NCBI GenBank assembly: GCA_040507985.1
Contig: JBEVNR010000012.1
Coordinates: forward strand, 111,905-175,904
Source of the DNA: Rickettsiales bacterium
GTDB taxonomy: Bacteria > Pseudomonadota > Alphaproteobacteria > Rickettsiales > UBA6187
Direction of reading: 5' to 3'
DNA length: 64,000 nucleotides
Below, one piece after another: positions 1 to 64,000 of this stretch (the stretch's first letter is position 1; each line of letters starts with the position of its first letter). The notes below the pieces were generated by a model. It was not told the origin of the DNA, did no database searches, and saw nothing but the letters and a program-made list of their open reading frames with translations. Both the position numbers and the translations under genes were made by a program.

Positions 1-2
1 TC

Positions 3-275
3 GGCGGTAGCGGCCATGCGGAATATTATCGGGTAGGCGCCTCCGTTCCATTGACGTTTCTCTCCGTCGAGGGATTTTCCGCCGACGGGCATATCGGGCG
101 GCAAAACATTGCCGACGCGCCAAGCTACGCGGAGTGGGCGCTCGGACTCGGGTACGAATGGAAGGAATATCTCTTTAAGTTGGAGTATGTCGATACCGAC
201 TTATCGAAGGCGGAATGCGGCTCGGGTACGCTATGCGCACCGCGCCTCGTCGGATCGGCGGTGCGGACGTTTTAA
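3..275 (+). CDS. TorF-family putative porin, C-terminal part (5'-truncated by window edge)
   Basis: Frame is open from nt 3 (GGSGHAEYYRVGASVPL...) and ends in W-LGLGYEW...YVDTDLSKAECG...C..R.VGS..RTF, resembling the TorF/TIGR02001-type C-terminus with terminal Phe. Confidence 0.55.
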   Translation, partial: GGSGHAEYYRVGASVPLTFLSVEGFSADGHIGRQNIADAPSYAEWALGLGYEWKEYLFKLEYVDTDLSKAECGSGTLCAPRLVGSAVRTF

Positions 276-529
276 CCAATTCCCGGCGCGAACTCTTCGA
301 GACGCTCCCCGTCTTCGCCTTCCACGGCTTTTTTGACGGACATTTCCGCTCGGTCAAGCGCGAGGCGACAATGGCGGCGCAATTTTTCGGCGCGGACGTA
401 GGCGGACACGGCGTCGTCGAGCGGCAAGTCGCCGCGCTCCAATCGTGAAACGATGGACTCCATTTCCTCCATGGCGTCTTCAAACGTCATGGTTATATCT
501 ATGGCGTCGACGTTTTCTGGGGTGTTCAC
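272..529 (-). CDS. xseB: Exodeoxyribonuclease VII small subunit
   Basis: TFEDAMEEMESIVSRLERGDLPLDDAVSAY motif; 85 aa. Confidence 0.95.
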   Translation of the reverse strand: MNTPENVDAIDITMTFEDAMEEMESIVSRLERGDLPLDDAVSAYVRAEKLRRHCRLALDRAEMSVKKAVEGEDGERLEEFAPGIG

Positions 530-1116
530 GGGCGGCTCCTTAATCGCAAGGCGAACTCTATGAATTCCGTGGTGAGCAGGCGCATTTTTTCTTTCGTGGC
601 GTCGTCGGAAATGTTGCCGTCTTCTGAAAAGATGGAAGAGGCGCGCCCGACCGCCAGTTGATTCGGCAAAATATGCGCGCGCATTTTACCGAGCAAGTCG
701 CGCAGGGCGATTAGGCCGCGCAACCCGCCGCCCGCGCCCGGCGACGCCGAAACCAAGGCGAACGGACGCCCGTCAAAGGCGACGCAGTCTTTTTCCTCCG
801 CGATCGATTTGCGGGAAATCCAGTCGAAGGCGTTTTTAAGCGCGCCGCTATAGGAGCCGTTATATTCGGGCGAGGCGATAAACACGCCGTGCGCCTGCAT
901 GAAGTCGGACTTTAAGCGTTCCACGTCTTTAGGAACGCCGGTTTCCGCAACCACATCGTCGTTATAAATAGGGATGTCGTAGGACGGAAGATCGATAAAA
1001 CGCGCATCCGCTCCCCTCTCCTTCGCCATGCGGCACGCCTCCGTCGCCAATTTTTTGTTGAACGACGCTTTTCTCATGCTTCCGCACATAAACAACAGAC
1101 GAAGGGGGGCGGGCAT
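526..1116 (-). CDS. NADPH-dependent FMN reductase (flavodoxin-like)
   Basis: GSMRKASFN, SPEYNGSYSGALKNAFDW and SPGAGGGLRG motifs. Confidence 0.92.
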   Translation of the reverse strand: MPAPLRLLFMCGSMRKASFNKKLATEACRMAKERGADARFIDLPSYDIPIYNDDVVAETGVPKDVERLKSDFMQAHGVFIASPEYNGSYSGALKNAFDWISRKSIAEEKDCVAFDGRPFALVSASPGAGGGLRGLIALRDLLGKMRAHILPNQLAVGRASSIFSEDGNISDDATKEKMRLLTTEFIEFALRLRSRP

Positions 1117-1137
1117 GGCAATTCCGTTACGTTAAAG

Positions 1138-2370
1138 TTAGGCGGCGATAACCTCAAGGGGCGTCGCGCTGATGCGTTCTTCGTCGTACATGGTCATAAG
1201 CGGCTCGTCGTTCACCATAGCGACCTCGGGTTCCGGGGAGAAACCGTTAAAACCGGTGGCGAGCGTGCGTCCGTATGCGCCCATTTGCCCGATTTCGATG
1301 TAATCCCCTTCCGCCACGTTGTTCGGCAGGTAAAACGGGCCGTTCATGTGGTCGAGCGAATCGCAGGTCGGGCCATAAAACTTAAACGGCGCCAAATCGC
1401 AGGAAGACGCTCCGTCGCGCTTAATTAAATGCACAGGAAAAATAAAGCGCGGCGTGCCGGCGTCGAACAACCCACCATAGGTGCCGTCGTTAATGTAGAG
1501 CGCGCTTCCCTTGCGAAGCTCGACGCGCACGAGCAGCGACCCGCTTTCCGCCACGATGGCCCTTCCCGGTTCGGCCATCAGCCGCATGCGTTCGCTTCCC
1601 GGAATATGCGCGAACTCTTCGCGTATCGCCTGGAAATATCCATCGATCGGGGGGGGAATCATCCCCGGATACACGGAGGGAAAGCCGCCGCCGACGTTAA
1701 AATCGTCCACCGGTACGCCGGATTGCGCGATCACCGACGCCGCCATCCGAATGGCGATGCGATATGCGTCGGGGTGCATGCATTGCGATCCCACGTGAAA
1801 CGACACGCCCACGCGCAGCGCGCGCCGCCGCAACTCGCCTAACAGTTCCGGCGCCTCTTGCAGCGTGGCGCCGAATTTTTCGCCGAGATTCATTTCGGCG
1901 TAGCTGTTAGGCATCGCCAGACGAAGGTTAAGCTCTAAATCGCCGGCGAAATGCGTCTCTTGCAGAATTTTTTCCAACTCTTCGCGACAGTCGAGCGAAA
2001 AATATTTCACGCCATGGGTAAAGTACGCCTCGCGAATGGCGAAGCGCGACTTGACCGGATGCATGAAAAACAACTCGGCGTCCGGCAGCAAAGCGCGAGT
2101 GGAGGCCGCTTCCTGCGCCGACGCGACGTCGAAAGAGCGAATGCCGTGACCGTAAAGCGCTTTTAAAATATGGGGTTCCGGGTTGGTCTTGACCGCATAA
2201 ATCGTCTTTCCTTTAAAACGATCAAGAAATCGCCTCGACGCTTTTTCAAGCGTATGGGGACGGTGGATATACAGAGGCTTATGTAAAACGCCGTCCGCAA
2301 GGGAGGCGATGGTGCGAAGAGTCTTTGCCATTTCGCATATAGGTTCCCGGAAGGTTAACGAAAAATCCAA
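1138..2370 (-). CDS. Ornithine/lysine decarboxylase (fold-type III PLP enzyme); start may be the downstream MAKTL
   Basis: YAVKTN (PLP lysine), FHVGSQ, NVGGGFP, EPGR and GPTCDS motifs. Confidence 0.9.
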   Translation of the reverse strand: MDFSLTFREPICEMAKTLRTIASLADGVLHKPLYIHRPHTLEKASRRFLDRFKGKTIYAVKTNPEPHILKALYGHGIRSFDVASAQEAASTRALLPDAELFFMHPVKSRFAIREAYFTHGVKYFSLDCREELEKILQETHFAGDLELNLRLAMPNSYAEMNLGEKFGATLQEAPELLGELRRRALRVGVSFHVGSQCMHPDAYRIAIRMAASVIAQSGVPVDDFNVGGGFPSVYPGMIPPPIDGYFQAIREEFAHIPGSERMRLMAEPGRAIVAESGSLLVRVELRKGSALYINDGTYGGLFDAGTPRFIFPVHLIKRDGASSCDLAPFKFYGPTCDSLDHMNGPFYLPNNVAEGDYIEIGQMGAYGRTLATGFNGFSPEPEVAMVNDEPLMTMYDEERISATPLEVIAA

Positions 2371-2431
2371 TGCAATATAGAAAACGCCGCAGAAAAATAA
2401 AGCGTTTTTTTAATTATAGCATAAAAACCTT

Positions 2432-2599
2432 CAGGGTGAAAACATGAATTAACGCATTAATAATGCGTGTTTAAAATATCAATTTTTTCTTAAATATACA
2501 GTGAACTTTGCGCAAAATTTTAAAAAAACACTGGATTCCCGCTTTCGCGGGAATGACGAAGAAGAAAAAATTAACGTATTAATTCATGTTTTTGCCCTG
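2432..2599. repeat. MITE-like element with ~21-bp imperfect terminal inverted repeats, containing a REP/RPE-type half unit
   Basis: Left CAGGGTGAAAACATGAATTAA versus right TTAATTCATGTTTTTGCCCTG; internal CTGGATTCCCGCTTTCGCGGGAATGAC (2531-2557); the right end recurs at 11101-11166. Confidence 0.7.
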
Positions 2600-2669
2600 G
2601 CCCTACGGATTCTTTTGCAAAAAAAATCTTGCGCGTTCGGATATAACCGCACATAATTTAGCTTAAAAT

Positions 2670-3464
2670 TTGATCCTGCTTGCGGCTATGTCCTCCATGC
2701 GTTTTTCCTCGCGCCTCGTCGCGCTTTTCCTTTTGTGCGGAGCGGCGGCGGGGTGCCAAGGCACGCTGCGCTACGTCCCTCCGACCGACGAGGCGGCGCC
2801 GGAGAAAACCGCATACCTTCCCGAGAAAAAAGACGTCGTGTGGAAGCGCCTCTTGTCGCGCCTGACCGAGCGCTATTTCGATTTACGGCAGGTGGAAAAA
2901 GAAAGCGGACTCGTCAATTTCGCCTTCGACGCCAAGGCGATCGACTATATCGATTGCGGACGGCTGCAATCCTACATACGAGACGGCGCCGGCGAACGCC
3001 GCTACGACGTGAGCGCCGCAAGCGACGGCGCTTCCTTCGATATTTTAGGCGACGGCGGAAGGGAAAGCGTCTATTGGAACGTGGACATGACGGTGAGGGT
3101 CAATCTGTTGGCGCAAGAGAAGGGATCGGGCACAAAAGTCACCGTCAACGCGCAGTACGAGCCGACGCAAAAAATCGACGTCGTCACCACTCGCCTGCGC
3201 CTAGACCCCGTCTATCTCGACGACGCGTTTCTCAGGGACGATCTATGGAGACAACGCTACTACGCCACGCCAAGGATCGCCTTTTTCCGCAACCACGAAG
3301 AAACGGAGCGCCGCATCGCGTTCGTCTCGGGAGGGCGAAAATCCTTTCCCGGCGTGACGCTGGCGTCAACCGCGCAATACATATCGTGCGTCTCCACCGG
3401 CAGGCTCGAGAAAGAGCTGCTGGACATGGCCAGGGAAAAAAAGAATAACGGGCGGAGCCGATGA
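2670..3464 (+). CDS. Hypothetical lipoprotein
   Basis: Hydrophobic N-terminus with lipobox-like AAGC; 264 aa; stop overlaps the coaC start. Confidence 0.7.
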   Translation: MILLAAMSSMRFSSRLVALFLLCGAAAGCQGTLRYVPPTDEAAPEKTAYLPEKKDVVWKRLLSRLTERYFDLRQVEKESGLVNFAFDAKAIDYIDCGRLQSYIRDGAGERRYDVSAASDGASFDILGDGGRESVYWNVDMTVRVNLLAQEKGSGTKVTVNAQYEPTQKIDVVTTRLRLDPVYLDDAFLRDDLWRQRYYATPRIAFFRNHEETERRIAFVSGGRKSFPGVTLASTAQYISCVSTGRLEKELLDMAREKKNNGRSR

Positions 3465-3994
3465 AGTTTTCGTCCATGTTGCTTATCGTCACCGGCGGCG
3501 TGGCCGCCTATAAGGCCGCCGACCTGGCGCGATTGGCCGGAAAGCGCGGCGCGCGCGTCACGTGCGCGTTGACCGACGGCGCCGCGCGTTTCGTCACCCC
3601 CATGCTTTTCGCCGCCCTCACCGGTAACCCGGCCTACGGGGAGTTGTTCGACCTGAAAAACGAAACGGAAATGGGGCATATTCGCCTGTCGCGAGAAAAC
3701 GACGCGATTCTCGTCGCCCCCGCCACCGCCGATTTTATCTCAAAGGCGGCGAACGGCGCGGCGGACGATCTGGCGTCAACGATATTGCTGGCCGCCGATA
3801 AGCCCGTCTTTTTCGCCCCCGCGATGAATCCCCGCATGTACGCGCATCCGGCCGTAAAGCGTAATTTAGCGTTATTGCGCGGCGACGGCGTTCGCATCAT
3901 TTCCCCGGCGACGGGCGACGTCGCGTGCGGCGAACATGGCGAGGGGCGCATGGCCGAGCCGGCCGACATTCTCAATTATATGGAACAGGCGTGA
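3461..3994 (+). CDS. coaC: Phosphopantothenoylcysteine decarboxylase (stand-alone CoaC half)
   Basis: TGGVAAYKA, HIRLSR, APATADFISK..G.ADD, PAMN and ACGEHGEGRMAEP motifs. Confidence 0.9.
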   Translation: MKFSSMLLIVTGGVAAYKAADLARLAGKRGARVTCALTDGAARFVTPMLFAALTGNPAYGELFDLKNETEMGHIRLSRENDAILVAPATADFISKAANGAADDLASTILLAADKPVFFAPAMNPRMYAHPAVKRNLALLRGDGVRIISPATGDVACGEHGEGRMAEPADILNYMEQA

Positions 3995-4683
3995 GTTTCC
4001 GCGTTCTCGTCACCGCCGGCCCGACGCACGAGGCGCTCGATCCGGTGCGCTACCTGGGTAACCGCTCCTCCGGAAAGCAAGGGGCAGCCGTCGCGAACGG
4101 CTTCGCCGACAAGGGATGCGACGTGACGCTCGTGCTTGGCCCGGTCGAACGGGCGGTGCGCGACTTGCTTAATCCCCGCATACAGATCGTCGACGTGCGA
4201 AGCGCGCAAGACATGCTTTGCGCCGCGTTAGCATTCCCCTCCCCCGACGTCGTCGCGATGGCGGCAGCGGTGGCGGATTGGCGGCCCGCCGTCATTTTTG
4301 AAAAAAAGATGAAGAAACAATTGGGGCAAGAGCGTTTATCGGTGGAATTTTTGCGAAATCCCGATATTTTGAAAATGCTTGCCGCCTCCGACCAAAGGCC
4401 TCGCCTGCTGATTGGCTTCGCCGCCGAAACGGCGGAGGACGACGCCGAGTTGCTTTCCTTGGCCCGCGCCAAGTTGCGCGACAAGAAATGCGATTGGATC
4501 GTCGCCAACAACGTGAGCGGCGGGGCGACGTTCGGGGCCGACGCCAACCGCCTGCTCCTCGCGGCCAACGCCGGCGGCGTCATGCGCCTTGGAGAAGCAA
4601 GCAAAATGCGCCTTGGCCTCGCTTTAGCCGAGGCGGCGACGAAACACCTAAACGGAGAGCCTATCTCGTGGGAAGACGCATAG
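3991..4683 (+). CDS. coaB: Phosphopantothenate-cysteine ligase (stand-alone CoaB half)
   Basis: GTG start overlaps the coaC stop (GTGA); VLVTAGPTHEALDPVRYLGNRSSGKQG, AAVADWRP, GFAAET and K.CDWIVANNV motifs. Confidence 0.9.
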   Translation: MSFRVLVTAGPTHEALDPVRYLGNRSSGKQGAAVANGFADKGCDVTLVLGPVERAVRDLLNPRIQIVDVRSAQDMLCAALAFPSPDVVAMAAAVADWRPAVIFEKKMKKQLGQERLSVEFLRNPDILKMLAASDQRPRLLIGFAAETAEDDAELLSLARAKLRDKKCDWIVANNVSGGATFGADANRLLLAANAGGVMRLGEASKMRLGLALAEAATKHLNGEPISWEDA

Positions 4684-5051
4684 CTTTTTTACATGCCTCG
4701 TGCCGGCTGTGCGCAGTTTTGCTCGTTTGTTCCTGCGCCCCCGGAACGGGCGCCCGCCTGAAGGAGGCGTGGAAGGAAAAACTTTCTCCCGCCTCCTCCG
4801 TCGCCAAGACGCGCGAGGCGCCGCCGGAGTCTCACCTCAAGGTGGGAGAAGTCTATCGTGCGAAGGACGGAAGCGCCTCTATGGCCGTGAAAAAATATCG
4901 TTCCCTCACGGGCGACGCATGCATAAAGCTGCGCGTCGAACGCAACGGACGCGCAGAGTACGAACTATTATGCGGGCGCGACGGCGTCTGGCGCCGCTAT
5001 CCCGCGTTCAGCGCCGAAAAGGCGACGCACGACCGTCGTGAAGGAAAATAA
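4668..5051 (+). CDS. Small lipoprotein, DVU3141-like, associated with capsule export genes
   Basis: GTG at 4668 after GGAGAG; lipobox-like VCSC; Y.SLTGDAC...LC.RDGVW pattern; immediately upstream of the polysaccharide export gene. Confidence 0.55.
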   Translation: MGRRIAFLHASCRLCAVLLVCSCAPGTGARLKEAWKEKLSPASSVAKTREAPPESHLKVGEVYRAKDGSASMAVKKYRSLTGDACIKLRVERNGRAEYELLCGRDGVWRRYPAFSAEKATHDRREGK

Positions 5052-5054
5052 CGC

Positions 5055-6710
5055 ATGAAAACGCGTCTATATATTTCGTTAACATTACTCTGCGTCCTAA
5101 CGCTTCTTCCTTTGCGAGGAATGGCCGACGCGCTCGGCAACGCCGGGAACGACGCGATAAAAGACGCGGAGATATCCGAGCTGAACGCCCTGTTGCCGGA
5201 GGGCGCGAAAGAGGCGGGAGAGGAATCTTACGGCGCCAAGGTGTTCTCCGGGCAATTCGGCGGCGACATGCGCGTCGGGGTGCATGACGGGTATTTAGTG
5301 GCCAAGGGCGACAAGTTGCGCGTGTCGATTTGGGGATCGGTCACGCTCGACCAAAGCATGACGGTAGATAATAAAGGCAATATCGTGCTGCCCGAGGTCG
5401 GGCCGGTGCGCGTTGCCGGCACGCCTTACGGCCAATTGAACGAAAAGCTTCGGCGCAGCTTAGAGGCGGTGTATAAGGAAGGCATCGGGTCGTATGTGGA
5501 CGTCGTCGGCACCAAACCCATCGCCGCCTTCGTGACGGGCGAAGTGGCGTATCCAGGACGCTATGACGGCGCCGCGTCGGACAGCCTATTGCATTTCATC
5601 GACAAGGCCGGTGGAGTGGATAAGCGGCGCGGAAGCTATCGCCATATCGAACTACGCCGAAAGGGAACCGTATTGGCAACCATCGATCTCTACGCGTTTT
5701 TGCTGGAAGGCAAGCTGCCGGACATATCCATCCAAGACGGCGATACGATCTTCGTGCGTCCGCGCGGCACGGCCGTGGCCGCCGAAGGCATGGTGAATCG
5801 TCCGCAGCGCTTTGAATTTACTAAAAACGGCGTAAGCGGGGCCGATTTGGAGGCGTTGGCGATGCCGGAGACGACCGCCACGCACGTATCGGTCGTGGGC
5901 GTGCGCCGTAAGGAGCCGTTCAGCGCCTATATGACGCGCCGCGACTTCGCGGATTTTTCGTTGCGCGAGGGCGACCGCGTGTATTTTCACAACGCGATGG
6001 AGGCGCAATCCATCCGTATTTTCGTTGAAGGCGCGTTTCGCGGCCCCAAAATGCTCGTCGCCCCGGTGGGAACGCGCCTGACGGCGGCGCTGCAACAATT
6101 AGAGATGCGTCCCGGCGTCACCGACCTGCGCGGCGTGTCGATCGACCGTCCGTCGGTGGCGAAAAGGCAGGAGGTGGCGCTCGAAGACGCGCTGCGGCGC
6201 TTGCAGCAAAGCGTGGCCTACGGCTCGACGACGTCGGCGGAGGAGTCTAGGTTGCGCGGCGAGGAAATGACCATGATAAAAAATTTCGTCGCCGGCGCGC
6301 GACAGGTCAAGCCGACGGGAAAGATCGTCGTGTCTCGTAACGGCGCGCCGGAGGACGTGATGCTCGAAGACGGTGACAAAATTATCGTGCCTTCGGTGAG
6401 TAACATCGTGTTCGTTAACGGTGAGGTGGCCATGCCCCAAGCCATCGTCGAAAAAAAGGGCACGGGGTACGAAGACTATATCGCCGGCGCCGGTGGCTAC
6501 GGCCCGCGCGCCGACAAGCGCAAGGCGCTGGTGCGTAAGATGAACGGCGAAGTGATCGAGGCCAAAGGCGCCCGCATCGAAGGCGGCGACGAAATTATCG
6601 TGTTGCCGAAAGTCTACGCCAACAATCTGCAATTCGCCAAGGACATTACCGACGTGCTGTATAAGATCGCCATCGCCGCCGCCGTCCCCATACGGTTTTT
6701 AGATAATTAG
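5055..6710 (+). CDS. Polysaccharide biosynthesis/export protein (KpsD/Wza-like, SLBB domains)
   Basis: Signal peptide, GD.L.V.IWG, G.I.LPEVGPV.VAG, VTGEV..PGRY, GS.R.IELRR and several SLBB repeats. Confidence 0.9.
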   Translation: MKTRLYISLTLLCVLTLLPLRGMADALGNAGNDAIKDAEISELNALLPEGAKEAGEESYGAKVFSGQFGGDMRVGVHDGYLVAKGDKLRVSIWGSVTLDQSMTVDNKGNIVLPEVGPVRVAGTPYGQLNEKLRRSLEAVYKEGIGSYVDVVGTKPIAAFVTGEVAYPGRYDGAASDSLLHFIDKAGGVDKRRGSYRHIELRRKGTVLATIDLYAFLLEGKLPDISIQDGDTIFVRPRGTAVAAEGMVNRPQRFEFTKNGVSGADLEALAMPETTATHVSVVGVRRKEPFSAYMTRRDFADFSLREGDRVYFHNAMEAQSIRIFVEGAFRGPKMLVAPVGTRLTAALQQLEMRPGVTDLRGVSIDRPSVAKRQEVALEDALRRLQQSVAYGSTTSAEESRLRGEEMTMIKNFVAGARQVKPTGKIVVSRNGAPEDVMLEDGDKIIVPSVSNIVFVNGEVAMPQAIVEKKGTGYEDYIAGAGGYGPRADKRKALVRKMNGEVIEAKGARIEGGDEIIVLPKVYANNLQFAKDITDVLYKIAIAAAVPIRFLDN

Positions 6711-6735
6711 CGAAGCGTAAGGGACTGTTTATTTA

Positions 6736-6789
6736 GGCTGTATGCACGCAAATTCTCTAAAACGCCAAAATCGTTCATTTGTCACAGCC
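6736..6789. repeat. Miniature copy of the GGCTGTATGCAC MITE family
   Basis: Begins TA-GGCTGTATGCAC, as at 53701 and 62213; ends in a degenerate CACAGCC. Confidence 0.5.
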
Positions 6790-6794
6790 TCTAA

Positions 6795-6953
6795 GAGCCT
6801 GTAGCGAATTAAATTTTCGTCGATTTTTGAGGGATTTTTTGGTGGTTTTAGAAGGAATTTGACCTGCGTAGCGGACTACGGAGGTCAAATTTCGACGCGA
6901 AAACGACGAAAAAGAACCGAAAATAGGCAAGATCCTTAATTCGCTACAGGCTC
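6795..6953. mobile_element. Non-autonomous MITE/palindromic element with 18-bp TIRs and TAA duplication (IS5-like ends)
   Basis: TAA-GAGCCTGTAGCGAATTAA ... TTAATTCGCTACAGGCTC-TAA; central hairpin TTTGACCT...GGTCAAA. Confidence 0.7.
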
Positions 6954-7209
6954 TAAGCGTACCGATACAAATCGAGCGTCAATTTCAACGGAAAAAAGCG
7001 CGTTTACAAAATAATAAATATTTCTGCGATATAATGAACGTTAAGCGCGCATCAACGTCCGTTTTTCCCGTCGCATGGCCTACAAACCGATAGGGCAACG
7101 GATTAAGCGCCAAGGCTAAAGCGCTTGCCGACCCGCTCTTGTCTTACGGAAAGACGTTTTAGCTAAAGCGCTTCCTTTGCGCGTTCCACAACGCCACAAG
7201 GAAAGCGCC

Positions 7210-7491
7210 ATGACCGAAAATTTTTTTTCCGCTCCGCTGTCTCCGCTATTGCACGGCATGAAACTCACGACGGCAGAGATACTCTATCGCATGCCGGATT
7301 ACCCTTCCTTGCTGCAAACCTTCGTATGGCAAGACTACGACGCAGACCCAAGCTTTCCCATATTGCGCAAGTTTCTACGTTTCTGGGAAAATAGCTTGGA
7401 AGGAAAACTTCATTCCGTCACGATAGCCTCCGCCGAGATATTGCGTCCGCGCGAATTTATCTATAGCGAAACCGAATTGCGCGTACATTAA
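7210..7491 (+). CDS. usg: Usg family protein
   Basis: LTTAEILYRMPDYPSLLQTFVWQDYD..P.FP.L..FL.FW...LEGKLHSV motif. Confidence 0.93.
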   Translation: MTENFFSAPLSPLLHGMKLTTAEILYRMPDYPSLLQTFVWQDYDADPSFPILRKFLRFWENSLEGKLHSVTIASAEILRPREFIYSETELRVH

Positions 7492-7502
7492 TATAATTTA
7501 AT

Positions 7503-7991
7503 ATGATATATAAATATTGCTTGGTTTTTCAGCATATGGGCAAAAGCGCGTTTAGAAAACATAAGAAACATAAGGGCGGCGCGACGGCGAGCGCCAAGAC
7601 GTCGCTCAAGGCGTTTTTATGCGCCACCGTTTCCGCCGCGTCGCTAAGCGCCTGCCGCGCGCACGAAGCCGCGCAACTTGAAAGCTACGTGCAATCGAAT
7701 TTACATAAATATATAAGTTACGAATCCTCCGACAAACGCGCCAGCTTCCAATATGTTGGCCGCAAACATGCCGCCGCTTCCTCCGGTTCGGACTTTAAGC
7801 AATATGGCGGTTTTTCCTTTAAAAACAACGAAAGCAACGAAGAGCGCGTCTTCGCCTTGGGTAAGCGCGACAATTATTATATGGCCGAAACTCCGATGTT
7901 CCCGGAACGTTATAAAGGCGCTTTTATGGCGTTTGGGATAGAAAAAGATAAAGACGTATCCCCTTTCGTCCATTTTCACATAGAGTTTTAA
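7503..7991 (+). CDS. Hypothetical exported protein (possible lipoprotein or small beta protein)
   Basis: 162-aa ORF with basic N-terminus, LSAC lipobox-like site and C-terminal VHFHIEF. Confidence 0.55.
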   Translation: MIYKYCLVFQHMGKSAFRKHKKHKGGATASAKTSLKAFLCATVSAASLSACRAHEAAQLESYVQSNLHKYISYESSDKRASFQYVGRKHAAASSGSDFKQYGGFSFKNNESNEERVFALGKRDNYYMAETPMFPERYKGAFMAFGIEKDKDVSPFVHFHIEF

Positions 7992-8115
7992 TTTAAAAAA
8001 ATAATTTTACTCAAGATATCAAATAAAAAAAACCGTCGTAAACCTTGCAATTTCGGTTAAAAAAGGGTTAAAATCACGACAGCGAGCAGATAATTCTTAA
8101 AGACATACCCCCGCC

Positions 8116-9273
8116 ATGATCGCACATGCCGTTCGCGTGACGGAAAAATTCGGCCCGGAAGGACGTGAGGCCGAAATCGGCGACGTCGTGAACGTCGCCG
8201 TCGACGCGCCGTTCCTTTTAGATTGCGGGCGGGAAATACGCGACGTTCCCCTTGCGTTTCAAACCTACGGAACGTTAAACGCCGGCAAAGACAACGCGAT
8301 ATTGATTTTCCATCCGCTCACCTGCGACCAATATGTGTGCGGCGCCCATCCCGTCACCGGCCGGCCCGGGTGGTGGGAAAGGGCCGTTGGGCCGGGAAAG
8401 GCGCTCGACGCCGATAAATATTTCGTGATATGCGCCAACGTGATCGGCGGATGCATGGGATCCTTCGGCCCAAAAACCATCGATCCGGAGACGGACAAAC
8501 CCTACGGCGTGACGTTTCCCGTGGTGACGATTCGCGACATGGCGTCCATCCACAAGCCGTTGCTTGACATGCTGGGGATAAAGACGCTGCACGCGCTGGT
8601 CGGAGCGTCGCTGGGGGGAATGATGGCGCTTGAATGGGCGCTGCTTTATCCGGATAGCCTCCGGCGCATGGTGTTGGTCGCCTCCGGCTTCAGGCAAAGT
8701 CCGCAAAACATCGCCTTCAACGAAATAGGGCGCCAGGCGGTCATGGCAGATCCGGAATGGAGGGGCGGACGCTATCTAGAGGAGGGAACGTTTCCGGCGA
8801 AGGGATTGGCGGTCGGGCGCATGAGCGCCCACGTCACGTTTTTGTCGCCGCAAGCCATCGAGGAAAAATTCGGGCGCGGATTCCAGCACGACGAAGGGGC
8901 GAGGTTCGGTTTCGACGCCGATTTTCGCATCGAAAGCTATTTGCGCCATCAGGGCATGACGTTCGTGGACCGGTTCGATCCCAACTCGTATCTCTATCTG
9001 TCTCGCGCCACCGATTATTTCGACGTGACGAAACACGGAACCAAAAAACTTCCCGCCTTGCTCGCGCCGCTCAGGCAAAGCGCGCTGACGGTGATTTCCT
9101 TCTCCAGCGATTGGCGGTGCCCGACGGAAGAGGCAAGGCGCATCACCCACGCCGCGATGGGGGCCGGGCTGCGCGTCTCCGGCGTCGAAATCGCCACCGA
9201 CAAAGGCCACGACGCGTTTTTACTTGACGAGCCGGCGTTTTACGACGTGCTTGCCGGCGCCGTCGCGTCGTAA
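8116..9273 (+). CDS. metX: Homoserine O-acetyltransferase
   Basis: GASLGGM nucleophile motif, ICANVIGGCMGS, SFSSDW and GHDAFLL motifs. Confidence 0.95.
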   Translation: MIAHAVRVTEKFGPEGREAEIGDVVNVAVDAPFLLDCGREIRDVPLAFQTYGTLNAGKDNAILIFHPLTCDQYVCGAHPVTGRPGWWERAVGPGKALDADKYFVICANVIGGCMGSFGPKTIDPETDKPYGVTFPVVTIRDMASIHKPLLDMLGIKTLHALVGASLGGMMALEWALLYPDSLRRMVLVASGFRQSPQNIAFNEIGRQAVMADPEWRGGRYLEEGTFPAKGLAVGRMSAHVTFLSPQAIEEKFGRGFQHDEGARFGFDADFRIESYLRHQGMTFVDRFDPNSYLYLSRATDYFDVTKHGTKKLPALLAPLRQSALTVISFSSDWRCPTEEARRITHAAMGAGLRVSGVEIATDKGHDAFLLDEPAFYDVLAGAVAS

Positions 9274-9287
9274 AAGAGGATAAAGAC

Positions 9288-9893
9288 ATGGCCCATGCCC
9301 TGCGGTACGATTTAATGCGCGTCGGCGACTATGTCCGCCCCGGCGAAACCGTGCTCGACGTCGGGTGCGGCGACGGCGATCTGCTGGAATATTTAAAAAA
9401 ACGGCGCGGCGCCGACGCGCGCGGCATGGACATAGACCCCGCGTCGGTGCAATCCTGCATGGCGCGCGGCTTAAACGTCGTGCAGGGCAACGTCGAAAAA
9501 GACCTAGAGCATTATCCCGACAATTTTTTCGACGTCGCGATCGCCTCGCGCGTGATTCAAACCACCCACAAGACGAAATACGTGCTTGAGCAGATGGCGC
9601 GCATCGGCAAGCGGCAAATTATCGCCGCCCCGAATTTCGGGCATTGGCGCAATCGGTTCGGGTTGTTGCTGCAAGGCCGCATGCCCGTCAATAACCGCCT
9701 TAGCTATAGTTGGCACGAAACGCCGAACATTCATTTTTGCACGATCGAAGATTTTCGCCGACTTGCGCGGGAGGTTGGTTGTCGCATTACGGTCGCCGAA
9801 TATTTCGCCGGCGATAGGCTGGTATGGAACCCCTTGCGTCCTTTGGGCAATCTGCTCGCCGAAGAGGCGCTGTTTATGATGGAAAGAATCTAG
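9288..9893 (+). CDS. metW: Methionine biosynthesis protein MetW
   Basis: VLDVGCGDG.LL, PNFGHWR.R and WHETPNIHFCTI.DF motifs; follows metX. Confidence 0.95.
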   Translation: MAHALRYDLMRVGDYVRPGETVLDVGCGDGDLLEYLKKRRGADARGMDIDPASVQSCMARGLNVVQGNVEKDLEHYPDNFFDVAIASRVIQTTHKTKYVLEQMARIGKRQIIAAPNFGHWRNRFGLLLQGRMPVNNRLSYSWHETPNIHFCTIEDFRRLAREVGCRITVAEYFAGDRLVWNPLRPLGNLLAEEALFMMERI

Positions 9894-10154
9894 GCCGCAT
9901 ACGCTAACGCTCCGTCCGCAAAACGGCCCCTTCCTTGCGTCATTTTTATTTTTCGTCTTTTTTTTATCCCATATAACGGGGAACGTCACGGTAGCGACCG
10001 ACATAACGCAAAATAATCACGCATACAACAAGCAAAAACAAGGGTAACGAGCGTGGGGCGCCGTAAAATCAAACGTCCTCCTCATGAATTCCGGCATCAA
10101 CGCGTAGAGAAGAACGTCTCTAACGGCTTGCAAGGATGCGTACCGATTGCCATC

Positions 10155-10763
10155 TTAATTATTTACGGACGGATCAAGCCCGGCGACGTTAGTCGAAGAC
10201 GTCGTTCGGGAAATGGCATCACGCACGGTCACTTCGGTCATTTGCAATGTTTGTTGTGACAAATCGACCGAAGACGCGTTTAGAGATTCTATCATAGCGC
10301 TTTGCGGGATTTGCAATAGCAATCCTGACATAGACAGTGTAGACGACTTTCGGGAAATCGGAACCGATACAGAGAGTAGCTCTGATCCTCCCATATTGAC
10401 CGAAGACGGCGCGCGGGAAACGGAGCCGGATTCCAAAGGAGGGGCGGAAGGGAAAAATACTTGTTTTTTGCAGGTCGGACAATAACATGCAACTTTATAG
10501 GGTTCAATATACCTTCCGTCGTTGAAAATAACAATCTCTCGAGAAAAAGCCACTGCTTGTGTGTTGCAATCAGAACATGACTCATCAAGCGTAGTCTTCA
10601 AAATAGATGATTTATGTTCCTTGGCATTGCAGCCTTCGCAGTTATAGCGTTGAGTTTCTTTATTCCAAATAAGGTCACTTCCCGGGCAACAAGGACTGGC
10701 GCCCTTATAAGACAATACAGGCGAATCAGTTTCTTCCGGAACAGATTCTTTTGACGCAGACAT
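10155..10763 (-). CDS. Orphan Cys-rich hypothetical protein
   Basis: 202-aa ORF in visibly AT-richer DNA; CEGC, CSDC and CPTC motifs; coding strand partly ambiguous. Confidence 0.45.
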   Translation of the reverse strand: MSASKESVPEETDSPVLSYKGASPCCPGSDLIWNKETQRYNCEGCNAKEHKSSILKTTLDESCSDCNTQAVAFSREIVIFNDGRYIEPYKVACYCPTCKKQVFFPSAPPLESGSVSRAPSSVNMGGSELLSVSVPISRKSSTLSMSGLLLQIPQSAMIESLNASSVDLSQQTLQMTEVTVRDAISRTTSSTNVAGLDPSVNN

Positions 10764-10987
10764 GTTGCCAATGGCTCAGTGCGACTATATATTGGAGTAT
10801 GCTGATAGGGGAGATACGTTGCCGAAAAGTGCGGGCAATTGTCTGTAATGAGATGTGAGTAGGTTGAGAAAGCATATCAATAATCTATAATTTAGCAATA
10901 TGTATTTTTACGTGACTTTCTCCTCACCAGTCTCCGGACAAAAAAGAAATCCTAAGTTGCGTTTTTGGGAGCCATTCCCCAAACTCC

Positions 10988-11166
10988 GTCATTCCCGCGC
11001 AGGCGGGAATCCAGTATTTTTTTAAACTTGCGCGCGAAGCGCACTCTTATTTTAAAGAATAAATGAGCGTGCTACGCACGCAAATTTTGTTTTTTGCCTA
11101 GATTCCCGCTTTCGCGGGAATGACGAAGAAAAAAAATTAACGTATTAATTTATTTTTTTCGCCCTG
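10988..11166. repeat. REP/RPE-type palindromic doublet plus the MITE right end
   Basis: GTCATTCCCGCGCAGGCGGGAATCCAG ... TAGATTCCCGCTTTCGCGGGAATGAC in inverted orientation, followed by the same tail as 2558-2599. Confidence 0.8.
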
Positions 11167-11244
11167 TTACTCCTATAAGCCTTCTCCACGCTTTCTTGTC
11201 CGGCGCCTGAGGAAATACTATATTTATTGTCGGACGGCAAGCGA

Positions 11245-12012
11245 TCACTTCATCCCCGTATGCACGCACACCACGCCGCCGGACATGGGGCGGCGGCGCG
11301 TTCTTTTGAATCTCGCGCTTTTTATCGTTGCCTCAAACGTCTCGGCGTCGGGAAAGACGGCAATGCTTTCGGCCAAATAGCGGTAGGCATCGGGGTTGTT
11401 CGCCAATAATTTTCCCATGATAGGAAGGCAGCCGAACGCATAGGCGTTATAGGCTTTCGCCAGCAACGGATGTTCGACGGTCGAGAATTCCAGGCACGCG
11501 AACGTCCCGCCCGGCTTTAACACGCGATAGGCTTCGGCCAGCGCGCGCGCCTTGTCCGCCACGTTGCGAATGCCGAAGGCAATCGTATAAACGTCAAACG
11601 CGTTATCGGCATAAGGCAAAGATTGGGCGTCGACGCAATGAAAGGCCGGGAGGATTCTCCCTTCGCCGGGCGGGAACGCCTCGCGCAATTTTTCCCTGCC
11701 GCGACGTAGCATGTCGTCACAAATGTCCGCCAGACAAATGCGTATGTCCGACCGACGGCATAGCATTTCGGCGCTAATGTCACCGGTGCCGCCGGCCACG
11801 TCGAGCACGCGCATGTTTCTTCGCAAGGGAAGCTCGGCCACGAAACGCTTTTTCCATACGCGATGCAGCCCTAAGCTCATCGCATCGTTCATAACGTCGT
11901 ACTTAGCGGCGACGCCCGAAAAAAGAGAGCGGACGCGGGCGGTTTTTTCCTCAAGCGGGATGTTTTCAAAGCCGAAATCGACGGTTTTGTCGTCGTGATT
12001 GGGGCGAGACAT
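11245..12012 (-). CDS. ubiE: Ubiquinone/menaquinone biosynthesis C-methyltransferase
   Basis: VDFGF, YDVMNDAMSLGLHRVWK, LDVAGGTGD, IAFGIRNV, LEFS and YRYLAESI motifs; ATG at 12012 chosen. Confidence 0.95.
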   Translation of the reverse strand: MSRPNHDDKTVDFGFENIPLEEKTARVRSLFSGVAAKYDVMNDAMSLGLHRVWKKRFVAELPLRRNMRVLDVAGGTGDISAEMLCRRSDIRICLADICDDMLRRGREKLREAFPPGEGRILPAFHCVDAQSLPYADNAFDVYTIAFGIRNVADKARALAEAYRVLKPGGTFACLEFSTVEHPLLAKAYNAYAFGCLPIMGKLLANNPDAYRYLAESIAVFPDAETFEATIKSARFKRTRRRPMSGGVVCVHTGMK

Positions 12013-12088
12013 ACATATTACGAAAAAACGCCGCACCTGCGGACGCGCCTATAAAGACGCTACGCAAATGCGGCGGGAAAATAAAAAG

Positions 12089-12847
12089 CTACTGTACGTC
12101 GCTTTCTTTGGCGCCGGTATTCAACGTGTCTTTTTCGTCGTCGGATTTTTTGGTTTCTTCGCCTTTTTTCTCTTCTTGTTTTACTTCAGGCTTAGCGTCG
12201 GTTTTTGACTCGGCGCCATCGGTCGCTTTTTCTTCCGGTTTTTCACCTTCTTCGGCGGAATCTTCGCCTTCTTCGTCGCCGACGGTTTGTACTGAAGCCT
12301 TCAAGAACGCAGGATCGGACGCGAGTTCGCCGTCGTTGACGATCACTTGCAGGGTGCGTTCGTCGTTTTCGCTTTTCGGCGCGTCAAAGGCGACGCGTTG
12401 CAGCGCGGTTTCGTAGTCTTGCAGCGGCGCAACGCCGGAGATGGTCAGGGTTTTGGTCGCGGAATCGAAGGCGGATTTTAAGTCGGTGCCTTCCAAATTG
12501 ACGGAAAGCGCTTCGTTTTGGGCGGTGGAGCCGGTAATTTGCACGGTCGCCGAAGCCAGCGTGTCGCCGTCGTCGGAAATGGCGACGCGTCCGCTCGCGT
12601 CGGACAATACGGGAGCGGCGTTTTCAATGTTTTCCGCCGAAACGGTTTTGCCGGGTTGCGCGGGCGTCGTGAGGGCCGACGTGGTTTTTGCGTCCGGCGT
12701 CGTTCCCGTCGCGGTTTGCGATGCAGCGGGCGCGTCGGTGGCGGAATTGGTTGCGTTACGCACTTTTGCGGGGTCGAAATAGTTTAGCGCGACGATGCCG
12801 GCGATGCCGACGACGGCGGCGGTGGTGACGAGAAGAGCTTTACCCAT
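12089..12847 (-). CDS. Membrane-anchored protein with a single adhesin-type (cadherin/Ig-like) repeat and acidic tail
   Basis: N-terminal TM helix, Thr/Ala linker, APVL...ISDDGDTLASATVQIT...LTISG...DYETALQRV.F...RT...VNDG segment, E/K-rich C-terminus. Confidence 0.7.
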   Translation of the reverse strand: MGKALLVTTAAVVGIAGIVALNYFDPAKVRNATNSATDAPAASQTATGTTPDAKTTSALTTPAQPGKTVSAENIENAAPVLSDASGRVAISDDGDTLASATVQITGSTAQNEALSVNLEGTDLKSAFDSATKTLTISGVAPLQDYETALQRVAFDAPKSENDERTLQVIVNDGELASDPAFLKASVQTVGDEEGEDSAEEGEKPEEKATDGAESKTDAKPEVKQEEKKGEETKKSDDEKDTLNTGAKESDVQ

Positions 12848-13064
12848 AGTCTTTTTCCGATCTCTTGCTTTCGATTGATATATTTTTCCCGCACGTGCGG
12901 AACGTGCTATTGCTTATCAAATTATGCGCCGACCGGCAATCGTAAAAAATGCTAAAGGCAAAATTTTCGCGCGGGTTCGCGTTCGCCATGAACGAGCGCT
13001 GGATTTTAGCCGCGATTTCTTATATAAAGGCGCATGCGTGGAAGCATAATGCCGACGGGGGAAC

Positions 13065-14174
13065 ATGGCGCGCTACTTATTAAAACGGCTGCTGCTGATC
13101 GTGCCGACGCTATTCGGGGTGATGCTGATCAACTTCGTCATCGTCCAGGCGGCGCCCGGCGGACCCATCGAACAAATTGCCGCGCGCCTCTCCGGCGTGG
13201 CGGGGGAAGGCGGGCATAGCGCCATTTCCGGCCCGGGCCATGACGGCCACGTCGCGCCGGCGCACATGGCGACGTCCGCCTCCGCCTCCGGCAGCGTCTA
13301 TAGCGGCGCCTCCGGCGTGCCGCCCGACGTGCTTAAGGATCTCGAAAAACAATTCGGCTTCGACAAGCCGGCGCACGAGCGGTTTTTCCTGATGATGAAG
13401 AATTACCTCACCTTCGATTTCGGCGAAAGCTACCTGAAAAATCGCAGCGTCATCGGGTTGATACTGGACAAAATGCCGGTGTCCATTTCGCTTGGGCTAT
13501 GGTCTACCTTATTGATATATGGACTGTCGATTCCGCTCGGCATCCGCAAGGCCGTGCGCGACGGGTCGCGCTTCGACGTGGCCACCAGCATGGCCATTTC
13601 GGTCGGCTACGCCGTTCCGTCCTTTTTGCTGGCGGTGTTCTTGGTGATTCTTTTTGCCGGCGGGGAGTTTTTCTCGATTTTTCCGCTGCGCGGCCTCAGC
13701 TCCGAAGGGTGGAACGCCATGCCGTTATGGCAAAAGATAACGGATTATCTTTGGCACGTCACCTTGCCCGTCATCTCGCTGACCGTTGGAGGATTCGCCG
13801 CGCTGACCATGCTGACGAAAAACTGCTTTATCGAAGAAATTCACAAGCAATATATCGTCACCGCCCGCGCTAAGGGCGCCTCGGAGCGACGGGCCTTGTA
13901 CGGCCACGCCTTCCGGAACGCGATGCTGATCGTTATCGCCGGTTTTCCCTCCGCCTTTATCTCGATGTTCTTCGCCGGTTCGCTGGTGGTGGAAACCATT
14001 TTTTCGCTCGACGGCATGGGGCTGTTGGGATTCGAGGCCACGCTTAACCGCGACTATCCGGTGATGTTCGGCACGCTCTATATTTTCAGCCTCATCGGGC
14101 TGGTGATGAACGTGATCGGCGACGTGGCCTACGTGCTGATCGATCCGCGCATTAACTTCGACGCAAGCAGGTAG
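13065..14174 (+). CDS. yejB: Peptide/microcin C ABC transporter permease
   Basis: YLLKRLLLIVPTLFG, APGGPIEQ, FGFDKP..ERF, FDFGES and EAA-like ARAKG motifs. Confidence 0.9.
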   Translation: MARYLLKRLLLIVPTLFGVMLINFVIVQAAPGGPIEQIAARLSGVAGEGGHSAISGPGHDGHVAPAHMATSASASGSVYSGASGVPPDVLKDLEKQFGFDKPAHERFFLMMKNYLTFDFGESYLKNRSVIGLILDKMPVSISLGLWSTLLIYGLSIPLGIRKAVRDGSRFDVATSMAISVGYAVPSFLLAVFLVILFAGGEFFSIFPLRGLSSEGWNAMPLWQKITDYLWHVTLPVISLTVGGFAALTMLTKNCFIEEIHKQYIVTARAKGASERRALYGHAFRNAMLIVIAGFPSAFISMFFAGSLVVETIFSLDGMGLLGFEATLNRDYPVMFGTLYIFSLIGLVMNVIGDVAYVLIDPRINFDASR

Positions 14175-14189
14175 ATTCTTGACCGGAGT

Positions 14190-14981
14190 TTACCTGCCCT
14201 CGCGAATTTCCCTGACGAAATTTTTCGTCGCGCGCGCCGCGTCGTCGCATCCCTCCAGGCGGCGCAGATAGGCGCTCGCGATGACGGCGCCGTCGAGGCT
14301 TTCGGATATGCGGTCGAACGTTTCCTTGGACGACACGCCGAAGCCGCCGATAAGGGGATTTTTTTCGCATAGACGCTTCACGCGGGCGTAATAGGCGCGG
14401 GCCGCGTCAGTCACGTTTAATTCCCCTCCCGTAATGGCCGACGACGAGACGGCGTAGATAAAACGCTCGGACATGGCGTCGATTTCCCTTATGCGCTCAT
14501 CCGGCGTGTGGGGAGAAATTAAAAACACGGGCTTCACGCCCTTGGCGTCGAAAATATGTGCGTAACATCGGCGATAGATATGCGGCGGCATGTCGGGAAC
14601 GACGACGCCGGAGACGTCCAGCTCCGCGCAGCGATCGCAAAACTTCTCCGGCCCGTATTGCATGATCGGGTTGAGGTGGCCCATCAAATAGACGGGCATG
14701 GACGCGCCGCGTCGGCGTAATTCCTCTAATTGCCGCAGGACGACGTCGACGGTTATGCCGTTTTCGAGCGCTTTTTTATTCACGCGCTGAATGGTCGGGC
14801 CGTCCGCCACCGGGTCGCTGAACGGCATGCCAAGCTCGATGAAGTCGACCTCGTTCCCTTCTTCCAGCGCGTCGACGACCTGAAGCGCGGAATCAATTTG
14901 AGGATATCCGGCCGCCACGTAAAGCGAAAATAACTTGGGATACGCGCCGCCGCTGCGGGAGATGAGGGAAAAGCGCGTCAT
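14190..14981 (-). CDS. trpA: Tryptophan synthase alpha subunit (Bacteroidetes-like sequence)
   Basis: [19 protein letters not shown] with catalytic Glu and Asp, FIYAVSS.ITG, GFGV. Confidence 0.92.
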
Positions 14982-16180
14982 GCGGCCGGCTCCCGCAAGC
15001 GTTTTTCGCGATGCGCGAGCAGGGCGTCCATGTCTTTTCTGCCCGATCCGGAGAGGTTGACGACGATAATCGCGTCTTTTCCCCGTTCCATATGTTCCAA
15101 ATAAGCCAGGGCGTGGGCGCTTTCGACGGCGGGAACGATTCCCTCGGTCAGCGCCAATAATTGCGCGGCGTTTAGCGCTTCTTCGTCCGTTACCGTACCG
15201 TAGCGCGCGCGTCCACAGGTTTTAAGGAAGGCGTGGAACGGCCCGACGCCCGGATAGCTGAGTCCGGCCGACACGGAATAACTGTCCTTCACTTGCCCGT
15301 CGGCGGTTTGCAGCAGCAGCATCTTGCTGCCGTGCATCACGCCGGGGGATCCTTTGGCCAGGGCGGCGGCATGGCGTTCGGATTCCACCCCTTCCCCTCC
15401 GGCCTCGACGCCGATTAATTTCACCGACGCGTCGTCCAAAAAGGCGGCGAACGCCCCGATCGCGTTGCTTCCCCCGCCCACGCAGGCAATAATGGCGTCA
15501 GGCAGGGAGCGGTCGGTCTGCTCTTGCACCTGTCGCGCGATTTCGTCTCCGATCACCCGCTGAAACCGCATGACCATGTCCGGAAACGGATGCGGACCGA
15601 CGGCGGAGCCGATAACGTAGTGCGTTTCCGCCGGATTGGCTATCCAGTCGCGCAATGCCTCGTTTGTGGCGTCTTTCAAGGTTGCCGTTCCGGTCGAGAC
15701 CGGCACGACCTTCGCGCCCAGATATTCCATGAGCTTCACGTTGGGGCTTTGGCGCTTCGTGTCGACTTCGCCCATATAGACGGTGCAATCCAACCCGAAC
15801 AACGCGCAGGCCGACGCCGTGGCCACGCCGTGTTGGCCCGCGCCGGTTTCCGCGATAATGCGGGTCTTGCCCAGCCTTTTGGCGAGCAGTAACTGCCCCA
15901 CGGCGTTGTTAATTTTATGCGAGCCGGTGTGGTTCAGGTCTTCGCGCTTTAAATAAATCCGGTTTCCGTATCGCTCCGAAAGGCGCGAAGCGAAATAGAG
16001 CGGTGAGGGCCTGCCGGTGTAATCGCGCAACAACGTCCCCAATTCTTGCCGAAAATCGGGGTCGTCCGTTATCTCCACATAACGGCGCTGCAATTCCAGA
16101 ATGTTTGGGCGCAGCATTTCGGGTATGAAGTCGCCGCCAAATTCTCCGTAAAAGCCGTGCTCGTCAACGGCGTAACGCAT
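14978..16180 (-). CDS. trpB: Tryptophan synthase beta subunit (Bacteroidetes-like, with non-canonical motif residues)
   Basis: [15 protein letters not shown] (PLP Lys), AETGAGQHG and GGGSNA motifs; overlaps the trpA start. Confidence 0.95.
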
Positions 16181-16292
16181 CGCGTATCCATGAAGTAATG
16201 TTATATGGCTCTATAAGCTTGAAGGAAGCTATACGCATAACGTAAAAATCGCAAGGCGATTTTTACGAAAAATCGGCGGCGCGCCTATCGTT

Positions 16293-16793
16293 TCATCCTC
16301 GTTGCGCCCTTACCTTAAGCGCCGGCGCCACAAAGGCGTCGGGCGAAAAAAACGCGGATATGGAAGATAACGGAGGCAAAGAAGAAGCGTCGTTCGCGGA
16401 GCGATTCCGACGCGAGGAAGCGGAAGGGCGCCCCTCCCTTCGGCGCTCGCAAATGACGCGGCGCGCGCCTTTGGCGGTAAGGTGCGGATCCATTCCCGCA
16501 AGCGCGCACACCTCGCGGAAATCTTCGTTGTCCGCGGTAAACCACGCGATGGATTCGGCGCGGGCGCGTTTAGCCTCGGGTTTGGGCGATCCGCTTTGCG
16601 CGTCGATCAGCGCCTGCAAGATAACGAATTGCCATAGCGCCTTATATTCCCGCTCGTCAGACGCGACGCATTGCGCCATGCTTAGCGCCGCGTTTTTTTT
16701 ACTTGGTTGCGCTTCCGGCGGCGTCGGCGCCTCGCTTATAACGAGATGCAGTCTCGTGCCGTTTATCGTTGCCCCGGACGTACTTATTTTCAT
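16293..16793 (-). CDS. Hypothetical protein, phage-like helical domain
   Basis: LWQFVILQALIDA...AWF...EDFREVCALAGMDP segment; 166 aa. Confidence 0.6.
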   Translation of the reverse strand: MKISTSGATINGTRLHLVISEAPTPPEAQPSKKNAALSMAQCVASDEREYKALWQFVILQALIDAQSGSPKPEAKRARAESIAWFTADNEDFREVCALAGMDPHLTAKGARRVICERRREGRPSASSRRNRSANDASSLPPLSSISAFFSPDAFVAPALKVRAQRG

Positions 16794-16953
16794 GACCCTC
16801 TTCCTATGATTAAAACTTTTGGTTTAGTAGAAAAAAATCTAATCTATTCTAGATTTTAATGGAAGGGGAGACGTCGTACAAAAATAATTCCTTTTATAAA
16901 AAACTCATAATCCGTCCTTTCGGATAAAAAATATTTTCTTCAAGGAATACATA

Positions 16954-17400
16954 ATGAATTTACACAAAAAATACATAAAGCTATCCGTTTTTTCGGACGA
17001 TTCCCCAAAATCGTCCCCTCGCTCGCGACGCCCCGTCAAGGAGGCGGAAAAAAAGCACGAATGGGCGCGGCAATATGTCGAAATATCCAAAAACCTGCGC
17101 GGATTGCTGCTTTTTCTTTCCAGGGAATTATGTTCGTCGCCGGGCTCCGGCGGCAATACGGAAGGATGGGAAGATTCCCTGTTCGGAAAAAACGAGTCGC
17201 CGTTGGGCGCCGTCGGCAAGCTGGCGGCGCACGCCGCGAAATTGGCGGAAACGGAGCAATATTGGCGAGATTACCTTGCGCGGGTCGAACGCGGGAGCGA
17301 GGAAAGCGGGTCCGAAGAATTTACCTGCGCGGAAATGGACGCGATGGAGAGATTTTTGCGCGCCCGGCGTCCGGAGGCGTTCGCCCCTTCTTGTCCGTAA
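16954..17400 (+). CDS. Hypothetical protein
   Basis: 148-aa ORF with AAGGA SD; divergent from the 16793 gene across an AT-rich spacer. Confidence 0.6.
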   Translation: MNLHKKYIKLSVFSDDSPKSSPRSRRPVKEAEKKHEWARQYVEISKNLRGLLLFLSRELCSSPGSGGNTEGWEDSLFGKNESPLGAVGKLAAHAAKLAETEQYWRDYLARVERGSEESGSEEFTCAEMDAMERFLRARRPEAFAPSCP

Positions 17401-17405
17401 GCGGT

Positions 17406-18119
17406 TTACTGGCCGCCGCCGTAGCGCCTTTCCCTGCCGCAATAATCGTCAAGCGCGAGCGTAAAGGTGCGTTCGTTGAAATCCGGCCATAAGGCGTCGC
17501 AAAAATAGAGTTCCGCGTAGGCGCATTGCCACAGCAAGAAATTGCTCAACCGTTTTTCGCCCCCGGTGCGGATGAGCAGGTCCGGATCAGGACAGTCCGC
17601 GCTGTACATTTTTGCGGCGACGGCGTCGACGTCGATGTTTTCTGGCGCAACTTCGCCGGTTATCGCGTCGCGGCATAAGGCGCGACAGGCGTCCGCAATT
17701 TCTTGCTTGGCGCCGTAGCCGATGGCGACGTTGACCCGCAACGCGGAGTTCGGCGCCGAACGCTCTTCCGCCGCGCGCAACGCATCGCGCAAATCTTCCG
17801 GAAAGGCGCGCACGTCGCCGATGAAGCGAAGGGCGACGCCTTCTTCTTCGAGCTGTTTCGCTTCGTTTCGCAAATAATCGCGCATTAATTCCATTAACTC
17901 CCGCACCTCGTACGACGAGCGATGCGCGTTTTCGGTGGAAAAGGCGTAGAGGGTAACATAGGGAATGCCGAATTTCATGCATAAACGGACGAAGTCGCGG
18001 GCGGTTTCCGAACCTTTGCGATGGCCGAACGCCGGCGGCAATCCCCGCTTGCGCGCCCAGCGTCTATTTCCGTCCATAATGACGGCTATGTGGCGGGGAA
18101 GGGTGCGAGAAGACGTCAT
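17406..18119 (-). CDS. uppS: Undecaprenyl diphosphate synthase
   Basis: HIAVIMDGNRRWA, TLYAFSTEN, DPDLLIRTGGEKRLSNFLLWQ and WPDF motifs. Confidence 0.97.
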   Translation of the reverse strand: MTSSRTLPRHIAVIMDGNRRWARKRGLPPAFGHRKGSETARDFVRLCMKFGIPYVTLYAFSTENAHRSSYEVRELMELMRDYLRNEAKQLEEEGVALRFIGDVRAFPEDLRDALRAAEERSAPNSALRVNVAIGYGAKQEIADACRALCRDAITGEVAPENIDVDAVAAKMYSADCPDPDLLIRTGGEKRLSNFLLWQCAYAELYFCDALWPDFNERTFTLALDDYCGRERRYGGGQ

Positions 18120-18181
18120 TTTTACTTGTTAAAAAAATTAACGCGACTCTACGCCGTTTTTATATAAGGAACGTGGTATGG

Positions 18182-18257
18182 TGGTGGAGTCGATGGGAGT
18201 CGAACCCACGACCTCCGCATTGCGAACGCGGCGCTCTACCAACTGAGCTACGACCCC
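18182..18257 (-). tRNA. tRNA-Ala(CGC)
   Basis: Reverse complement GGGGTCGTAGCTCAGTTGGTAGAGCG...TT-CGC-AA...GTTCGACTCC...TCCACCA; 76 nt, encoded CCA. Confidence 0.95.
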
Positions 18258-18315
18258 TAAAAATATGGACCGCATGTTAGCCGCCTCACCGAAAGAAGCA
18301 AGCAAAATCGACGCG

Positions 18316-18495
18316 GATGCGTGCACTTTTTAAAACGAGACGATTTTCAGGGATTTTTTTAGCAAGAGTGTAGTACGTTCTTCAAGAAACAGCCGGCTAT
18401 TTTGAAAAAACATGTCGAATTCACAATAAAAAGACCAAAAATTCGGCCCTTCCGGCTACGCCGGCCTATGGCTCAATAAAGTGCATGGAGACTAA
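18316..18495. mobile_element. GGCTGTATGCAC-family MITE copy with degenerate TIRs
   Basis: Internal sequence (GTGCACTTTTT..AAACGAG.CGATTTTCAGGGATTTTTTAGC...AAAAAGACCAAAAAT.CGGCC...TATGGCTCAA.AA.GTGCA) matches 62213-62390 and the reverse of 53701-53897. Confidence 0.75.
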
Positions 18496-18507
18496 TATAG
18501 ATAGGAG

Positions 18508-18663
18508 TTACGCGAAACGTCGTCTTTTTGAGGGATTTTAAGGAATTTTCGCGCGCAGAACCGCAGCGTACTAGACGCTAAGGCCTGCCCCCGCGAAAGC
18601 GGGGGTGAGGATTCGAGCGCGAAAATTCCTTAAAATCCCTCAAAAAGACGACGTTTCGCGTAA
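18508..18663. repeat. Long palindromic element with 47-bp perfect arms and an RPE1-like core
   Basis: Arm TTACGCGAAACGTCGTCTTTTTGAGGGATTTTAAGGAATTTTCGCGC and its exact reverse complement flank AGAACCGCAGCGTAC...GAGGATTCGAG. Confidence 0.85.
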
Positions 18664-18774
18664 GCCCTATTATAATCAGAACATATCGTTATCCCTACTT
18701 TATTAAGGATAACGAACAAGGTGTGCTTGCAGCGTAATAACGCTAACCTGTCGATGGTCGCTATAAGCTGAACA

Positions 18775-19281
18775 TTAACGTTTAGAAAATTGGAATTTTT
18801 TACGCGCTTTTTTCTGTCCGGGTTTTTTACGCTCAACAACGCGGCTATCGCGGGTAAGGAAACCCGCCTGACGCAATGCGGGATGATAATCGGGATCAAA
18901 ATTTACTAACGCCCGAGCGATTCCCATAAGGATGGCCCCGGCTTGGCCGGATAATCCGCCGCCGGATACGTTGCATACAATGTCGAAACGATTTTCGGTA
19001 TTGGTGACGGCAAAAGGCTGGTTTATCACCATGCGCAACACCGCGCGGCCAAAATACGTTTTTATGTCGCGCTTATTGACGATGCATTTGCCCGTACCGC
19101 TTTTTACGATAACCCGAGCCGTAGCGTCCTTGCGACGGCCCAAGGCGAACGCGCGTCCAAGCGCATCTTTCTTAGGTTGGCGTTTTGGAGCGACCTCCGG
19201 TTGTTTTTCTATTTTTTTCGCTGCCGCCAAAGGAGCGAAAGAAGTGCCGGCAAGCGCCTTGCTGATAACTTCAACTTCCAT
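18775..19281 (-). CDS. rpsI: 30S ribosomal protein S9
   Basis: [34 protein letters not shown] and KFQFSKR motifs. Confidence 0.98.
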
Positions 19282-19283
19282 AA

Positions 19284-19760
19284 TTACTCTTGGTTATCAA
19301 TTGATTTTGCGTTTTTTCGATTTTTTGATCCGAAATCGTATAGCTCGGGTTGTTGGCCTCCATGAGGATGCCGGTCCTCGGCATAAATATACAGTTTGCG
19401 CATTTGGGCGCGCCCGAGCGGAGAACGGGTAATCATGCGCTCGACCGCCTTGTGCAACACGCGTTCCGGAAACTTTCCTTCTAAAACGTGAGAGGCGACG
19501 CGCTCCTTAATTCCTCCGGGATACCCGGTATGGCGATAATATTTTTTATTAGGCGCTTTATTGCCGGTAAGATGCACGTGGCGGGCATTTATGACTACGA
19601 CGCAATCGCCGCAATTCATGTGCGGCGTATATTCCGGACGATGTTTTCCGCGTAAAATCATCGCAATCTCAGAGGCGAGACGCCCAAGCACCAAGTCTTT
19701 TGCGTCGATTAACACCCATTTTGGCGCCAGTTCGGACTCGGAAATCGAGAACGTCTTCAT
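19284..19760 (-). CDS. rplM: 50S ribosomal protein L13
   Basis: [25 protein letters not shown] and [12 protein letters not shown] motifs; ATG at 19760 chosen. Confidence 0.98.
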
Positions 19761-20061
19761 TTTTTTTAGCAGTTGCATACGGCAAAGCGTTTAATTTTAC
19801 GGTTAACGACCTCCCACTACAACGGAAAAGCCTTAAGGTGACGGCCGCTTTCTTACCAAAGAGAGCGCGACGCGGCGTAATCTCTATAGCGAAAAACACG
19901 TGAAGTCAACCTAATTTGCGCCCGGCTCCATTTCTTTGGCCACATTGTGGTTACCGTGGGCGTAATTCATAAGATTCCCGCTTTCGCGCCGATGAAATTC
20001 TTGTTATGATGGCGAAGGAAACGGCAACAAAGAACAATTAAGCGACCAACTTGTACATAGC

Positions 20062-20412
20062 ATGAACTCCAACATTTCGCCGGCCTTTTACGTTGACGAC
20101 GACGCCTTGGCCCGACTTAGGGAAATTTTAGCGCATAAGGAAGAAGGCGCGTTTCTGCGCATAAAAGTGCTCGGCGGCGGATGTGCCGGCTTTCAATACG
20201 AATATAGCTTCGGCGACGACGCGCAAAACGCCTCGGACAAAGACGCCGTTTATAATTTCGACGAAATTAGGGTGGCGATCGACAAGGCGGCGCTGCCGTT
20301 CGTCGCCGGGGCGACGCTGCGATATAAATCCGCCCTCGGCGCCGCGTCGTTTAGCATCGACAACCCAAACGCCGCGTCCGGTTGCGGGTGCGGCAATAGT
20401 TTTTCCTTATAG
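20062..20412 (+). CDS. Iron-sulfur cluster insertion protein (HesB/IscA/ErpA family)
   Basis: GGGCAGFQY and NPNAASGCGCGNSF motifs. Confidence 0.93.
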   Translation: MNSNISPAFYVDDDALARLREILAHKEEGAFLRIKVLGGGCAGFQYEYSFGDDAQNASDKDAVYNFDEIRVAIDKAALPFVAGATLRYKSALGAASFSIDNPNAASGCGCGNSFSL

Positions 20413-20431
20413 CGTAGCGTAAAAAAACATC

Positions 20432-21097
20432 GTGACCGTTCTTATTTCTCCCTCTTTGTTGGCGTGCGACTTCTCTCGATTGGGAGAGGAATGCGAACGC
20501 GCCGAACGCGCCGGCGCCGATTGGCTGCACGTCGACGTGATGGACGGGCGCTTCGTTCCCAACGTCACCGTCGGTCCGTGCGTCGTCGCCGCCGTCAAGT
20601 CGCGCGCCACCGTTCCCCTCGACGTGCATTTAATGATCGAGGAGCCGGAGAGGCATGTCGACGCCTTTGCCGACGCGGGAAGCGATTATATTACCGTGCA
20701 CGCCGAAGCCTGCCGCCATCTTGACGCCTGCCTGAAGCGCATTCGGGCCTTGGGAAAAAAAGCGGGCGTGTCGCTTAATCCCTCCACTCCGGAGAACGTG
20801 CTGGAATACGTGCTGCGCGACGTCGACCTTATATTGTTGATGACGGTGAATCCCGGTTTCGGCGGACAACGCTTTTTAGACGGGCAGGCGGAGAAAATTC
20901 GCCGCGTGCGCCGCATGATCGACGTCTCCGGAAGCGCCGCGCTGCTCTCGGCGGACGGCGGTATAAACGCCGACACGGCTCCTATCGCGGTTAAGGCCGG
21001 ATGCGACGTGCTGGTCGCCGGATCGGCGGTGTTTTGTAAAACGGGCGATACGGCCATCTACGCAAAAAACATCCAAAAATTGAAAGGTATCGTATGA
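20432..21097 (+). CDS. rpe: Ribulose-phosphate 3-epimerase
   Basis: SPSLLACDF, HVDVMDGRFVPN, DVHLMI, MTVNPGFGGQ and DGG motifs. Confidence 0.97.
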   Translation: MTVLISPSLLACDFSRLGEECERAERAGADWLHVDVMDGRFVPNVTVGPCVVAAVKSRATVPLDVHLMIEEPERHVDAFADAGSDYITVHAEACRHLDACLKRIRALGKKAGVSLNPSTPENVLEYVLRDVDLILLMTVNPGFGGQRFLDGQAEKIRRVRRMIDVSGSAALLSADGGINADTAPIAVKAGCDVLVAGSAVFCKTGDTAIYAKNIQKLKGIV

Positions 21098-21888
21098 AAA
21101 ACTTGGCATGGTTAGGCGCCCTGGCGCTGGTTTGCGCCTGCGCGGCGCCGACCACCTATTATCCGTCGGTGGATCACGGAGAAATGCAAAGCGAAGCGAA
21201 GTACCAAAGCGCGCAAGCCCGCGACGCCGCCGCGTTTTCCCGCTCGACGCCGGCCGAACGGAAGGACGACGAGGCGCGGCTCTTGCGCGTCGCCAAGAAA
21301 ATCGGCCCGTCCGGCGCCGCGCTCTGCGCCGAAATGCGCGGATCGTTCGACGGGTGCAGCTTCGATTTCGCCATGTCGGAACAAGAAGGCGCGAACGCCT
21401 ACGCCGACGGCTCGAAAATTTTCGTCACCCGCGAAATGGCGAACTTTGCCTCTAAAGACGACGAAATGGCGACGGTGCTGGGCCACGAATATGCCCACAA
21501 CATTTTGCGGCACGTGGCGTCGACGCAGCGCAACGTCATGATCGGCACGCTGGCGGGAACGGCGGCAGACGCGCTCGCGCAGTCGCAGGGCGTTAATTCC
21601 GGCGGGGCGTTCGCGCAACTTGGCGCATACGGCGCGCAAATGCGCTATTCGCAAGATTTTGAGCGCGAAGCGGACTATGTCGGGCTATATATCATGGCGA
21701 GGGCAGGATACAAGGTCAACGACGCAAGCGCGTTCTGGCGCAAGATGGCGACCCGCTTCCCGGACGGCATTTACACCGGCGGCACCCACCCCACCAGCGC
21801 GGAGCGTTATATTTCCTTAAATAAGACCGCCGCCGAAATTACGCAAAAACGCGAAAGCGGCAAACCGCTTAGACCCTCGATGCGGTAG
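21094..21888 (+). CDS. M48-family zinc metallopeptidase lipoprotein
   Basis: Lipobox-like CACA, NAYA, LGHEYAH (HExxH), YSQDFEREAD and THP motifs. Confidence 0.9.
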   Translation: MKNLAWLGALALVCACAAPTTYYPSVDHGEMQSEAKYQSAQARDAAAFSRSTPAERKDDEARLLRVAKKIGPSGAALCAEMRGSFDGCSFDFAMSEQEGANAYADGSKIFVTREMANFASKDDEMATVLGHEYAHNILRHVASTQRNVMIGTLAGTAADALAQSQGVNSGGAFAQLGAYGAQMRYSQDFEREADYVGLYIMARAGYKVNDASAFWRKMATRFPDGIYTGGTHPTSAERYISLNKTAAEITQKRESGKPLRPSMR

Positions 21889-21896
21889 CGTCTTTC

Positions 21897-22802
21897 ATGC
21901 GGGAATCGCTCGGGGTCGCGCGCGCTTTTTGCCGCCGTTATAAAGCCGTTTTAACCGGCGTTTTTATCGCTGCGCTGCTCGCCTACGTGTTTCTTCGCAT
22001 CGACCGCGAGGAATTGCGGCATACGCTGTCGGCGCTATCCGTCGGGTCGATGGCGGCGGCGACATGCCTTATTGCGACGTCGCAAATCGTCAGCGCCCTG
22101 CGCATGCGGCTTTACGTGGAGGCGAGCGGTCCGCGCATGGGGTTTCGCGAGGCCGTTGGGTTGTATTTCGCCTCGATGTTTTTAAACGTGTTCATGCCGG
22201 GCGGCATAGGCGGCGACGGGTATAAGTGCGTGGAGCTATCCGCGCGCTACGATTTTCCCCCGTACCGCTCTCTAGCGATCGCCTTGTCGGAAAGGGCGTC
22301 CGGGTTGCTCGCGTTGCTGTTCCTGGCCTTGGCGTCGTTCGCGTTTAGCCGGGCGCCGGAGGCCATCGGCGTCGGGCCGGGATTAACCGCCTGTGCGCTC
22401 GTCATCGCCGGCGCGGCGGTTGCGTCGGCCTATCGGCTCGGAACCGGAGCGCTGCTTCGCGAAAAAATTTCCCTTTCGCTCCGCGCCTTTCCGTATTCCC
22501 TGGCGGTGCAATTATTGCAATTTTCGGCGATGCTGCTGCTACTAGCAGGATTGCCTGACGCGAATTTGGATCGCTGGGCGGATTACGGCCTTATTTTTTT
22601 CCTCTCTTCGCTGCTTGCCATGGTTCCCGTTTCCGTCGGAGGGCTGGGGGTGAGGGAAGCCACGTTTTTTCAGGCGGCGGAATATTTAGACGGCATCTCT
22701 CCCGCCGCCGGCGCCGTGGCGGCCTCGGCCTTCTTTCTATGCCACCTGCCCCCCGCCTTGTGCGGCGTATGGCGCTGGGGAAAGAAATGGCTGCCGGAAT
22801 AA
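21897..22802 (+). CDS. Lysylphosphatidylglycerol synthase TM-domain / flippase-like membrane protein
   Basis: FLNVFMPGGIGGDGYK and PVSVGGLGVREA motifs; multiple TM segments. Confidence 0.85.
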   Translation: MRESLGVARAFCRRYKAVLTGVFIAALLAYVFLRIDREELRHTLSALSVGSMAAATCLIATSQIVSALRMRLYVEASGPRMGFREAVGLYFASMFLNVFMPGGIGGDGYKCVELSARYDFPPYRSLAIALSERASGLLALLFLALASFAFSRAPEAIGVGPGLTACALVIAGAAVASAYRLGTGALLREKISLSLRAFPYSLAVQLLQFSAMLLLLAGLPDANLDRWADYGLIFFLSSLLAMVPVSVGGLGVREATFFQAAEYLDGISPAAGAVAASAFFLCHLPPALCGVWRWGKKWLPE

Positions 22803-22821
22803 AGTAGCAAAACGCGTTACG

Positions 22822-24345
22822 TCATCTTCCCCGCATAATCGCGTCCACCAACTCCGCGACGGCCGGAATGTGTCCATCGGCATAGAGGGGGTCGTCCGAA
22901 AACCGGTAGGCGTTATGTCCGGAGAACATTAACTGGTCGTCAAAATTTCCGTGGCCGTGGATCACGTCTTGCAGGGTTTTTTGGATGCAAAAGCTGCGGG
23001 GGTCTGCCTTTCGCCCGGTGGAATAATCGTCGTGGTCCTTCCAATTGCTGAACTTACAATGGCTTAGGCATCCCATGCAGTTAATTTGGTCGCGGCGGAT
23101 GCCGTCCGATTCCTCGGACGAGACGAAGATGAGCGTGTTGTCCGGGGTGCGCAACGCCTCGGAGAATCCTTGCCGCACCCATTCTTCCGCCAACAGCTTG
23201 TCGTGCGGTTCGACGTAGACGGTGCGCGCCCGCGCGCCGACGGTCAATTCTTCCGACAATACGCCGCTTGGCACGGCGCCAAAGGGAATTTGGCGATGAT
23301 TGCGGTCGATCATCATTTGGATGAAGCCGTTATGCACGGCGGAGGAATAAAATCCCGTCGGACTGAAGCGGTTTAAATACACGTCGCCTTTTTTAAGAGT
23401 CAGCAGCTTTTTCTTCCATGCATCCGGAACGGGGCTTTCTTTCGTGAGGATAGGCCTTGTGCCGAATTGAAAGGCGATGGGACCGATCTCGGGATTGTCA
23501 AGCCAATCCGCCCATTCGTCGATATGCCACACGCCGCCGGCCATGACCACGGGCGTATCCTTTAATCCGACCTCGTTCATAAACGAACGTAATTCCGCCA
23601 CCCGGGCATAAGGCTCCTCAAACGTCTCCGGGTCTTCGTTGTTGGAAAGCCCGTTATGGCCGCCCGCCTTCCACGGGTCTTCGTACACCACCGCGCCGAG
23701 CTTTTCGGCGTATTTGGAATAGGAACGCTTCCACAACGCCCGAAACGCCCGCATCGACGAGACGATAGGATAATAATACACGTCGTATTTCGCGGCGATT
23801 TCGGAAAGGCGATAGGGCATGCCGGCGCCGCACGTCACGCCGTGAATCAATCCCTTTGCCCCCTCCAATATGCCTTCAAGCACGCGAGCGGCGCCGCCCA
23901 TTTCCCATAGCACGTTCATGTGCACCCGCCCTTCGCCGCCGGAGACGTCGCGCGCGATGCGCGCTTGCTCGACGCCGCCTTGTATGGCTTTTTGGATAAG
24001 CTCCTCGTGGCGGTCGCGCCGAGTTTTTCCCTTATAGACAACGGGAACGGGACGTCCCTCCGCGTCATAGCTGTCGGCGTTCACTCCGGAAAACGTCCCC
24101 ACCGCGCCGGCGGCGGCGAAGGCGCCGGAGGTGAGGCCGTTGCTGACGCCGACTCCCTTGCCGCCTTCGATGATAGGTAAGGCTTCCCGTCCGGAGATGA
24201 GAATGGGGCGCAACCCTTTAAGCCATGAAGAAGGGGCGTCAAAAACGGAATCGCGACTAGCTAGGGCGTTCAAGGCTTCACTCGCATAAATGGGCGCCGC
24301 GCTTGCGGCAAACGCCGCACGTGCGAACAACGGGAAGCGCATCAT
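22822..24345 (-). CDS. Nitronate monooxygenase-family flavin oxidoreductase (true start probably further downstream)
   Basis: PIIEGGKGVG, MNVLWEMG, VTCGAGMPY, YEDPWKAGGHNG and QFGTRP motifs. Confidence 0.85.
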   Translation of the reverse strand: MMRFPLFARAAFAASAAPIYASEALNALASRDSVFDAPSSWLKGLRPILISGREALPIIEGGKGVGVSNGLTSGAFAAAGAVGTFSGVNADSYDAEGRPVPVVYKGKTRRDRHEELIQKAIQGGVEQARIARDVSGGEGRVHMNVLWEMGGAARVLEGILEGAKGLIHGVTCGAGMPYRLSEIAAKYDVYYYPIVSSMRAFRALWKRSYSKYAEKLGAVVYEDPWKAGGHNGLSNNEDPETFEEPYARVAELRSFMNEVGLKDTPVVMAGGVWHIDEWADWLDNPEIGPIAFQFGTRPILTKESPVPDAWKKKLLTLKKGDVYLNRFSPTGFYSSAVHNGFIQMMIDRNHRQIPFGAVPSGVLSEELTVGARARTVYVEPHDKLLAEEWVRQGFSEALRTPDNTLIFVSSEESDGIRRDQINCMGCLSHCKFSNWKDHDDYSTGRKADPRSFCIQKTLQDVIHGHGNFDDQLMFSGHNAYRFSDDPLYADGHIPAVAELVDAIMRGR

Positions 24346-24441
24346 AACGGAGAAGCCGCCCCGTGTAAATCGCCTGATTAGGCGCTTCTAAAGAATTTTT
24401 ACCTTTGGCGACATGCGAGGAAACAATTGCATGAAATTATT

Positions 24442-24456
24442 TTAATTTTTTATTAA
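24442..24456. promoter_or_regulatory. Candidate CtrA box (TTAA-N7-TTAA)
   Basis: TTAA-TTTTTTA-TTAA upstream of the 24527 gene; context is AT-rich, so a chance match is possible. Confidence 0.3.
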
Positions 24457-24526
24457 AAATTAAAATAATTTCATTGAGTGTACGGCGCGACCTCACTAAA
24501 ATATTTCCATGACTCCGGAATAAAAA

Positions 24527-24994
24527 GTGAGTTTGAGTATGTTAGACGCAATAAAGACGGGCGACGCACGCACCTCCGACGCTTATCGAGGATTTTTAGA
24601 CAACTATATTTTTTCGGACGCGCTAACGACGTTTTTTTCGTCAACGCAACATGCCGCCTCCCACGCGGAACGCGCCGTTGCGTTAAGCGGGTACTTTTAT
24701 CTTTTCATGACCTTGGCGGCGGAACTACGCCTCGCCCTTCTTCTCGACGGAGAAAATGACGCAAAGAACAATTTCTCGGAAGAATCGGAAGGCACGTCCA
24801 ACCAAGACGCCATAAAAGTAGGCGACCACGTCTTTAAATTGATGAGCGAGGCGCAAAGCGGCGATTTTCTTCGCCGGCGCCGCGAAAAGGAAAATACGGA
24901 ATTCATGAGTAAAATTCCGAAACCGCCCAAAACCCACGTGAGATTCGTCCTTGAATCTAAATACAGCGAAATGAATACGGGCAGAGGGTTATAA
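24527..24994 (+). CDS. Hypothetical protein
   Basis: 155-aa ORF; no recognisable motif. Confidence 0.55.
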   Translation: MSLSMLDAIKTGDARTSDAYRGFLDNYIFSDALTTFFSSTQHAASHAERAVALSGYFYLFMTLAAELRLALLLDGENDAKNNFSEESEGTSNQDAIKVGDHVFKLMSEAQSGDFLRRRREKENTEFMSKIPKPPKTHVRFVLESKYSEMNTGRGL

Positions 24995-25024
24995 CCACAC
25001 GTTAGGTCTATTTACTTTCCCGCA

Positions 25025-25050
25025 TTAGGACCTCATTAACGAGTGTTTGA
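25025..25050. promoter_or_regulatory. Candidate overlapping CtrA sites upstream of the tacA-like gene
   Basis: TTAG-N7-TTAAC (25025-25040) overlapping TTAA-N7-TTGA (25036-25050); one mismatch each. Confidence 0.4.
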
Positions 25051-25141
25051 TACTATGAACAACGTTAAGTTTATTTCTTTACAGAAAATTCTGCGGTTTT
25101 AGTGGCGAAACCGTTAGCCCACATGCGCCGATGCGGAACTT

Positions 25142-26602
25142 ATGACCTATAACATCCTTTTAGTGGACGACGACAAAAGCGACGCCGAGTTGCTAAAAAT
25201 GCGGCTCGAGACGCGGGCGAATTGCCGCGTGACCGTGCTCACGACCGGCAAGGACGCGATGGACGCCCTCACCGCCACCAGGCATTCCCCCTACGATTTG
25301 GTGCTGCTCGATCTCGGCATGCCCGGAGTGGATGGCATGGACGTGCTGAATTCCGCCCGTCCCATCCATCCCGCCCTGCCGATCGTGGTGCGCACCGGGC
25401 GCGACGAGTCCGCCGTGGCGGTCGAGGCGTTAAAAGCCGGCGCCACCGATTTCGTATGCAAAACCGATTCCTTCGACAAATTAGAAAAAACCGTCAAAAC
25501 CGCCTTGCTTTCGAGCAAGATTGACGCGGAAATGGCGCGCTACCATAACGACGCGACGGGTCGCAAGACCAATTTTAACGATATTCTGGGCGAATCCGCC
25601 GCCGTGAAGGAAATGATCGCCTGCGCGAAAAAAGCGGCGAACTCCGATATTTCCGTCTTGATAGAAGGAGAAAGCGGTTGCGGAAAGGAATTGCTCGCCC
25701 GGGCGATCCACAACGCCGGACGGCGCGCCGACAAGCCGTTCATCGCGGTCAATTGCGGGGCCATTCCCGAAAACCTGGCGGAAAGCGTGCTGTTCGGCCA
25801 TGAAAAAGGCGCCTTTACGGGCGCGATCTACAAGGCCATCGGAAAATTTCGCGAAGCCGACGGCGGCACGATTTTTCTGGACGAGGTGGGAGAGTTGTCG
25901 CCGGACGCCCAAACGAAATTATTGCGCGCCCTGGAAAGCGGAGAGATAGACGCGGTCGGATCGCACTCCAAAATTAAGGTGGACGTGCGCGTCATTTCCG
26001 CCACCAACCGCGACTTAACCGGCGAAGTGCGCGCCAAGGCGTTTCGCGAAGACTTATATTACCGACTTAACGTATTTCCCGTCCACGTGCCGCCGCTCCG
26101 CGAACGCGCGGGCGACGTGCCGATGCTGGTGCGCTATTACGCCGGCCGCTTTAGCCACATCGAGGGGAAGGCCGCGCCGGAGTTGTCTTCCGACGCCATG
26201 CGGCTGCTGGAAACCTATTCCTGGCCCGGCAACGTGCGCCAGTTGAAAAACGCCATCTATCGCGCGGTGGTGCTCAGCGAAGACGCGCGGCTGGAGTCGG
26301 AGTTTTTTCCCTCCGTGGCGTCGGACGCGGCGGAAGGAAAGCGTCGCGCTGCCCGTTCGGACGGCGTGGCGCCGTTGCCGGAATTCGCCCTTTCCGTCAT
26401 CGGCCAAAGCGGCCACGCGCGATCGCTCGAGGAGATGGAAAAAGAAATCATCGAAAAAACCATGGCGCGCTATCACGGTTGCATTTCCGAGGCGTCGAGG
26501 AGGCTTGGCGTCGGGCGTTCGACGCTCTACCGAAAAATGTACAAATACGCGCTGCACCGTTACTTAGACGAGGGCGACGCGACGCGCGCGGCGGGAGAAT
26601 GA
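25142..26602 (+). CDS. Sigma-54-dependent response regulator (TacA-like; REC-AAA+-HTH)
   Basis: ILLVDDD receiver, GESGCGKE, GAFTGA, FLDEVGE, DLYYRLNV, WPGNVRQL and GVGRSTLYRK motifs; GHARSLEEME segment resembles TacA. Confidence 0.92.
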   Translation: MTYNILLVDDDKSDAELLKMRLETRANCRVTVLTTGKDAMDALTATRHSPYDLVLLDLGMPGVDGMDVLNSARPIHPALPIVVRTGRDESAVAVEALKAGATDFVCKTDSFDKLEKTVKTALLSSKIDAEMARYHNDATGRKTNFNDILGESAAVKEMIACAKKAANSDISVLIEGESGCGKELLARAIHNAGRRADKPFIAVNCGAIPENLAESVLFGHEKGAFTGAIYKAIGKFREADGGTIFLDEVGELSPDAQTKLLRALESGEIDAVGSHSKIKVDVRVISATNRDLTGEVRAKAFREDLYYRLNVFPVHVPPLRERAGDVPMLVRYYAGRFSHIEGKAAPELSSDAMRLLETYSWPGNVRQLKNAIYRAVVLSEDARLESEFFPSVASDAAEGKRRAARSDGVAPLPEFALSVIGQSGHARSLEEMEKEIIEKTMARYHGCISEASRRLGVGRSTLYRKMYKYALHRYLDEGDATRAAGE

Positions 26603-27309
26603 CGCCGCAAGCGCGAGCCACTCAGGGGTTTTCTCTGGTCGAGTTGGCCATCGTGATGGTCATCGTCGGGCTGCTCGCCGCCGGAGTGACGGCGGGGCGC
26701 ACGCTGATGGCCTCGGCGCAAATGCGGGTAATCATCGCCGAAGCGCAAAATTTTAAATTGCAGACCGACAATTTTTTCTCCCGGTACGACGCCCTGCCCG
26801 GCGACCTTAAAAATGCCAACGACGCATGGACCAACGCCGAAAGCGGCAACGGCAACGGCAAGATCGAAGACGACGAAAGCTTCCAGTTTTGGAAGCAATT
26901 ACGGCTGGCCGAGCTTATTGCGGGGAATTTTAGCGGCGAAGGACCGGACGCCGCCATTGGGGTGAACGTGCCGGCGTCGAAGGAAAACGCGGCGGGATTC
27001 GACGCGCTCCGGCACGAGGCCCCGGGCGGGTGGGTCGACAAGGCGGGACGTCATTTAAAGGGAAATTATTTGCGCTACGGCAAGGAGCCGACGCCCACGG
27101 GCGACGCCGATTACCTCACGGCGCCGGCGCTGACGGGCGAAAGCGCGGCGGACATTGACGCCAAAATCGACAACGGCGTTCCCAATTACGGCGGCGTGCT
27201 GGCCGTAAACGGCGAGGGCGCGACGCATTGCTACAACGCCGACGGCAGCGCCTACGATTATTCCGTAAAACTACCCCAATGCGTGCTGCTCTTTACGCTT
27301 GGCTATTAG
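26599..27309 (+). CDS. Type IV prepilin-like protein
   Basis: QG|FSLVELAIVMVIVGLL (G-1, F+1, E+5); ATGA overlap with the upstream regulator; C-terminal Cys pair. Confidence 0.88.
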   Translation: MTPQARATQGFSLVELAIVMVIVGLLAAGVTAGRTLMASAQMRVIIAEAQNFKLQTDNFFSRYDALPGDLKNANDAWTNAESGNGNGKIEDDESFQFWKQLRLAELIAGNFSGEGPDAAIGVNVPASKENAAGFDALRHEAPGGWVDKAGRHLKGNYLRYGKEPTPTGDADYLTAPALTGESAADIDAKIDNGVPNYGGVLAVNGEGATHCYNADGSAYDYSVKLPQCVLLFTLGY

Positions 27310-27321
27310 GGACGCGCGATG

Positions 27322-28188
27322 TTACGACAACGCCATAAACACCGAAACATATAGAGCCAACAACGCGTTGCGCTCAAAAAATACGCGACATGCGTCGACG
27401 GAGCGCAAGTCCAGGGAGTAGATTGCCTGCCACGCCCAGAGCGCGCCGGGCGCAGCGCCGGCGATGACGTACAGCGGAGCGGCGCCGCTCTCCATTAATC
27501 CCGCCAGCGCGAAGAGGGCGAAAGCCGCACCGTAACAGGCGGCGACGGCTTCCCTTATATGTTCCCCGAACAAAAGAACCGTCGAGCGCAATCCCAGTTT
27601 TTCGTCCTGGGGAGCGTCGGGAACGGCGTATATCGTATCGTACCCCACGGTGAGGAACGTTCCGCCCGCGTAAAGAATAAGCGCCGAGACGGTGACGCTA
27701 TCGGTAAGCGCGGCATAGGAGATAAGCGCGCCCGCGTTAAACGTCATGCCCAGGAAAAATTGCGGCGCCGGCGTTGCGCGTTTCGCAAGGGGATACATCG
27801 CGGCCATGCCGGCGGCGACAAACGCCAACGCTATGGCCAGACCGTTTAATAACGTTAGGCCAAGTGCGCCTACCGCCAGCAATCCGGCCAGAAGCGGGAG
27901 CGCTTCGCGGGGCATGATCTCGCCCGAGGCCAGCGGACGGTCTTTCGTGCGATCGACCTGCGCGTCTATTTTCATGTCCCATAAATCGTTCACGACGCAT
28001 CCGGCCGAACGCATCGCGAAAGCGGCAAGAAACAGACCGAATCCTACGACGCAGGCGTCCCAGAACGGAGCGTCGGCCAATGCCGCGCCCCATAGACATG
28101 GAAAACCAAGCAGCAGGGCGCCCGTGGGCTTGTCGAGCCGCGCCAGACGCCAATAGGGCGAACGTGTGATTTTATGTGGAAATTCGAT
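27322..28188 (-). CDS. ubiA: 4-hydroxybenzoate octaprenyltransferase, with an apparent non-canonical ATC start
   Basis: YWRLARLDKPTGALLLGFPCLW lies in frame upstream of the TTG at 28080; NDLWD..ID..V.RTK.RPLASG and YDTIYA motifs. Confidence 0.9.
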   Translation of the reverse strand: MEFPHKITRSPYWRLARLDKPTGALLLGFPCLWGAALADAPFWDACVVGFGLFLAAFAMRSAGCVVNDLWDMKIDAQVDRTKDRPLASGEIMPREALPLLAGLLAVGALGLTLLNGLAIALAFVAAGMAAMYPLAKRATPAPQFFLGMTFNAGALISYAALTDSVTVSALILYAGGTFLTVGYDTIYAVPDAPQDEKLGLRSTVLLFGEHIREAVAACYGAAFALFALAGLMESGAAPLYVIAGAAPGALWAWQAIYSLDLRSVDACRVFFERNALLALYVSVFMALS

Positions 28189-28206
28189 GTCTTCCCCCTA
28201 TGATAT

Positions 28207-28376
28207 TAGACTTCTTGCATAACCCGCTAAGGCGGAGCGGATACTAGGTTTCGCCCGCCCGGAGAACCGCAGCGTACTAGACGCGAAGGCCTGCCCCCGC
28301 GAAAGCGGGGGTAAGGATTCGAGGATGGACGAACCGACGTAGACGCCCGCTTTAGTAGGGTTATGCAAGAAGTCTA
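28207..28376. repeat. RPE1-like palindromic element with nested hairpin
   Basis: TA-GACTTCTTGCATAAC ... GTTATGCAAGAAGTC-TA with core AGAACCGCAGCGTAC...AGGATTCGAG and nested GCCTGCCCCCGCGAAAGCGGGGGT. Confidence 0.85.
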
Positions 28377-28409
28377 TTTTAAAGACATACCTAACTATGC
28401 GTACCGCTT

Positions 28410-29069
28410 ATGCGTCCGGCGATTGAACTTATCCATCTCACTAAACTATACACCATCTCGCACTTTCGGCGCAAGCTTGTGTTAAACGACGTGAATCTTC
28501 GCATTCCCTCCGACGTGAGTATCGGAATCATGGGAAAGAACGGCGCGGGCAAGTCGACGCTGGTCAACCTTATTTCGGGGGTGGAGTTTCCCTCCTCCGG
28601 GCGCATCGCCCGAAACGGCCTGCGCATTTCCTGGCCCATCGGGCGCGGAGGCGTGCAAGGGGCGTTGTCGGCCTACAACAACATTAAGTTCATTTGTCGC
28701 GTGACGGGCGCCAATTTCAGAAAGTCAGCCGACATGGTGGCTGACCTGACGGAATTGGGGGCCTATATGGACATGCCCGTCCACACCTATTCGTCGGGCA
28801 TGAAGGCGCGCCTCATGCTCGCCATGAGCCTGATTCCCGAATATGACTGCTATTTGGTGGACGAAGGATTCAACGCCGGCACCCCAAAATTCACCGAAAA
28901 ATTTAACGAGGTCTTTAGCCGCCGACGCGAACGGGCGAACATGCTCTGCATATCGCACAATCCTGCAATCATCCGCCGTTTTTGCGACAAGGCCGCCTTG
29001 CTGAGAGATGGAAAGCTCGTCCTTTTTGAAGATATCGAAGAGGCGGTGGAAATATTCAAAACTCTGTAA
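28410..29069 (+). CDS. kpsT: Capsular polysaccharide ABC exporter ATP-binding protein
   Basis: GKNGAGKST, ISWPIG, YSSGMKARL and DCYLVDE motifs typical of KpsT. Confidence 0.88.
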   Translation: MRPAIELIHLTKLYTISHFRRKLVLNDVNLRIPSDVSIGIMGKNGAGKSTLVNLISGVEFPSSGRIARNGLRISWPIGRGGVQGALSAYNNIKFICRVTGANFRKSADMVADLTELGAYMDMPVHTYSSGMKARLMLAMSLIPEYDCYLVDEGFNAGTPKFTEKFNEVFSRRRERANMLCISHNPAIIRRFCDKAALLRDGKLVLFEDIEEAVEIFKTL

Positions 29070-29134
29070 ATTGGCCTCCGCAGGGATGGCGCATGGATAG
29101 GGAACGTCGGCGGGATAACCTCCATCCTCCCTAT

Positions 29135-29206
29135 TAGACCTCTTGCATAACCCGCTAAGGCGGAGCGGAGTAGACGGCCGCCATAGCAGGGTATGCAACA
29201 GATCTA
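29135..29206. repeat. Internally deleted RPE1-like element
   Basis: TAGACCTCTTGCATAACCCGCTAAGGCGGAGCGGA (1 mismatch to 28207) ... GGTATGCAACAGATCTA; terminal CTA is the alr stop codon. Confidence 0.8.
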
Positions 29207-30319
29207 TTGTTCGGCGTCGGACGCATGCAGATATCGACGAGCGACGCGCTCGCCTATGCCTGTAAAAATCTCGTACGGAATAGTTCCGCACCACGCCGCA
29301 AAGTTTTCCGCCGATATGCGGTCGCCGAAAATTTCTACGGGAGCGCCTTCATAGAGAAGCGCCTCCGGAACGGCGGTCGCGTCGACGACGGTTAAATCCA
29401 TCGACACCCTTCCCACGTAATGGCACGGCGTCTCGCCTATCATGCAATAGGCGCTTCCGCTTTTGGCAAGGGCGCGGGGCAGGCCGTCGGCGTATCCAAC
29501 CGGCAGGCATCCCAAAATCGTTCCGGCGGGAACGACGCGCTCCGATCCGTAGCCGACGGAGGTCGGCTCCGTCGTTCGGCGTATTTGGCATAAAAACGCG
29601 TCGAACCTGACCGCCGGCGTCAACGGGTTCGGACCGCATCCCGCATGGGGATGCGCCCCGTACAACCCTATTCCCGCGCGTATTTGGTCGAAGCGATAAG
29701 AAGAAGGCAGGAACGCGCCGGAGGAATTGGCCAGCGACAGGCGAACGTTCGGAAAAATGCTGCGCAACTCTTGCGCGCGGCGCAATTGTTCGGCGTTCAT
29801 CGGATTTTCCGGCGTATCGGCGCACGCCAAATGGCTTATGATTCCGCAAAGTTGCGAGTCCATTCGCTCGTTTGCCAGCGTTTGGCGCAAGGCGACGGCG
29901 TCGCTCGGAGAAAAACCGAAGCGCGCCATGCCGGTATCGACATGCGCCATAAACGGAAGCAACCGCCCCGTCTCCCTCGCTCGCTTTCGCCATAACTCGA
30001 CTTGGCGCAACGTATTTAAAACGGGAATAAGTTGGCGTTCCTCCGCAAGGCGACAATCTTCGATGGAAAACGGACCGGAGAAAAAAGCGAAACTACTTTT
30101 GCGCGCCGCCTCTCGGACGCGGCGGGAAATTTCAACGCCGAAACAGTAAAAAGCGAGGCAATTTTCCTCCGCCAAGGCCGACACGACCGCTTCGGCGCCT
30201 ATGCCGTAGGCGTTCGCCTTCACCACCGCCGCCGCTTCGGACGGCGACGCGCGCGAGGCCAACAAACTATAATTCGCCCGCAGCTTACGCAAATCGGCGG
30301 TTAAGACGCCTCCGTTCAT
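29204..30319 (-). CDS. alr: Alanine racemase
   Basis: AVVKANAYGIG, HVDTGMARFG, SHLACAD, SLANS, GYADG and GRVSMD motifs; ATG at 30319 chosen. Confidence 0.95.
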   Translation of the reverse strand: MNGGVLTADLRKLRANYSLLASRASPSEAAAVVKANAYGIGAEAVVSALAEENCLAFYCFGVEISRRVREAARKSSFAFFSGPFSIEDCRLAEERQLIPVLNTLRQVELWRKRARETGRLLPFMAHVDTGMARFGFSPSDAVALRQTLANERMDSQLCGIISHLACADTPENPMNAEQLRRAQELRSIFPNVRLSLANSSGAFLPSSYRFDQIRAGIGLYGAHPHAGCGPNPLTPAVRFDAFLCQIRRTTEPTSVGYGSERVVPAGTILGCLPVGYADGLPRALAKSGSAYCMIGETPCHYVGRVSMDLTVVDATAVPEALLYEGAPVEIFGDRISAENFAAWCGTIPYEIFTGIGERVARRYLHASDAEQ

Positions 30320-30426
30320 AGGTATGGCTGCCGGATGGTTCGGTTGAACGACGTCTAAACATATCATAGAGCCGAGCCGAGCCATAGAAAAAAGCGACGC
30401 ATTAAAACATGGCTCTTGACTAGCGC

Positions 30427-30723
30427 CTATCACTCTACGAGCGCCAGGTGCAGCAATTAGAAGAACAACGCATAATCATAAACGACAAAATCAAAAATTG
30501 CGGCGCTTTGGATAGCGTGATGGCCGAAGATGTTAGAACCGGATTTAATTTTCTTGAAAATCCCCAAAAATACCGGGCTTCGGCGGGGTTGGAAGGCAAA
30601 GGAATGGTGCTAAAAGCTACTTTCTCCGGCCCTTTGGGTATCACCGCAAAAGAGGATTTAGAACCGCCGCTCTCTCGCTCCCATTCTCGGTTTTAAGGGA
30701 GTTGAGTGAGGGTGATTCCGAAG
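30427..30723 (+). pseudogene. Frameshifted C-terminal remnant of a large serine recombinase at the tRNA-Leu 3' end
   Basis: LYERQVQQLEEQ...RTGFNFLENPQK...LEGK.MVLK.TFS.PL, then after a shift near 30637 YHRKRGFRTAALSLPFSVL...SEVV, running into the tRNA. Confidence 0.6.
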
Positions 30724-30810
30724 TGGTGCTCGCGGCCGGAATCGAACCGGCACGGGATTGCTCCCAACAGATTTTAAGTCTGCAGCGTCTACCTGTTCCG
30801 CCACGCAAGC
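30724..30810 (-). tRNA. tRNA-Leu(TAA)
   Basis: Reverse complement GCTTGCGTGGCGGAACAGGTAGACGC..GCAGA-CT-TAA-AA-TCTGT, long variable arm, GTTCGATTCC...CACCA; 87 nt. Confidence 0.95.
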
Positions 30811-30932
30811 CGACATTGCCCATAAGCGGACAACCTAGTTGCGCCATATTATGTATCGTCGGGGCTAAGGGCAAGTAAATTATGCCAAAACCTAACGAAA
30901 AATACATGATTGACGCGTAGCATGGATAACGC

Positions 30933-32099
30933 ATGCATATGAAAAAACCATCGCCGCCTCTTTTCCCGACGGCCGGCTTCAGCCTTATCGAGCTGAGCGC
31001 CGTGATCGCCGTCGCCGCCACGGTCACGGTCGGGTATTTGTCGTGGACGCAACCCAAACAAAAGAGCTTCGCCGAAAAAAGTCGCGTCACCGAAGCGAAG
31101 ATGCGCACCGTGGCGTCGGCCATCGAAGCGTTTAAGGTGAAGTACGGACGTCTTCCGTGTCCGGCCGACCCGTACCAACGCCGAAACGGCGAACGCGCCG
31201 AGGAAGCGCCGCCGAAAGAGTATTCTTCCGAATACGGCATGGAAAATATGGACGAGATCGAAACCGACGCCTTAAAAACGCTTGGATCCGATTGCCCGTT
31301 CAACTCCGGCATGGTGCCCGCCTATGCGCTCGAACTGTCGGAAGATTATTTCCTGGACGGATGGGACAGGCGCTTCACCTACCAGGTCAGCCGTCGCCTA
31401 TGCGGATCGGACGCCGGCGTGACGGGGGGGCTGCCCGCCGACGTTAGCCGCAACAAAGGGTGCACCAGAAGCGATTTTATGTCCGACGCCGGCGACATTA
31501 TCATAAAGGACGGCGCCGGCAATCGCCTTCGCGACAACGCGGCCTACGTGTTGCTTAGCCACGGACGCAACGGATACGGCGCGTTTTTGCCGAGCGGCGC
31601 GCGCGTGCCGTTTCCACCCGGCGCCTCAGCGACGGAAAAGGAAAACGCGAACGCTTATAGCTTCGCCTCTCCCGCCGCCTTCAATCCCGCCGAAAAGACG
31701 TTCGTTGACGCCCCGCGCACCGCCGGGGGCTACGACGACATCATTTATTATCGCACCAAAGCCCAGATTGAAACGCTGAGCGCCGACGAAAATCGCAAAT
31801 TATTGACTAAGGAGGAATGCGACGGCTTTCGCGACATAATCGCCTCTACGGATTTCGACTATCTCTTAACGCAAGCCAAACAAAACGACGCGCTTAACGC
31901 CGCGATGAAAAAAGGCGCCTCCAATCCGGGAGACGCCGCGCTCATGATGATTTTAGACAGCCTGCAACGCATATGCGGCAATAAAAAATATTATAACTAC
32001 TCGGCCTCGGACTATCGCTGCCCGAAAGACGCGAAATGGAACGCGACGACGCAAGCCTGCGAGTGCCTTGGCGCCGATTGGGACAACTGCCAGCCATGA
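30933..32099 (+). CDS. Large type IV prepilin-like protein with Cys-rich C-terminus
   Basis: AG|FSLIELSAVIAV; GRLPCPA, DGWDRRFTY and YVLLSHGRNG segments; ends CPKDAKWNATTQACEC...C. Confidence 0.85.
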   Translation: MHMKKPSPPLFPTAGFSLIELSAVIAVAATVTVGYLSWTQPKQKSFAEKSRVTEAKMRTVASAIEAFKVKYGRLPCPADPYQRRNGERAEEAPPKEYSSEYGMENMDEIETDALKTLGSDCPFNSGMVPAYALELSEDYFLDGWDRRFTYQVSRRLCGSDAGVTGGLPADVSRNKGCTRSDFMSDAGDIIIKDGAGNRLRDNAAYVLLSHGRNGYGAFLPSGARVPFPPGASATEKENANAYSFASPAAFNPAEKTFVDAPRTAGGYDDIIYYRTKAQIETLSADENRKLLTKEECDGFRDIIASTDFDYLLTQAKQNDALNAAMKKGASNPGDAALMMILDSLQRICGNKKYYNYSASDYRCPKDAKWNATTQACECLGADWDNCQP

Positions 32100-34966
32100 T
32101 CCCCATGCCCGCCATGATAAAAAAACTTCTCCTCCGCGCGTTTTTCGCGAGACGCTTTTCCCCCCTAAGAGGCTATACCCTCGTAGAGCTTTCCGTCTCC
32201 ACCAGCATTATCGCCATATTAGCGGTCGGGGCGCTCGCCATGATCCAAAAGAAGAACGAAGCCGACAACGTGCGCGAAACCCACATGAAACTCGGCGCGA
32301 TCAAGGCGGCGATAGATAAGTTCGCGCGCGTGAACGGACGCATTCCCTGCCCGGCCTCGCCGTCGCTGCCCGAAAGCTCCACCTATTTCGGCAAGGACCA
32401 AAAAGCCTCGGACGCGGGAGGCGACGCGCCCATATTTGACGACGTCGCCGTGAAATGCGTCGGTCCCGACGTTAACTTCAACGCCGGGGCCGTGCCGGTG
32501 CGCACGCTCAACCTTTCCGACGATTTTACCTATGACGGATGGAATCGTAAATTTATTTATAAGATAACTCCGGCGGCGGCGGACGCCAAAAAATTCCTAA
32601 AGCCAAGCTTTCGCGGAGACATTCGCGTGGTTGATTTGCGCGGAAACAATAAAACTGACGTCGACAACGCCCCCCCCAACAACCAAGGCGCGTTATACGT
32701 GTTAATCAGCTACGGCAGTAACGGCCGCAACGTTGCCTGGGGGCGCGCTCTCACGGACGGCGACGCGCTCACGGCGCCGGACCCGTCCCAGGCCGTTGGT
32801 TTCGAGCAGCAAAATTTGCGGCACGAGCGCGGCATCTACATACAAGACGATCCCTCCGAAGGATTTGACGACGCGGTGGCGTTCGGATCGAAATCGAAAG
32901 TGTCTCCTCCAAAGGAAACCTACCTTCCCACCGCCCTGCACGCCGACGCATGCAGCAATGCCGATTTTCTTTCCGCCCGGCCAGAATTGCTGGAGGGTCT
33001 GGGAGGATCGAAACCCATGAGGGAAAAACTCGTCGAGGCCGCGACGACCTTGTCGGCCCTGTGCGACTACAGCCCGAAAACCGCCAACATCTCCCAAACC
33101 GTGGCGGCGACGGAAGACGTGGCGTTTCGTTTCGACGCCGACCGTCCGGCGCTGGACGGATCGCAACCGGGAAGCAACGTCGCGACCACTTGGCAAGACG
33201 CGCAAGGAAAAACCGCGCGACCGACAGGCGGCTCCATCTATCGCAGCGCGTCGATTAACGGACGCCCCGCGTTTAAAAGCTCCGGGGGATATTTCGCCTT
33301 TGATTCGGCGCCGGAGGGCATGGACGCGGCGGACGAAAAACAATATTTCGGCCGGACCCCGGACAACGAACAACAATTCACCTTTTTCATGGCGATTCGC
33401 ACCGGCACCAACGTGATGACGAGCCAAACGCTGTATTCGAGCGGAGGAAATTTTTCCGTGTTCATCGAAAGCGCCAAGCTAAAGGCGCGCATCGGCAACG
33501 TGACGATCTCCGCCGCCAACAACGCCACGCCCGAAACCAATTACGTCGTTTCCCTCGCGCGGGGCAAGGACGGATACGCGCTTATCCTCAACCAGGAAAC
33601 GGGATTGACGCATTCCTCCTCCCTGCCCGCCGCCACGATAGGCCAGGCGCAATATCTGAGCGGCGCGAACGGCGCCGGGTATTTTACCGGCGCCATAGGC
33701 GAAGCGATTTTATACCGTTACATGCTGCCGCAAAAACGTTTTTACGAAGTCATTTTGGCGCTCTCCTCGAAATGGGGGGCGATTTTTAGCTTTAACGCCA
33801 ATTCCCCGGTTTCCTGCCCGTATAAGGGGCAGGAATATATCCGGACGCCTTCCGATCCGGAGTTGAAATGCCAATGCCCGGACGGAACGGTGCTCAACAG
33901 CCAGATGGGCGTCTCGAACGCCTGCATCCAGGACAGTTCCGCCGTGGGGGAATGCGTGCCAGTCGCCAAATACGATCAGGAACAGATAGAGCAAGCGACG
34001 GCGGCGAACAATAAAAAAATTCTCCTCCCGAGCGACTTCTCCGACCTGTTGCTATGGCTGGACGCGGCGGATTGCTCGACCGTGTCGCTAAAATCCGGCA
34101 GAAAAGTCGCCGTCTGGCAAGACAAAAGCGCGCAACGCAACGATTTTTCCATGGACGACGCCGCCTACATGCCGACCTACGAAAACATCAATTCCGCCGG
34201 CACGTTTCAAAACCAGCCTCTCGGCACGATGCGCTTTAGCCGGTTGGAGAAAAACCGCCTCGTGAATTCCAAGTGCCTGGGACAAAACTGCACCGACCTC
34301 TATATGGGAAAAACGGCGCCGAGCGCTATTTTAAACGTTCCCTACCGCCAGGCGTCGATTTACGTCGTCGCCCAAATCGTGTCGAATACCGAACAGGCGC
34401 CCTACACGTTATTTAACAGCGGCACGCACGATTGGGGAATAAAATTAAAATATAACGGCATTCCCTATATGTACATGCGCCCCCTTTCTTCCTATTCGGG
34501 GATTCAAGGAAATTTCGTGGCCGATAAAGTGCAATCCGGCCCGACCTACGCGGCTTACGGCAACGCCTACCATATTTTTCACGGCTATATTCAGGCGTCG
34601 CAATCCACCGACCAGGCGTTAATTCAGGCGCCGAAAATGGAGATGTACGTGGACGGACTTGGCGCCTTATACGACCAGGTGTGGACGATGAAAATTCAAA
34701 ACGGAGTTGACGGATACGCCTATCCCAACACGGTCAACGGAAAATTTTACACCGATCGCGGCCTAGCGCCTTTCCCTTTCGCCTACGACGCGAGCCAGCC
34801 CAATACGATCGGCGGCGCGCTATCTTCCGGCGTCACCAACCCGGATTGGTTTGACGGGCGCATCGGCGAAATCGTCGTCATAAAAGACTACATGAACGAT
34901 AAGGTCGATAAAAAAGAGGCGATTCTGAGGTATTTAAACTGCAAATGGCGAAATGCGTGCAACTAA
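32096..34966 (+). CDS. Very large prepilin-like adhesin with two LamG-like jelly-roll domains
   Basis: RG|YTLVELSVSTSII; shares GRIPCPA, DGWNRKFIY and YVLISYGSNG with the upstream gene; FRFDAD and LLWLDAAD starts and G.IGE...L..KW ends of two repeats; ATGA overlap. Confidence 0.85.
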   Translation: MIPMPAMIKKLLLRAFFARRFSPLRGYTLVELSVSTSIIAILAVGALAMIQKKNEADNVRETHMKLGAIKAAIDKFARVNGRIPCPASPSLPESSTYFGKDQKASDAGGDAPIFDDVAVKCVGPDVNFNAGAVPVRTLNLSDDFTYDGWNRKFIYKITPAAADAKKFLKPSFRGDIRVVDLRGNNKTDVDNAPPNNQGALYVLISYGSNGRNVAWGRALTDGDALTAPDPSQAVGFEQQNLRHERGIYIQDDPSEGFDDAVAFGSKSKVSPPKETYLPTALHADACSNADFLSARPELLEGLGGSKPMREKLVEAATTLSALCDYSPKTANISQTVAATEDVAFRFDADRPALDGSQPGSNVATTWQDAQGKTARPTGGSIYRSASINGRPAFKSSGGYFAFDSAPEGMDAADEKQYFGRTPDNEQQFTFFMAIRTGTNVMTSQTLYSSGGNFSVFIESAKLKARIGNVTISAANNATPETNYVVSLARGKDGYALILNQETGLTHSSSLPAATIGQAQYLSGANGAGYFTGAIGEAILYRYMLPQKRFYEVILALSSKWGAIFSFNANSPVSCPYKGQEYIRTPSDPELKCQCPDGTVLNSQMGVSNACIQDSSAVGECVPVAKYDQEQIEQATAANNKKILLPSDFSDLLLWLDAADCSTVSLKSGRKVAVWQDKSAQRNDFSMDDAAYMPTYENINSAGTFQNQPLGTMRFSRLEKNRLVNSKCLGQNCTDLYMGKTAPSAILNVPYRQASIYVVAQIVSNTEQAPYTLFNSGTHDWGIKLKYNGIPYMYMRPLSSYSGIQGNFVADKVQSGPTYAAYGNAYHIFHGYIQASQSTDQALIQAPKMEMYVDGLGALYDQVWTMKIQNGVDGYAYPNTVNGKFYTDRGLAPFPFAYDASQPNTIGGALSSGVTNPDWFDGRIGEIVVIKDYMNDKVDKKEAILRYLNCKWRNACN

Positions 34967-35019
34967 ACGCATATTACGGCGTTATTGCCGAACGGCTTAG
35001 AGCCGTTTACGGTCCGGCT

Positions 35020-35460
35020 CTAAGACAGCGACGCTTGCCTGGCCGCGTCGCACGCCAGTTTGTCGGCGAGATCGTTTTCGGGATGGCCGGAATGTCCCTT
35101 CACCCATTTCCACTCGACGCGATGCCTGGCCGCTTCCGCGTCGAGGCGTTGCCAAAGGTCAACGTTTTTAACGGGTTGCCTTGAGGCCGTTTTCCAGTTT
35201 TTTTTCTTCCAGCCCTCCAGCCATTCCGATATGCCTTTTTGAACGTAGACGCTATCGGTATATAATTCCACCTCGCACGGCTCTTTGAGCGAGGCCAGCG
35301 CTTCTATGGCCGCCGTTATTTCCATGCGGTTATTTGTGGTATCGGCCTCGCCGCCGGAAACGTTTTTTTGCGCGGAGCCGAAACGCAGGATGGCCCCCCA
35401 CCCTCCCGGTCCGGGATTTCCCTTGCAGGCGCCGTCGGTGTAAATAACAACCTTTTTCAC
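35020..35460 (-). CDS. rnhA: Ribonuclease HI
   Basis: [30 protein letters not shown] and [13 protein letters not shown] motifs; GTG at 35460. Confidence 0.97.
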
Positions 35461-35464
35461 CGGA

Positions 35465-36022
35465 TTAGTAAGAGGCGAGAATGATAAGCAACAGCGACGC
35501 GGCGGCCGGAAAAAGAAGCTCGACCAATCCGGCGGTTTTGGCGTCGGTATGCAGAAGGGTTTCGGCGCCGTAAGAGTCAACGTCGGACGCATCCTCCAAT
35601 AGCAGTCCGATTGCGGACGCGGAGGAAAGCATAAACGTCAATACGTAGGTCGCGCCTTGTTGCCAAAACGTAAGAAAAGCGAAACCTAATGCCAATTGCA
35701 GGGCGGCAAAGACAACCGCATACGAAGGAAAAAATTTTGCGACGGGATCATAGACCGAAAAAGATGCGATAAATTTTTTCGGGTGCAAACATTTATATAT
35801 GGCGAACGTGGCCAGCATCACCCCCACGGCGCCGTGCAGAAAGCCCACGAATCCGAGTTCGGTGGCCTTCGCGAAAGCGACGCCGACGCCGATCATGGCA
35901 AAAAAGGGAAAGGCTCGCGTCACGTGGCGTTCGTGCGCGATAAAAGAAACGAAGGCAGATATGGCTCGCCATGCGCCGGCGACGGAAACCGTTTTATCTC
36001 CGAACGCGAAAGAAGTTTTCAT
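35465..36022 (-). CDS. MauE/DoxX-like membrane protein
   Basis: FAIYK.L..K.F..SF..YD.VAK..P.Y....LQLALGF segment; 4-5 TM helices. Confidence 0.6.
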
Positions 36023-36119
36023 GCGCGGACCTCCGCCGTTACATTATTATCAATTCATGACATTTACTTAAGAGGTGCTTATACAATCTTTTTATTACGG
36101 TTTTTTAAAAAACGGACTT

Positions 36120-37088
36120 TTATTGGGTACGTGTGAGGCCGTCGCCGGCTTTATACCCCTTTGGCACGAAAAAAGCAGCGGCTTCGGCGGAAAGCAGGAA
36201 GTTTTCCAGCTTACGCGCCTCCGCCATTTGCTCTCCCGCAATAACGGCAAGTTGATAGATAATAGGCTCGTGGGCGTCGCGCGGCACGGCATAGATCACG
36301 TCGACGTCGCGACGACGTTCGGCGGCGCTTTTATACATAAGGCCGACGCCTTTTTTCGCCGCGACATGTTTAACGACGTCGCCTTGCGTCGCCACATGAA
36401 CGAGGTGCGACGCAAACAAGGCGGAAGATTTCGACGTATCTCCGGAAGAATGAAGGTTGCGGCGGGAAGCTTGCGCCTCGGGCAATCCTCGATCGTTAAG
36501 GGCGACTGCTTGCGGCTCTGCGAAGGGCGAGACGTCGTAGCCCAGCGCGCGTTGCACGGCTTGTAGCGCTTCGGCGGAATATATTCCGAGCGACGTCACG
36601 TCCGGCCGTACGACGGCAAAAATATCGCGCTTCTGCGCCAATTCGTTGATGGCGGTCGGGTAATCCAGGCCGAGCAACGTTTTTTTGATCGCAATTGCCT
36701 CCTTGCCTGCGGCGGCGACGACGACCAATGCGTCTTCCACGAAGTTGGCGATGGAATAGACGTCGAGCAAGCCCATTTGCTTGAGTTTTTGATTCCATAT
36801 CGGATGCGAGGCGACGATAAGATCGGCCATGTCCCCTTCGGCGATGTCTTCGAGTCGGTAATTCGACGGGGTGAAGTTGATTGTCGTCGCCATGTCGTTT
36901 TGACGGGAATATTCTTGCAGGGCGGGGACAAGCGGCATGATTTCCGCGCCGGACACTATCGTTAAGTGCGCGTCCTCCCGCAGAAAAGACGTGCCGGCGA
37001 AGGCCGTCTTTTCTCCCCTTCCTATGCCGGCAAATCCGACCGCAAAAAATACGGCAAAATATACGAGGCGACGCGCCGTCCGGAGCAT
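36120..37088 (-). CDS. Divergent ModA-like periplasmic anion-binding protein
   Basis: Signal peptide, ADLIVASH, N.LVVV, G.Y..EAL, G..Y.S.A and H.PI.Y.LAV pattern, with an internal insertion. Confidence 0.65.
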   Translation of the reverse strand: MLRTARRLVYFAVFFAVGFAGIGRGEKTAFAGTSFLREDAHLTIVSGAEIMPLVPALQEYSRQNDMATTINFTPSNYRLEDIAEGDMADLIVASHPIWNQKLKQMGLLDVYSIANFVEDALVVVAAAGKEAIAIKKTLLGLDYPTAINELAQKRDIFAVVRPDVTSLGIYSAEALQAVQRALGYDVSPFAEPQAVALNDRGLPEAQASRRNLHSSGDTSKSSALFASHLVHVATQGDVVKHVAAKKGVGLMYKSAAERRRDVDVIYAVPRDAHEPIIYQLAVIAGEQMAEARKLENFLLSAEAAAFFVPKGYKAGDGLTRTQ

Positions 37089-37105
37089 GGCAAATTTCCG
37101 TCCAT

Positions 37106-37150
37106 AAAAATAAAAAAGGGTCCGCGAAACAAAATTCGCGAACCCCCTTT
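37106..37150 (-). terminator. Rho-independent terminator of the porin gene
   Basis: On the minus strand GGGGTTCGCGAA-loop-TTCGCGGACCC followed by TTTTTTATTTTT. Confidence 0.7.
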
Positions 37151-37167
37151 AAAATATCTTGCGGGAA

Positions 37168-38406
37168 CTAGAAGTTCAAGCCAAGACCGGAGATAAAGAC
37201 GGTGCCTTCGTTGTCAGCAACGGCGGTGTTGTCGTCGGTGTTAAAGAAGTTAACTTCGACGTAAGGAACAAGGCCGGGAGCCAATTGGTAGTCGGCGCCA
37301 ACGGAAATGTTTTGGAACTCGGAATCGCGACCGGCAACCAGATCGTTTTCGATTTCGGATTGCAGATACGTGACGGAAGCTCCGATCGGGCCGTATACGT
37401 AGGCGCCGCCCAACGTAAAGTAGCTGGCTTCGGTGCCAAGGGCGGCAATGCGTCCGAACTCGTCGGCGCGACCGTAAGAACCGCCAAGCTCAAAGCCGGC
37501 AAAATTCGCGGTCAAACCTAAGTTGTACGATTTCAGATCGTCGTGGCCGCTCGCGCCGCCCGCCGCAGGATCTTGGAAGTCGCCCATTTGGCCGGTGGCG
37601 GACGCTTCAAACCCTACGCCGTTATATTGGTTTTTGTAGTGTACGCCGGCGTCGACGACGTTTTCAAAGCTGGCGGTCAAGCCGTTAGCAACGTCAACCG
37701 CAGAAGCGAATTCGGACGAAAAGCCTTTTTCCGTACCGCGTTCTTGCGTGTCCGGAGTGAATGACGCACCGGCGCGCAGGCCATAAATGTCGGGCGTGAT
37801 GTAGGTTAACTTGTTCGCCGTTTGACGCTCTTCTTCGATACCGTTGTCAACGGAGAACGGATCAACGTCGTTCGCCAAGCCGGGTTTGGAATAGAAGGTC
37901 GCGTTGGTCGCTCCCGCTCCGCCTACGCCGTCAAGGTCAACGTAACGGTCGAAGTCGCCGGCGATGCCGCCCGCGCCGCGCGCCAAGGTTTCCGCTCCGA
38001 CTTGAAATTGACGGGCAACGCTGGTGGTGGCACCGCCTTCAACGCGACCGGCCATGCTTTCTACATAGAGAAAGGTTTTGCCCGCGTTTTGTCCTCTGTC
38101 GCTTACGTCGCCGGGAGCGTTAACGTCCGCTTCGAGCGTAATGTGCGCGCCGTACTTCAATCCGGCGTCGGTTTCGCCGTCCACGTCAACGAAAAGAGCG
38201 GTGTCGGTCGCGCTGTTATAGCCGCGAGACAAGGTACCGGCCGCGCCTTTGGACAAGTTGACGGAAGATTGATAGGCATCTTCTTGAGAAGCCGCGCCAA
38301 CTTGAAAATCGGCGTAGCCGCCGAGTTTAATGGTGGGAGACGCCGCGTTTGCGCCGCCGGCCACGAACAGACCCACCGCAGTGGTAGCCAGTAACGTTTT
38401 TTTCAT
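37168..38406 (-). CDS. Outer-membrane porin (alphaproteobacterial type)
   Basis: MKKTLLATTA signal, LGGY, GLKYGA, KLTY.TP, GADY.LAPGL..Y.E, terminal Phe. Confidence 0.92.
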   Translation of the reverse strand: MKKTLLATTAVGLFVAGGANAASPTIKLGGYADFQVGAASQEDAYQSSVNLSKGAAGTLSRGYNSATDTALFVDVDGETDAGLKYGAHITLEADVNAPGDVSDRGQNAGKTFLYVESMAGRVEGGATTSVARQFQVGAETLARGAGGIAGDFDRYVDLDGVGGAGATNATFYSKPGLANDVDPFSVDNGIEEERQTANKLTYITPDIYGLRAGASFTPDTQERGTEKGFSSEFASAVDVANGLTASFENVVDAGVHYKNQYNGVGFEASATGQMGDFQDPAAGGASGHDDLKSYNLGLTANFAGFELGGSYGRADEFGRIAALGTEASYFTLGGAYVYGPIGASVTYLQSEIENDLVAGRDSEFQNISVGADYQLAPGLVPYVEVNFFNTDDNTAVADNEGTVFISGLGLNF

Positions 38407-38572
38407 GATGAAATAGTCCCTAATTTGTTGTCGTCGCTATTGCGAGGTTCTGCCGATCGCCCGGCAATACCCTATTATTACGCCGACGCGCCCACGGAAC
38501 GCAAAACATACTCGCCTCGCGTCGCATGAAAAGCGCGCATTATCGCTGCATGTGGCAAAAAAAACACGTTTT

Positions 38573-39178
38573 TTACGATTTCGTAGAACATTCCGAATAA
38601 AAAAAAGAAACGCCCGCCACCCCGCACGCGCCTTCGCGAACGACCTCGCTCCAATTGTCGCGCGTCACTCCCCCAAGCGCGAAGGCAGGCTTCCCGCTTA
38701 GGTCTCGAAGCCGCCTGAAGCCTTTCGCCCCGAGCGGGGCGCCGGCGTTTTTGTGGGATACGGCAAAAAAAGGCGAGACGACGACGGCTTGTAACGGAAA
38801 GGCCGCCGCCTCCCTCGCGTCGCCTTCGTCATGGACGGAACAGGTCAGCGTCCGATCGAAAATCGTCTCTTTGGCGCTCAAAGCAAAGACGCGCGCATGC
38901 TTCGGGAGATGAAAGCCTAAAAATAAAGGGGAGTCCGGCAAAATTTTTCTTGCGTCTTCCTCGCGCTGCAAGGCGACAAGATACGAAACGCCCTTATCTT
39001 CGCACGCACGGACGAGGGAGTCGACGCGTTTTTGCCTGGCGTTTCGGTCGGGCCCATATTCGCGGATGACGACGCCGACGTCGCCGGACAAGGAAAGGAT
39101 GACGCGTTCGGGGGAAGGTTTGCCCGCGCGCGTCTCGGACATATATAAAAATAGCGGCAACCCCTTAGAGGGCGTCAT
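38573..39178 (-). CDS. Thiamine phosphate synthase-like (ThiE/TenI) protein
   Basis: GFHL, SVHD..D, SPFF...HK.AG.PLG, FALGGV and GVAGVS motifs. Confidence 0.75.
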   Translation of the reverse strand: MTPSKGLPLFLYMSETRAGKPSPERVILSLSGDVGVVIREYGPDRNARQKRVDSLVRACEDKGVSYLVALQREEDARKILPDSPLFLGFHLPKHARVFALSAKETIFDRTLTCSVHDEGDAREAAAFPLQAVVVSPFFAVSHKNAGAPLGAKGFRRLRDLSGKPAFALGGVTRDNWSEVVREGACGVAGVSFFYSECSTKS

Positions 39179-40505
39179 TCGCGGCCTTGCGGGCGGCGGT
39201 TTCCTTTCTTACCAAAATTTCCTCCACCAAAGGATAAACGCGCATCACGACCTTTTTCATCGACGCCGCATCCAATATCACGCGCGGGTCGCCGGCCATG
39301 TACCCCTTCACGTCTTCCACGACGTTCGGTACGGTCGGCACGTTAAATTTTTTTCCCAGATACTCGTAGAGAACGGCGAATTTCGGTATCTGACTTTTGA
39401 CTCCCGGAGCGAAATTCGGGTTTTTTACGCCGAGCAAAATTTGCGACACGTCGTTGGCCTGAAACGTTTTCATATATCCCGCTATCTGCGCTGCAATGTC
39501 GTTCACGGCGGTGACGCTCTCCGTCGACGTCACGTCGCGCACGCCCAGTTGCAACAAGACGATTGCGGGATGCAGCGCCATAATTTGGGCGGCGCGATCG
39601 CCGCTGAATTTAAGGCGCCGGTTCGGTTCGCTGAAATTGGTGATCTCAACGTTGCGCTTCTTTCTCACGTACTTTAATTGTTGTTCGAGCAAATACGGAA
39701 ACGACGCCTCTTCGTGCCCTTTATATGCCGACATAAGCTGCTCGCCGTAAATGACCAACGCTTGCGGCGCGTTTTCCGCCATGTTGTGCAACATGGCGGG
39801 GTCGTCCTTATATTTCAGCAACAATCGCAGGTTCTCTTGAATGCCGTTTGCCGCTTCCCTGACGCCGCGTTGGTTGGGGTGGACGCCGTCCGGCATGAGA
39901 TAGTACGATTGCAGGCGGTATTGCCCAAGCAAGGAAGGGCGAAACGTGACGCGATGGAGCGACGCCAACTTCACGAAGTTAGCCGCGAAGCTGGCCTTAT
40001 ACCGATCCGCCAATTGCACGTTGTAATCAAACACTTCGTATAAGTTCGTCGGAGCGTCGACGCCGAAAAACAGGGTCGGCACGTTGTGCCGCTCGAGATT
40101 ATATAATATCGTCCGCAAGTTGTTAAAGACGTCGACCGGATCTATCTTGCTTTTTAAATCTTGAAAGCCCAAATGTACGATCGTCGCGTCCGGCTTGGCC
40201 TCCAACACGTTTTTTAAGAGATCGACTCCGCTTGACGTGGTGTTTTTTTCTGCGGAGAAATCGAGAATTTCGACGGAAACGCCTTGCGCCGCCATTGTCT
40301 CCTTCAATAGGCGGGCAAAAGATTGGGAATCGTCCAGACCCGGATTGGAAAAAAAACCGTCCCCGAGCAGCGCCACTTTATAGGTGGGTTTCGTTCCGTC
40401 CTCCTGAGCGAAACATGCGTGCGCCCACACCCCAACGACGATCGCCGTCGCCGCAGCCAACGATCGGAACGTGAAAAACGAACGGCGAAACAAACGGACG
40501 GTCAT
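39165..40505 (-). CDS. Exported tandem SGNH/GDSL (TesA-like) protein lacking catalytic Ser
   Basis: Domain 1: LLGDGF, LGFQD, PDGVHPN; domain 2: IYGEQL, LGVRD. Confidence 0.75.
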   Translation of the reverse strand: MTVRLFRRSFFTFRSLAAATAIVVGVWAHACFAQEDGTKPTYKVALLGDGFFSNPGLDDSQSFARLLKETMAAQGVSVEILDFSAEKNTTSSGVDLLKNVLEAKPDATIVHLGFQDLKSKIDPVDVFNNLRTILYNLERHNVPTLFFGVDAPTNLYEVFDYNVQLADRYKASFAANFVKLASLHRVTFRPSLLGQYRLQSYYLMPDGVHPNQRGVREAANGIQENLRLLLKYKDDPAMLHNMAENAPQALVIYGEQLMSAYKGHEEASFPYLLEQQLKYVRKKRNVEITNFSEPNRRLKFSGDRAAQIMALHPAIVLLQLGVRDVTSTESVTAVNDIAAQIAGYMKTFQANDVSQILLGVKNPNFAPGVKSQIPKFAVLYEYLGKKFNVPTVPNVVEDVKGYMAGDPRVILDAASMKKVVMRVYPLVEEILVRKETAARKAANDAL

Positions 40506-40594
40506 CGGGAACGCAACGCTTTTTTCTTAAATTATAGCGCCGGGCTTGCTAAAATGCTACGGTAAAGCGACTGAAGCGGTTGACGGAGGGAGGA

Positions 40595-42532
<1,938 letters not shown>

Positions 42533-42620
42533 GACGCCGATTCCTTAAAATTAATGCGTTTAATTATAAATGGGGATTGGTAAATAAAATGCAATCTTTT
42601 TCTAAGGACGCGGACGAAAT

Positions 42621-43910
42621 TTATGTTTCCTCCGACGCGTTGGAAAAACACACATAGTCGTCCGACGCGTTCGGCGCGTCGGCGTCGCGGCAAAAGGGCG
42701 CGAAGCGCATGAGCCGGCTTAGCGCGCACTCCACTCCGGCGGCGGTATAAAAATTGCCGAAAACCTGCGTTTTCGCGCAAACGGCGGCGCGCAGCTTTCC
42801 AAATAACTCCTTATTCGGCGTAAATTCGCTCGTCCAAAAATCGTCGAGCGATCCTTGAAACGTCAGCCCTTCGCAATCGTAAATCGCCTTGCCCAGGCAG
42901 AGGAGTTTTTTTCCGTGGTGAAGCACCGACGTGCCGGAGGTGCTGTTGACCAACACGGCGCCGAGCGAGGCTTTTATCATGGTCGGCAAGTGCCCGAACT
43001 CAATAAAAACGACGCGATCGCTCACGCCTCGATCGGCGGCGCACCGGGCGGAGAAGCCGTCTAAATCTTCCGCCCCGTTATCGAGGGGATGGTTTTTTAT
43101 CGCAAGCACGCAATCTTTCGGCGCGCGCGCGGCAAAACTGGCGACGGTTTCGGCGATCACTTGCCGCATGCCTCCGCCAAAGCGGGAATGCCGGGTAATT
43201 TGCGTGTCGTGCGACAATTGCAGCAGCAACAAATAATATTTTCCCTCCGGCAAGGCGGCGACGCGAGCGTCGCTGCGGCGCCTCGCGCTTTTTTGCGCGC
43301 ACAACCGGCGGATCCATTGCCACGCCTCTATCGCCGGCGGACGCTTGCGATGGCGGCGATAATAGGGATAAAACGGCGTCGACCCCCCCAGCAACGTATA
43401 GTAGGCGACGGCGTTGGCGTAAATATGCCGAAGCGAACAGGGAAGAGCACGTATTTTCGGCGCTTTGGGGCACGGAACCGGGGGCGCGTTCCGTTCGATT
43501 TTTTCTTTGGAGCACGGATAGAAAAAAGAATGCCCGTTCAACCCGTTTTGCTCGTAGGTAATCATGTTCGGACGGAAATACCCTTCCTCGAACAGGTGGA
43601 ACGTCACCCCCAAGGGCTTTAGCGCGGCCATGGCGGCGGCGTGGTAGGGCCGGCAGTCGTTATACATAATCACGTCGGTGAACTGCCGGTCGGCGTGGAG
43701 GGAGAGCAGCCACGGCTCCCATTCGGAAAAAGTGCGCCTGAACACCAGCGTTTCGCCCTCGCGATTGAACATTTTATCGCCGAAATTAAACGAGGCGCAC
43801 GCGACGTCGTGCCCTTCGCGCAGCAACTTACGCGCGAAGCGACGAAAAAAAGGACCGACCGGCCCTTGCAGCATTAAAAAACGTCGTTTTTCTCGTTTTT
43901 CGCCGTGCAT
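42621..43910 (-). CDS. kpsS: Capsule biosynthesis protein KpsS (Kdo transferase family)
   Basis: FLMLQGPVGPFF, FEEGYFRP, LQLSHDTQI..HS, KNHPLD, VNSTSG and LGKAIY motifs; ATG at 43910 chosen. Confidence 0.9.
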   Translation of the reverse strand: MHGEKREKRRFLMLQGPVGPFFRRFARKLLREGHDVACASFNFGDKMFNREGETLVFRRTFSEWEPWLLSLHADRQFTDVIMYNDCRPYHAAAMAALKPLGVTFHLFEEGYFRPNMITYEQNGLNGHSFFYPCSKEKIERNAPPVPCPKAPKIRALPCSLRHIYANAVAYYTLLGGSTPFYPYYRRHRKRPPAIEAWQWIRRLCAQKSARRRSDARVAALPEGKYYLLLLQLSHDTQITRHSRFGGGMRQVIAETVASFAARAPKDCVLAIKNHPLDNGAEDLDGFSARCAADRGVSDRVVFIEFGHLPTMIKASLGAVLVNSTSGTSVLHHGKKLLCLGKAIYDCEGLTFQGSLDDFWTSEFTPNKELFGKLRAAVCAKTQVFGNFYTAAGVECALSRLMRFAPFCRDADAPNASDDYVCFSNASEET

Positions 43911-43915
43911 ATGCT

Positions 43916-45979
43916 TCACTTTTTCACGCAATGCCGCCATCCCTTGACGTATCGCACCCATCGGGCGCCGGCGCGCTTCTTCGTAAACGGACGTGCGTTT
44001 TCCGCGCCAAACCTATCCAATATCGTTTCTACGTCGCACGGATAGAAACTCACGGGATCAACATAATGGGGATATATAGCCAAGGCAATATAGGTTAGCT
44101 CTTCCGGCGCAAGGGTGCGCTTACGGTTTGGAAAAGAAAGCCGATCGCGCGTTAGCCCCCACCCCGCGTAGAACGGGGCGCCATACACATGCACGCGCTT
44201 GCCGTAATAAAGCGCCTCCATTCCCGCGAGCGACGCCATGACGTGCACGTGGTCGACCGCGCGAAGCAACGACCCCAGCGCATGGCCCTTGGCCTCGACG
44301 ACGCCGTGATAAGATAAAAAATCGGGAGACACTTTCCCCTTGCGATACCCGGCGGTTACGTCCGGATGGGGCCTATAGAATAGCGCTTCGCCGGGATAAA
44401 GCCTTGCGATTTCCGCGATTAGCGCTTCGTTCGACGCGATTCCGCCGCGCGGCGTCGCGCGAATCGACGCGTCGTCCGCCACCTGGCCGACGATGAGATG
44501 CGCGGCGCTTCCCCCATGGCCCGAACGCGCGAACGCCTCTCCGGCGCCGGCCACGCCGTATTTGGTGACGGACTCGTTTGCCAATCGCGCGAACAACGCG
44601 GAGGCCCGCGCCTTTTCGGCGTCGGACAAGACGTAGCCATTCAGCAGGTTTTCCAGATCGGACGGGCGGGACGCGTCGAAATGCGCGCCCAATCCGTCGC
44701 ACGCCAACGAATGGGCGGGAGTCAGCGCCGCGCCGAGAGCGGGGGAACGAATGAATCCGTCTTCCGCCCGCCAAATTTTTAGGTCGGACGCAAAAGCCCG
44801 TAAGTCATGCGCAAGGGCGCCTTTTTCCTTCCCCGCCCATACGACGATATCTTCGCCCGCCTCTCTCGCCGCCGTCGCCGCCCGTTTGACGGAACCGTAA
44901 AATGCCGCATCGCGGAAAGGAGAGCCGATGATGCGGCGCACGAACGGGCGTTTCCATCCCGAAAAACCGACCCCGCACCAACGTTGCGGACGGGAAAGGT
45001 AGCGATTTTTTATGTCGTAGAGCATGTCGACGGCCTCTTCCGCTTCTATAAGGCGGTCGGCGAAAGGATGGCGATAGCGCGCGCCATCGATAAAGGCGGC
45101 GTGGGCGAGCATGGCGAGGGAAGGACGCGCCGTGCGCCTTGCCGTGACCGAAGGCGTCGCTTCGCCCCTGTCGACGGTCAATCCCCACCCCGCATAAAAC
45201 GGCATGGCGAAGCAATGCACCTCGGCCCCCGCCATCAGCGCCTCAAAGCCGAACTGGCTCGACACCGTAAACACCGCCGTCGCGGCTTGCGCCAACCGAT
45301 ATGAGGGGGGATTACCGGCAATGACGGTAAAGCGACGCCGATCTTCGCACAGGCGCAGCACATATCCGCGCGCCTTTCCGGCCAACACGTCGGGATGGGT
45401 TTTAATCCATAAGGTGGCGTCGGGATATTCCTTGACCGCCGCACGCAGCATCGCCTTGAAGCTTTCCTCGCTTCCTCCGGCGCCGCCGACGGAGCAATCG
45501 CCCTCCGTTTGGTCTATCAGCAATACGTGCCTTCCCGAACGCATCTCTTTGGGAAGGGGATCGACGTCGACGTTGTATTTCGTGCAGCCCAGCGAGACGA
45601 TGCGCGCCACCAATGCGACGCCCCGTTCCTGTTCGCCCGTCGAAAAAGGCGCGTTCGCTCGGTTTTCCAAGTCGGACGGCGAGCGGCAATCGTAATAGAC
45701 GCCGGTTTTATCCACGATCAACCCAAGCGGCCAGGCGCCGTTCTTTCCCAGCCCCACCGACCGCAAAAACGCGTCCTCCAGCGCCCAAAATTGCTTCCCG
45801 CGCTTTTGCGCCTGCTTTAAGGAACGCAATCCCGACGCTTTCCGCCCCCACCCTATGAAGCAATCGGCGGCGGCGGGGTTTTGCGTGACGCCCCTCGCCT
45901 CGGGAAAAAACGTGAGGTTCGGGTCGAACGCCAGTATTTTAGCGAAAGGAATATATAGCAAAAGACCGTCGTTGTTCAT
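43916..45979 (-). CDS. kpsC: Capsule biosynthesis protein KpsC (two Kdo-transferase domains)
   Basis: GWGRK, EDAFLRS, KYN, KTHPD, SSQFGFEAL and PFYAGWGLT motifs, then a second copy (EDGFIRS, RPHPD, FYAGWGLT). Confidence 0.92.
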   Translation of the reverse strand: MNNDGLLLYIPFAKILAFDPNLTFFPEARGVTQNPAAADCFIGWGRKASGLRSLKQAQKRGKQFWALEDAFLRSVGLGKNGAWPLGLIVDKTGVYYDCRSPSDLENRANAPFSTGEQERGVALVARIVSLGCTKYNVDVDPLPKEMRSGRHVLLIDQTEGDCSVGGAGGSEESFKAMLRAAVKEYPDATLWIKTHPDVLAGKARGYVLRLCEDRRRFTVIAGNPPSYRLAQAATAVFTVSSQFGFEALMAGAEVHCFAMPFYAGWGLTVDRGEATPSVTARRTARPSLAMLAHAAFIDGARYRHPFADRLIEAEEAVDMLYDIKNRYLSRPQRWCGVGFSGWKRPFVRRIIGSPFRDAAFYGSVKRAATAAREAGEDIVVWAGKEKGALAHDLRAFASDLKIWRAEDGFIRSPALGAALTPAHSLACDGLGAHFDASRPSDLENLLNGYVLSDAEKARASALFARLANESVTKYGVAGAGEAFARSGHGGSAAHLIVGQVADDASIRATPRGGIASNEALIAEIARLYPGEALFYRPHPDVTAGYRKGKVSPDFLSYHGVVEAKGHALGSLLRAVDHVHVMASLAGMEALYYGKRVHVYGAPFYAGWGLTRDRLSFPNRKRTLAPEELTYIALAIYPHYVDPVSFYPCDVETILDRFGAENARPFTKKRAGARWVRYVKGWRHCVKK

Positions 45980-45997
45980 CGTCCGGCGATCCGTCTT

Positions 45998-47119
45998 TTA
46001 AAATCGAAAAGGAACCGCGAAACGCAGGAACGCTTCTTCGGGGCGATAATAAGGCGGCACCGGCACCACGGGCGAGGAGGCGCGCGCCATGTTTTTCGCG
46101 GCGTTATCTAAAATTTGCACGCCCGTCGAGCGAATGACGCTCACGTTGCGCACCACCCCCGCCCGCGAAATTTCGATCATCACGACGCCGGCGCCGTGCA
46201 GGTTTTGCCGCACCGCCTCCGCCGGCACGTCCTGAAATTGCCCTATCCATGCGGTGAGAGCGCGTTCGTATTTATCCAGCGCCTGTATGTTGCGCTCCGA
46301 TTCGCCTCCCGACACGGAAGCGTAGTTTTGTCCCGGACCGCCGGCGCCGATCACGGCTTGCCGCCCGTCCGTTCCTGGTTGCCTAGGAAGAGGCGGATAG
46401 ACTTGCGACGGCATCGCGTTGCTCATGTAAGACGGCACGGGGCCGGAGCGGCGGGGCGGCGGCGCAGGTTGGGCGGGATAAGAAGGCGCGAACACCGTTT
46501 CGTCCGGGCGCAGGCGCAAGGAATCGTCGGCCGGCACGTCGAACAGGCCGGAGAGCAACTCTTCGTCGCTAATCCGTTTTTTTTCTTTTTTCCCTTCGGG
46601 AGCGGGATCTTTCTTCGGTTTATCTTTTAGAGTGGGTTTTTTCGATTTCGGCGCGTTCGCTTGCGCGCGGTTAAAGGCGGACGCTTCGGCGATCGCCTGC
46701 TCTACCGGCACCGCGACGGGAGACGTTGGCGCCTGCGCCTCCGGAGATTCCGGCAAGACGGCGGCAAGGGGATTTTCCGGCGCCTTAGGCGATGTGGCGG
46801 GAGGCGTTTTTTTTGTTTCCGACGTCTTTCGTTCTTTTTCAAGTTCCGCCAACTTTTCGCTTTCAAGCGCCTCTATGCGCGAGCGATACCGAAGCGACGG
46901 CGGCAAGGATTGCAGCGTCACGTCCTCAAAATCGAGCCGCACCCGCACCTCTTTCGCCACCGAAGACATTTTTTCCGGCGTCGGCGCCACGAGATTGGCG
47001 GGAATTTGCGCTATGAGTCCGTGAATCGCCAGAGAGATTAAGGCGAAATAGGCGGCGTGCGTTTCTTCCGATTTTTGCGTCGGAACGACGGCGGTCGGCG
47101 ATAACGCGTTGTTCGCCAT
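45998..47119 (-). CDS. TonB-family energy transducer
   Basis: SLAIHG TM anchor, Pro/Lys-rich linker, C-terminal G.VV...SR.G.V..V.V..STG...LD.AA domain. Confidence 0.85.
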   Translation of the reverse strand: MANNALSPTAVVPTQKSEETHAAYFALISLAIHGLIAQIPANLVAPTPEKMSSVAKEVRVRLDFEDVTLQSLPPSLRYRSRIEALESEKLAELEKERKTSETKKTPPATSPKAPENPLAAVLPESPEAQAPTSPVAVPVEQAIAEASAFNRAQANAPKSKKPTLKDKPKKDPAPEGKKEKKRISDEELLSGLFDVPADDSLRLRPDETVFAPSYPAQPAPPPRRSGPVPSYMSNAMPSQVYPPLPRQPGTDGRQAVIGAGGPGQNYASVSGGESERNIQALDKYERALTAWIGQFQDVPAEAVRQNLHGAGVVMIEISRAGVVRNVSVIRSTGVQILDNAAKNMARASSPVVPVPPYYRPEEAFLRFAVPFRF

Positions 47120-47124
47120 ATATG

Positions 47125-47562
47125 CTACCGATCCGTTTTTACCGCGAGCCTGACGCCTTGAAAGCCGATGCGCTCGGCTATCTCCAGCACCGGCGCGGCG
47201 AGCGCGGCCGGCACGTCGGCGTCGGCGCGCAAATTGATGTGCGGCAGGGCGGCGCCGTCATATTTCGCCGCCAATTTTAACATCGCCGCCGTGACGTCGC
47301 GCATGTCCACGTACACGTCTTTTCCGATGGCCACGCGCCCCTCGCTGTCGACGGAAATTTCCGGCCCCTCCTCGTAATCTTCGGCGGCTTCGGCGGAGGC
47401 GCTGGGCAAGTCGGTTTTGAGCGCCCGCTCCGGCACAAGCGATCCGGCGGTGAGGAAAAAAATCAACAGCAAAAACACGATATTTATCAACGGAACCATA
47501 TCAGGCTCCACCCCTTTCGAGCCGGGAGAAGCGAATAAGCGTTGTTTTTGCCGCATATGCAT
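47125..47562 (-). CDS. exbD: Biopolymer transport protein ExbD/TolR
   Basis: MVPLINIVFLLLIFFL and LRADADV motifs. Confidence 0.9.
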   Translation of the reverse strand: MHMRQKQRLFASPGSKGVEPDMVPLINIVFLLLIFFLTAGSLVPERALKTDLPSASAEAAEDYEEGPEISVDSEGRVAIGKDVYVDMRDVTAAMLKLAAKYDGAALPHINLRADADVPAALAAPVLEIAERIGFQGVRLAVKTDR

Positions 47563-48968
47563 TATTCCGCGTTGTCCGTGACGTCGCCCGATGCGCCACG
47601 CCGCAATTCTTCGGCGATAAGAAACGCCAGCTCTACGCTTTGCGAGGCGTTAAGCCGAGGATCGCAATGGGTGCGGTAGCGATCTTTCAGCCGATCTTCC
47701 GAAATGGCTTGCGCTCCGCCGACGCATTCGGTGACGTCCTGCCCCGTCATTTCGATATGGACGCCGCCGGCGTATGTGCCTTCCGCACGATGGACGGCGA
47801 AGCTCTTGCGCACCTCGGTCAGCACGTCGTTAAACGGCCTTGTCTTATAGCCGTTGGGCGACTTGATCGTGTTGCCGTGCATCGGATCGCAGGACCAGAC
47901 GACCTGCCGCCCCTCCGCCTTCACCCGGCGCAGCAAGGGGGGCAGCAATTGCTCGATCTTAGGCGCGCCCATCCGGACGATAAGGGTTAGGCGTCCGGGG
48001 TCGTTGTCCGGGTTCAGCTTGTCGATCATGCGAATCAACCCGTCCGGATCCGTCGTCGGACCGACCTTCATGCCGACGGGGTTGCGGATGCCGCGCATAA
48101 ATTCGGCGTGGGCGCCGTCTTCTTGTCTCGTGCGGTCGCCTATCCACACGAAATGCGCGGAGCAATCGTAATAATGGCCGTCGTCCGACTCGCGTCGCGT
48201 CAGCGCCTCTTCGTAATTAAGCAGCAAGGCTTCGTGCGAGGCGTAAAAATCGGCTTTTTTCATCGGTTCGTAATCGCCGGCGCTTACCCCCACCGCCTCG
48301 ATAAAGCCGAACGTTTCGTTAATGCGGTCCGTGAGGTTTTTGAACAATTCGCCCTGGGTGCATTGCTCGGTGAACTCCTTGTTCCAGCGATTGACGTTTT
48401 TAAGCGAGGCGTATCCCCCTTGAGACAAGGCGCGAAGATAATTTAGCGCCTGGGCGGAGCGGTTATAGGCTTCGACCAGGCGCATCGGGTCCGCGCGGCG
48501 TGCGTCGGGGGTAAATTCAATGCCGTTAACCATGTCGCCGCGATAGCTTGGCAGCTCGACGCCGTTTTCAGTTTCCACGTCGGACGAGCGCGGTTTGGCG
48601 AATTGTCCGGCGATGCGTCCGACCTTCACCACGGGCTTGCCCGCGCCGTACATCAGGGCGGTGGTCATTTGCAGCATGACGCGGAAATAGGAGCGCAGGT
48701 TTTTCGCGTTGTTTTCCTTAAAGCTTTCCGCGCAATCGCCCCCTTGCAACAAAAATCCCTTGCCAAGGCACACGTTCTTTAAATCGCGCCGCAATTTGCG
48801 TATTTCGGCGGGATGGACGAGCGGCAAGGCGCCTTCAAGCTGCGCCTCCGCCTCCTTCAGCGCGCGTGGATCGTCATAGGCCGGTTGCTGCAATATCGGA
48901 AATTCCCTCCACCCGGAAGGGGACCATGTTTCAGAGTCGCGTTGCGTTTGTACGGCGGACTGCATCAA
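47562..48968 (-). CDS. Class II DAHP synthase
   Basis: QQP.Y, LQGGDCAESF, GRIAGQFAKPRS, SHEALLL.YE, WIGDRT and WSCDPMHGN motifs. Confidence 0.97.
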   Translation of the reverse strand: MMQSAVQTQRDSETWSPSGWREFPILQQPAYDDPRALKEAEAQLEGALPLVHPAEIRKLRRDLKNVCLGKGFLLQGGDCAESFKENNAKNLRSYFRVMLQMTTALMYGAGKPVVKVGRIAGQFAKPRSSDVETENGVELPSYRGDMVNGIEFTPDARRADPMRLVEAYNRSAQALNYLRALSQGGYASLKNVNRWNKEFTEQCTQGELFKNLTDRINETFGFIEAVGVSAGDYEPMKKADFYASHEALLLNYEEALTRRESDDGHYYDCSAHFVWIGDRTRQEDGAHAEFMRGIRNPVGMKVGPTTDPDGLIRMIDKLNPDNDPGRLTLIVRMGAPKIEQLLPPLLRRVKAEGRQVVWSCDPMHGNTIKSPNGYKTRPFNDVLTEVRKSFAVHRAEGTYAGGVHIEMTGQDVTECVGGAQAISEDRLKDRYRTHCDPRLNASQSVELAFLIAEELRRGASGDVTDNAE

Positions 48969-49300
48969 GGGGCGTTTCTCCTTCGTGTTTACGGGGCGCA
49001 GGAGTACTATAACGTTTCTGCGCGCGGCGTAAACAGCAAAATCGCGCGTTAATTGCCGTCAATTTTTTATTCCCGCGCTTTTTTTTATGGAACCCGCCAT
49101 ATATTTTTATGTAGATATGCCAATCTGTATGTATCCTTAATTCCGGCGCCGATGTTCGCCGTTACCCGAGATTCCTCCGCCCAATATGTTTTTGGGGGCG
49201 CCGGGCCTGTTTTTTAACGTATCCATATGTATAAAATGTAGGGGAGAAACGCGTGCCGGCCGCGCTTTAATTTTTCGTCGTCCGTCTCGTCGTCAATGCG

Positions 49301-50134
49301 TTACACGCTATCGATTTCTTTTTGCAAGGAACCGAAAGGCTTTGGAGGGGGAACCGGAGGCAATCCCCCCGTGGTTGGGGTGTATGTGGCCGTGGTCGTG
49401 GTAGAAACGGGCTGCAACTCCGTCGACCCTTCCTCTCCTCCCATGCTTGCGGCGCGTCCCTGCAAATTTTCTTCGTCGTCTTTTTGAATGACGGATTGCT
49501 TGGCGCGCTCCACCATGTCTCTGGCGAAATCAACTATCCACAAAATCAGAAATACCGCGTTGGCGACGATAAAGGCAATCGTCACTCCGGGATGCACGTG
49601 GGGATTAGGGAAAACCAACGACACGACGATATGGAATATCGCGCCTATAAAATAGATGATTATAACGGTCGCGACCTTATTTCGCGTATGTGTATGCAAT
49701 TTTTTATATTGATAATAGGACAACACGCATTCTATGTTTTCTCGAACGTGAATGCCGTAAAATACAAGATGTATCAACGCGGGAATAAATTCGTTCAATC
49801 CTTCCGGATGAGGAGGGCCGTATTGAATTATTTTTAGCGTTTCATTGGTGAAGACATAGGTAGTGTACAGAGATACGCCCGAGTAATACAAGACCATACA
49901 GGTAGCGAGACACCTTAACGAAAACTTGCGTATTCCGGGAAGCGCCCGTGATTCCAGCACGAAACCGCACCCGTTCAGACACGTAAGCCAGCAGGCATAG
50001 GCCATATCGGTTATAAATTTCCATAAGACCCGCAAATAGAACATTGGAACCGACAGGTAAAGCTTTCGCTTAGATTTGTCTTGATCGGCATTATGCAATG
50101 GATTTTCGCGCTGCGCCATCTCTCCCGGAGACAA
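49301..50134 (-). CDS. Orphan multi-pass membrane protein with Thr/Pro-rich tail
   Basis: 277 aa, several hydrophobic segments, C-terminal STTTTATYTPTT and LPPVPPPKP; AT-richer than neighbours. Confidence 0.65.
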   Translation of the reverse strand: MSPGEMAQRENPLHNADQDKSKRKLYLSVPMFYLRVLWKFITDMAYACWLTCLNGCGFVLESRALPGIRKFSLRCLATCMVLYYSGVSLYTTYVFTNETLKIIQYGPPHPEGLNEFIPALIHLVFYGIHVRENIECVLSYYQYKKLHTHTRNKVATVIIIYFIGAIFHIVVSLVFPNPHVHPGVTIAFIVANAVFLILWIVDFARDMVERAKQSVIQKDDEENLQGRAASMGGEEGSTELQPVSTTTTATYTPTTGGLPPVPPPKPFGSLQKEIDSV

Positions 50135-50442
50135 GAAAGGAAATAGGAGCGAAGGTAGCCTCCTATGTATGCCGATAAAGAAGTATCGACGAGAATGTAC
50201 TTAAATGTTGCGAGTGTAACGAACTGAGTTAACGTTATGGTACGCCTCCGTACATAAAAAAACAATAAAAATTGATAATTTATTATCATGACTTGGATTT
50301 GCCGGTAACGGACTGCGTAAGTTCTGAATTCATGGACAAATACATTGGAATCCGCTTAAAATTACCCCACGGCGGCTGACGGAGGAATTAAACGACCAAG
50401 CTTTCTTCGGAAGTGACGTCGTTCCGCATTTGAGGTTCACGC

Positions 50443-51867
50443 GTGACATGCAATACATCCATCAACGTCCATTGGTTTCGTGCGGACTTACGCCTCGGCG
50501 ACAATCCCGCGCTTACGCGCGCCGCCGCGGACGGCGCGGTTATGCCCATATATATTCTGGACGACGAAAACGCCGGAGAGCAGGCAATGGGCGGCGCGAG
50601 CCGCTGGTGGCTCCATCATTCGCTTAACGCGCTAAATCGTTCGCTCGGCGGTAAATTAAATCTCTATCGCGGCAACGCCGAGCATATTCTGCAAGACGTC
50701 GCAAAACGCCATCCGATTAAAGCCGTCTATTGGAACCGCTGCTACGAGCCATGGCGCGTCGCGCGTGACGCGCGCATTAAGGACGCATTAAAAAAACGAT
50801 ATCTTCGCGTTGAAAGCTTTAACGGATCGCTTTTGTGGGAGCCGTGGGAAATTAAGAAAAACGACGGCGAGCCGTATAAGGTGTTCACGCCCTTTTATCG
50901 TAACGGTTGCCTCAGCGCCGCCGCGCCGCACGATCCGCTCCCCGCGCCCGCGCGGTTGGAGGCCCTTGTCGATAATGCCGCGCACGGATTGCCGGCGCTT
51001 CGCTTGCTTCCGCGCATTCGTTGGGACAAGCAGTTGGAACCGCATTGGAACATTGGCGAGGAGGCCGCGCAAGAACGCTTATATGCGTTCTTAGAGGAGG
51101 GCATGCCGCATTATGCGGAAGGCAGAAACTTTCCCGCTAAGCCTTACGTATCCCGTCTTTCGCCGCATTTGCACGTCGGAGAAATTTCGCCGCGTCAAGC
51201 GTGGCATGCGGCGCGCGCGCGCGGCGACGACGTCAACGTCGATCGTTTTTGCGCCGAATTAGGATGGCGGGAATTTTCCTATCATCTGCTGTATCGTTTT
51301 CCGGAACTGCCCAACAAAAATCTGCAATCAACATTTGATCGCTTTCCCTGGCGTCGCGACGCCGACGCCCTTGCGCGATGGAAGCGCGGCTTCACCGGCT
51401 TTCCTATCGTCGACGCCGGCATGCGCGAGTTGTGGAACTCCGGGTACATGCATAATCGCGTGCGGATGATCGTCGGGTCGTTTCTGGTAAAAAATTTACT
51501 GCTCGATTGGCGTTGCGGCGAGCGGTGGTTTTGGGATTGCCTGGTTGACGCCGACCTAGCCAACAACGCGGCAAGTTGGCAGTGGGTCGCGGGGTGCGGC
51601 GCCGACGCCGCCCCGTATTTTCGCGTGTTCAATCCCGTTACCCAAGGCGAGAAGTTTGATCCCGACGGAAAATATACCCGCCGATGGGTTCCGGAGTTAA
51701 CGAAGTTGCCCGATCGCTATCTTTTCAAGCCGTGGGAGGCGCCGGAGTCAATCCTTCGAGACGCAGGCGTAACGTTGGGAAAAACCTATCCTACGCCGGC
51801 AACGGACATTTCCGAATCAAGGAAAAGGGCGCTCGCCGTTTTCTCCGGCCTTAAAAACAGCAAGTAG
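50443..51867 (+). CDS. phrB: Deoxyribodipyrimidine photolyase (class I CPD)
   Basis: WFR.DLRL.DN.AL, YKVFTPFY, SRLSPHL..GEISPR, GYMHNRVRM and N...WQW..G.G.DA.PY motifs. Confidence 0.95.
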   Translation: MTCNTSINVHWFRADLRLGDNPALTRAAADGAVMPIYILDDENAGEQAMGGASRWWLHHSLNALNRSLGGKLNLYRGNAEHILQDVAKRHPIKAVYWNRCYEPWRVARDARIKDALKKRYLRVESFNGSLLWEPWEIKKNDGEPYKVFTPFYRNGCLSAAAPHDPLPAPARLEALVDNAAHGLPALRLLPRIRWDKQLEPHWNIGEEAAQERLYAFLEEGMPHYAEGRNFPAKPYVSRLSPHLHVGEISPRQAWHAARARGDDVNVDRFCAELGWREFSYHLLYRFPELPNKNLQSTFDRFPWRRDADALARWKRGFTGFPIVDAGMRELWNSGYMHNRVRMIVGSFLVKNLLLDWRCGERWFWDCLVDADLANNAASWQWVAGCGADAAPYFRVFNPVTQGEKFDPDGKYTRRWVPELTKLPDRYLFKPWEAPESILRDAGVTLGKTYPTPATDISESRKRALAVFSGLKNSK

Positions 51868-52044
51868 ACGTATTATGTTTTTTCTTTTTTTTCCGCAACG
51901 AGTGACGCGTTTTTTTTATAGAATATAGGGAGGCTAGCGCAGCTAAAACCTTAAAGCAAAACGTCCATGAAAGTCATTTCAACCGATGGCGCCTAACAAA
52001 GGAAAAAAAGAAATAAGCTAAAGGAATACGCAAAAGGTTATCGT

Positions 52045-53517
52045 TTACGCATAGACGATGTGCTGACATTTCATTCCGATTTCTTTTGTAAGCCAAAAGG
52101 CAGAAGCCAATTCGGTTTTTTCGGAGTTATTTCCGCACGCGGCATACACATGGTTGACTTCCCTAAGCATATTTTTAAGTTCGTCGTATCGTTGTTGATG
52201 GTTGCTTTTAACTTCTTCCGTGAATCTAAGCGTATAGCAGCCTTGAAGCGAGGAGAATATCTTTTCTAAGGCATTCAGCGAATCATGCAACCGCTCCTCC
52301 GTTGCCTGTTGCCGTCGTCGTATGTCGGCGTTGGTTAACGTGTCGGCGGCGTTAAGCGCATCGGAGTTTTCCCTTGCAAAAGAAAGAAAAATCTTTGCGG
52401 TTTCGGTGAGATCATAGATATTGTGAGGTGACGCAGGGTCTTGATGTGATCCCAAGGGATAAAAATCGAATGTCTTTCTCATTCTTTTCCCAAACGCGTC
52501 GGCGGCGTTCGCCAGATTGCGCAAATTCTCGTTGTTGCGTGAAATATCGGAGATGGCGCGATCTCTTCCGGGAAAGCGAATTTTACGTCCGGCATTCACG
52601 AAGCGATTCCATAAAGACACGGGAGGCGGTTGGTTTGCCAGTTGCCGATTGAGACAGTCAAGTTTTTGCGTGAGTTCGTCGTCGCAATCGATTTCACGTA
52701 AGGCGATGAGGTCGGCGACGATTTTCTCAAGCATCTTTAGCGAAGCGGCGGTGCGGGAGTGCGGACTCCATTCAAGAAGCGTGGCGGCAAGAAGGCAATC
52801 AGTGACGTTCATTTCCAGGTTCATTTTCCATGCATAAGCGCTCGCGTATTGTTCTTGTAGTTCTCCGTAGGAAAGCGGAGCAAGCGCAGAGTTTTTCGGG
52901 CAAGAAGGAGCCTTAAGCATAGCGGAAAGTTTATTCTTCCAATCTTGTACCTTTTGAAATTCGGAATCCGTTAGCGTGCATGCCTTCGGCAGCATGGTGA
53001 CGAAGATCTTGAAGCGGTCGAGCATGCTTTTTCCTTCGGCATAACGCTTTCGGACGTCGTCAATCAGCTTCTTGTTATCGTCGGGAACGGGGGTAGACCT
53101 AAACCAAGAGAAGAGGCGCACCATCAAAGAGCGTTTGCTCTTTTTAGAAGCGACTTCCTTAACGACGGACGCTTGTACGCGAACGTGAGCGACGGGAAGC
53201 AGCGGCGTCGTTTCGTCTTCGCCATCGGAAGAAGCGGATTCACGTTTGCGACGGAACCAAGAGAGCCAACCGTCTTTCTTCTTTTTAAGAGGAGCCGGAG
53301 CAACATGATAGGTCACGTTGGCATGACACGTTTTTTCGTTATACGTGGCCGTATGGGATCGCTTGGATCGGGGAAGAAACCATTTTTTTATCCCACCCCA
53401 AAACGACGTTTGCTTGGCTGGAAGCTTCTCTTTCGGGGGCGGCGCATACGCAATACACGCCTTCCAAGCGTTTTCCTTCATAGCAAGAAACGCAGGCGTT
53501 ATCGTAAGGTTATGCAA
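52045..53517 (-). CDS. Orphan 490-aa protein
   Basis: Long ORF with basic N-terminal half and recurring Trp/Phe amphipathic motifs; helical C-terminal half. Confidence 0.65.
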   Translation of the reverse strand: MHNLTITPAFLAMKENAWKACIAYAPPPKEKLPAKQTSFWGGIKKWFLPRSKRSHTATYNEKTCHANVTYHVAPAPLKKKKDGWLSWFRRKRESASSDGEDETTPLLPVAHVRVQASVVKEVASKKSKRSLMVRLFSWFRSTPVPDDNKKLIDDVRKRYAEGKSMLDRFKIFVTMLPKACTLTDSEFQKVQDWKNKLSAMLKAPSCPKNSALAPLSYGELQEQYASAYAWKMNLEMNVTDCLLAATLLEWSPHSRTAASLKMLEKIVADLIALREIDCDDELTQKLDCLNRQLANQPPPVSLWNRFVNAGRKIRFPGRDRAISDISRNNENLRNLANAADAFGKRMRKTFDFYPLGSHQDPASPHNIYDLTETAKIFLSFARENSDALNAADTLTNADIRRRQQATEERLHDSLNALEKIFSSLQGCYTLRFTEEVKSNHQQRYDELKNMLREVNHVYAACGNNSEKTELASAFWLTKEIGMKCQHIVYA

Positions 53518-53700
53518 GTATGGTCTGACGATGGAATAGACGGTACGCTAACCGGCAGAATGATGGATGGTTAAAATGCGCGCGCCGAAGTAACTAACGG
53601 CTACCTATAACACAGTCATTATATAATTACCATAATATAATGTGGTGCGTCTCCCTGATAGTTCAATCAACTTAAGAAATTTTTCAAGCCTGAACTATTA

Positions 53701-53897
53701 GGCTGTATGCACTTTTTGAGCCATAGGCCGGCGTAGCTAAAACGGCCGGATTTTTGGTTTTTTTGCTGCAAATTCCATTCGTTTTTTAAAATAGTTCACT
53801 ATATCTTGCAAAAACGAATAAAATTTTAGCTTCGCCGGCCGGTGGCTCGCAAAAAAATCCCTGAAAATCGTCTCGTTTCCAAAAAGTGCACGCAGCC
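53701..53897. mobile_element. GGCTGTATGCAC-family MITE (complete TIRs, TA flanks)
   Basis: TA-GGCTGTATGCACTTTTT ... AAAAAGTGCACGCAGCC-TA; reverse orientation relative to 62213. Confidence 0.85.
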
Positions 53898-53987
53898 TAA
53901 TCCTATTCGTTATATTTCCTTGATTCTTCCTACGTTTTTTGCCACAAAAACAATCAGCGCCTATCTTAACGTAATCCTTGTATCGTA

Positions 53988-54761
53988 ATGCCGTTTTTCC
54001 TGCTGCTCTCTCCCGCCAAGAATATGCGCGAGTCTGCGCCATATTATCATTTTTGTCCAACCGTTCCCGAGGCATTGAACGAAGCGGAGGCGTTGATCGA
54101 GACGATGCGGGGTTTTTCCGTCGCCGACATACAACGTCTTATGGGAGTAAGCGACGCGATTGCCGAGTTGAACGCTCGTCGCTTTGCGGACTATGATACC
54201 GGGCGTTTAAGGCAAGGAGGCGGCGTTCCCGCATTGCTGGCGTTTAACGGAGACGTCTATCGCAACATCGCGACGGCAACCTACGGCGCGGACGATTTCG
54301 CCTTCGCCCAACGAAAAATTCGTATATTATCGGGCCTATACGGCCTGTTGCGGCCCTTCGACCTGATTTTACCCTATCGGCTAGAAATGGGATTAAAGCT
54401 TAAAACGCACGGCGCCGATAATCTATATGCGTTTTGGAAGGACAAAATGACCGATTTGCTTTCCCTCGCCGCGCGAGAAACCGGCGCCGGCCGGGCGCTG
54501 AACCTAGCGTCGCAGGAATATTTCGGCGCCGTCTCGGCGTCCCGCTTCGCCTTGCCGACGATTGCCGTCCATTTTAAGGAACGCACGCCAAAAGGGCTCC
54601 GCACGTTCGGCATTCTCGCCAAGAGGGCGCGCGGCATGATGGCCGACCATATCGTGCGGCGTCGCATCGACGACGTGGACGACGTCAAAAGTTTCAATCG
54701 GGAAGGCTATGCGTTCGCTCCCGAATTGTCGTCGGAAAAAGAATGGGTTTGGCAGAGGTAG
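53988..54761 (+). CDS. yaaA: Peroxide stress protein YaaA
   Basis: LLSPAK, AFNGDVY, ILSGLYGLLRP.D.I.PYRLEMG, NLASQEYF and AKRARG.M motifs. Confidence 0.95.
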   Translation: MPFFLLLSPAKNMRESAPYYHFCPTVPEALNEAEALIETMRGFSVADIQRLMGVSDAIAELNARRFADYDTGRLRQGGGVPALLAFNGDVYRNIATATYGADDFAFAQRKIRILSGLYGLLRPFDLILPYRLEMGLKLKTHGADNLYAFWKDKMTDLLSLAARETGAGRALNLASQEYFGAVSASRFALPTIAVHFKERTPKGLRTFGILAKRARGMMADHIVRRRIDDVDDVKSFNREGYAFAPELSSEKEWVWQR

Positions 54762-54779
54762 GGAGACGGAAATAAGGAA

Positions 54780-55274
54780 ATGAAAAACATAGGAATATTA
54801 GCGACGCTGCTATGCCTCGTCGGATGCGGTTTTTCTCCCGTCTACGCCGTGAAGGAGAAAGGCGGCGCGCATCGGGAGGCGCTGGCGAGCGTCGACGTCT
54901 CCGCGCCGCAAACGCGCGAAGGCCAATTATTTGCGCGCGAGCTGTTAACGTTGCTGGGAGGCTCGGCGGAAAGGCCGATCGAGCCTCTCTATCGCGCCGA
55001 AGTGACGTTCAAGGAAGACGAATTGCCGCTTCACATTCGCCGGGATCGCATCGTTACCCGGTATCGCATGCATATCGACGGACGATACGTGTTGCGCCGC
55101 ATCGTGGATAACGCTATCATCACGGAAGGGACCGTCTCGTCCACCGGCGGGTATGACCGCGTCGATTCCGACTATTCCACCTACGTCTCCCGCCGCGAAT
55201 TGCGCGAAAGGCTGGTGAAGGCGCTGGCGGAGGAATGTCGCCGCCGGTTAGCCACCTCGCCCGTCGCGTTCTAA
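54780..55274 (+). CDS. lptE: LPS assembly lipoprotein LptE
   Basis: Lipobox LVGC, GFSPVY and alpha-type LptE pattern. Confidence 0.75.
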   Translation: MKNIGILATLLCLVGCGFSPVYAVKEKGGAHREALASVDVSAPQTREGQLFARELLTLLGGSAERPIEPLYRAEVTFKEDELPLHIRRDRIVTRYRMHIDGRYVLRRIVDNAIITEGTVSSTGGYDRVDSDYSTYVSRRELRERLVKALAEECRRRLATSPVAF

Positions 55275-55286
55275 TGCGAGGAAAAT

Positions 55287-56051
55287 ATGCTAAACGATAT
55301 ATTTACCGTTCGCCCCTTGTCCGACGCCGACAAAGCCTCCATTCGGGCGTGCGGCGCGTGGAAAGAAGGCGCGCCCCTGCCTTTGGAAAGGCTGCGCTCG
55401 GTGCGCGTCGCCTATGTCGACTTTAACGGCGAAGAACATGCGGACGGCGACGTAACGGTGGCGGACGCCGCCGCCGACGCGGCGTGCGAAGCGTTTCGAC
55501 GCCTGTTCGAAATGCGTTTTCCAATCAATAGCATACGCCCCATTCATTGCTATGCGGGCGACGACGACGCCTCGATGGAAGACAATAATAGTTCCGCCTT
55601 CAATTATCGGCGCATCGCGGTCACGAACGTGATTTCGATGCATTCCTACGGCTTGGCGATAGACGTGAATCCGGAACAAAACCCTTACGGCATTTTAGGG
55701 GAGGACGATACGCACGAGGCGCAATTTTTTCCGAAAAAAGGCAAGCGTTACCTCAATCGCACGCATCTGCGTCCCGGAATGGTCGAGCCGATCGTCGGCA
55801 TATTTCGCGAATGCGGATTCACCGAATGGGGAGGTCATTGGGATTCCCCCCTAGACTGGCACCATTTTCAAACCGCTCGTCCCGTCGCGGAAATGATCGC
55901 CGCAATGGCGCCGGACGACGCCAAGACGTTGTTTACCCATACGCGACGTCATCCTTCCTTTATGCGCGACGCCGACGCGCAAGGAACGGCGAAAGAAATT
56001 GTGCGCTACCGAGCCGATCCTCTCGCGTTTATGGCGACGTTATCGCGATGA
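55287..56051 (+). CDS. M15-family metallopeptidase
   Basis: NNSSAFNYR, S.HSYGLAIDVNP, WGGHW and DWHHFQ motifs. Confidence 0.88.
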   Translation: MLNDIFTVRPLSDADKASIRACGAWKEGAPLPLERLRSVRVAYVDFNGEEHADGDVTVADAAADAACEAFRRLFEMRFPINSIRPIHCYAGDDDASMEDNNSSAFNYRRIAVTNVISMHSYGLAIDVNPEQNPYGILGEDDTHEAQFFPKKGKRYLNRTHLRPGMVEPIVGIFRECGFTEWGGHWDSPLDWHHFQTARPVAEMIAAMAPDDAKTLFTHTRRHPSFMRDADAQGTAKEIVRYRADPLAFMATLSR

Positions 56052-56821
56052 AAGCAACGGAGCCGGTGGCCTTTTCTTCCCCTTCGGAAGGCTCTCCGTT
56101 AAGGAGCGTCGATTGGGCGTCGCATATTCGCGAGTTGCGCAACCGCATATTGGCGTGCGCGGCGTTTTTTTTCGCGTCTTTTGTGATCGCCTATTGTTTT
56201 TCCGAAGAAATTTACGGATGGCTGGCAAAACCGTTGGCCGGTCGTCCCATGATTTATACCGGATTGACCGAAGCCTTTATGACCTACGTGCGGCTGGCGT
56301 CGTACGTCGCGACGATGGCGACGGCGCCGTTCGTGGCCGCCCAGCTCTATTTGTTCGCGGCGCCGGGCTTATATCGGTCCGAGAAAAAGGCGTCGCTTCC
56401 CGTCATATTAGGTTTTCCCGCGCTTTTTGTGGCGGGCGTGTGCATGGCCTATTACGGCGTCATGCCGGCCGCATGGAGTTTTTTTACCGGATTTGAACGC
56501 AGCGGCGGCGATTTTTCCTTGGTGCTGGAGGCGCGCGTGGCGGAATATTTGTCTTTCGTCGCCCAGCTTTGCTTCGCTTTCGGCATGGCGTTTCAATTTC
56601 CCCTTTTCATAGCCGGGCTTTCCGCCGCCGGCCTCGTTACCGCGAGCGCGTTGCGGAAAAAGCGACGGATCGCCTTGGTCGCCATCGCCTTCGTCGCCGC
56701 CGTCCTCACCCCGCCGGACGTGATAAGCCAAATTTTATTGGCCGTTCCCCTGGCGATTTTTTACGAAGCCACCATCCTTATTTGCCGTCGAATCGAAAAA
56801 AAACGCCAAAAATCAGCGTAA
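56048..56821 (+). CDS. tatC: Sec-independent translocase subunit TatC
   Basis: HIRELRNR, TGLTEAF, FAAPGLY..E, AFG..FQFP and AVLTPPD..SQ motifs; ATGA overlap. Confidence 0.95.
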   Translation: MKATEPVAFSSPSEGSPLRSVDWASHIRELRNRILACAAFFFASFVIAYCFSEEIYGWLAKPLAGRPMIYTGLTEAFMTYVRLASYVATMATAPFVAAQLYLFAAPGLYRSEKKASLPVILGFPALFVAGVCMAYYGVMPAAWSFFTGFERSGGDFSLVLEARVAEYLSFVAQLCFAFGMAFQFPLFIAGLSAAGLVTASALRKKRRIALVAIAFVAAVLTPPDVISQILLAVPLAIFYEATILICRRIEKKRQKSA

Positions 56822-57064
56822 TCCGTTCGTCGTTTTCGTATTTTATTAAGTCATGCATGCCATAATCTTTCGGTGCGCTTCAAAAAAGTGCACACGGCCT
56901 AATATAACGTTAGTATGAATATTGCGTATTAACCATTGTCTTTTGCGGAAGTTTAACGCGATTAACGTTGTTAATAAATGGATTTCTTTACTATAATTAA
57001 TTAAATGACGGGCGTCATGCGAGTTGTTATCGCACCTAAACGCGCCGCGCCGCAGGAATAAGTT

Positions 57065-58459
57065 TTGATTACGGAATGCATTATGCGACACACGAAGTTA
57101 TATGTTTTTTCTTTAGGGTGCGCCTTGGCAACCGGCGTCGTGAGCGTTCACGCCTATGCTGAAACCCCCAAAACCGGCGGCGTGAACACCGTAGTCAAAG
57201 GCAACACTCCCGCCGTGAAAGCAACCGTCACCGGAAATTCTCCCGATACCGTGAAGGTTGACGTAGACGTGAACGGCGCCTTGCTCGGCGAGAAAAAACT
57301 TCAACTTCCGACCAACGGAGAAGCCATACATTTAGAGGAATCGAAAAAATATGACAATGAAGACGGCAGCGCCGGCGCCACCGCGTCGGAAACCGTCGAC
57401 GGAAGCTGTAAGGCCGATCCGGCCGGCAACGGCATCATATGCGAAATCACGCGCAAGCACACCACTAAAGGCAACGCGAAAGACGTAAAGAAAACCGAAT
57501 CGGAAGGGCCTGGCGGACAATATCGCTGGTGCACGCTAAAAGAGGCGCTCGCCTCTAACGCCGAGGCGGGAGGCGACATTTGCGACGTGCGCATCGAAGG
57601 GCCGGGATACGGATTTTCCGACGTGCAAACCGTAAACATGAGCGACCCTAAACAATTAAAAGTCATTTTCTTGACCACGCCTAAAGTCTCCGGCGTATCG
57701 CTTGACGCAAAAAGCGGAAAATCCTTAAAAGCGACTCTTGCCAAAGATAAGCTTAAGGAAGTTCCCAAAGAATGCGGAGAAGGCGCCCAGGCCTATGTGG
57801 CGGACGGAGCGAAAGGCGATTTTTTCGCTTTCGGCAAAAACTCCTTTGACGTCGCCATCGACGTCGGCGGTAAAAAAACCACCGAACCTTTTGCCATCAC
57901 CATCAACAAAATAGACAAAAACGCCGCCGGCGACCCCTCGGACGAAGCCAAGAAAAAACTCGAAGACGCCTTTAAGGGCGTCGGCGGACGGGCCACCGGC
58001 GCCGACGTCGACATCGACACGAGCGGCGTGACGCTGCCGGATCATAATAAAAAAGACGATGATGAAGAGGAAAACGACACGGAAAATGATCGTGACCATA
58101 TCGTCAAAGGGGACCATGTCGGAAGAAATCATGACGATGCTGACGACGACGAGGACGCGGAAGACGACGACGAAGACGCGGGCGACGACGACGAAGACGC
58201 GGGCGACGACGACGAAGACGCGGGCGACGACGACGAAGACGCGGGCGACGACGACGAAGATGCGGGCGATGACGACGAAGATGCGGGCGATGACGACGAA
58301 GATGCGGGCGATGACGACGAAGACGGGGGCGATGACGACGAAGACGCCAACACCGACGACGAGGAAACCAACACGGACGACGAATTTACCGCGTGCTTAA
58401 AAGGTTCCACCAAAGCGGATTGCGTATGTCCGAAAGGCGCCGAAGTCGTATGCGAATAA
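57065..58459 (+). CDS. Secreted protein with a long acidic tandem repeat and Cys-rich C-terminus
   Basis: Signal peptide (VSVHAYA), beta-rich central region, DDDEDAG repeats, terminal C..G..K..C.CP.G..V.CE. Confidence 0.8.
   Translation: MITECIMRHTKLYVFSLGCALATGVVSVHAYAETPKTGGVNTVVKGNTPAVKATVTGNSPDTVKVDVDVNGALLGEKKLQLPTNGEAIHLEESKKYDNEDGSAGATASETVDGSCKADPAGNGIICEITRKHTTKGNAKDVKKTESEGPGGQYRWCTLKEALASNAEAGGDICDVRIEGPGYGFSDVQTVNMSDPKQLKVIFLTTPKVSGVSLDAKSGKSLKATLAKDKLKEVPKECGEGAQAYVADGAKGDFFAFGKNSFDVAIDVGGKKTTEPFAITINKIDKNAAGDPSDEAKKKLEDAFKGVGGRATGADVDIDTSGVTLPDHNKKDDDEEENDTENDRDHIVKGDHVGRNHDDADDDEDAEDDDEDAGDDDEDAGDDDEDAGDDDEDAGDDDEDAGDDDEDAGDDDEDAGDDDEDGGDDDEDANTDDEETNTDDEFTACLKGSTKADCVCPKGAEVVCE
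58142..58351 (+). repeat. 21-bp coding VNTR, 10 units (DDDEDAx)
   Basis: GACGACGACGAAGACGCGGGC occurs four times identically, followed by GAT-containing variants. Confidence 0.95.
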
Positions 58460-58487
58460 ACGGTTTTTCACGTTGACGGGACGTTCT

Positions 58488-59867
58488 CTAAGACCGACCT
58501 GACGAGTTTTTCTCATACGGATTGCCGCTTTTGCGAAGCATCAAGCGAACCGGAACGCCGCCTACGCCGAACGTTTCGCCCATGTCGTTCAGCAAGAAGC
58601 GTCTATAATGATCGGGCGTTTCGGCGGGATAGTTCACGAAAAGCGTGAAGGTGGGCGGACGCACGTTCCCTTGCGCGATGTATTTTAAGCGAATGGGGCG
58701 CTTGCGCTTGCCGAGCGGAGGAGGATTGCGACGCTCCGCCTCCTTCAGCCACGTGTTGAGTTTGTGGGTAGGAACCCGCATGTTCCATTTTTTATATACG
58801 TCGAAACAGGCTTTCATGAGGGCGTCCAATCCCTCGCCACGCAGCGCCGAGACGGGAATGCACGGCAGGTTGGAGACGGAAGGGATTTTCTTGGTGATAA
58901 CGTGGCGAATTTCCTCTAAATGCGGCCGCAAATTGCTGTGTTTGTCGCATTTATTCACCGCTATCACCAGGCAACGCCCCTCCCTTTCCGCCAGCGATGC
59001 GAGGGCCAAGTCTTGCCGCTCCAGCGGAGCGTCGATATCCACGAGAAGAATAACCACATGGGCGAAGCGCACCGAGCGCAATCCGTCGCCGACGGCCAGC
59101 GATTCGGCCTCTTCATGCACCGACGCTTTTTTGCGCATTCCGGCCGTGTCGGCCAACTCCACCGCCTTGCCCTTATAATCAAAGCGTACGCTCACCGTGT
59201 CGCGCGTAATGCCGGCCTCCGGTCCGGTCAGGCATCGCTCTTCGCCCAGCAACGCGTTGGTTAGCGTCGATTTTCCCGCGTTAGGACGGCCTACGATGGA
59301 CACGCGCAGCAGCTCCGCCTTTTCTTGCGCCGAAGAGACGTCGCTTTCTTGTTCTTGTTGCCCTGCCGCCTCCAGCGCGGAAAGCGCGGCGTCGATGGCG
59401 GGGTAGAGCTGGTCCAATCCCAATCCGTGTTCGGCGGAAACGCTCACTGTCGGCTCCATCCCCAGGCTTAGCGCGTCGAAATAGCCTTGTCCCTTTCGGT
59501 CGGCGTCGCTTTTATTTACCGCCAAAATGGCGGGTTTGCGCAATTTGCGGATTTTATCGACGAAATACCTATCAGCGGGAGTGGCGCCGCTTTTTCCGTC
59601 CACCACCAAGACCGCCAGATCGCAGTTTTGTAGGGCGACGTCGGTTTGCTTCATCATGCGGCCTTGCAGCGACTGCTCCGGCGCCTCTTCCAGTCCGGCC
59701 GTGTCGACGATGCGGCACCGGCGCCCGCAAATCTCCGCCTCCGCCTCCTTGCGGTCGCGCGTCATGCCGGGCATGGAGCTGACCAGCGCCGCCTTGCGTC
59801 CGCATATGCGGTTAAACAAGGTCGACTTGCCGACGTTGGGCCGGCCGACGATAGCGATGGAAAACAT
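58488..59867 (-). CDS. der: Ribosome biogenesis GTPase Der (EngA)
   Basis: Two G domains (GRPNVGKST, GRPNAGKST), DTAG twice, NK.D twice, KH-like C-terminus. Confidence 0.97.
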   Translation of the reverse strand: MFSIAIVGRPNVGKSTLFNRICGRKAALVSSMPGMTRDRKEAEAEICGRRCRIVDTAGLEEAPEQSLQGRMMKQTDVALQNCDLAVLVVDGKSGATPADRYFVDKIRKLRKPAILAVNKSDADRKGQGYFDALSLGMEPTVSVSAEHGLGLDQLYPAIDAALSALEAAGQQEQESDVSSAQEKAELLRVSIVGRPNAGKSTLTNALLGEERCLTGPEAGITRDTVSVRFDYKGKAVELADTAGMRKKASVHEEAESLAVGDGLRSVRFAHVVILLVDIDAPLERQDLALASLAEREGRCLVIAVNKCDKHSNLRPHLEEIRHVITKKIPSVSNLPCIPVSALRGEGLDALMKACFDVYKKWNMRVPTHKLNTWLKEAERRNPPPLGKRKRPIRLKYIAQGNVRPPTFTLFVNYPAETPDHYRRFLLNDMGETFGVGGVPVRLMLRKSGNPYEKNSSGRS

Positions 59868-59883
59868 AAGGGAGCGTTCTTCT

Positions 59884-60162
59884 TTATATGTGTTCGGCGG
59901 CGGGCGCGTCGGCCCTTACCACGCAGACGGCGTGCAGGTCGGCGTCCATAAAAGGCTTTAACGCGGAGTAAATCATTTTTTGCCTGGCCAAGCGCGAGAG
60001 TCCCGCAAATTTAGGCGAGACGACCTCCACCGAGATATGCGTCGCCGCGCCTTCCTTCCAGCCTCCGTGGCCCATATGGCCGGCGGAATCGTCGCTGAGC
60101 GTTACGTGCTCGGCGTCCAGCGCGTCGCAGAGGGCACGCCTATAGCGTTCAAGATCGTTCAT
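59884..60162 (-). CDS. bolA: BolA family protein
   Basis: DDS..H.GH, TH..VEVVS..F.G.SRL.RQ..IY and LHA motifs. Confidence 0.92.
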   Translation of the reverse strand: MNDLERYRRALCDALDAEHVTLSDDSAGHMGHGGWKEGAATHISVEVVSPKFAGLSRLARQKMIYSALKPFMDADLHAVCVVRADAPAAEHI

Positions 60163-60193
60163 TTTTCATCAACGTAAAAAACATGGCGACGCA

Positions 60194-60270
60194 TGGCGGT
60201 CCCGAGACGACTCGAACGTCCGACCTCTTCCTTCGGAGGGAAGCGCTCTATCCAACTGAGCTACGGGACC
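60194..60270 (-). tRNA. tRNA-Arg(CCG)
   Basis: Reverse complement GGTCCCGTAGCTCAGTTGGATAGAGCG CTTCC-CT-CCG-AA-GGAAG...GTTCGAGTC...CCGCCA; 77 nt. Confidence 0.95.
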
Positions 60271-60326
60271 GCAACCGACGCCTTTTCATCAAGTGATTTA
60301 CCGGCAAACCTTCCTTGCGTTCAAGC

Positions 60327-60343
60327 AAAAAGTGCATACAGCC
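60327..60343. repeat. Solo right TIR of the GGCTGTATGCAC MITE family (another degenerate one at ~56882-56899)
   Basis: AAAAAGTGCATACAGCC-TA is the exact reverse complement of the left TIR. Confidence 0.55.
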
Positions 60344-60439
60344 TAACGGAACGTCTATGCGCACAAATATAACGCTTGGCAAACCGCCTCCTTGGCCGTA
60401 TTTTACCTTCGCAGCAATTTATGTGCATATGTTGATATT

Positions 60440-61366
60440 ATGACCGCGCTTTCCTTTCGCCACCTTTTCGACGTCGATCAAGTGACGGACGACGACTTGC
60501 AGGAAATTCTTGCGCTTGCCGAGCGTTATCGCCACGCCTTCGAGGACGGAGCGCGCCCCATTTACGCGGACATGCAGGGCCGCATTCTGGCCAATATTTT
60601 TTGCGAGCCGAGCACCCGCACCCGATTTTCCTTCGCGGCGGCGATGTTTCGGCTGGGCGGCGACGTGCTTAACCTGGAGCAAAGCGGCGGGGCGTCGTTC
60701 GTAAAGGGAGAATCGCTCGAAGACGCCGGGCGCATCATGTCCGGCTATGCGGACGCCATCGTCTTTCGGCACGAAGAGGCCGGCAGCGTCGAGCGTTTCG
60801 CCGCGTTCGCCGACGTGCCGGTCATTAACGGCGGCGACGGCCCGGCGCGCCACCCCACCCAATCCTTGACCGATTTATTTCACATAAAACGTCGAAAAGG
60901 CAAGTTCGACGGATTAACCATAGCGTTCTACGGCGATTTGCGCTACAGTCGCACCGCCTTTCCCTTGGCCAACGCGTTATCTCGCCACGATTGCCGACTG
61001 GTTGCCGTCGCTCCTCCGGGACTTGAGCTTCCCCGCGACAAGGCGCAGGCGCTACGTGACAAAAAAGCGGAATTCGTCGAAACGGATAGTTTGAACGCCG
61101 TATTGCCCGAGTTGGACGTGCTATACATGACCCGCATTCAATGGGAGCGCATCGCGCAGGAAGTACGAAAGGATTGGAGGGAATACCGATTGAGCGCCGA
61201 CGCGCTTTCCCGCGCCAAGCCCGACCTCGCGCTCATGCATCCCTTGCCCCGCATCGACGAAATTGCAACCGAAATCGACGCCCTTCCGCAAGCCGGCTAT
61301 TTTGAGCAGGCGCGCGGCGGGCTTTACGTGCGCATGGCGCTGCTTGCGCTCATGTTAGGAAGGTAA
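60440..61366 (+). CDS. pyrB: Aspartate carbamoyltransferase catalytic subunit
   Basis: FCEPSTRTRFSF, KGESLED, INGGDG..HPTQ, GDLRYSRT, YMTRIQ.ER and MHPLPR.DEI motifs. Confidence 0.96.
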   Translation: MTALSFRHLFDVDQVTDDDLQEILALAERYRHAFEDGARPIYADMQGRILANIFCEPSTRTRFSFAAAMFRLGGDVLNLEQSGGASFVKGESLEDAGRIMSGYADAIVFRHEEAGSVERFAAFADVPVINGGDGPARHPTQSLTDLFHIKRRKGKFDGLTIAFYGDLRYSRTAFPLANALSRHDCRLVAVAPPGLELPRDKAQALRDKKAEFVETDSLNAVLPELDVLYMTRIQWERIAQEVRKDWREYRLSADALSRAKPDLALMHPLPRIDEIATEIDALPQAGYFEQARGGLYVRMALLALMLGR

Positions 61367-61390
61367 CGCCACATACGGAGCTTCATCGCC

Positions 61391-61846
61391 ATGAACCTAA
61401 AAAACAATGCCGCGTCCGCTTTGGACGACGTCGCAGGTAAGGTGCGCCACATCGAAGAATTATGTGCGGAGCGGGGATTGAAAATTACCGGACAGCGCCG
61501 CATCATCGCCGCCGTCATCGCCGAAGCCGACGATCACCCCGACGTGCAGGAAATTTACGCGCGAGCGGTGCAAAAAGATTCCAAAATCAGCATCGCCACC
61601 GTCTATCGCACCGTCAAGACGTTTGAAGAGCTAAAGGTCGTCGAGCGCCACGATTTCGGCGACGGCAGGGCGCGTTACGAAGAAAGCGGCGAAGAGCACC
61701 ACGACCATTTAATCGACCTGAAAAGCGGAGAGGTCATCGAGTTCGTGAACGAAGAAATAGAGCGCCTGCAAGAAAAAATCGCCAAGGAGCTGGGATACAA
61801 ACTGCTCGACCACAAGCTTGAGCTTTACGGCGTCAAAATGAAGTAG
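61391..61846 (+). CDS. fur: Fur-family transcriptional regulator (Fur/Mur)
   Basis: GL.ITGQR, DHPD, ISIATVYRT, HHDHLID, EIE.LQ..IA and HKLELY motifs. Confidence 0.93.
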   Translation: MNLKNNAASALDDVAGKVRHIEELCAERGLKITGQRRIIAAVIAEADDHPDVQEIYARAVQKDSKISIATVYRTVKTFEELKVVERHDFGDGRARYEESGEEHHDHLIDLKSGEVIEFVNEEIERLQEKIAKELGYKLLDHKLELYGVKMK

Positions 61847-62012
61847 ACTTTTGGACAATCCGGGCGTCCCGGAGCGTCTATTAAAAAATTTCCCTGTTGC
61901 CTCGATTCAAGGATGTATGGTAATCTTAAGGATAGTCGTCGCTTCGGCGGCTGCGCAATATGCGCCGCATTCAAGGCGACGTTCCTTAGCTTAAACATTG
62001 GGAGACATTCGC

Positions 62013-62195
62013 ATGAGTATTTCGGCTTATCTTGATTCTTTGGCAAATAAACATGACGAACTTGAGCAAGAGCTTCATGACGCTTACCTGCACCACTGCG
62101 AAGAGCGCGTACAAGAGATAAAAAGAGAGAAGCTGCTCGTTAAGGACAAAATATCCGTTGCGCTTTGCAAAATGAAAAGGGAAGAGGCAGCATAG
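62013..62195 (+). CDS. Small DUF465/YdcH-like protein
   Basis: L..L..KH..LE..L..........V..IKREKL..KD.I pattern; GGGAG SD. Confidence 0.75.
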   Translation: MSISAYLDSLANKHDELEQELHDAYLHHCEERVQEIKREKLLVKDKISVALCKMKREEAA

Positions 62196-62212
62196 CCTTT
62201 TCTCTTGCCTTA

Positions 62213-62390
62213 GGCTGTATGCGCTTTTTCAAACGAGGCGATTTTCAGGGATTTTTTAGCGAGAATTCGATTCCTTTTTGAAGGAATAGCGAGCTATTGC
62301 GAAAAAACATATCGAAGTTCGCAGCAAAAAAGACCAAAAATCCGGCCGTTCTCGCTAGGCTGGCTTATGGCTCAAAAAGTGCATGCAGCC
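62213..62390. mobile_element. GGCTGTATGCAC-family MITE
   Basis: TA-GGCTGTATGCGCTTTTT ... AAAAAGTGCATGCAGCC-TA. Confidence 0.85.
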
Positions 62391-62477
62391 TAGCTCGCTC
62401 TCCTAATTGTTTATCGCCCTCACCGCACTTCCGAAACGCCGGCCGTAACTTTACCTTGCAAAAAACAAGGAAAGATT

Positions 62478-63314
62478 ATGACGCTATCCACGTTGTGCGA
62501 TTTCAAACTCTTCAACGACGCGCTCCGAAAGGCGTTCGAGCGCGCCGGCTTTTCGGGGGCGGCGCAGAAAAGCCAAGACATGGACGCTGCGCTGTTCCGT
62601 CATTTCATACAATACAAATCCGGCGAAATTCGCCGCGTTTGGCCGATGGAAAAGGCGCAATCCTACATATGGCGCACCGAGGAGGACGACAAAGTCCGCC
62701 TTTCTCACGCTATCAATGACGGAAAGATATTTTCTTGGAACAATCCTCCCGCCATTGGCCATCCGGGCGAGGATTATAATTGCCGCTGCTGGGCGGAGCC
62801 TTTGCAAAGCGATCGCATTGCGAATCAATATCAGATAACGAAGGTGATGGATAATGCGAATAAGTGGGGAAATGCGGAATTGGCATGGCATTACGAAAGC
62901 TTTAGCGGAGAAGGAGTGACGCTCGAGCAAATCGGCCTGATGCAGGATTTTATCGACTATTACGCCGATTATGCTGCGTCGAATGAAAACTCGGAACCCG
63001 GAGTATATAAGCGCGTTAACGCGCAGGTGATCGATAAAGCGTTAAATACGCCCGACGGAAAGTTTACGGAATATTTTTCAAACGCATATAAATTCACGGA
63101 TTTTCTTTTTTCTTTCGGAGACTCGCGCGTGGATGCAAATTTTGCGGGAAGCGTTCGCAGGAAAGATGGCTATCTTGTTATCAACGGTATCGTTACTTAT
63201 AGCCTTAATGATATGTTCGCCGATCCGTTTGATATCGGATTTGAATTTGGCAAGCCTTACTCCATAACCGGAACGTGGAAGACAAAGCTTAACGCAACGG
63301 TGAAAATAGATTAG
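62478..63314 (+). CDS. Short MuF/SPP1-gp7 (phage minor head) domain fused to a putative toxin domain
   Basis: YIWRT..DDKVR.SH..NDGKIF.W..PP..GHPGEDYNCRC.AEP, followed by a ~165-aa unrelated C-terminal extension. Confidence 0.85.
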   Translation: MTLSTLCDFKLFNDALRKAFERAGFSGAAQKSQDMDAALFRHFIQYKSGEIRRVWPMEKAQSYIWRTEEDDKVRLSHAINDGKIFSWNNPPAIGHPGEDYNCRCWAEPLQSDRIANQYQITKVMDNANKWGNAELAWHYESFSGEGVTLEQIGLMQDFIDYYADYAASNENSEPGVYKRVNAQVIDKALNTPDGKFTEYFSNAYKFTDFLFSFGDSRVDANFAGSVRRKDGYLVINGIVTYSLNDMFADPFDIGFEFGKPYSITGTWKTKLNATVKID

Positions 63315-63315
63315 A

Positions 63316-63810
63316 TTATTCGAATATGTATTCATATAGATTGAACAATCTAATATAGTAATCCAGTAAAGGAAAAGACAGAATAAAAGGATAAAAAAAG
63401 CATAACGCGATGTTGCTGCACGTGTTTCCGCCATATGTGTTACCCAATGCGATAATGCGCGTTTTATGCATTCGGCGCCATATTCTTTCAAGCAATAACG
63501 TGTACAGGCTTGCAATAAAAAATGCCTTAAAAAACAGCATAATTAATGCAGGGGTATCAATAAGTTTGGCAAAATAGGCCGCGCATTCCGTATGAGTTTG
63601 CACGTCTCCGTCCGAAAACTGTCGCCGGCAGTTTCCGTAATCCTCGCTTCGAACCGCCTTAACCTTCCACGCGGAAAAATTTATCAAAACCCAGCCGCAC
63701 GCCGTCGCAAGCAGCAACCGCAGCCCGCGCCACTTGTCCGACGTTTCGGGCTTAGCGCAAAACACAAGCGCAGCGGGAACGACGAAGAGAAAAATCATCC
63801 AGATATTCAT
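63316..63810 (-). CDS. Hypothetical membrane protein (candidate immunity protein)
   Basis: 164 aa, about 4 hydrophobic segments, Cys pair in a loop; stop lies 1 nt from the MuF gene stop. Confidence 0.65.
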   Translation of the reverse strand: MNIWMIFLFVVPAALVFCAKPETSDKWRGLRLLLATACGWVLINFSAWKVKAVRSEDYGNCRRQFSDGDVQTHTECAAYFAKLIDTPALIMLFFKAFFIASLYTLLLERIWRRMHKTRIIALGNTYGGNTCSNIALCFFYPFILSFPLLDYYIRLFNLYEYIFE

Positions 63811-63843
63811 ACGAAAGCCAAAACTACGCAGCCCCCTTTCTTT

Positions 63844-63930
63844 TCATCCCCCCTCTAAAGAAGGCAACAACGGCCTCAAAAAAGGCCCCGTCACGCTGCT
63901 TTCGTTCGCGGCGATCTCCTCCGGCGTGCC
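63844..63930 (-). pseudogene. Isolated 3' fragment resembling the UvrA C-terminus
   Basis: GTPEEIAANESSVTGPFLRPLL then stop; the upstream frame is unrelated and closed by TAA. Confidence 0.5.
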
Positions 63931-64000
63931 CTGAAGATTAAAAATCACTTCGACAAAAAAACCATGACTTTATCGGCCTGCGCTTTTGCTGTAGCGGCTT

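Follow-up and report, generated by a model that had tools for sequence, protein, structure and literature searches.

Aspartate 305 of the tryptophan synthase β subunit (Asp300 in Thermotoga and Pyrococcus) is a hallmark of biosynthetic TrpB1 enzymes, and textbook accounts build their model of allosteric closure around it. When the Salmonella enzyme is in its closed, active R state, this carboxylate forms a pair with COMM-domain Arg141; the D305A and R141A variants move reaction intermediates towards the external aldimine of the open state, disturb allostery and change specificity (PMC9512447). The side chain also touches the hydroxyl of bound L-serine and Thr292/Ser297 in the allosteric switch, and at this position Asp marks TrpB1 and Arg marks TrpB2 (PMC11917138, PMC1854888, bioRxiv 10.64898/2026.03.11.711232).

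What, then, is a trpB that encodes serine at position 305? We address this question for a gene in a 64,000-nt window of contig JBEVNR010000012.1, from a Rickettsiales genome (assembly GCA_040507985.1). The gene quite probably encodes a working housekeeping TrpB1 within a trpBA pair of foreign origin, with a latch hairpin remodelled to include Ser305 and a balance of open and closed states that is probably altered. A sequence-only reading of this locus had drawn attention to position 305 and to the motif at 379–381. The roles it gave for Asp305, in the closed conformation, allostery and specificity, agree with the literature (PMC9512447, bioRxiv 10.64898/2026.03.11.711232).

An intact TrpB1 with serine at the hallmark position

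The window TrpB belongs to the TrpB1 family. It scores 581.6 bits against the NCBIfam trpB equivalog TIGR00263 (cut-off 392.45; 581.3 bits in the genome search) and 173.6 and 183.7 bits against the TrpB2 models TIGR01415 and PRK12391, far below their cut-offs of 518.85 and 366. Solved TrpB1 chains in the PDB match it with E-values down to 1e-155, and a tree places it inside TrpB1 with Bacteroidota/Acidobacteriota-type sequences (support 100/100). Residues are numbered here by alignment to Salmonella TrpB (StTrpB, 397 aa): K87, E109, R141, K167, D305, S377, R379 and D381 fall correctly on it.

The reading frame and its catalytic residues are intact. The 400-residue translation of the minus strand is free of stops and contains HTGSHKINN, with PLP-binding Lys87, and AETGAGQHG, with catalytic Glu109, the residue that directs the indole chemistry. 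The GGGSN phosphate loop and Ser377, which serves the pyridine nitrogen, are also present, as the sequence-only reading had said of these four elements, and R141, K167, S297 and S299 accompany them. The departures are Ser305, which is neither the aspartate of TrpB1 nor the arginine of TrpB2, and Ser379 and Arg381 within NLSGSGRKD; translation of the frame bore out both of these reported substitutions. Coordinates are collected in Table 1.

Table 1. Features of the trpBA pair in the window (St, Salmonella numbering)
Feature	Coordinates	Strand	Basis
trpB, tryptophan synthase β subunit, 400 aa, TrpB1 type, foreign origin	14978..16180	-	TIGR00263, PDB matches
trpA, tryptophan synthase α subunit, 263 aa	14190..14981	-	TIGR00262; trpA start overlaps trpB stop
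Ser codon AGC at St 305 (window residue 308), in place of the hallmark Asp; read 15259-15257	15257..15259	-	translation, alignment
TCG GGC AGA, Ser379-Gly380-Arg381 in place of Arg-Gly-Asp; TCG read 15046-15044, AGA read 15040-15038	15038..15046	-	motif common to L054 and L056
PLP-binding Lys codon, St Lys87 (window Lys89), intact	15914..15916	-	translation, alignment
Catalytic Glu codon, St Glu109 (window Glu111), intact	15848..15850	-	translation, alignment
COMM-domain Arg codon, St Arg141 (window Arg143), kept; usual salt-bridge partner of Asp305	15752..15754	-	translation, alignment

Elsewhere the sequence is conservative. Across 143 alignment columns that are at least 95% conserved in 149 other TrpB1 sequences, the window TrpB departs at two, by the change of Asp305 to Ser and by a conservative one from Thr to Ser; other TrpBs depart at a median of one. 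By this measure the protein is not decaying.

Serine at position 305 is very rare

Asp305 is invariant among the relatives that we compared. All 148 TrpB1s have it, comprising 119 best matches drawn from a 5.8-billion-protein collection, each at most 66% identical to the window TrpB, and 29 sequences from genomes in its own family or order. A published tally of 18,051 TrpB-like sequences counts 13,491 Asp and 3,840 Arg (TrpB2) at this position, followed by Glu (79), Asn (60), Val (30), Gly (17), Ala (14), Gln (14), His (5), Cys (4), Lys (3) and Ser (3, or 0.02%) (bioRxiv 10.64898/2026.03.11.711232, Suppl. Table 1).

Genome-scale searches recovered few natural variants. We scanned 185,579 species genomes, the source genome not being among them, with a degenerate DNA pattern for S[IV]SAGL-x-[YF]P-x-[IV]GP, whose context fits 111 of the 150 TrpBs in the comparison set (about 74%) and which leaves out x codons starting with G and is thus blind to Ala, Gly, Val and Glu. 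The scan returned no Ser305; it found nine real TrpB variants at 305 (Asn in seven, His in one and Tyr in one), all a single base away from Asp. A metagenome scan with the codon WSN yielded two Thr305 sequences, an intact TrpB and a fragment, and a Ser305 in a TrpA–TrpB fusion. A word-index protein search with residues 286–330, a region with too few exact 5-mers in common with other sequences for such a search to be informative, gave back the query alone from three candidates.

The codon itself is two steps from aspartate. AGC differs by two bases from either Asp codon, and the simplest route runs from GAY through AAY (Asn) to AGY (Ser). On the evidence of these surveys and of the relatives described below, the change from Asp305 to Ser is a very rare but inherited one.

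The motif at 379–381 carries little weight by comparison. Among the 119 best matches it reads RGD in 89, SGN in 23, SGQ in two, and SGT, EGE and DGE in one each; the SGN forms make up a well-supported Bacteroidota subclade with a normal Asp305. Within the window TrpB's own group, then, the step from RGD to SGx is ordinary variation at the sequence level, about a quarter of the closest homologues having SGN, SGQ or SGT. The conservation of R379/D381 in TrpB1 that the sequence-only reading had invoked is not reliable, and its own caveat, that such residues might be common in TrpB1, is true of SGx at 379–381 and false of Ser305 (0 of 148). Since SGN, SGQ and SGT are common in the donor clade alongside a normal Asp305, SGR adds little to the functional case and is best taken as a probable clade marker.

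Ser305 is inherited in a small clade

Two metagenome contigs carry relatives of the window pair. The two nearest relatives of the window TrpA, at 71% and 66% identity, lie on short contigs, and all others are at most 50% identical. One contig (L054), from beach sand, holds the last 161 trpB codons upstream of trpA and encodes both Ser305 and SGR, with the serine codon AGC as in the window. The other (L056) holds the last 59 trpB codons and reads NLSGSGRKD. Over the comparable part, the window and L054 TrpBs are 74.5% identical in amino acids, with synonymous sites saturated (pS 0.66), dN of 0.185 and dN/dS of about 0.12. Next to one another in both L054 and the source genome are ctaA and hemA, whose products are 58% and 81% identical between the two, a likeness that identifies L054 as coming from an organismal relative of the source genome.

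These comparisons bear on whether the serine is real. The source genome is a draft in 58 contigs, and one could imagine that sequencing or assembly went wrong or that the gene is decaying; the sequence-only reading had raised assembly error itself. We give that account almost no credence, because Ser305 and SGR recur together in a second, independent assembly, made from a different sample, at the divergence and dN/dS just given. The codon's distance from Asp, the intact frame and the 141 of 143 conserved columns that are kept also argue against it. Judged by the low substitution ratio, Ser305 and SGR are inherited characters of a clade under purifying selection.

The trpBA pair replaced an ancestral arrangement

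The window TrpB resembles those of distant bacteria more than those of its own order. Its best matches, at no more than 66% identity, are of Bacteroidota/Pyrinomonadaceae type, and the nearest homologues are encoded in trpEGDCFBA operons, in organisms of Bacteroidota/Acidobacteriota type. In a set of 400 genomes from the same order, no TrpB exceeds 59% identity to it and this cassette is absent. The relatives' own TrpBs are of an alphaproteobacterial type (NLCGRGDKDIFT) and only 52–58% identical to it. In 23 of the 29 relatives' loci trpF, trpB and trpA are contiguous, and three more have trpF-trpB with trpA undetected in a short flank. In the source genome, trpF is followed by maf and proS instead of trpB-trpA.

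The neighbouring steps of the pathway tell the two origins apart. Window TrpA is 42–43% identical to the proteins of donor-type operons versus 27–35% to those of its own order, while the source genome's TrpF shows the reverse, about 35% versus up to 50%; these values are consistent with a foreign trpBA and a native trpF. In the tree, the window and L054 TrpBs group together (100/99), and the pair joins the donor-type group (100/100) on a stem of length 0.84 versus a median of 0.13. Forcing the two to group with the TrpBs of their own order is rejected by an AU test (p = 0.014). That the host is alphaproteobacterial is indicated by how the relatives' trp genes are arranged, by the type of their TrpBs and by the ctaA-hemA pair.

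On this phylogenetic and gene-order evidence, trpBA is a xenologous replacement of the ancestral trpF-trpB-trpA arrangement, horizontally acquired from a Bacteroidota/Acidobacteriota-type source. Judging from the same comparisons, the replacement is older than the split between the window and L054 organisms. The case is a clean xenologous trpBA replacement in a small-genome alphaproteobacterium with otherwise ordinary tryptophan biosynthesis. Neither this replacement nor the SAR11 lineage with Thr305, considered below, had figured in the sequence-only reading.

The sole TrpB of its genome is coupled to TrpA

The window TrpB has a closely linked partner. trpA lies directly downstream, its ATG overlapping the trpB TGA as ATGA. 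TrpA scores 190.7 bits against TIGR00262 (cut-off 102) and keeps Glu49, Asp56, Asp60, Thr183, Gly211, Gly213 and Ser235, with Gly234 changed to Ala. The interface residues αAsp56 and βLys167 are both retained, which is consistent with a TrpA–TrpB partnership. Rfam and promoter/terminator scans found neither an attenuator nor a T-box around trpBA.

The rest of the pathway surrounds a single trpB. The source genome (2.07 Mb, 91.7% complete) contains one copy by profile search, and no second, canonical trpB was found in it, although the missing part could hold one. Intact trpD, trpC and trpF lie on other contigs, and for this reason we rejected an indole-salvage reading of the locus. The genome also encodes two chorismate-utilising enzymes, one PabB-like and the other a 618-aa fusion that includes a glutamine amidotransferase domain; both stay below the curated cut-off for anthranilate synthase.

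We infer that the enzyme is active, because it is the sole TrpB, the steps that feed it are kept, the other catalytic and interface residues are retained and the gene is under purifying selection. TrpB with its translationally coupled TrpA would turn indole-3-glycerol phosphate and L-serine into tryptophan by normal PLP β-replacement chemistry. The sequence-only reading had proposed an active but retuned enzyme. An active enzyme with a changed latch is indeed the reading that the catalytic set, the sole trpB, the trpA coupling and purifying selection best suggest, while the part of the argument that leaned on R379/D381 is weak.

Two other accounts would take the protein away from this role. 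In one, the enzyme has been neofunctionalised towards a different amino-acid substrate or nucleophile and no longer serves chiefly to make tryptophan; the sequence-only reading had suggested a possibly altered substrate range, D305A does alter substrate specificity (PMC9512447), and D300N was enriched in the evolution of tyrosine synthases that remain active (bioRxiv 10.64898/2026.03.11.711232). We regard this as improbable for the sole trpB of a genome that keeps trpD, trpC, trpF and trpA, given that Glu109 is intact, that trpB is translationally coupled to trpA and that a single conserved column besides 305 differs, by a conservative change from Thr to Ser. In the other, TrpB is non-catalytic or weakly so and mainly activates TrpA, releasing indole, as does the plant TSB-like pseudoenzyme, which is changed at the same aspartate (to Glu) and activates TSA (PMC12727527). 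This is highly improbable: TSB-like has lost the catalytic Glu, which the window TrpB keeps together with Lys87; its Asp-to-Glu change is proposed to lock the active state, the opposite of a loss of charge; and no second, catalytic trpB to make tryptophan was found in the 91.7% complete source genome. The preferred reading thus remains that of a working tryptophan synthase.

A remodelled latch hairpin

Position 305 did not change alone. Relative to all 119 donor-type homologues, the window clade has Ser for Pro/Ala at St 297 and Asp/Asn for Glu at St 296. Arg141 is known to hydrogen-bond with Ser297 and Ser299. We propose that trpBA was taken up from a Bacteroidota/Acidobacteriota-type donor, displacing the ancestral trpB-trpA after trpF, and that the recipient lineage then remodelled the latch hairpin at 296, 297 and 305.

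Such a hairpin would latch differently. A neutral hydroxyl takes the place of the carboxylate, which in canonical enzymes is paired with Arg141 on closure and makes a hydrogen bond to the hydroxyl of serine when the enzyme is open. Ser305 cannot form a salt bridge to the retained Arg143 (St 141), yet can still donate or accept a hydrogen bond, so that the closed (R) state would plausibly be held by a hydroxyl-based latch in place of an ionic one. The closed state would be expected to be less strongly stabilised, with a different dependence on TrpA and monovalent cations, and tolerance of side reactions or substrates might differ from that of canonical enzymes. Given the shift seen in Salmonella D305A (PMC9512447), activity could be substantially impaired unless compensated.

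The alternative is that Ser305 is effectively neutral or fully compensated, leaving ordinary TrpB1 behaviour after drift to fixation in a small-genome lineage following the transfer. In a molecular dynamics study the salt bridge was uncorrelated with COMM closure (PMC9083551), and if that holds, Ser305 may change little. Otherwise intact TrpBs repeatedly show Asn, Thr, Ser or His at this position, and the clade's long branch also fits drift. We nevertheless consider neutrality unlikely, while granting it some weight: Asp in every compared relative and the scarcity of Ser among 18,051 sequences imply strong selection elsewhere, the laboratory variants D305A and R141A are clearly perturbed (PMC9512447), and positions 296 and 297 changed along with 305. 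A latch remodelled around Ser305 is the reading carried forward here. Whichever applies, the Ser305 enzyme and its Asp305 homologues at 66% identity are matched natural material on the contribution of the Arg141–Asp305 bridge.

Three further observations concern the hairpin and its surroundings. A coupled change of Glu296 with position 305 was suggested by the absence of Glu296 from 9 of 13 natural 305 variants, versus 18 of 148 in the background; we rejected it, as only 40 of 95 diverse Asp305 cluster representatives have Glu296. An AlphaFold2 model of the window TrpB falls below pLDDT 50 at residues 272–311, the latch hairpin, and we likewise rejected this as an effect of Ser305: an Asp305 homologue (P0002) run as a control on the same alignment dips similarly (273–296), which points to a shallow-alignment artefact. 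Of the six residues in the stand-alone 'Res6' signature of LBCA and Pelodictyon TrpB (PMC11917138), the window TrpB matches Ser187 alone.

Comparison with known tryptophan synthases

The window TrpB is a known enzyme with a new variant at 305. By HMM and tree it belongs to the same family as the canonical TrpB1 of the α2β2 synthase (Salmonella typhimurium, PDB 1K8X; LBCA TrpB, 5EY5; ancestral TrpB, 9VGL), with which it has in common the PLP Lys, the catalytic Glu, the GGGSN loop, Ser377, Arg141, Lys167 and the coupling to trpA. It differs in that the closed-state salt bridge between Arg141 and Asp305 is impossible and in having Ser379/Arg381 for Arg379/Asp381. TrpB2, the O-phospho-L-serine-dependent, indole-scavenging homologue of PLP fold-type II, likewise lacks Asp at 305 but has Arg there (PMC1854888), whereas the window protein has Ser and groups with TrpB1.

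Changes at 305 have been exploited by a plant pseudoenzyme and by a laboratory-evolved tyrosine synthase, and in neither case does the resemblance go far. The plant TSB-like protein (Florean et al. 2025, PMC12727527) is a natural TrpB1 derivative with the same Asp changed and its allostery towards the α subunit affected. It combines Asp-to-Glu with loss of the catalytic Glu (to Ala, Ser or Pro), is non-catalytic and works beside a normal TSB; the window TrpB keeps Glu109 and Lys87, has Ser rather than Glu at 305 and is the product of a single trpB. The Thermotoga D300N tyrosine synthase shows that a neutral polar residue at this position can accompany an active enzyme (bioRxiv 10.64898/2026.03.11.711232). 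Unlike the natural window TrpB, it was engineered, and alongside E105G and D300N it carries many further mutations from selection for phenol alkylation. The Salmonella βD305A and βR141A variants (Ferrari et al. 2001, 2003, as described in PMC9512447) have likewise lost the 305 carboxylate or the salt bridge. Each was made in the laboratory by altering one residue of an enzyme that is adapted to Asp, whereas the window has a natural, inherited Ser accompanied by changes at 296 and 297.

In a set of cluster representatives drawn from 1.84 billion proteins, 111 cover position 305, and Asp is missing from 16 of them. Several have no Lys87 either and resemble pseudoenzymes, for instance Rhodobacterales paralogues with Tyr87, Asp109 and Ser305. 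One cluster of 247 members (representative P0372), one of them annotated Candidatus Pelagibacter, has Thr305 in every full-length member read and keeps K87, E109, R141 and K167. Its SAR11 trpB stands in a canonical pyrF-trpF-trpB-trpA-accD-folC locus. We found no paper on the Ser305 or the SAR11 Thr305 case in the searchable literature.

The SAR11 enzyme is a natural parallel, in that it too is a natural housekeeping TrpB with a hydroxyl at 305 in a small-genome alphaproteobacterium; a housekeeping TrpB without Asp305 is thus not unique to the window. Unlike the window gene, it is a vertically inherited alphaproteobacterial one, about 45% identical, with Thr instead of Ser and a much more diverged hairpin (GAGITYFSVGP). 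It is tempting, though quite unlikely in our estimate, to unite the Ser305 clade and the parallel Thr305 clade as a natural class of tryptophan synthases without the salt bridge, in which a hydroxyl-only latch (Ser297, Ser299 and Ser305 to Arg141) would go with a looser closed state, another dependence on TrpA and cations and a broader tolerance of electrophiles and nucleophiles. If true, the class would offer biocatalysis ready starting enzymes and put the bridge's disputed role to a natural test.

For specialists in tryptophan synthase allostery and TrpB engineering, the sole-copy Ser305 TrpB and the SAR11 Thr305 lineage together suggest that, at least in certain settings, living cells can do without the carboxylate at 305.

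Genomic setting of the foreign trpBA pair

The tryptophan genes of this genome lie at separate loci, one of which is the ancestral trpF-trpB-trpA site, now without trpBA. There, trpF follows sppA-like and asmA-like genes and precedes maf and proS. trpD, trpC, trpF, trpA and trpB are all present, and no clear TrpE scored above the curated cut-off. The genome has just two chorismate-binding enzymes. One is PabB-like and scores 297 bits, under the cut-off; the other is a divergent fusion of 618 aa whose C-terminal part is a glutamine amidotransferase, and it scores 108 bits to fused anthranilate synthase.

The foreign trpBA cassette in the window lies about 2 kb downstream of a tRNA gene that is flanked by uppS and rpsI-rplM. 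Between cassette and tRNA gene, the trpB-uppS interval (16293-17400) holds ORFs of 166, 104 and 148 aa that match nothing in NCBIfam or Pfam and could be remnants of the trpBA insertion. Near ubiE, two further ORFs, of 252 aa (12089-12847, minus strand) and 202 aa (10155-10763, minus strand), likewise have no NCBIfam or Pfam match.

In the partner TrpA, Ala replaces the phosphate-loop Gly234 (Salmonella numbering), both in the window protein and in its two clade relatives (P0122 and P0123); the 117 other TrpAs in the comparison all have Gly.

Features discussed in this section
Feature	Location or proteins	Strand	Details
Chorismate-binding enzymes	own genome C29:13392-14156; C58:34289-35047		
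trpF	own genome C9:23614-24246		
trpA	window 14190-14981	-	TrpA residue 235 = Gly234 position, phosphate loop
tRNA gene	window 18185-18257	-	Rfam RF00005, 69.8 bits
TrpB-annotated, Ser305	P0364, P0413, P0414		Rhodobacterales: Celeribacter halophilus, Pacificibacter marinus
TrpA-TrpB fusion, Ser305	L045:1378-1415		marine metagenome contig Ga0115005_10052395
Thr305 trpB	L062:3004-4197; L063:704-1897		metagenome contigs; P0372, P0391-P0403

TrpB proteins without Asp305

Ser305 recurs in other TrpB proteins. Three proteins from Rhodobacterales that carry a tryptophan synthase beta annotation combine it with Tyr for the PLP lysine, Lys87, and Asp for the catalytic glutamate, Glu109; these are candidate bacterial TrpB pseudoenzymes. 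A marine TrpA-TrpB fusion, eukaryote-like in architecture with an open frame of 665 aa, also carries [11 protein letters not shown]; its Ser305 is an independent occurrence.

Thr takes the same position (GAGITYFSVGP) in a TrpB cluster of 247 members, one of them annotated Candidatus Pelagibacter sp. Lys87, Glu109, Arg141 and Lys167 are all retained, and the gene sits within the canonical locus pyrF-trpF-trpB-trpA-accD-folC. The cluster is thus an abundant, naturally occurring housekeeping TrpB that lacks the hallmark Asp.
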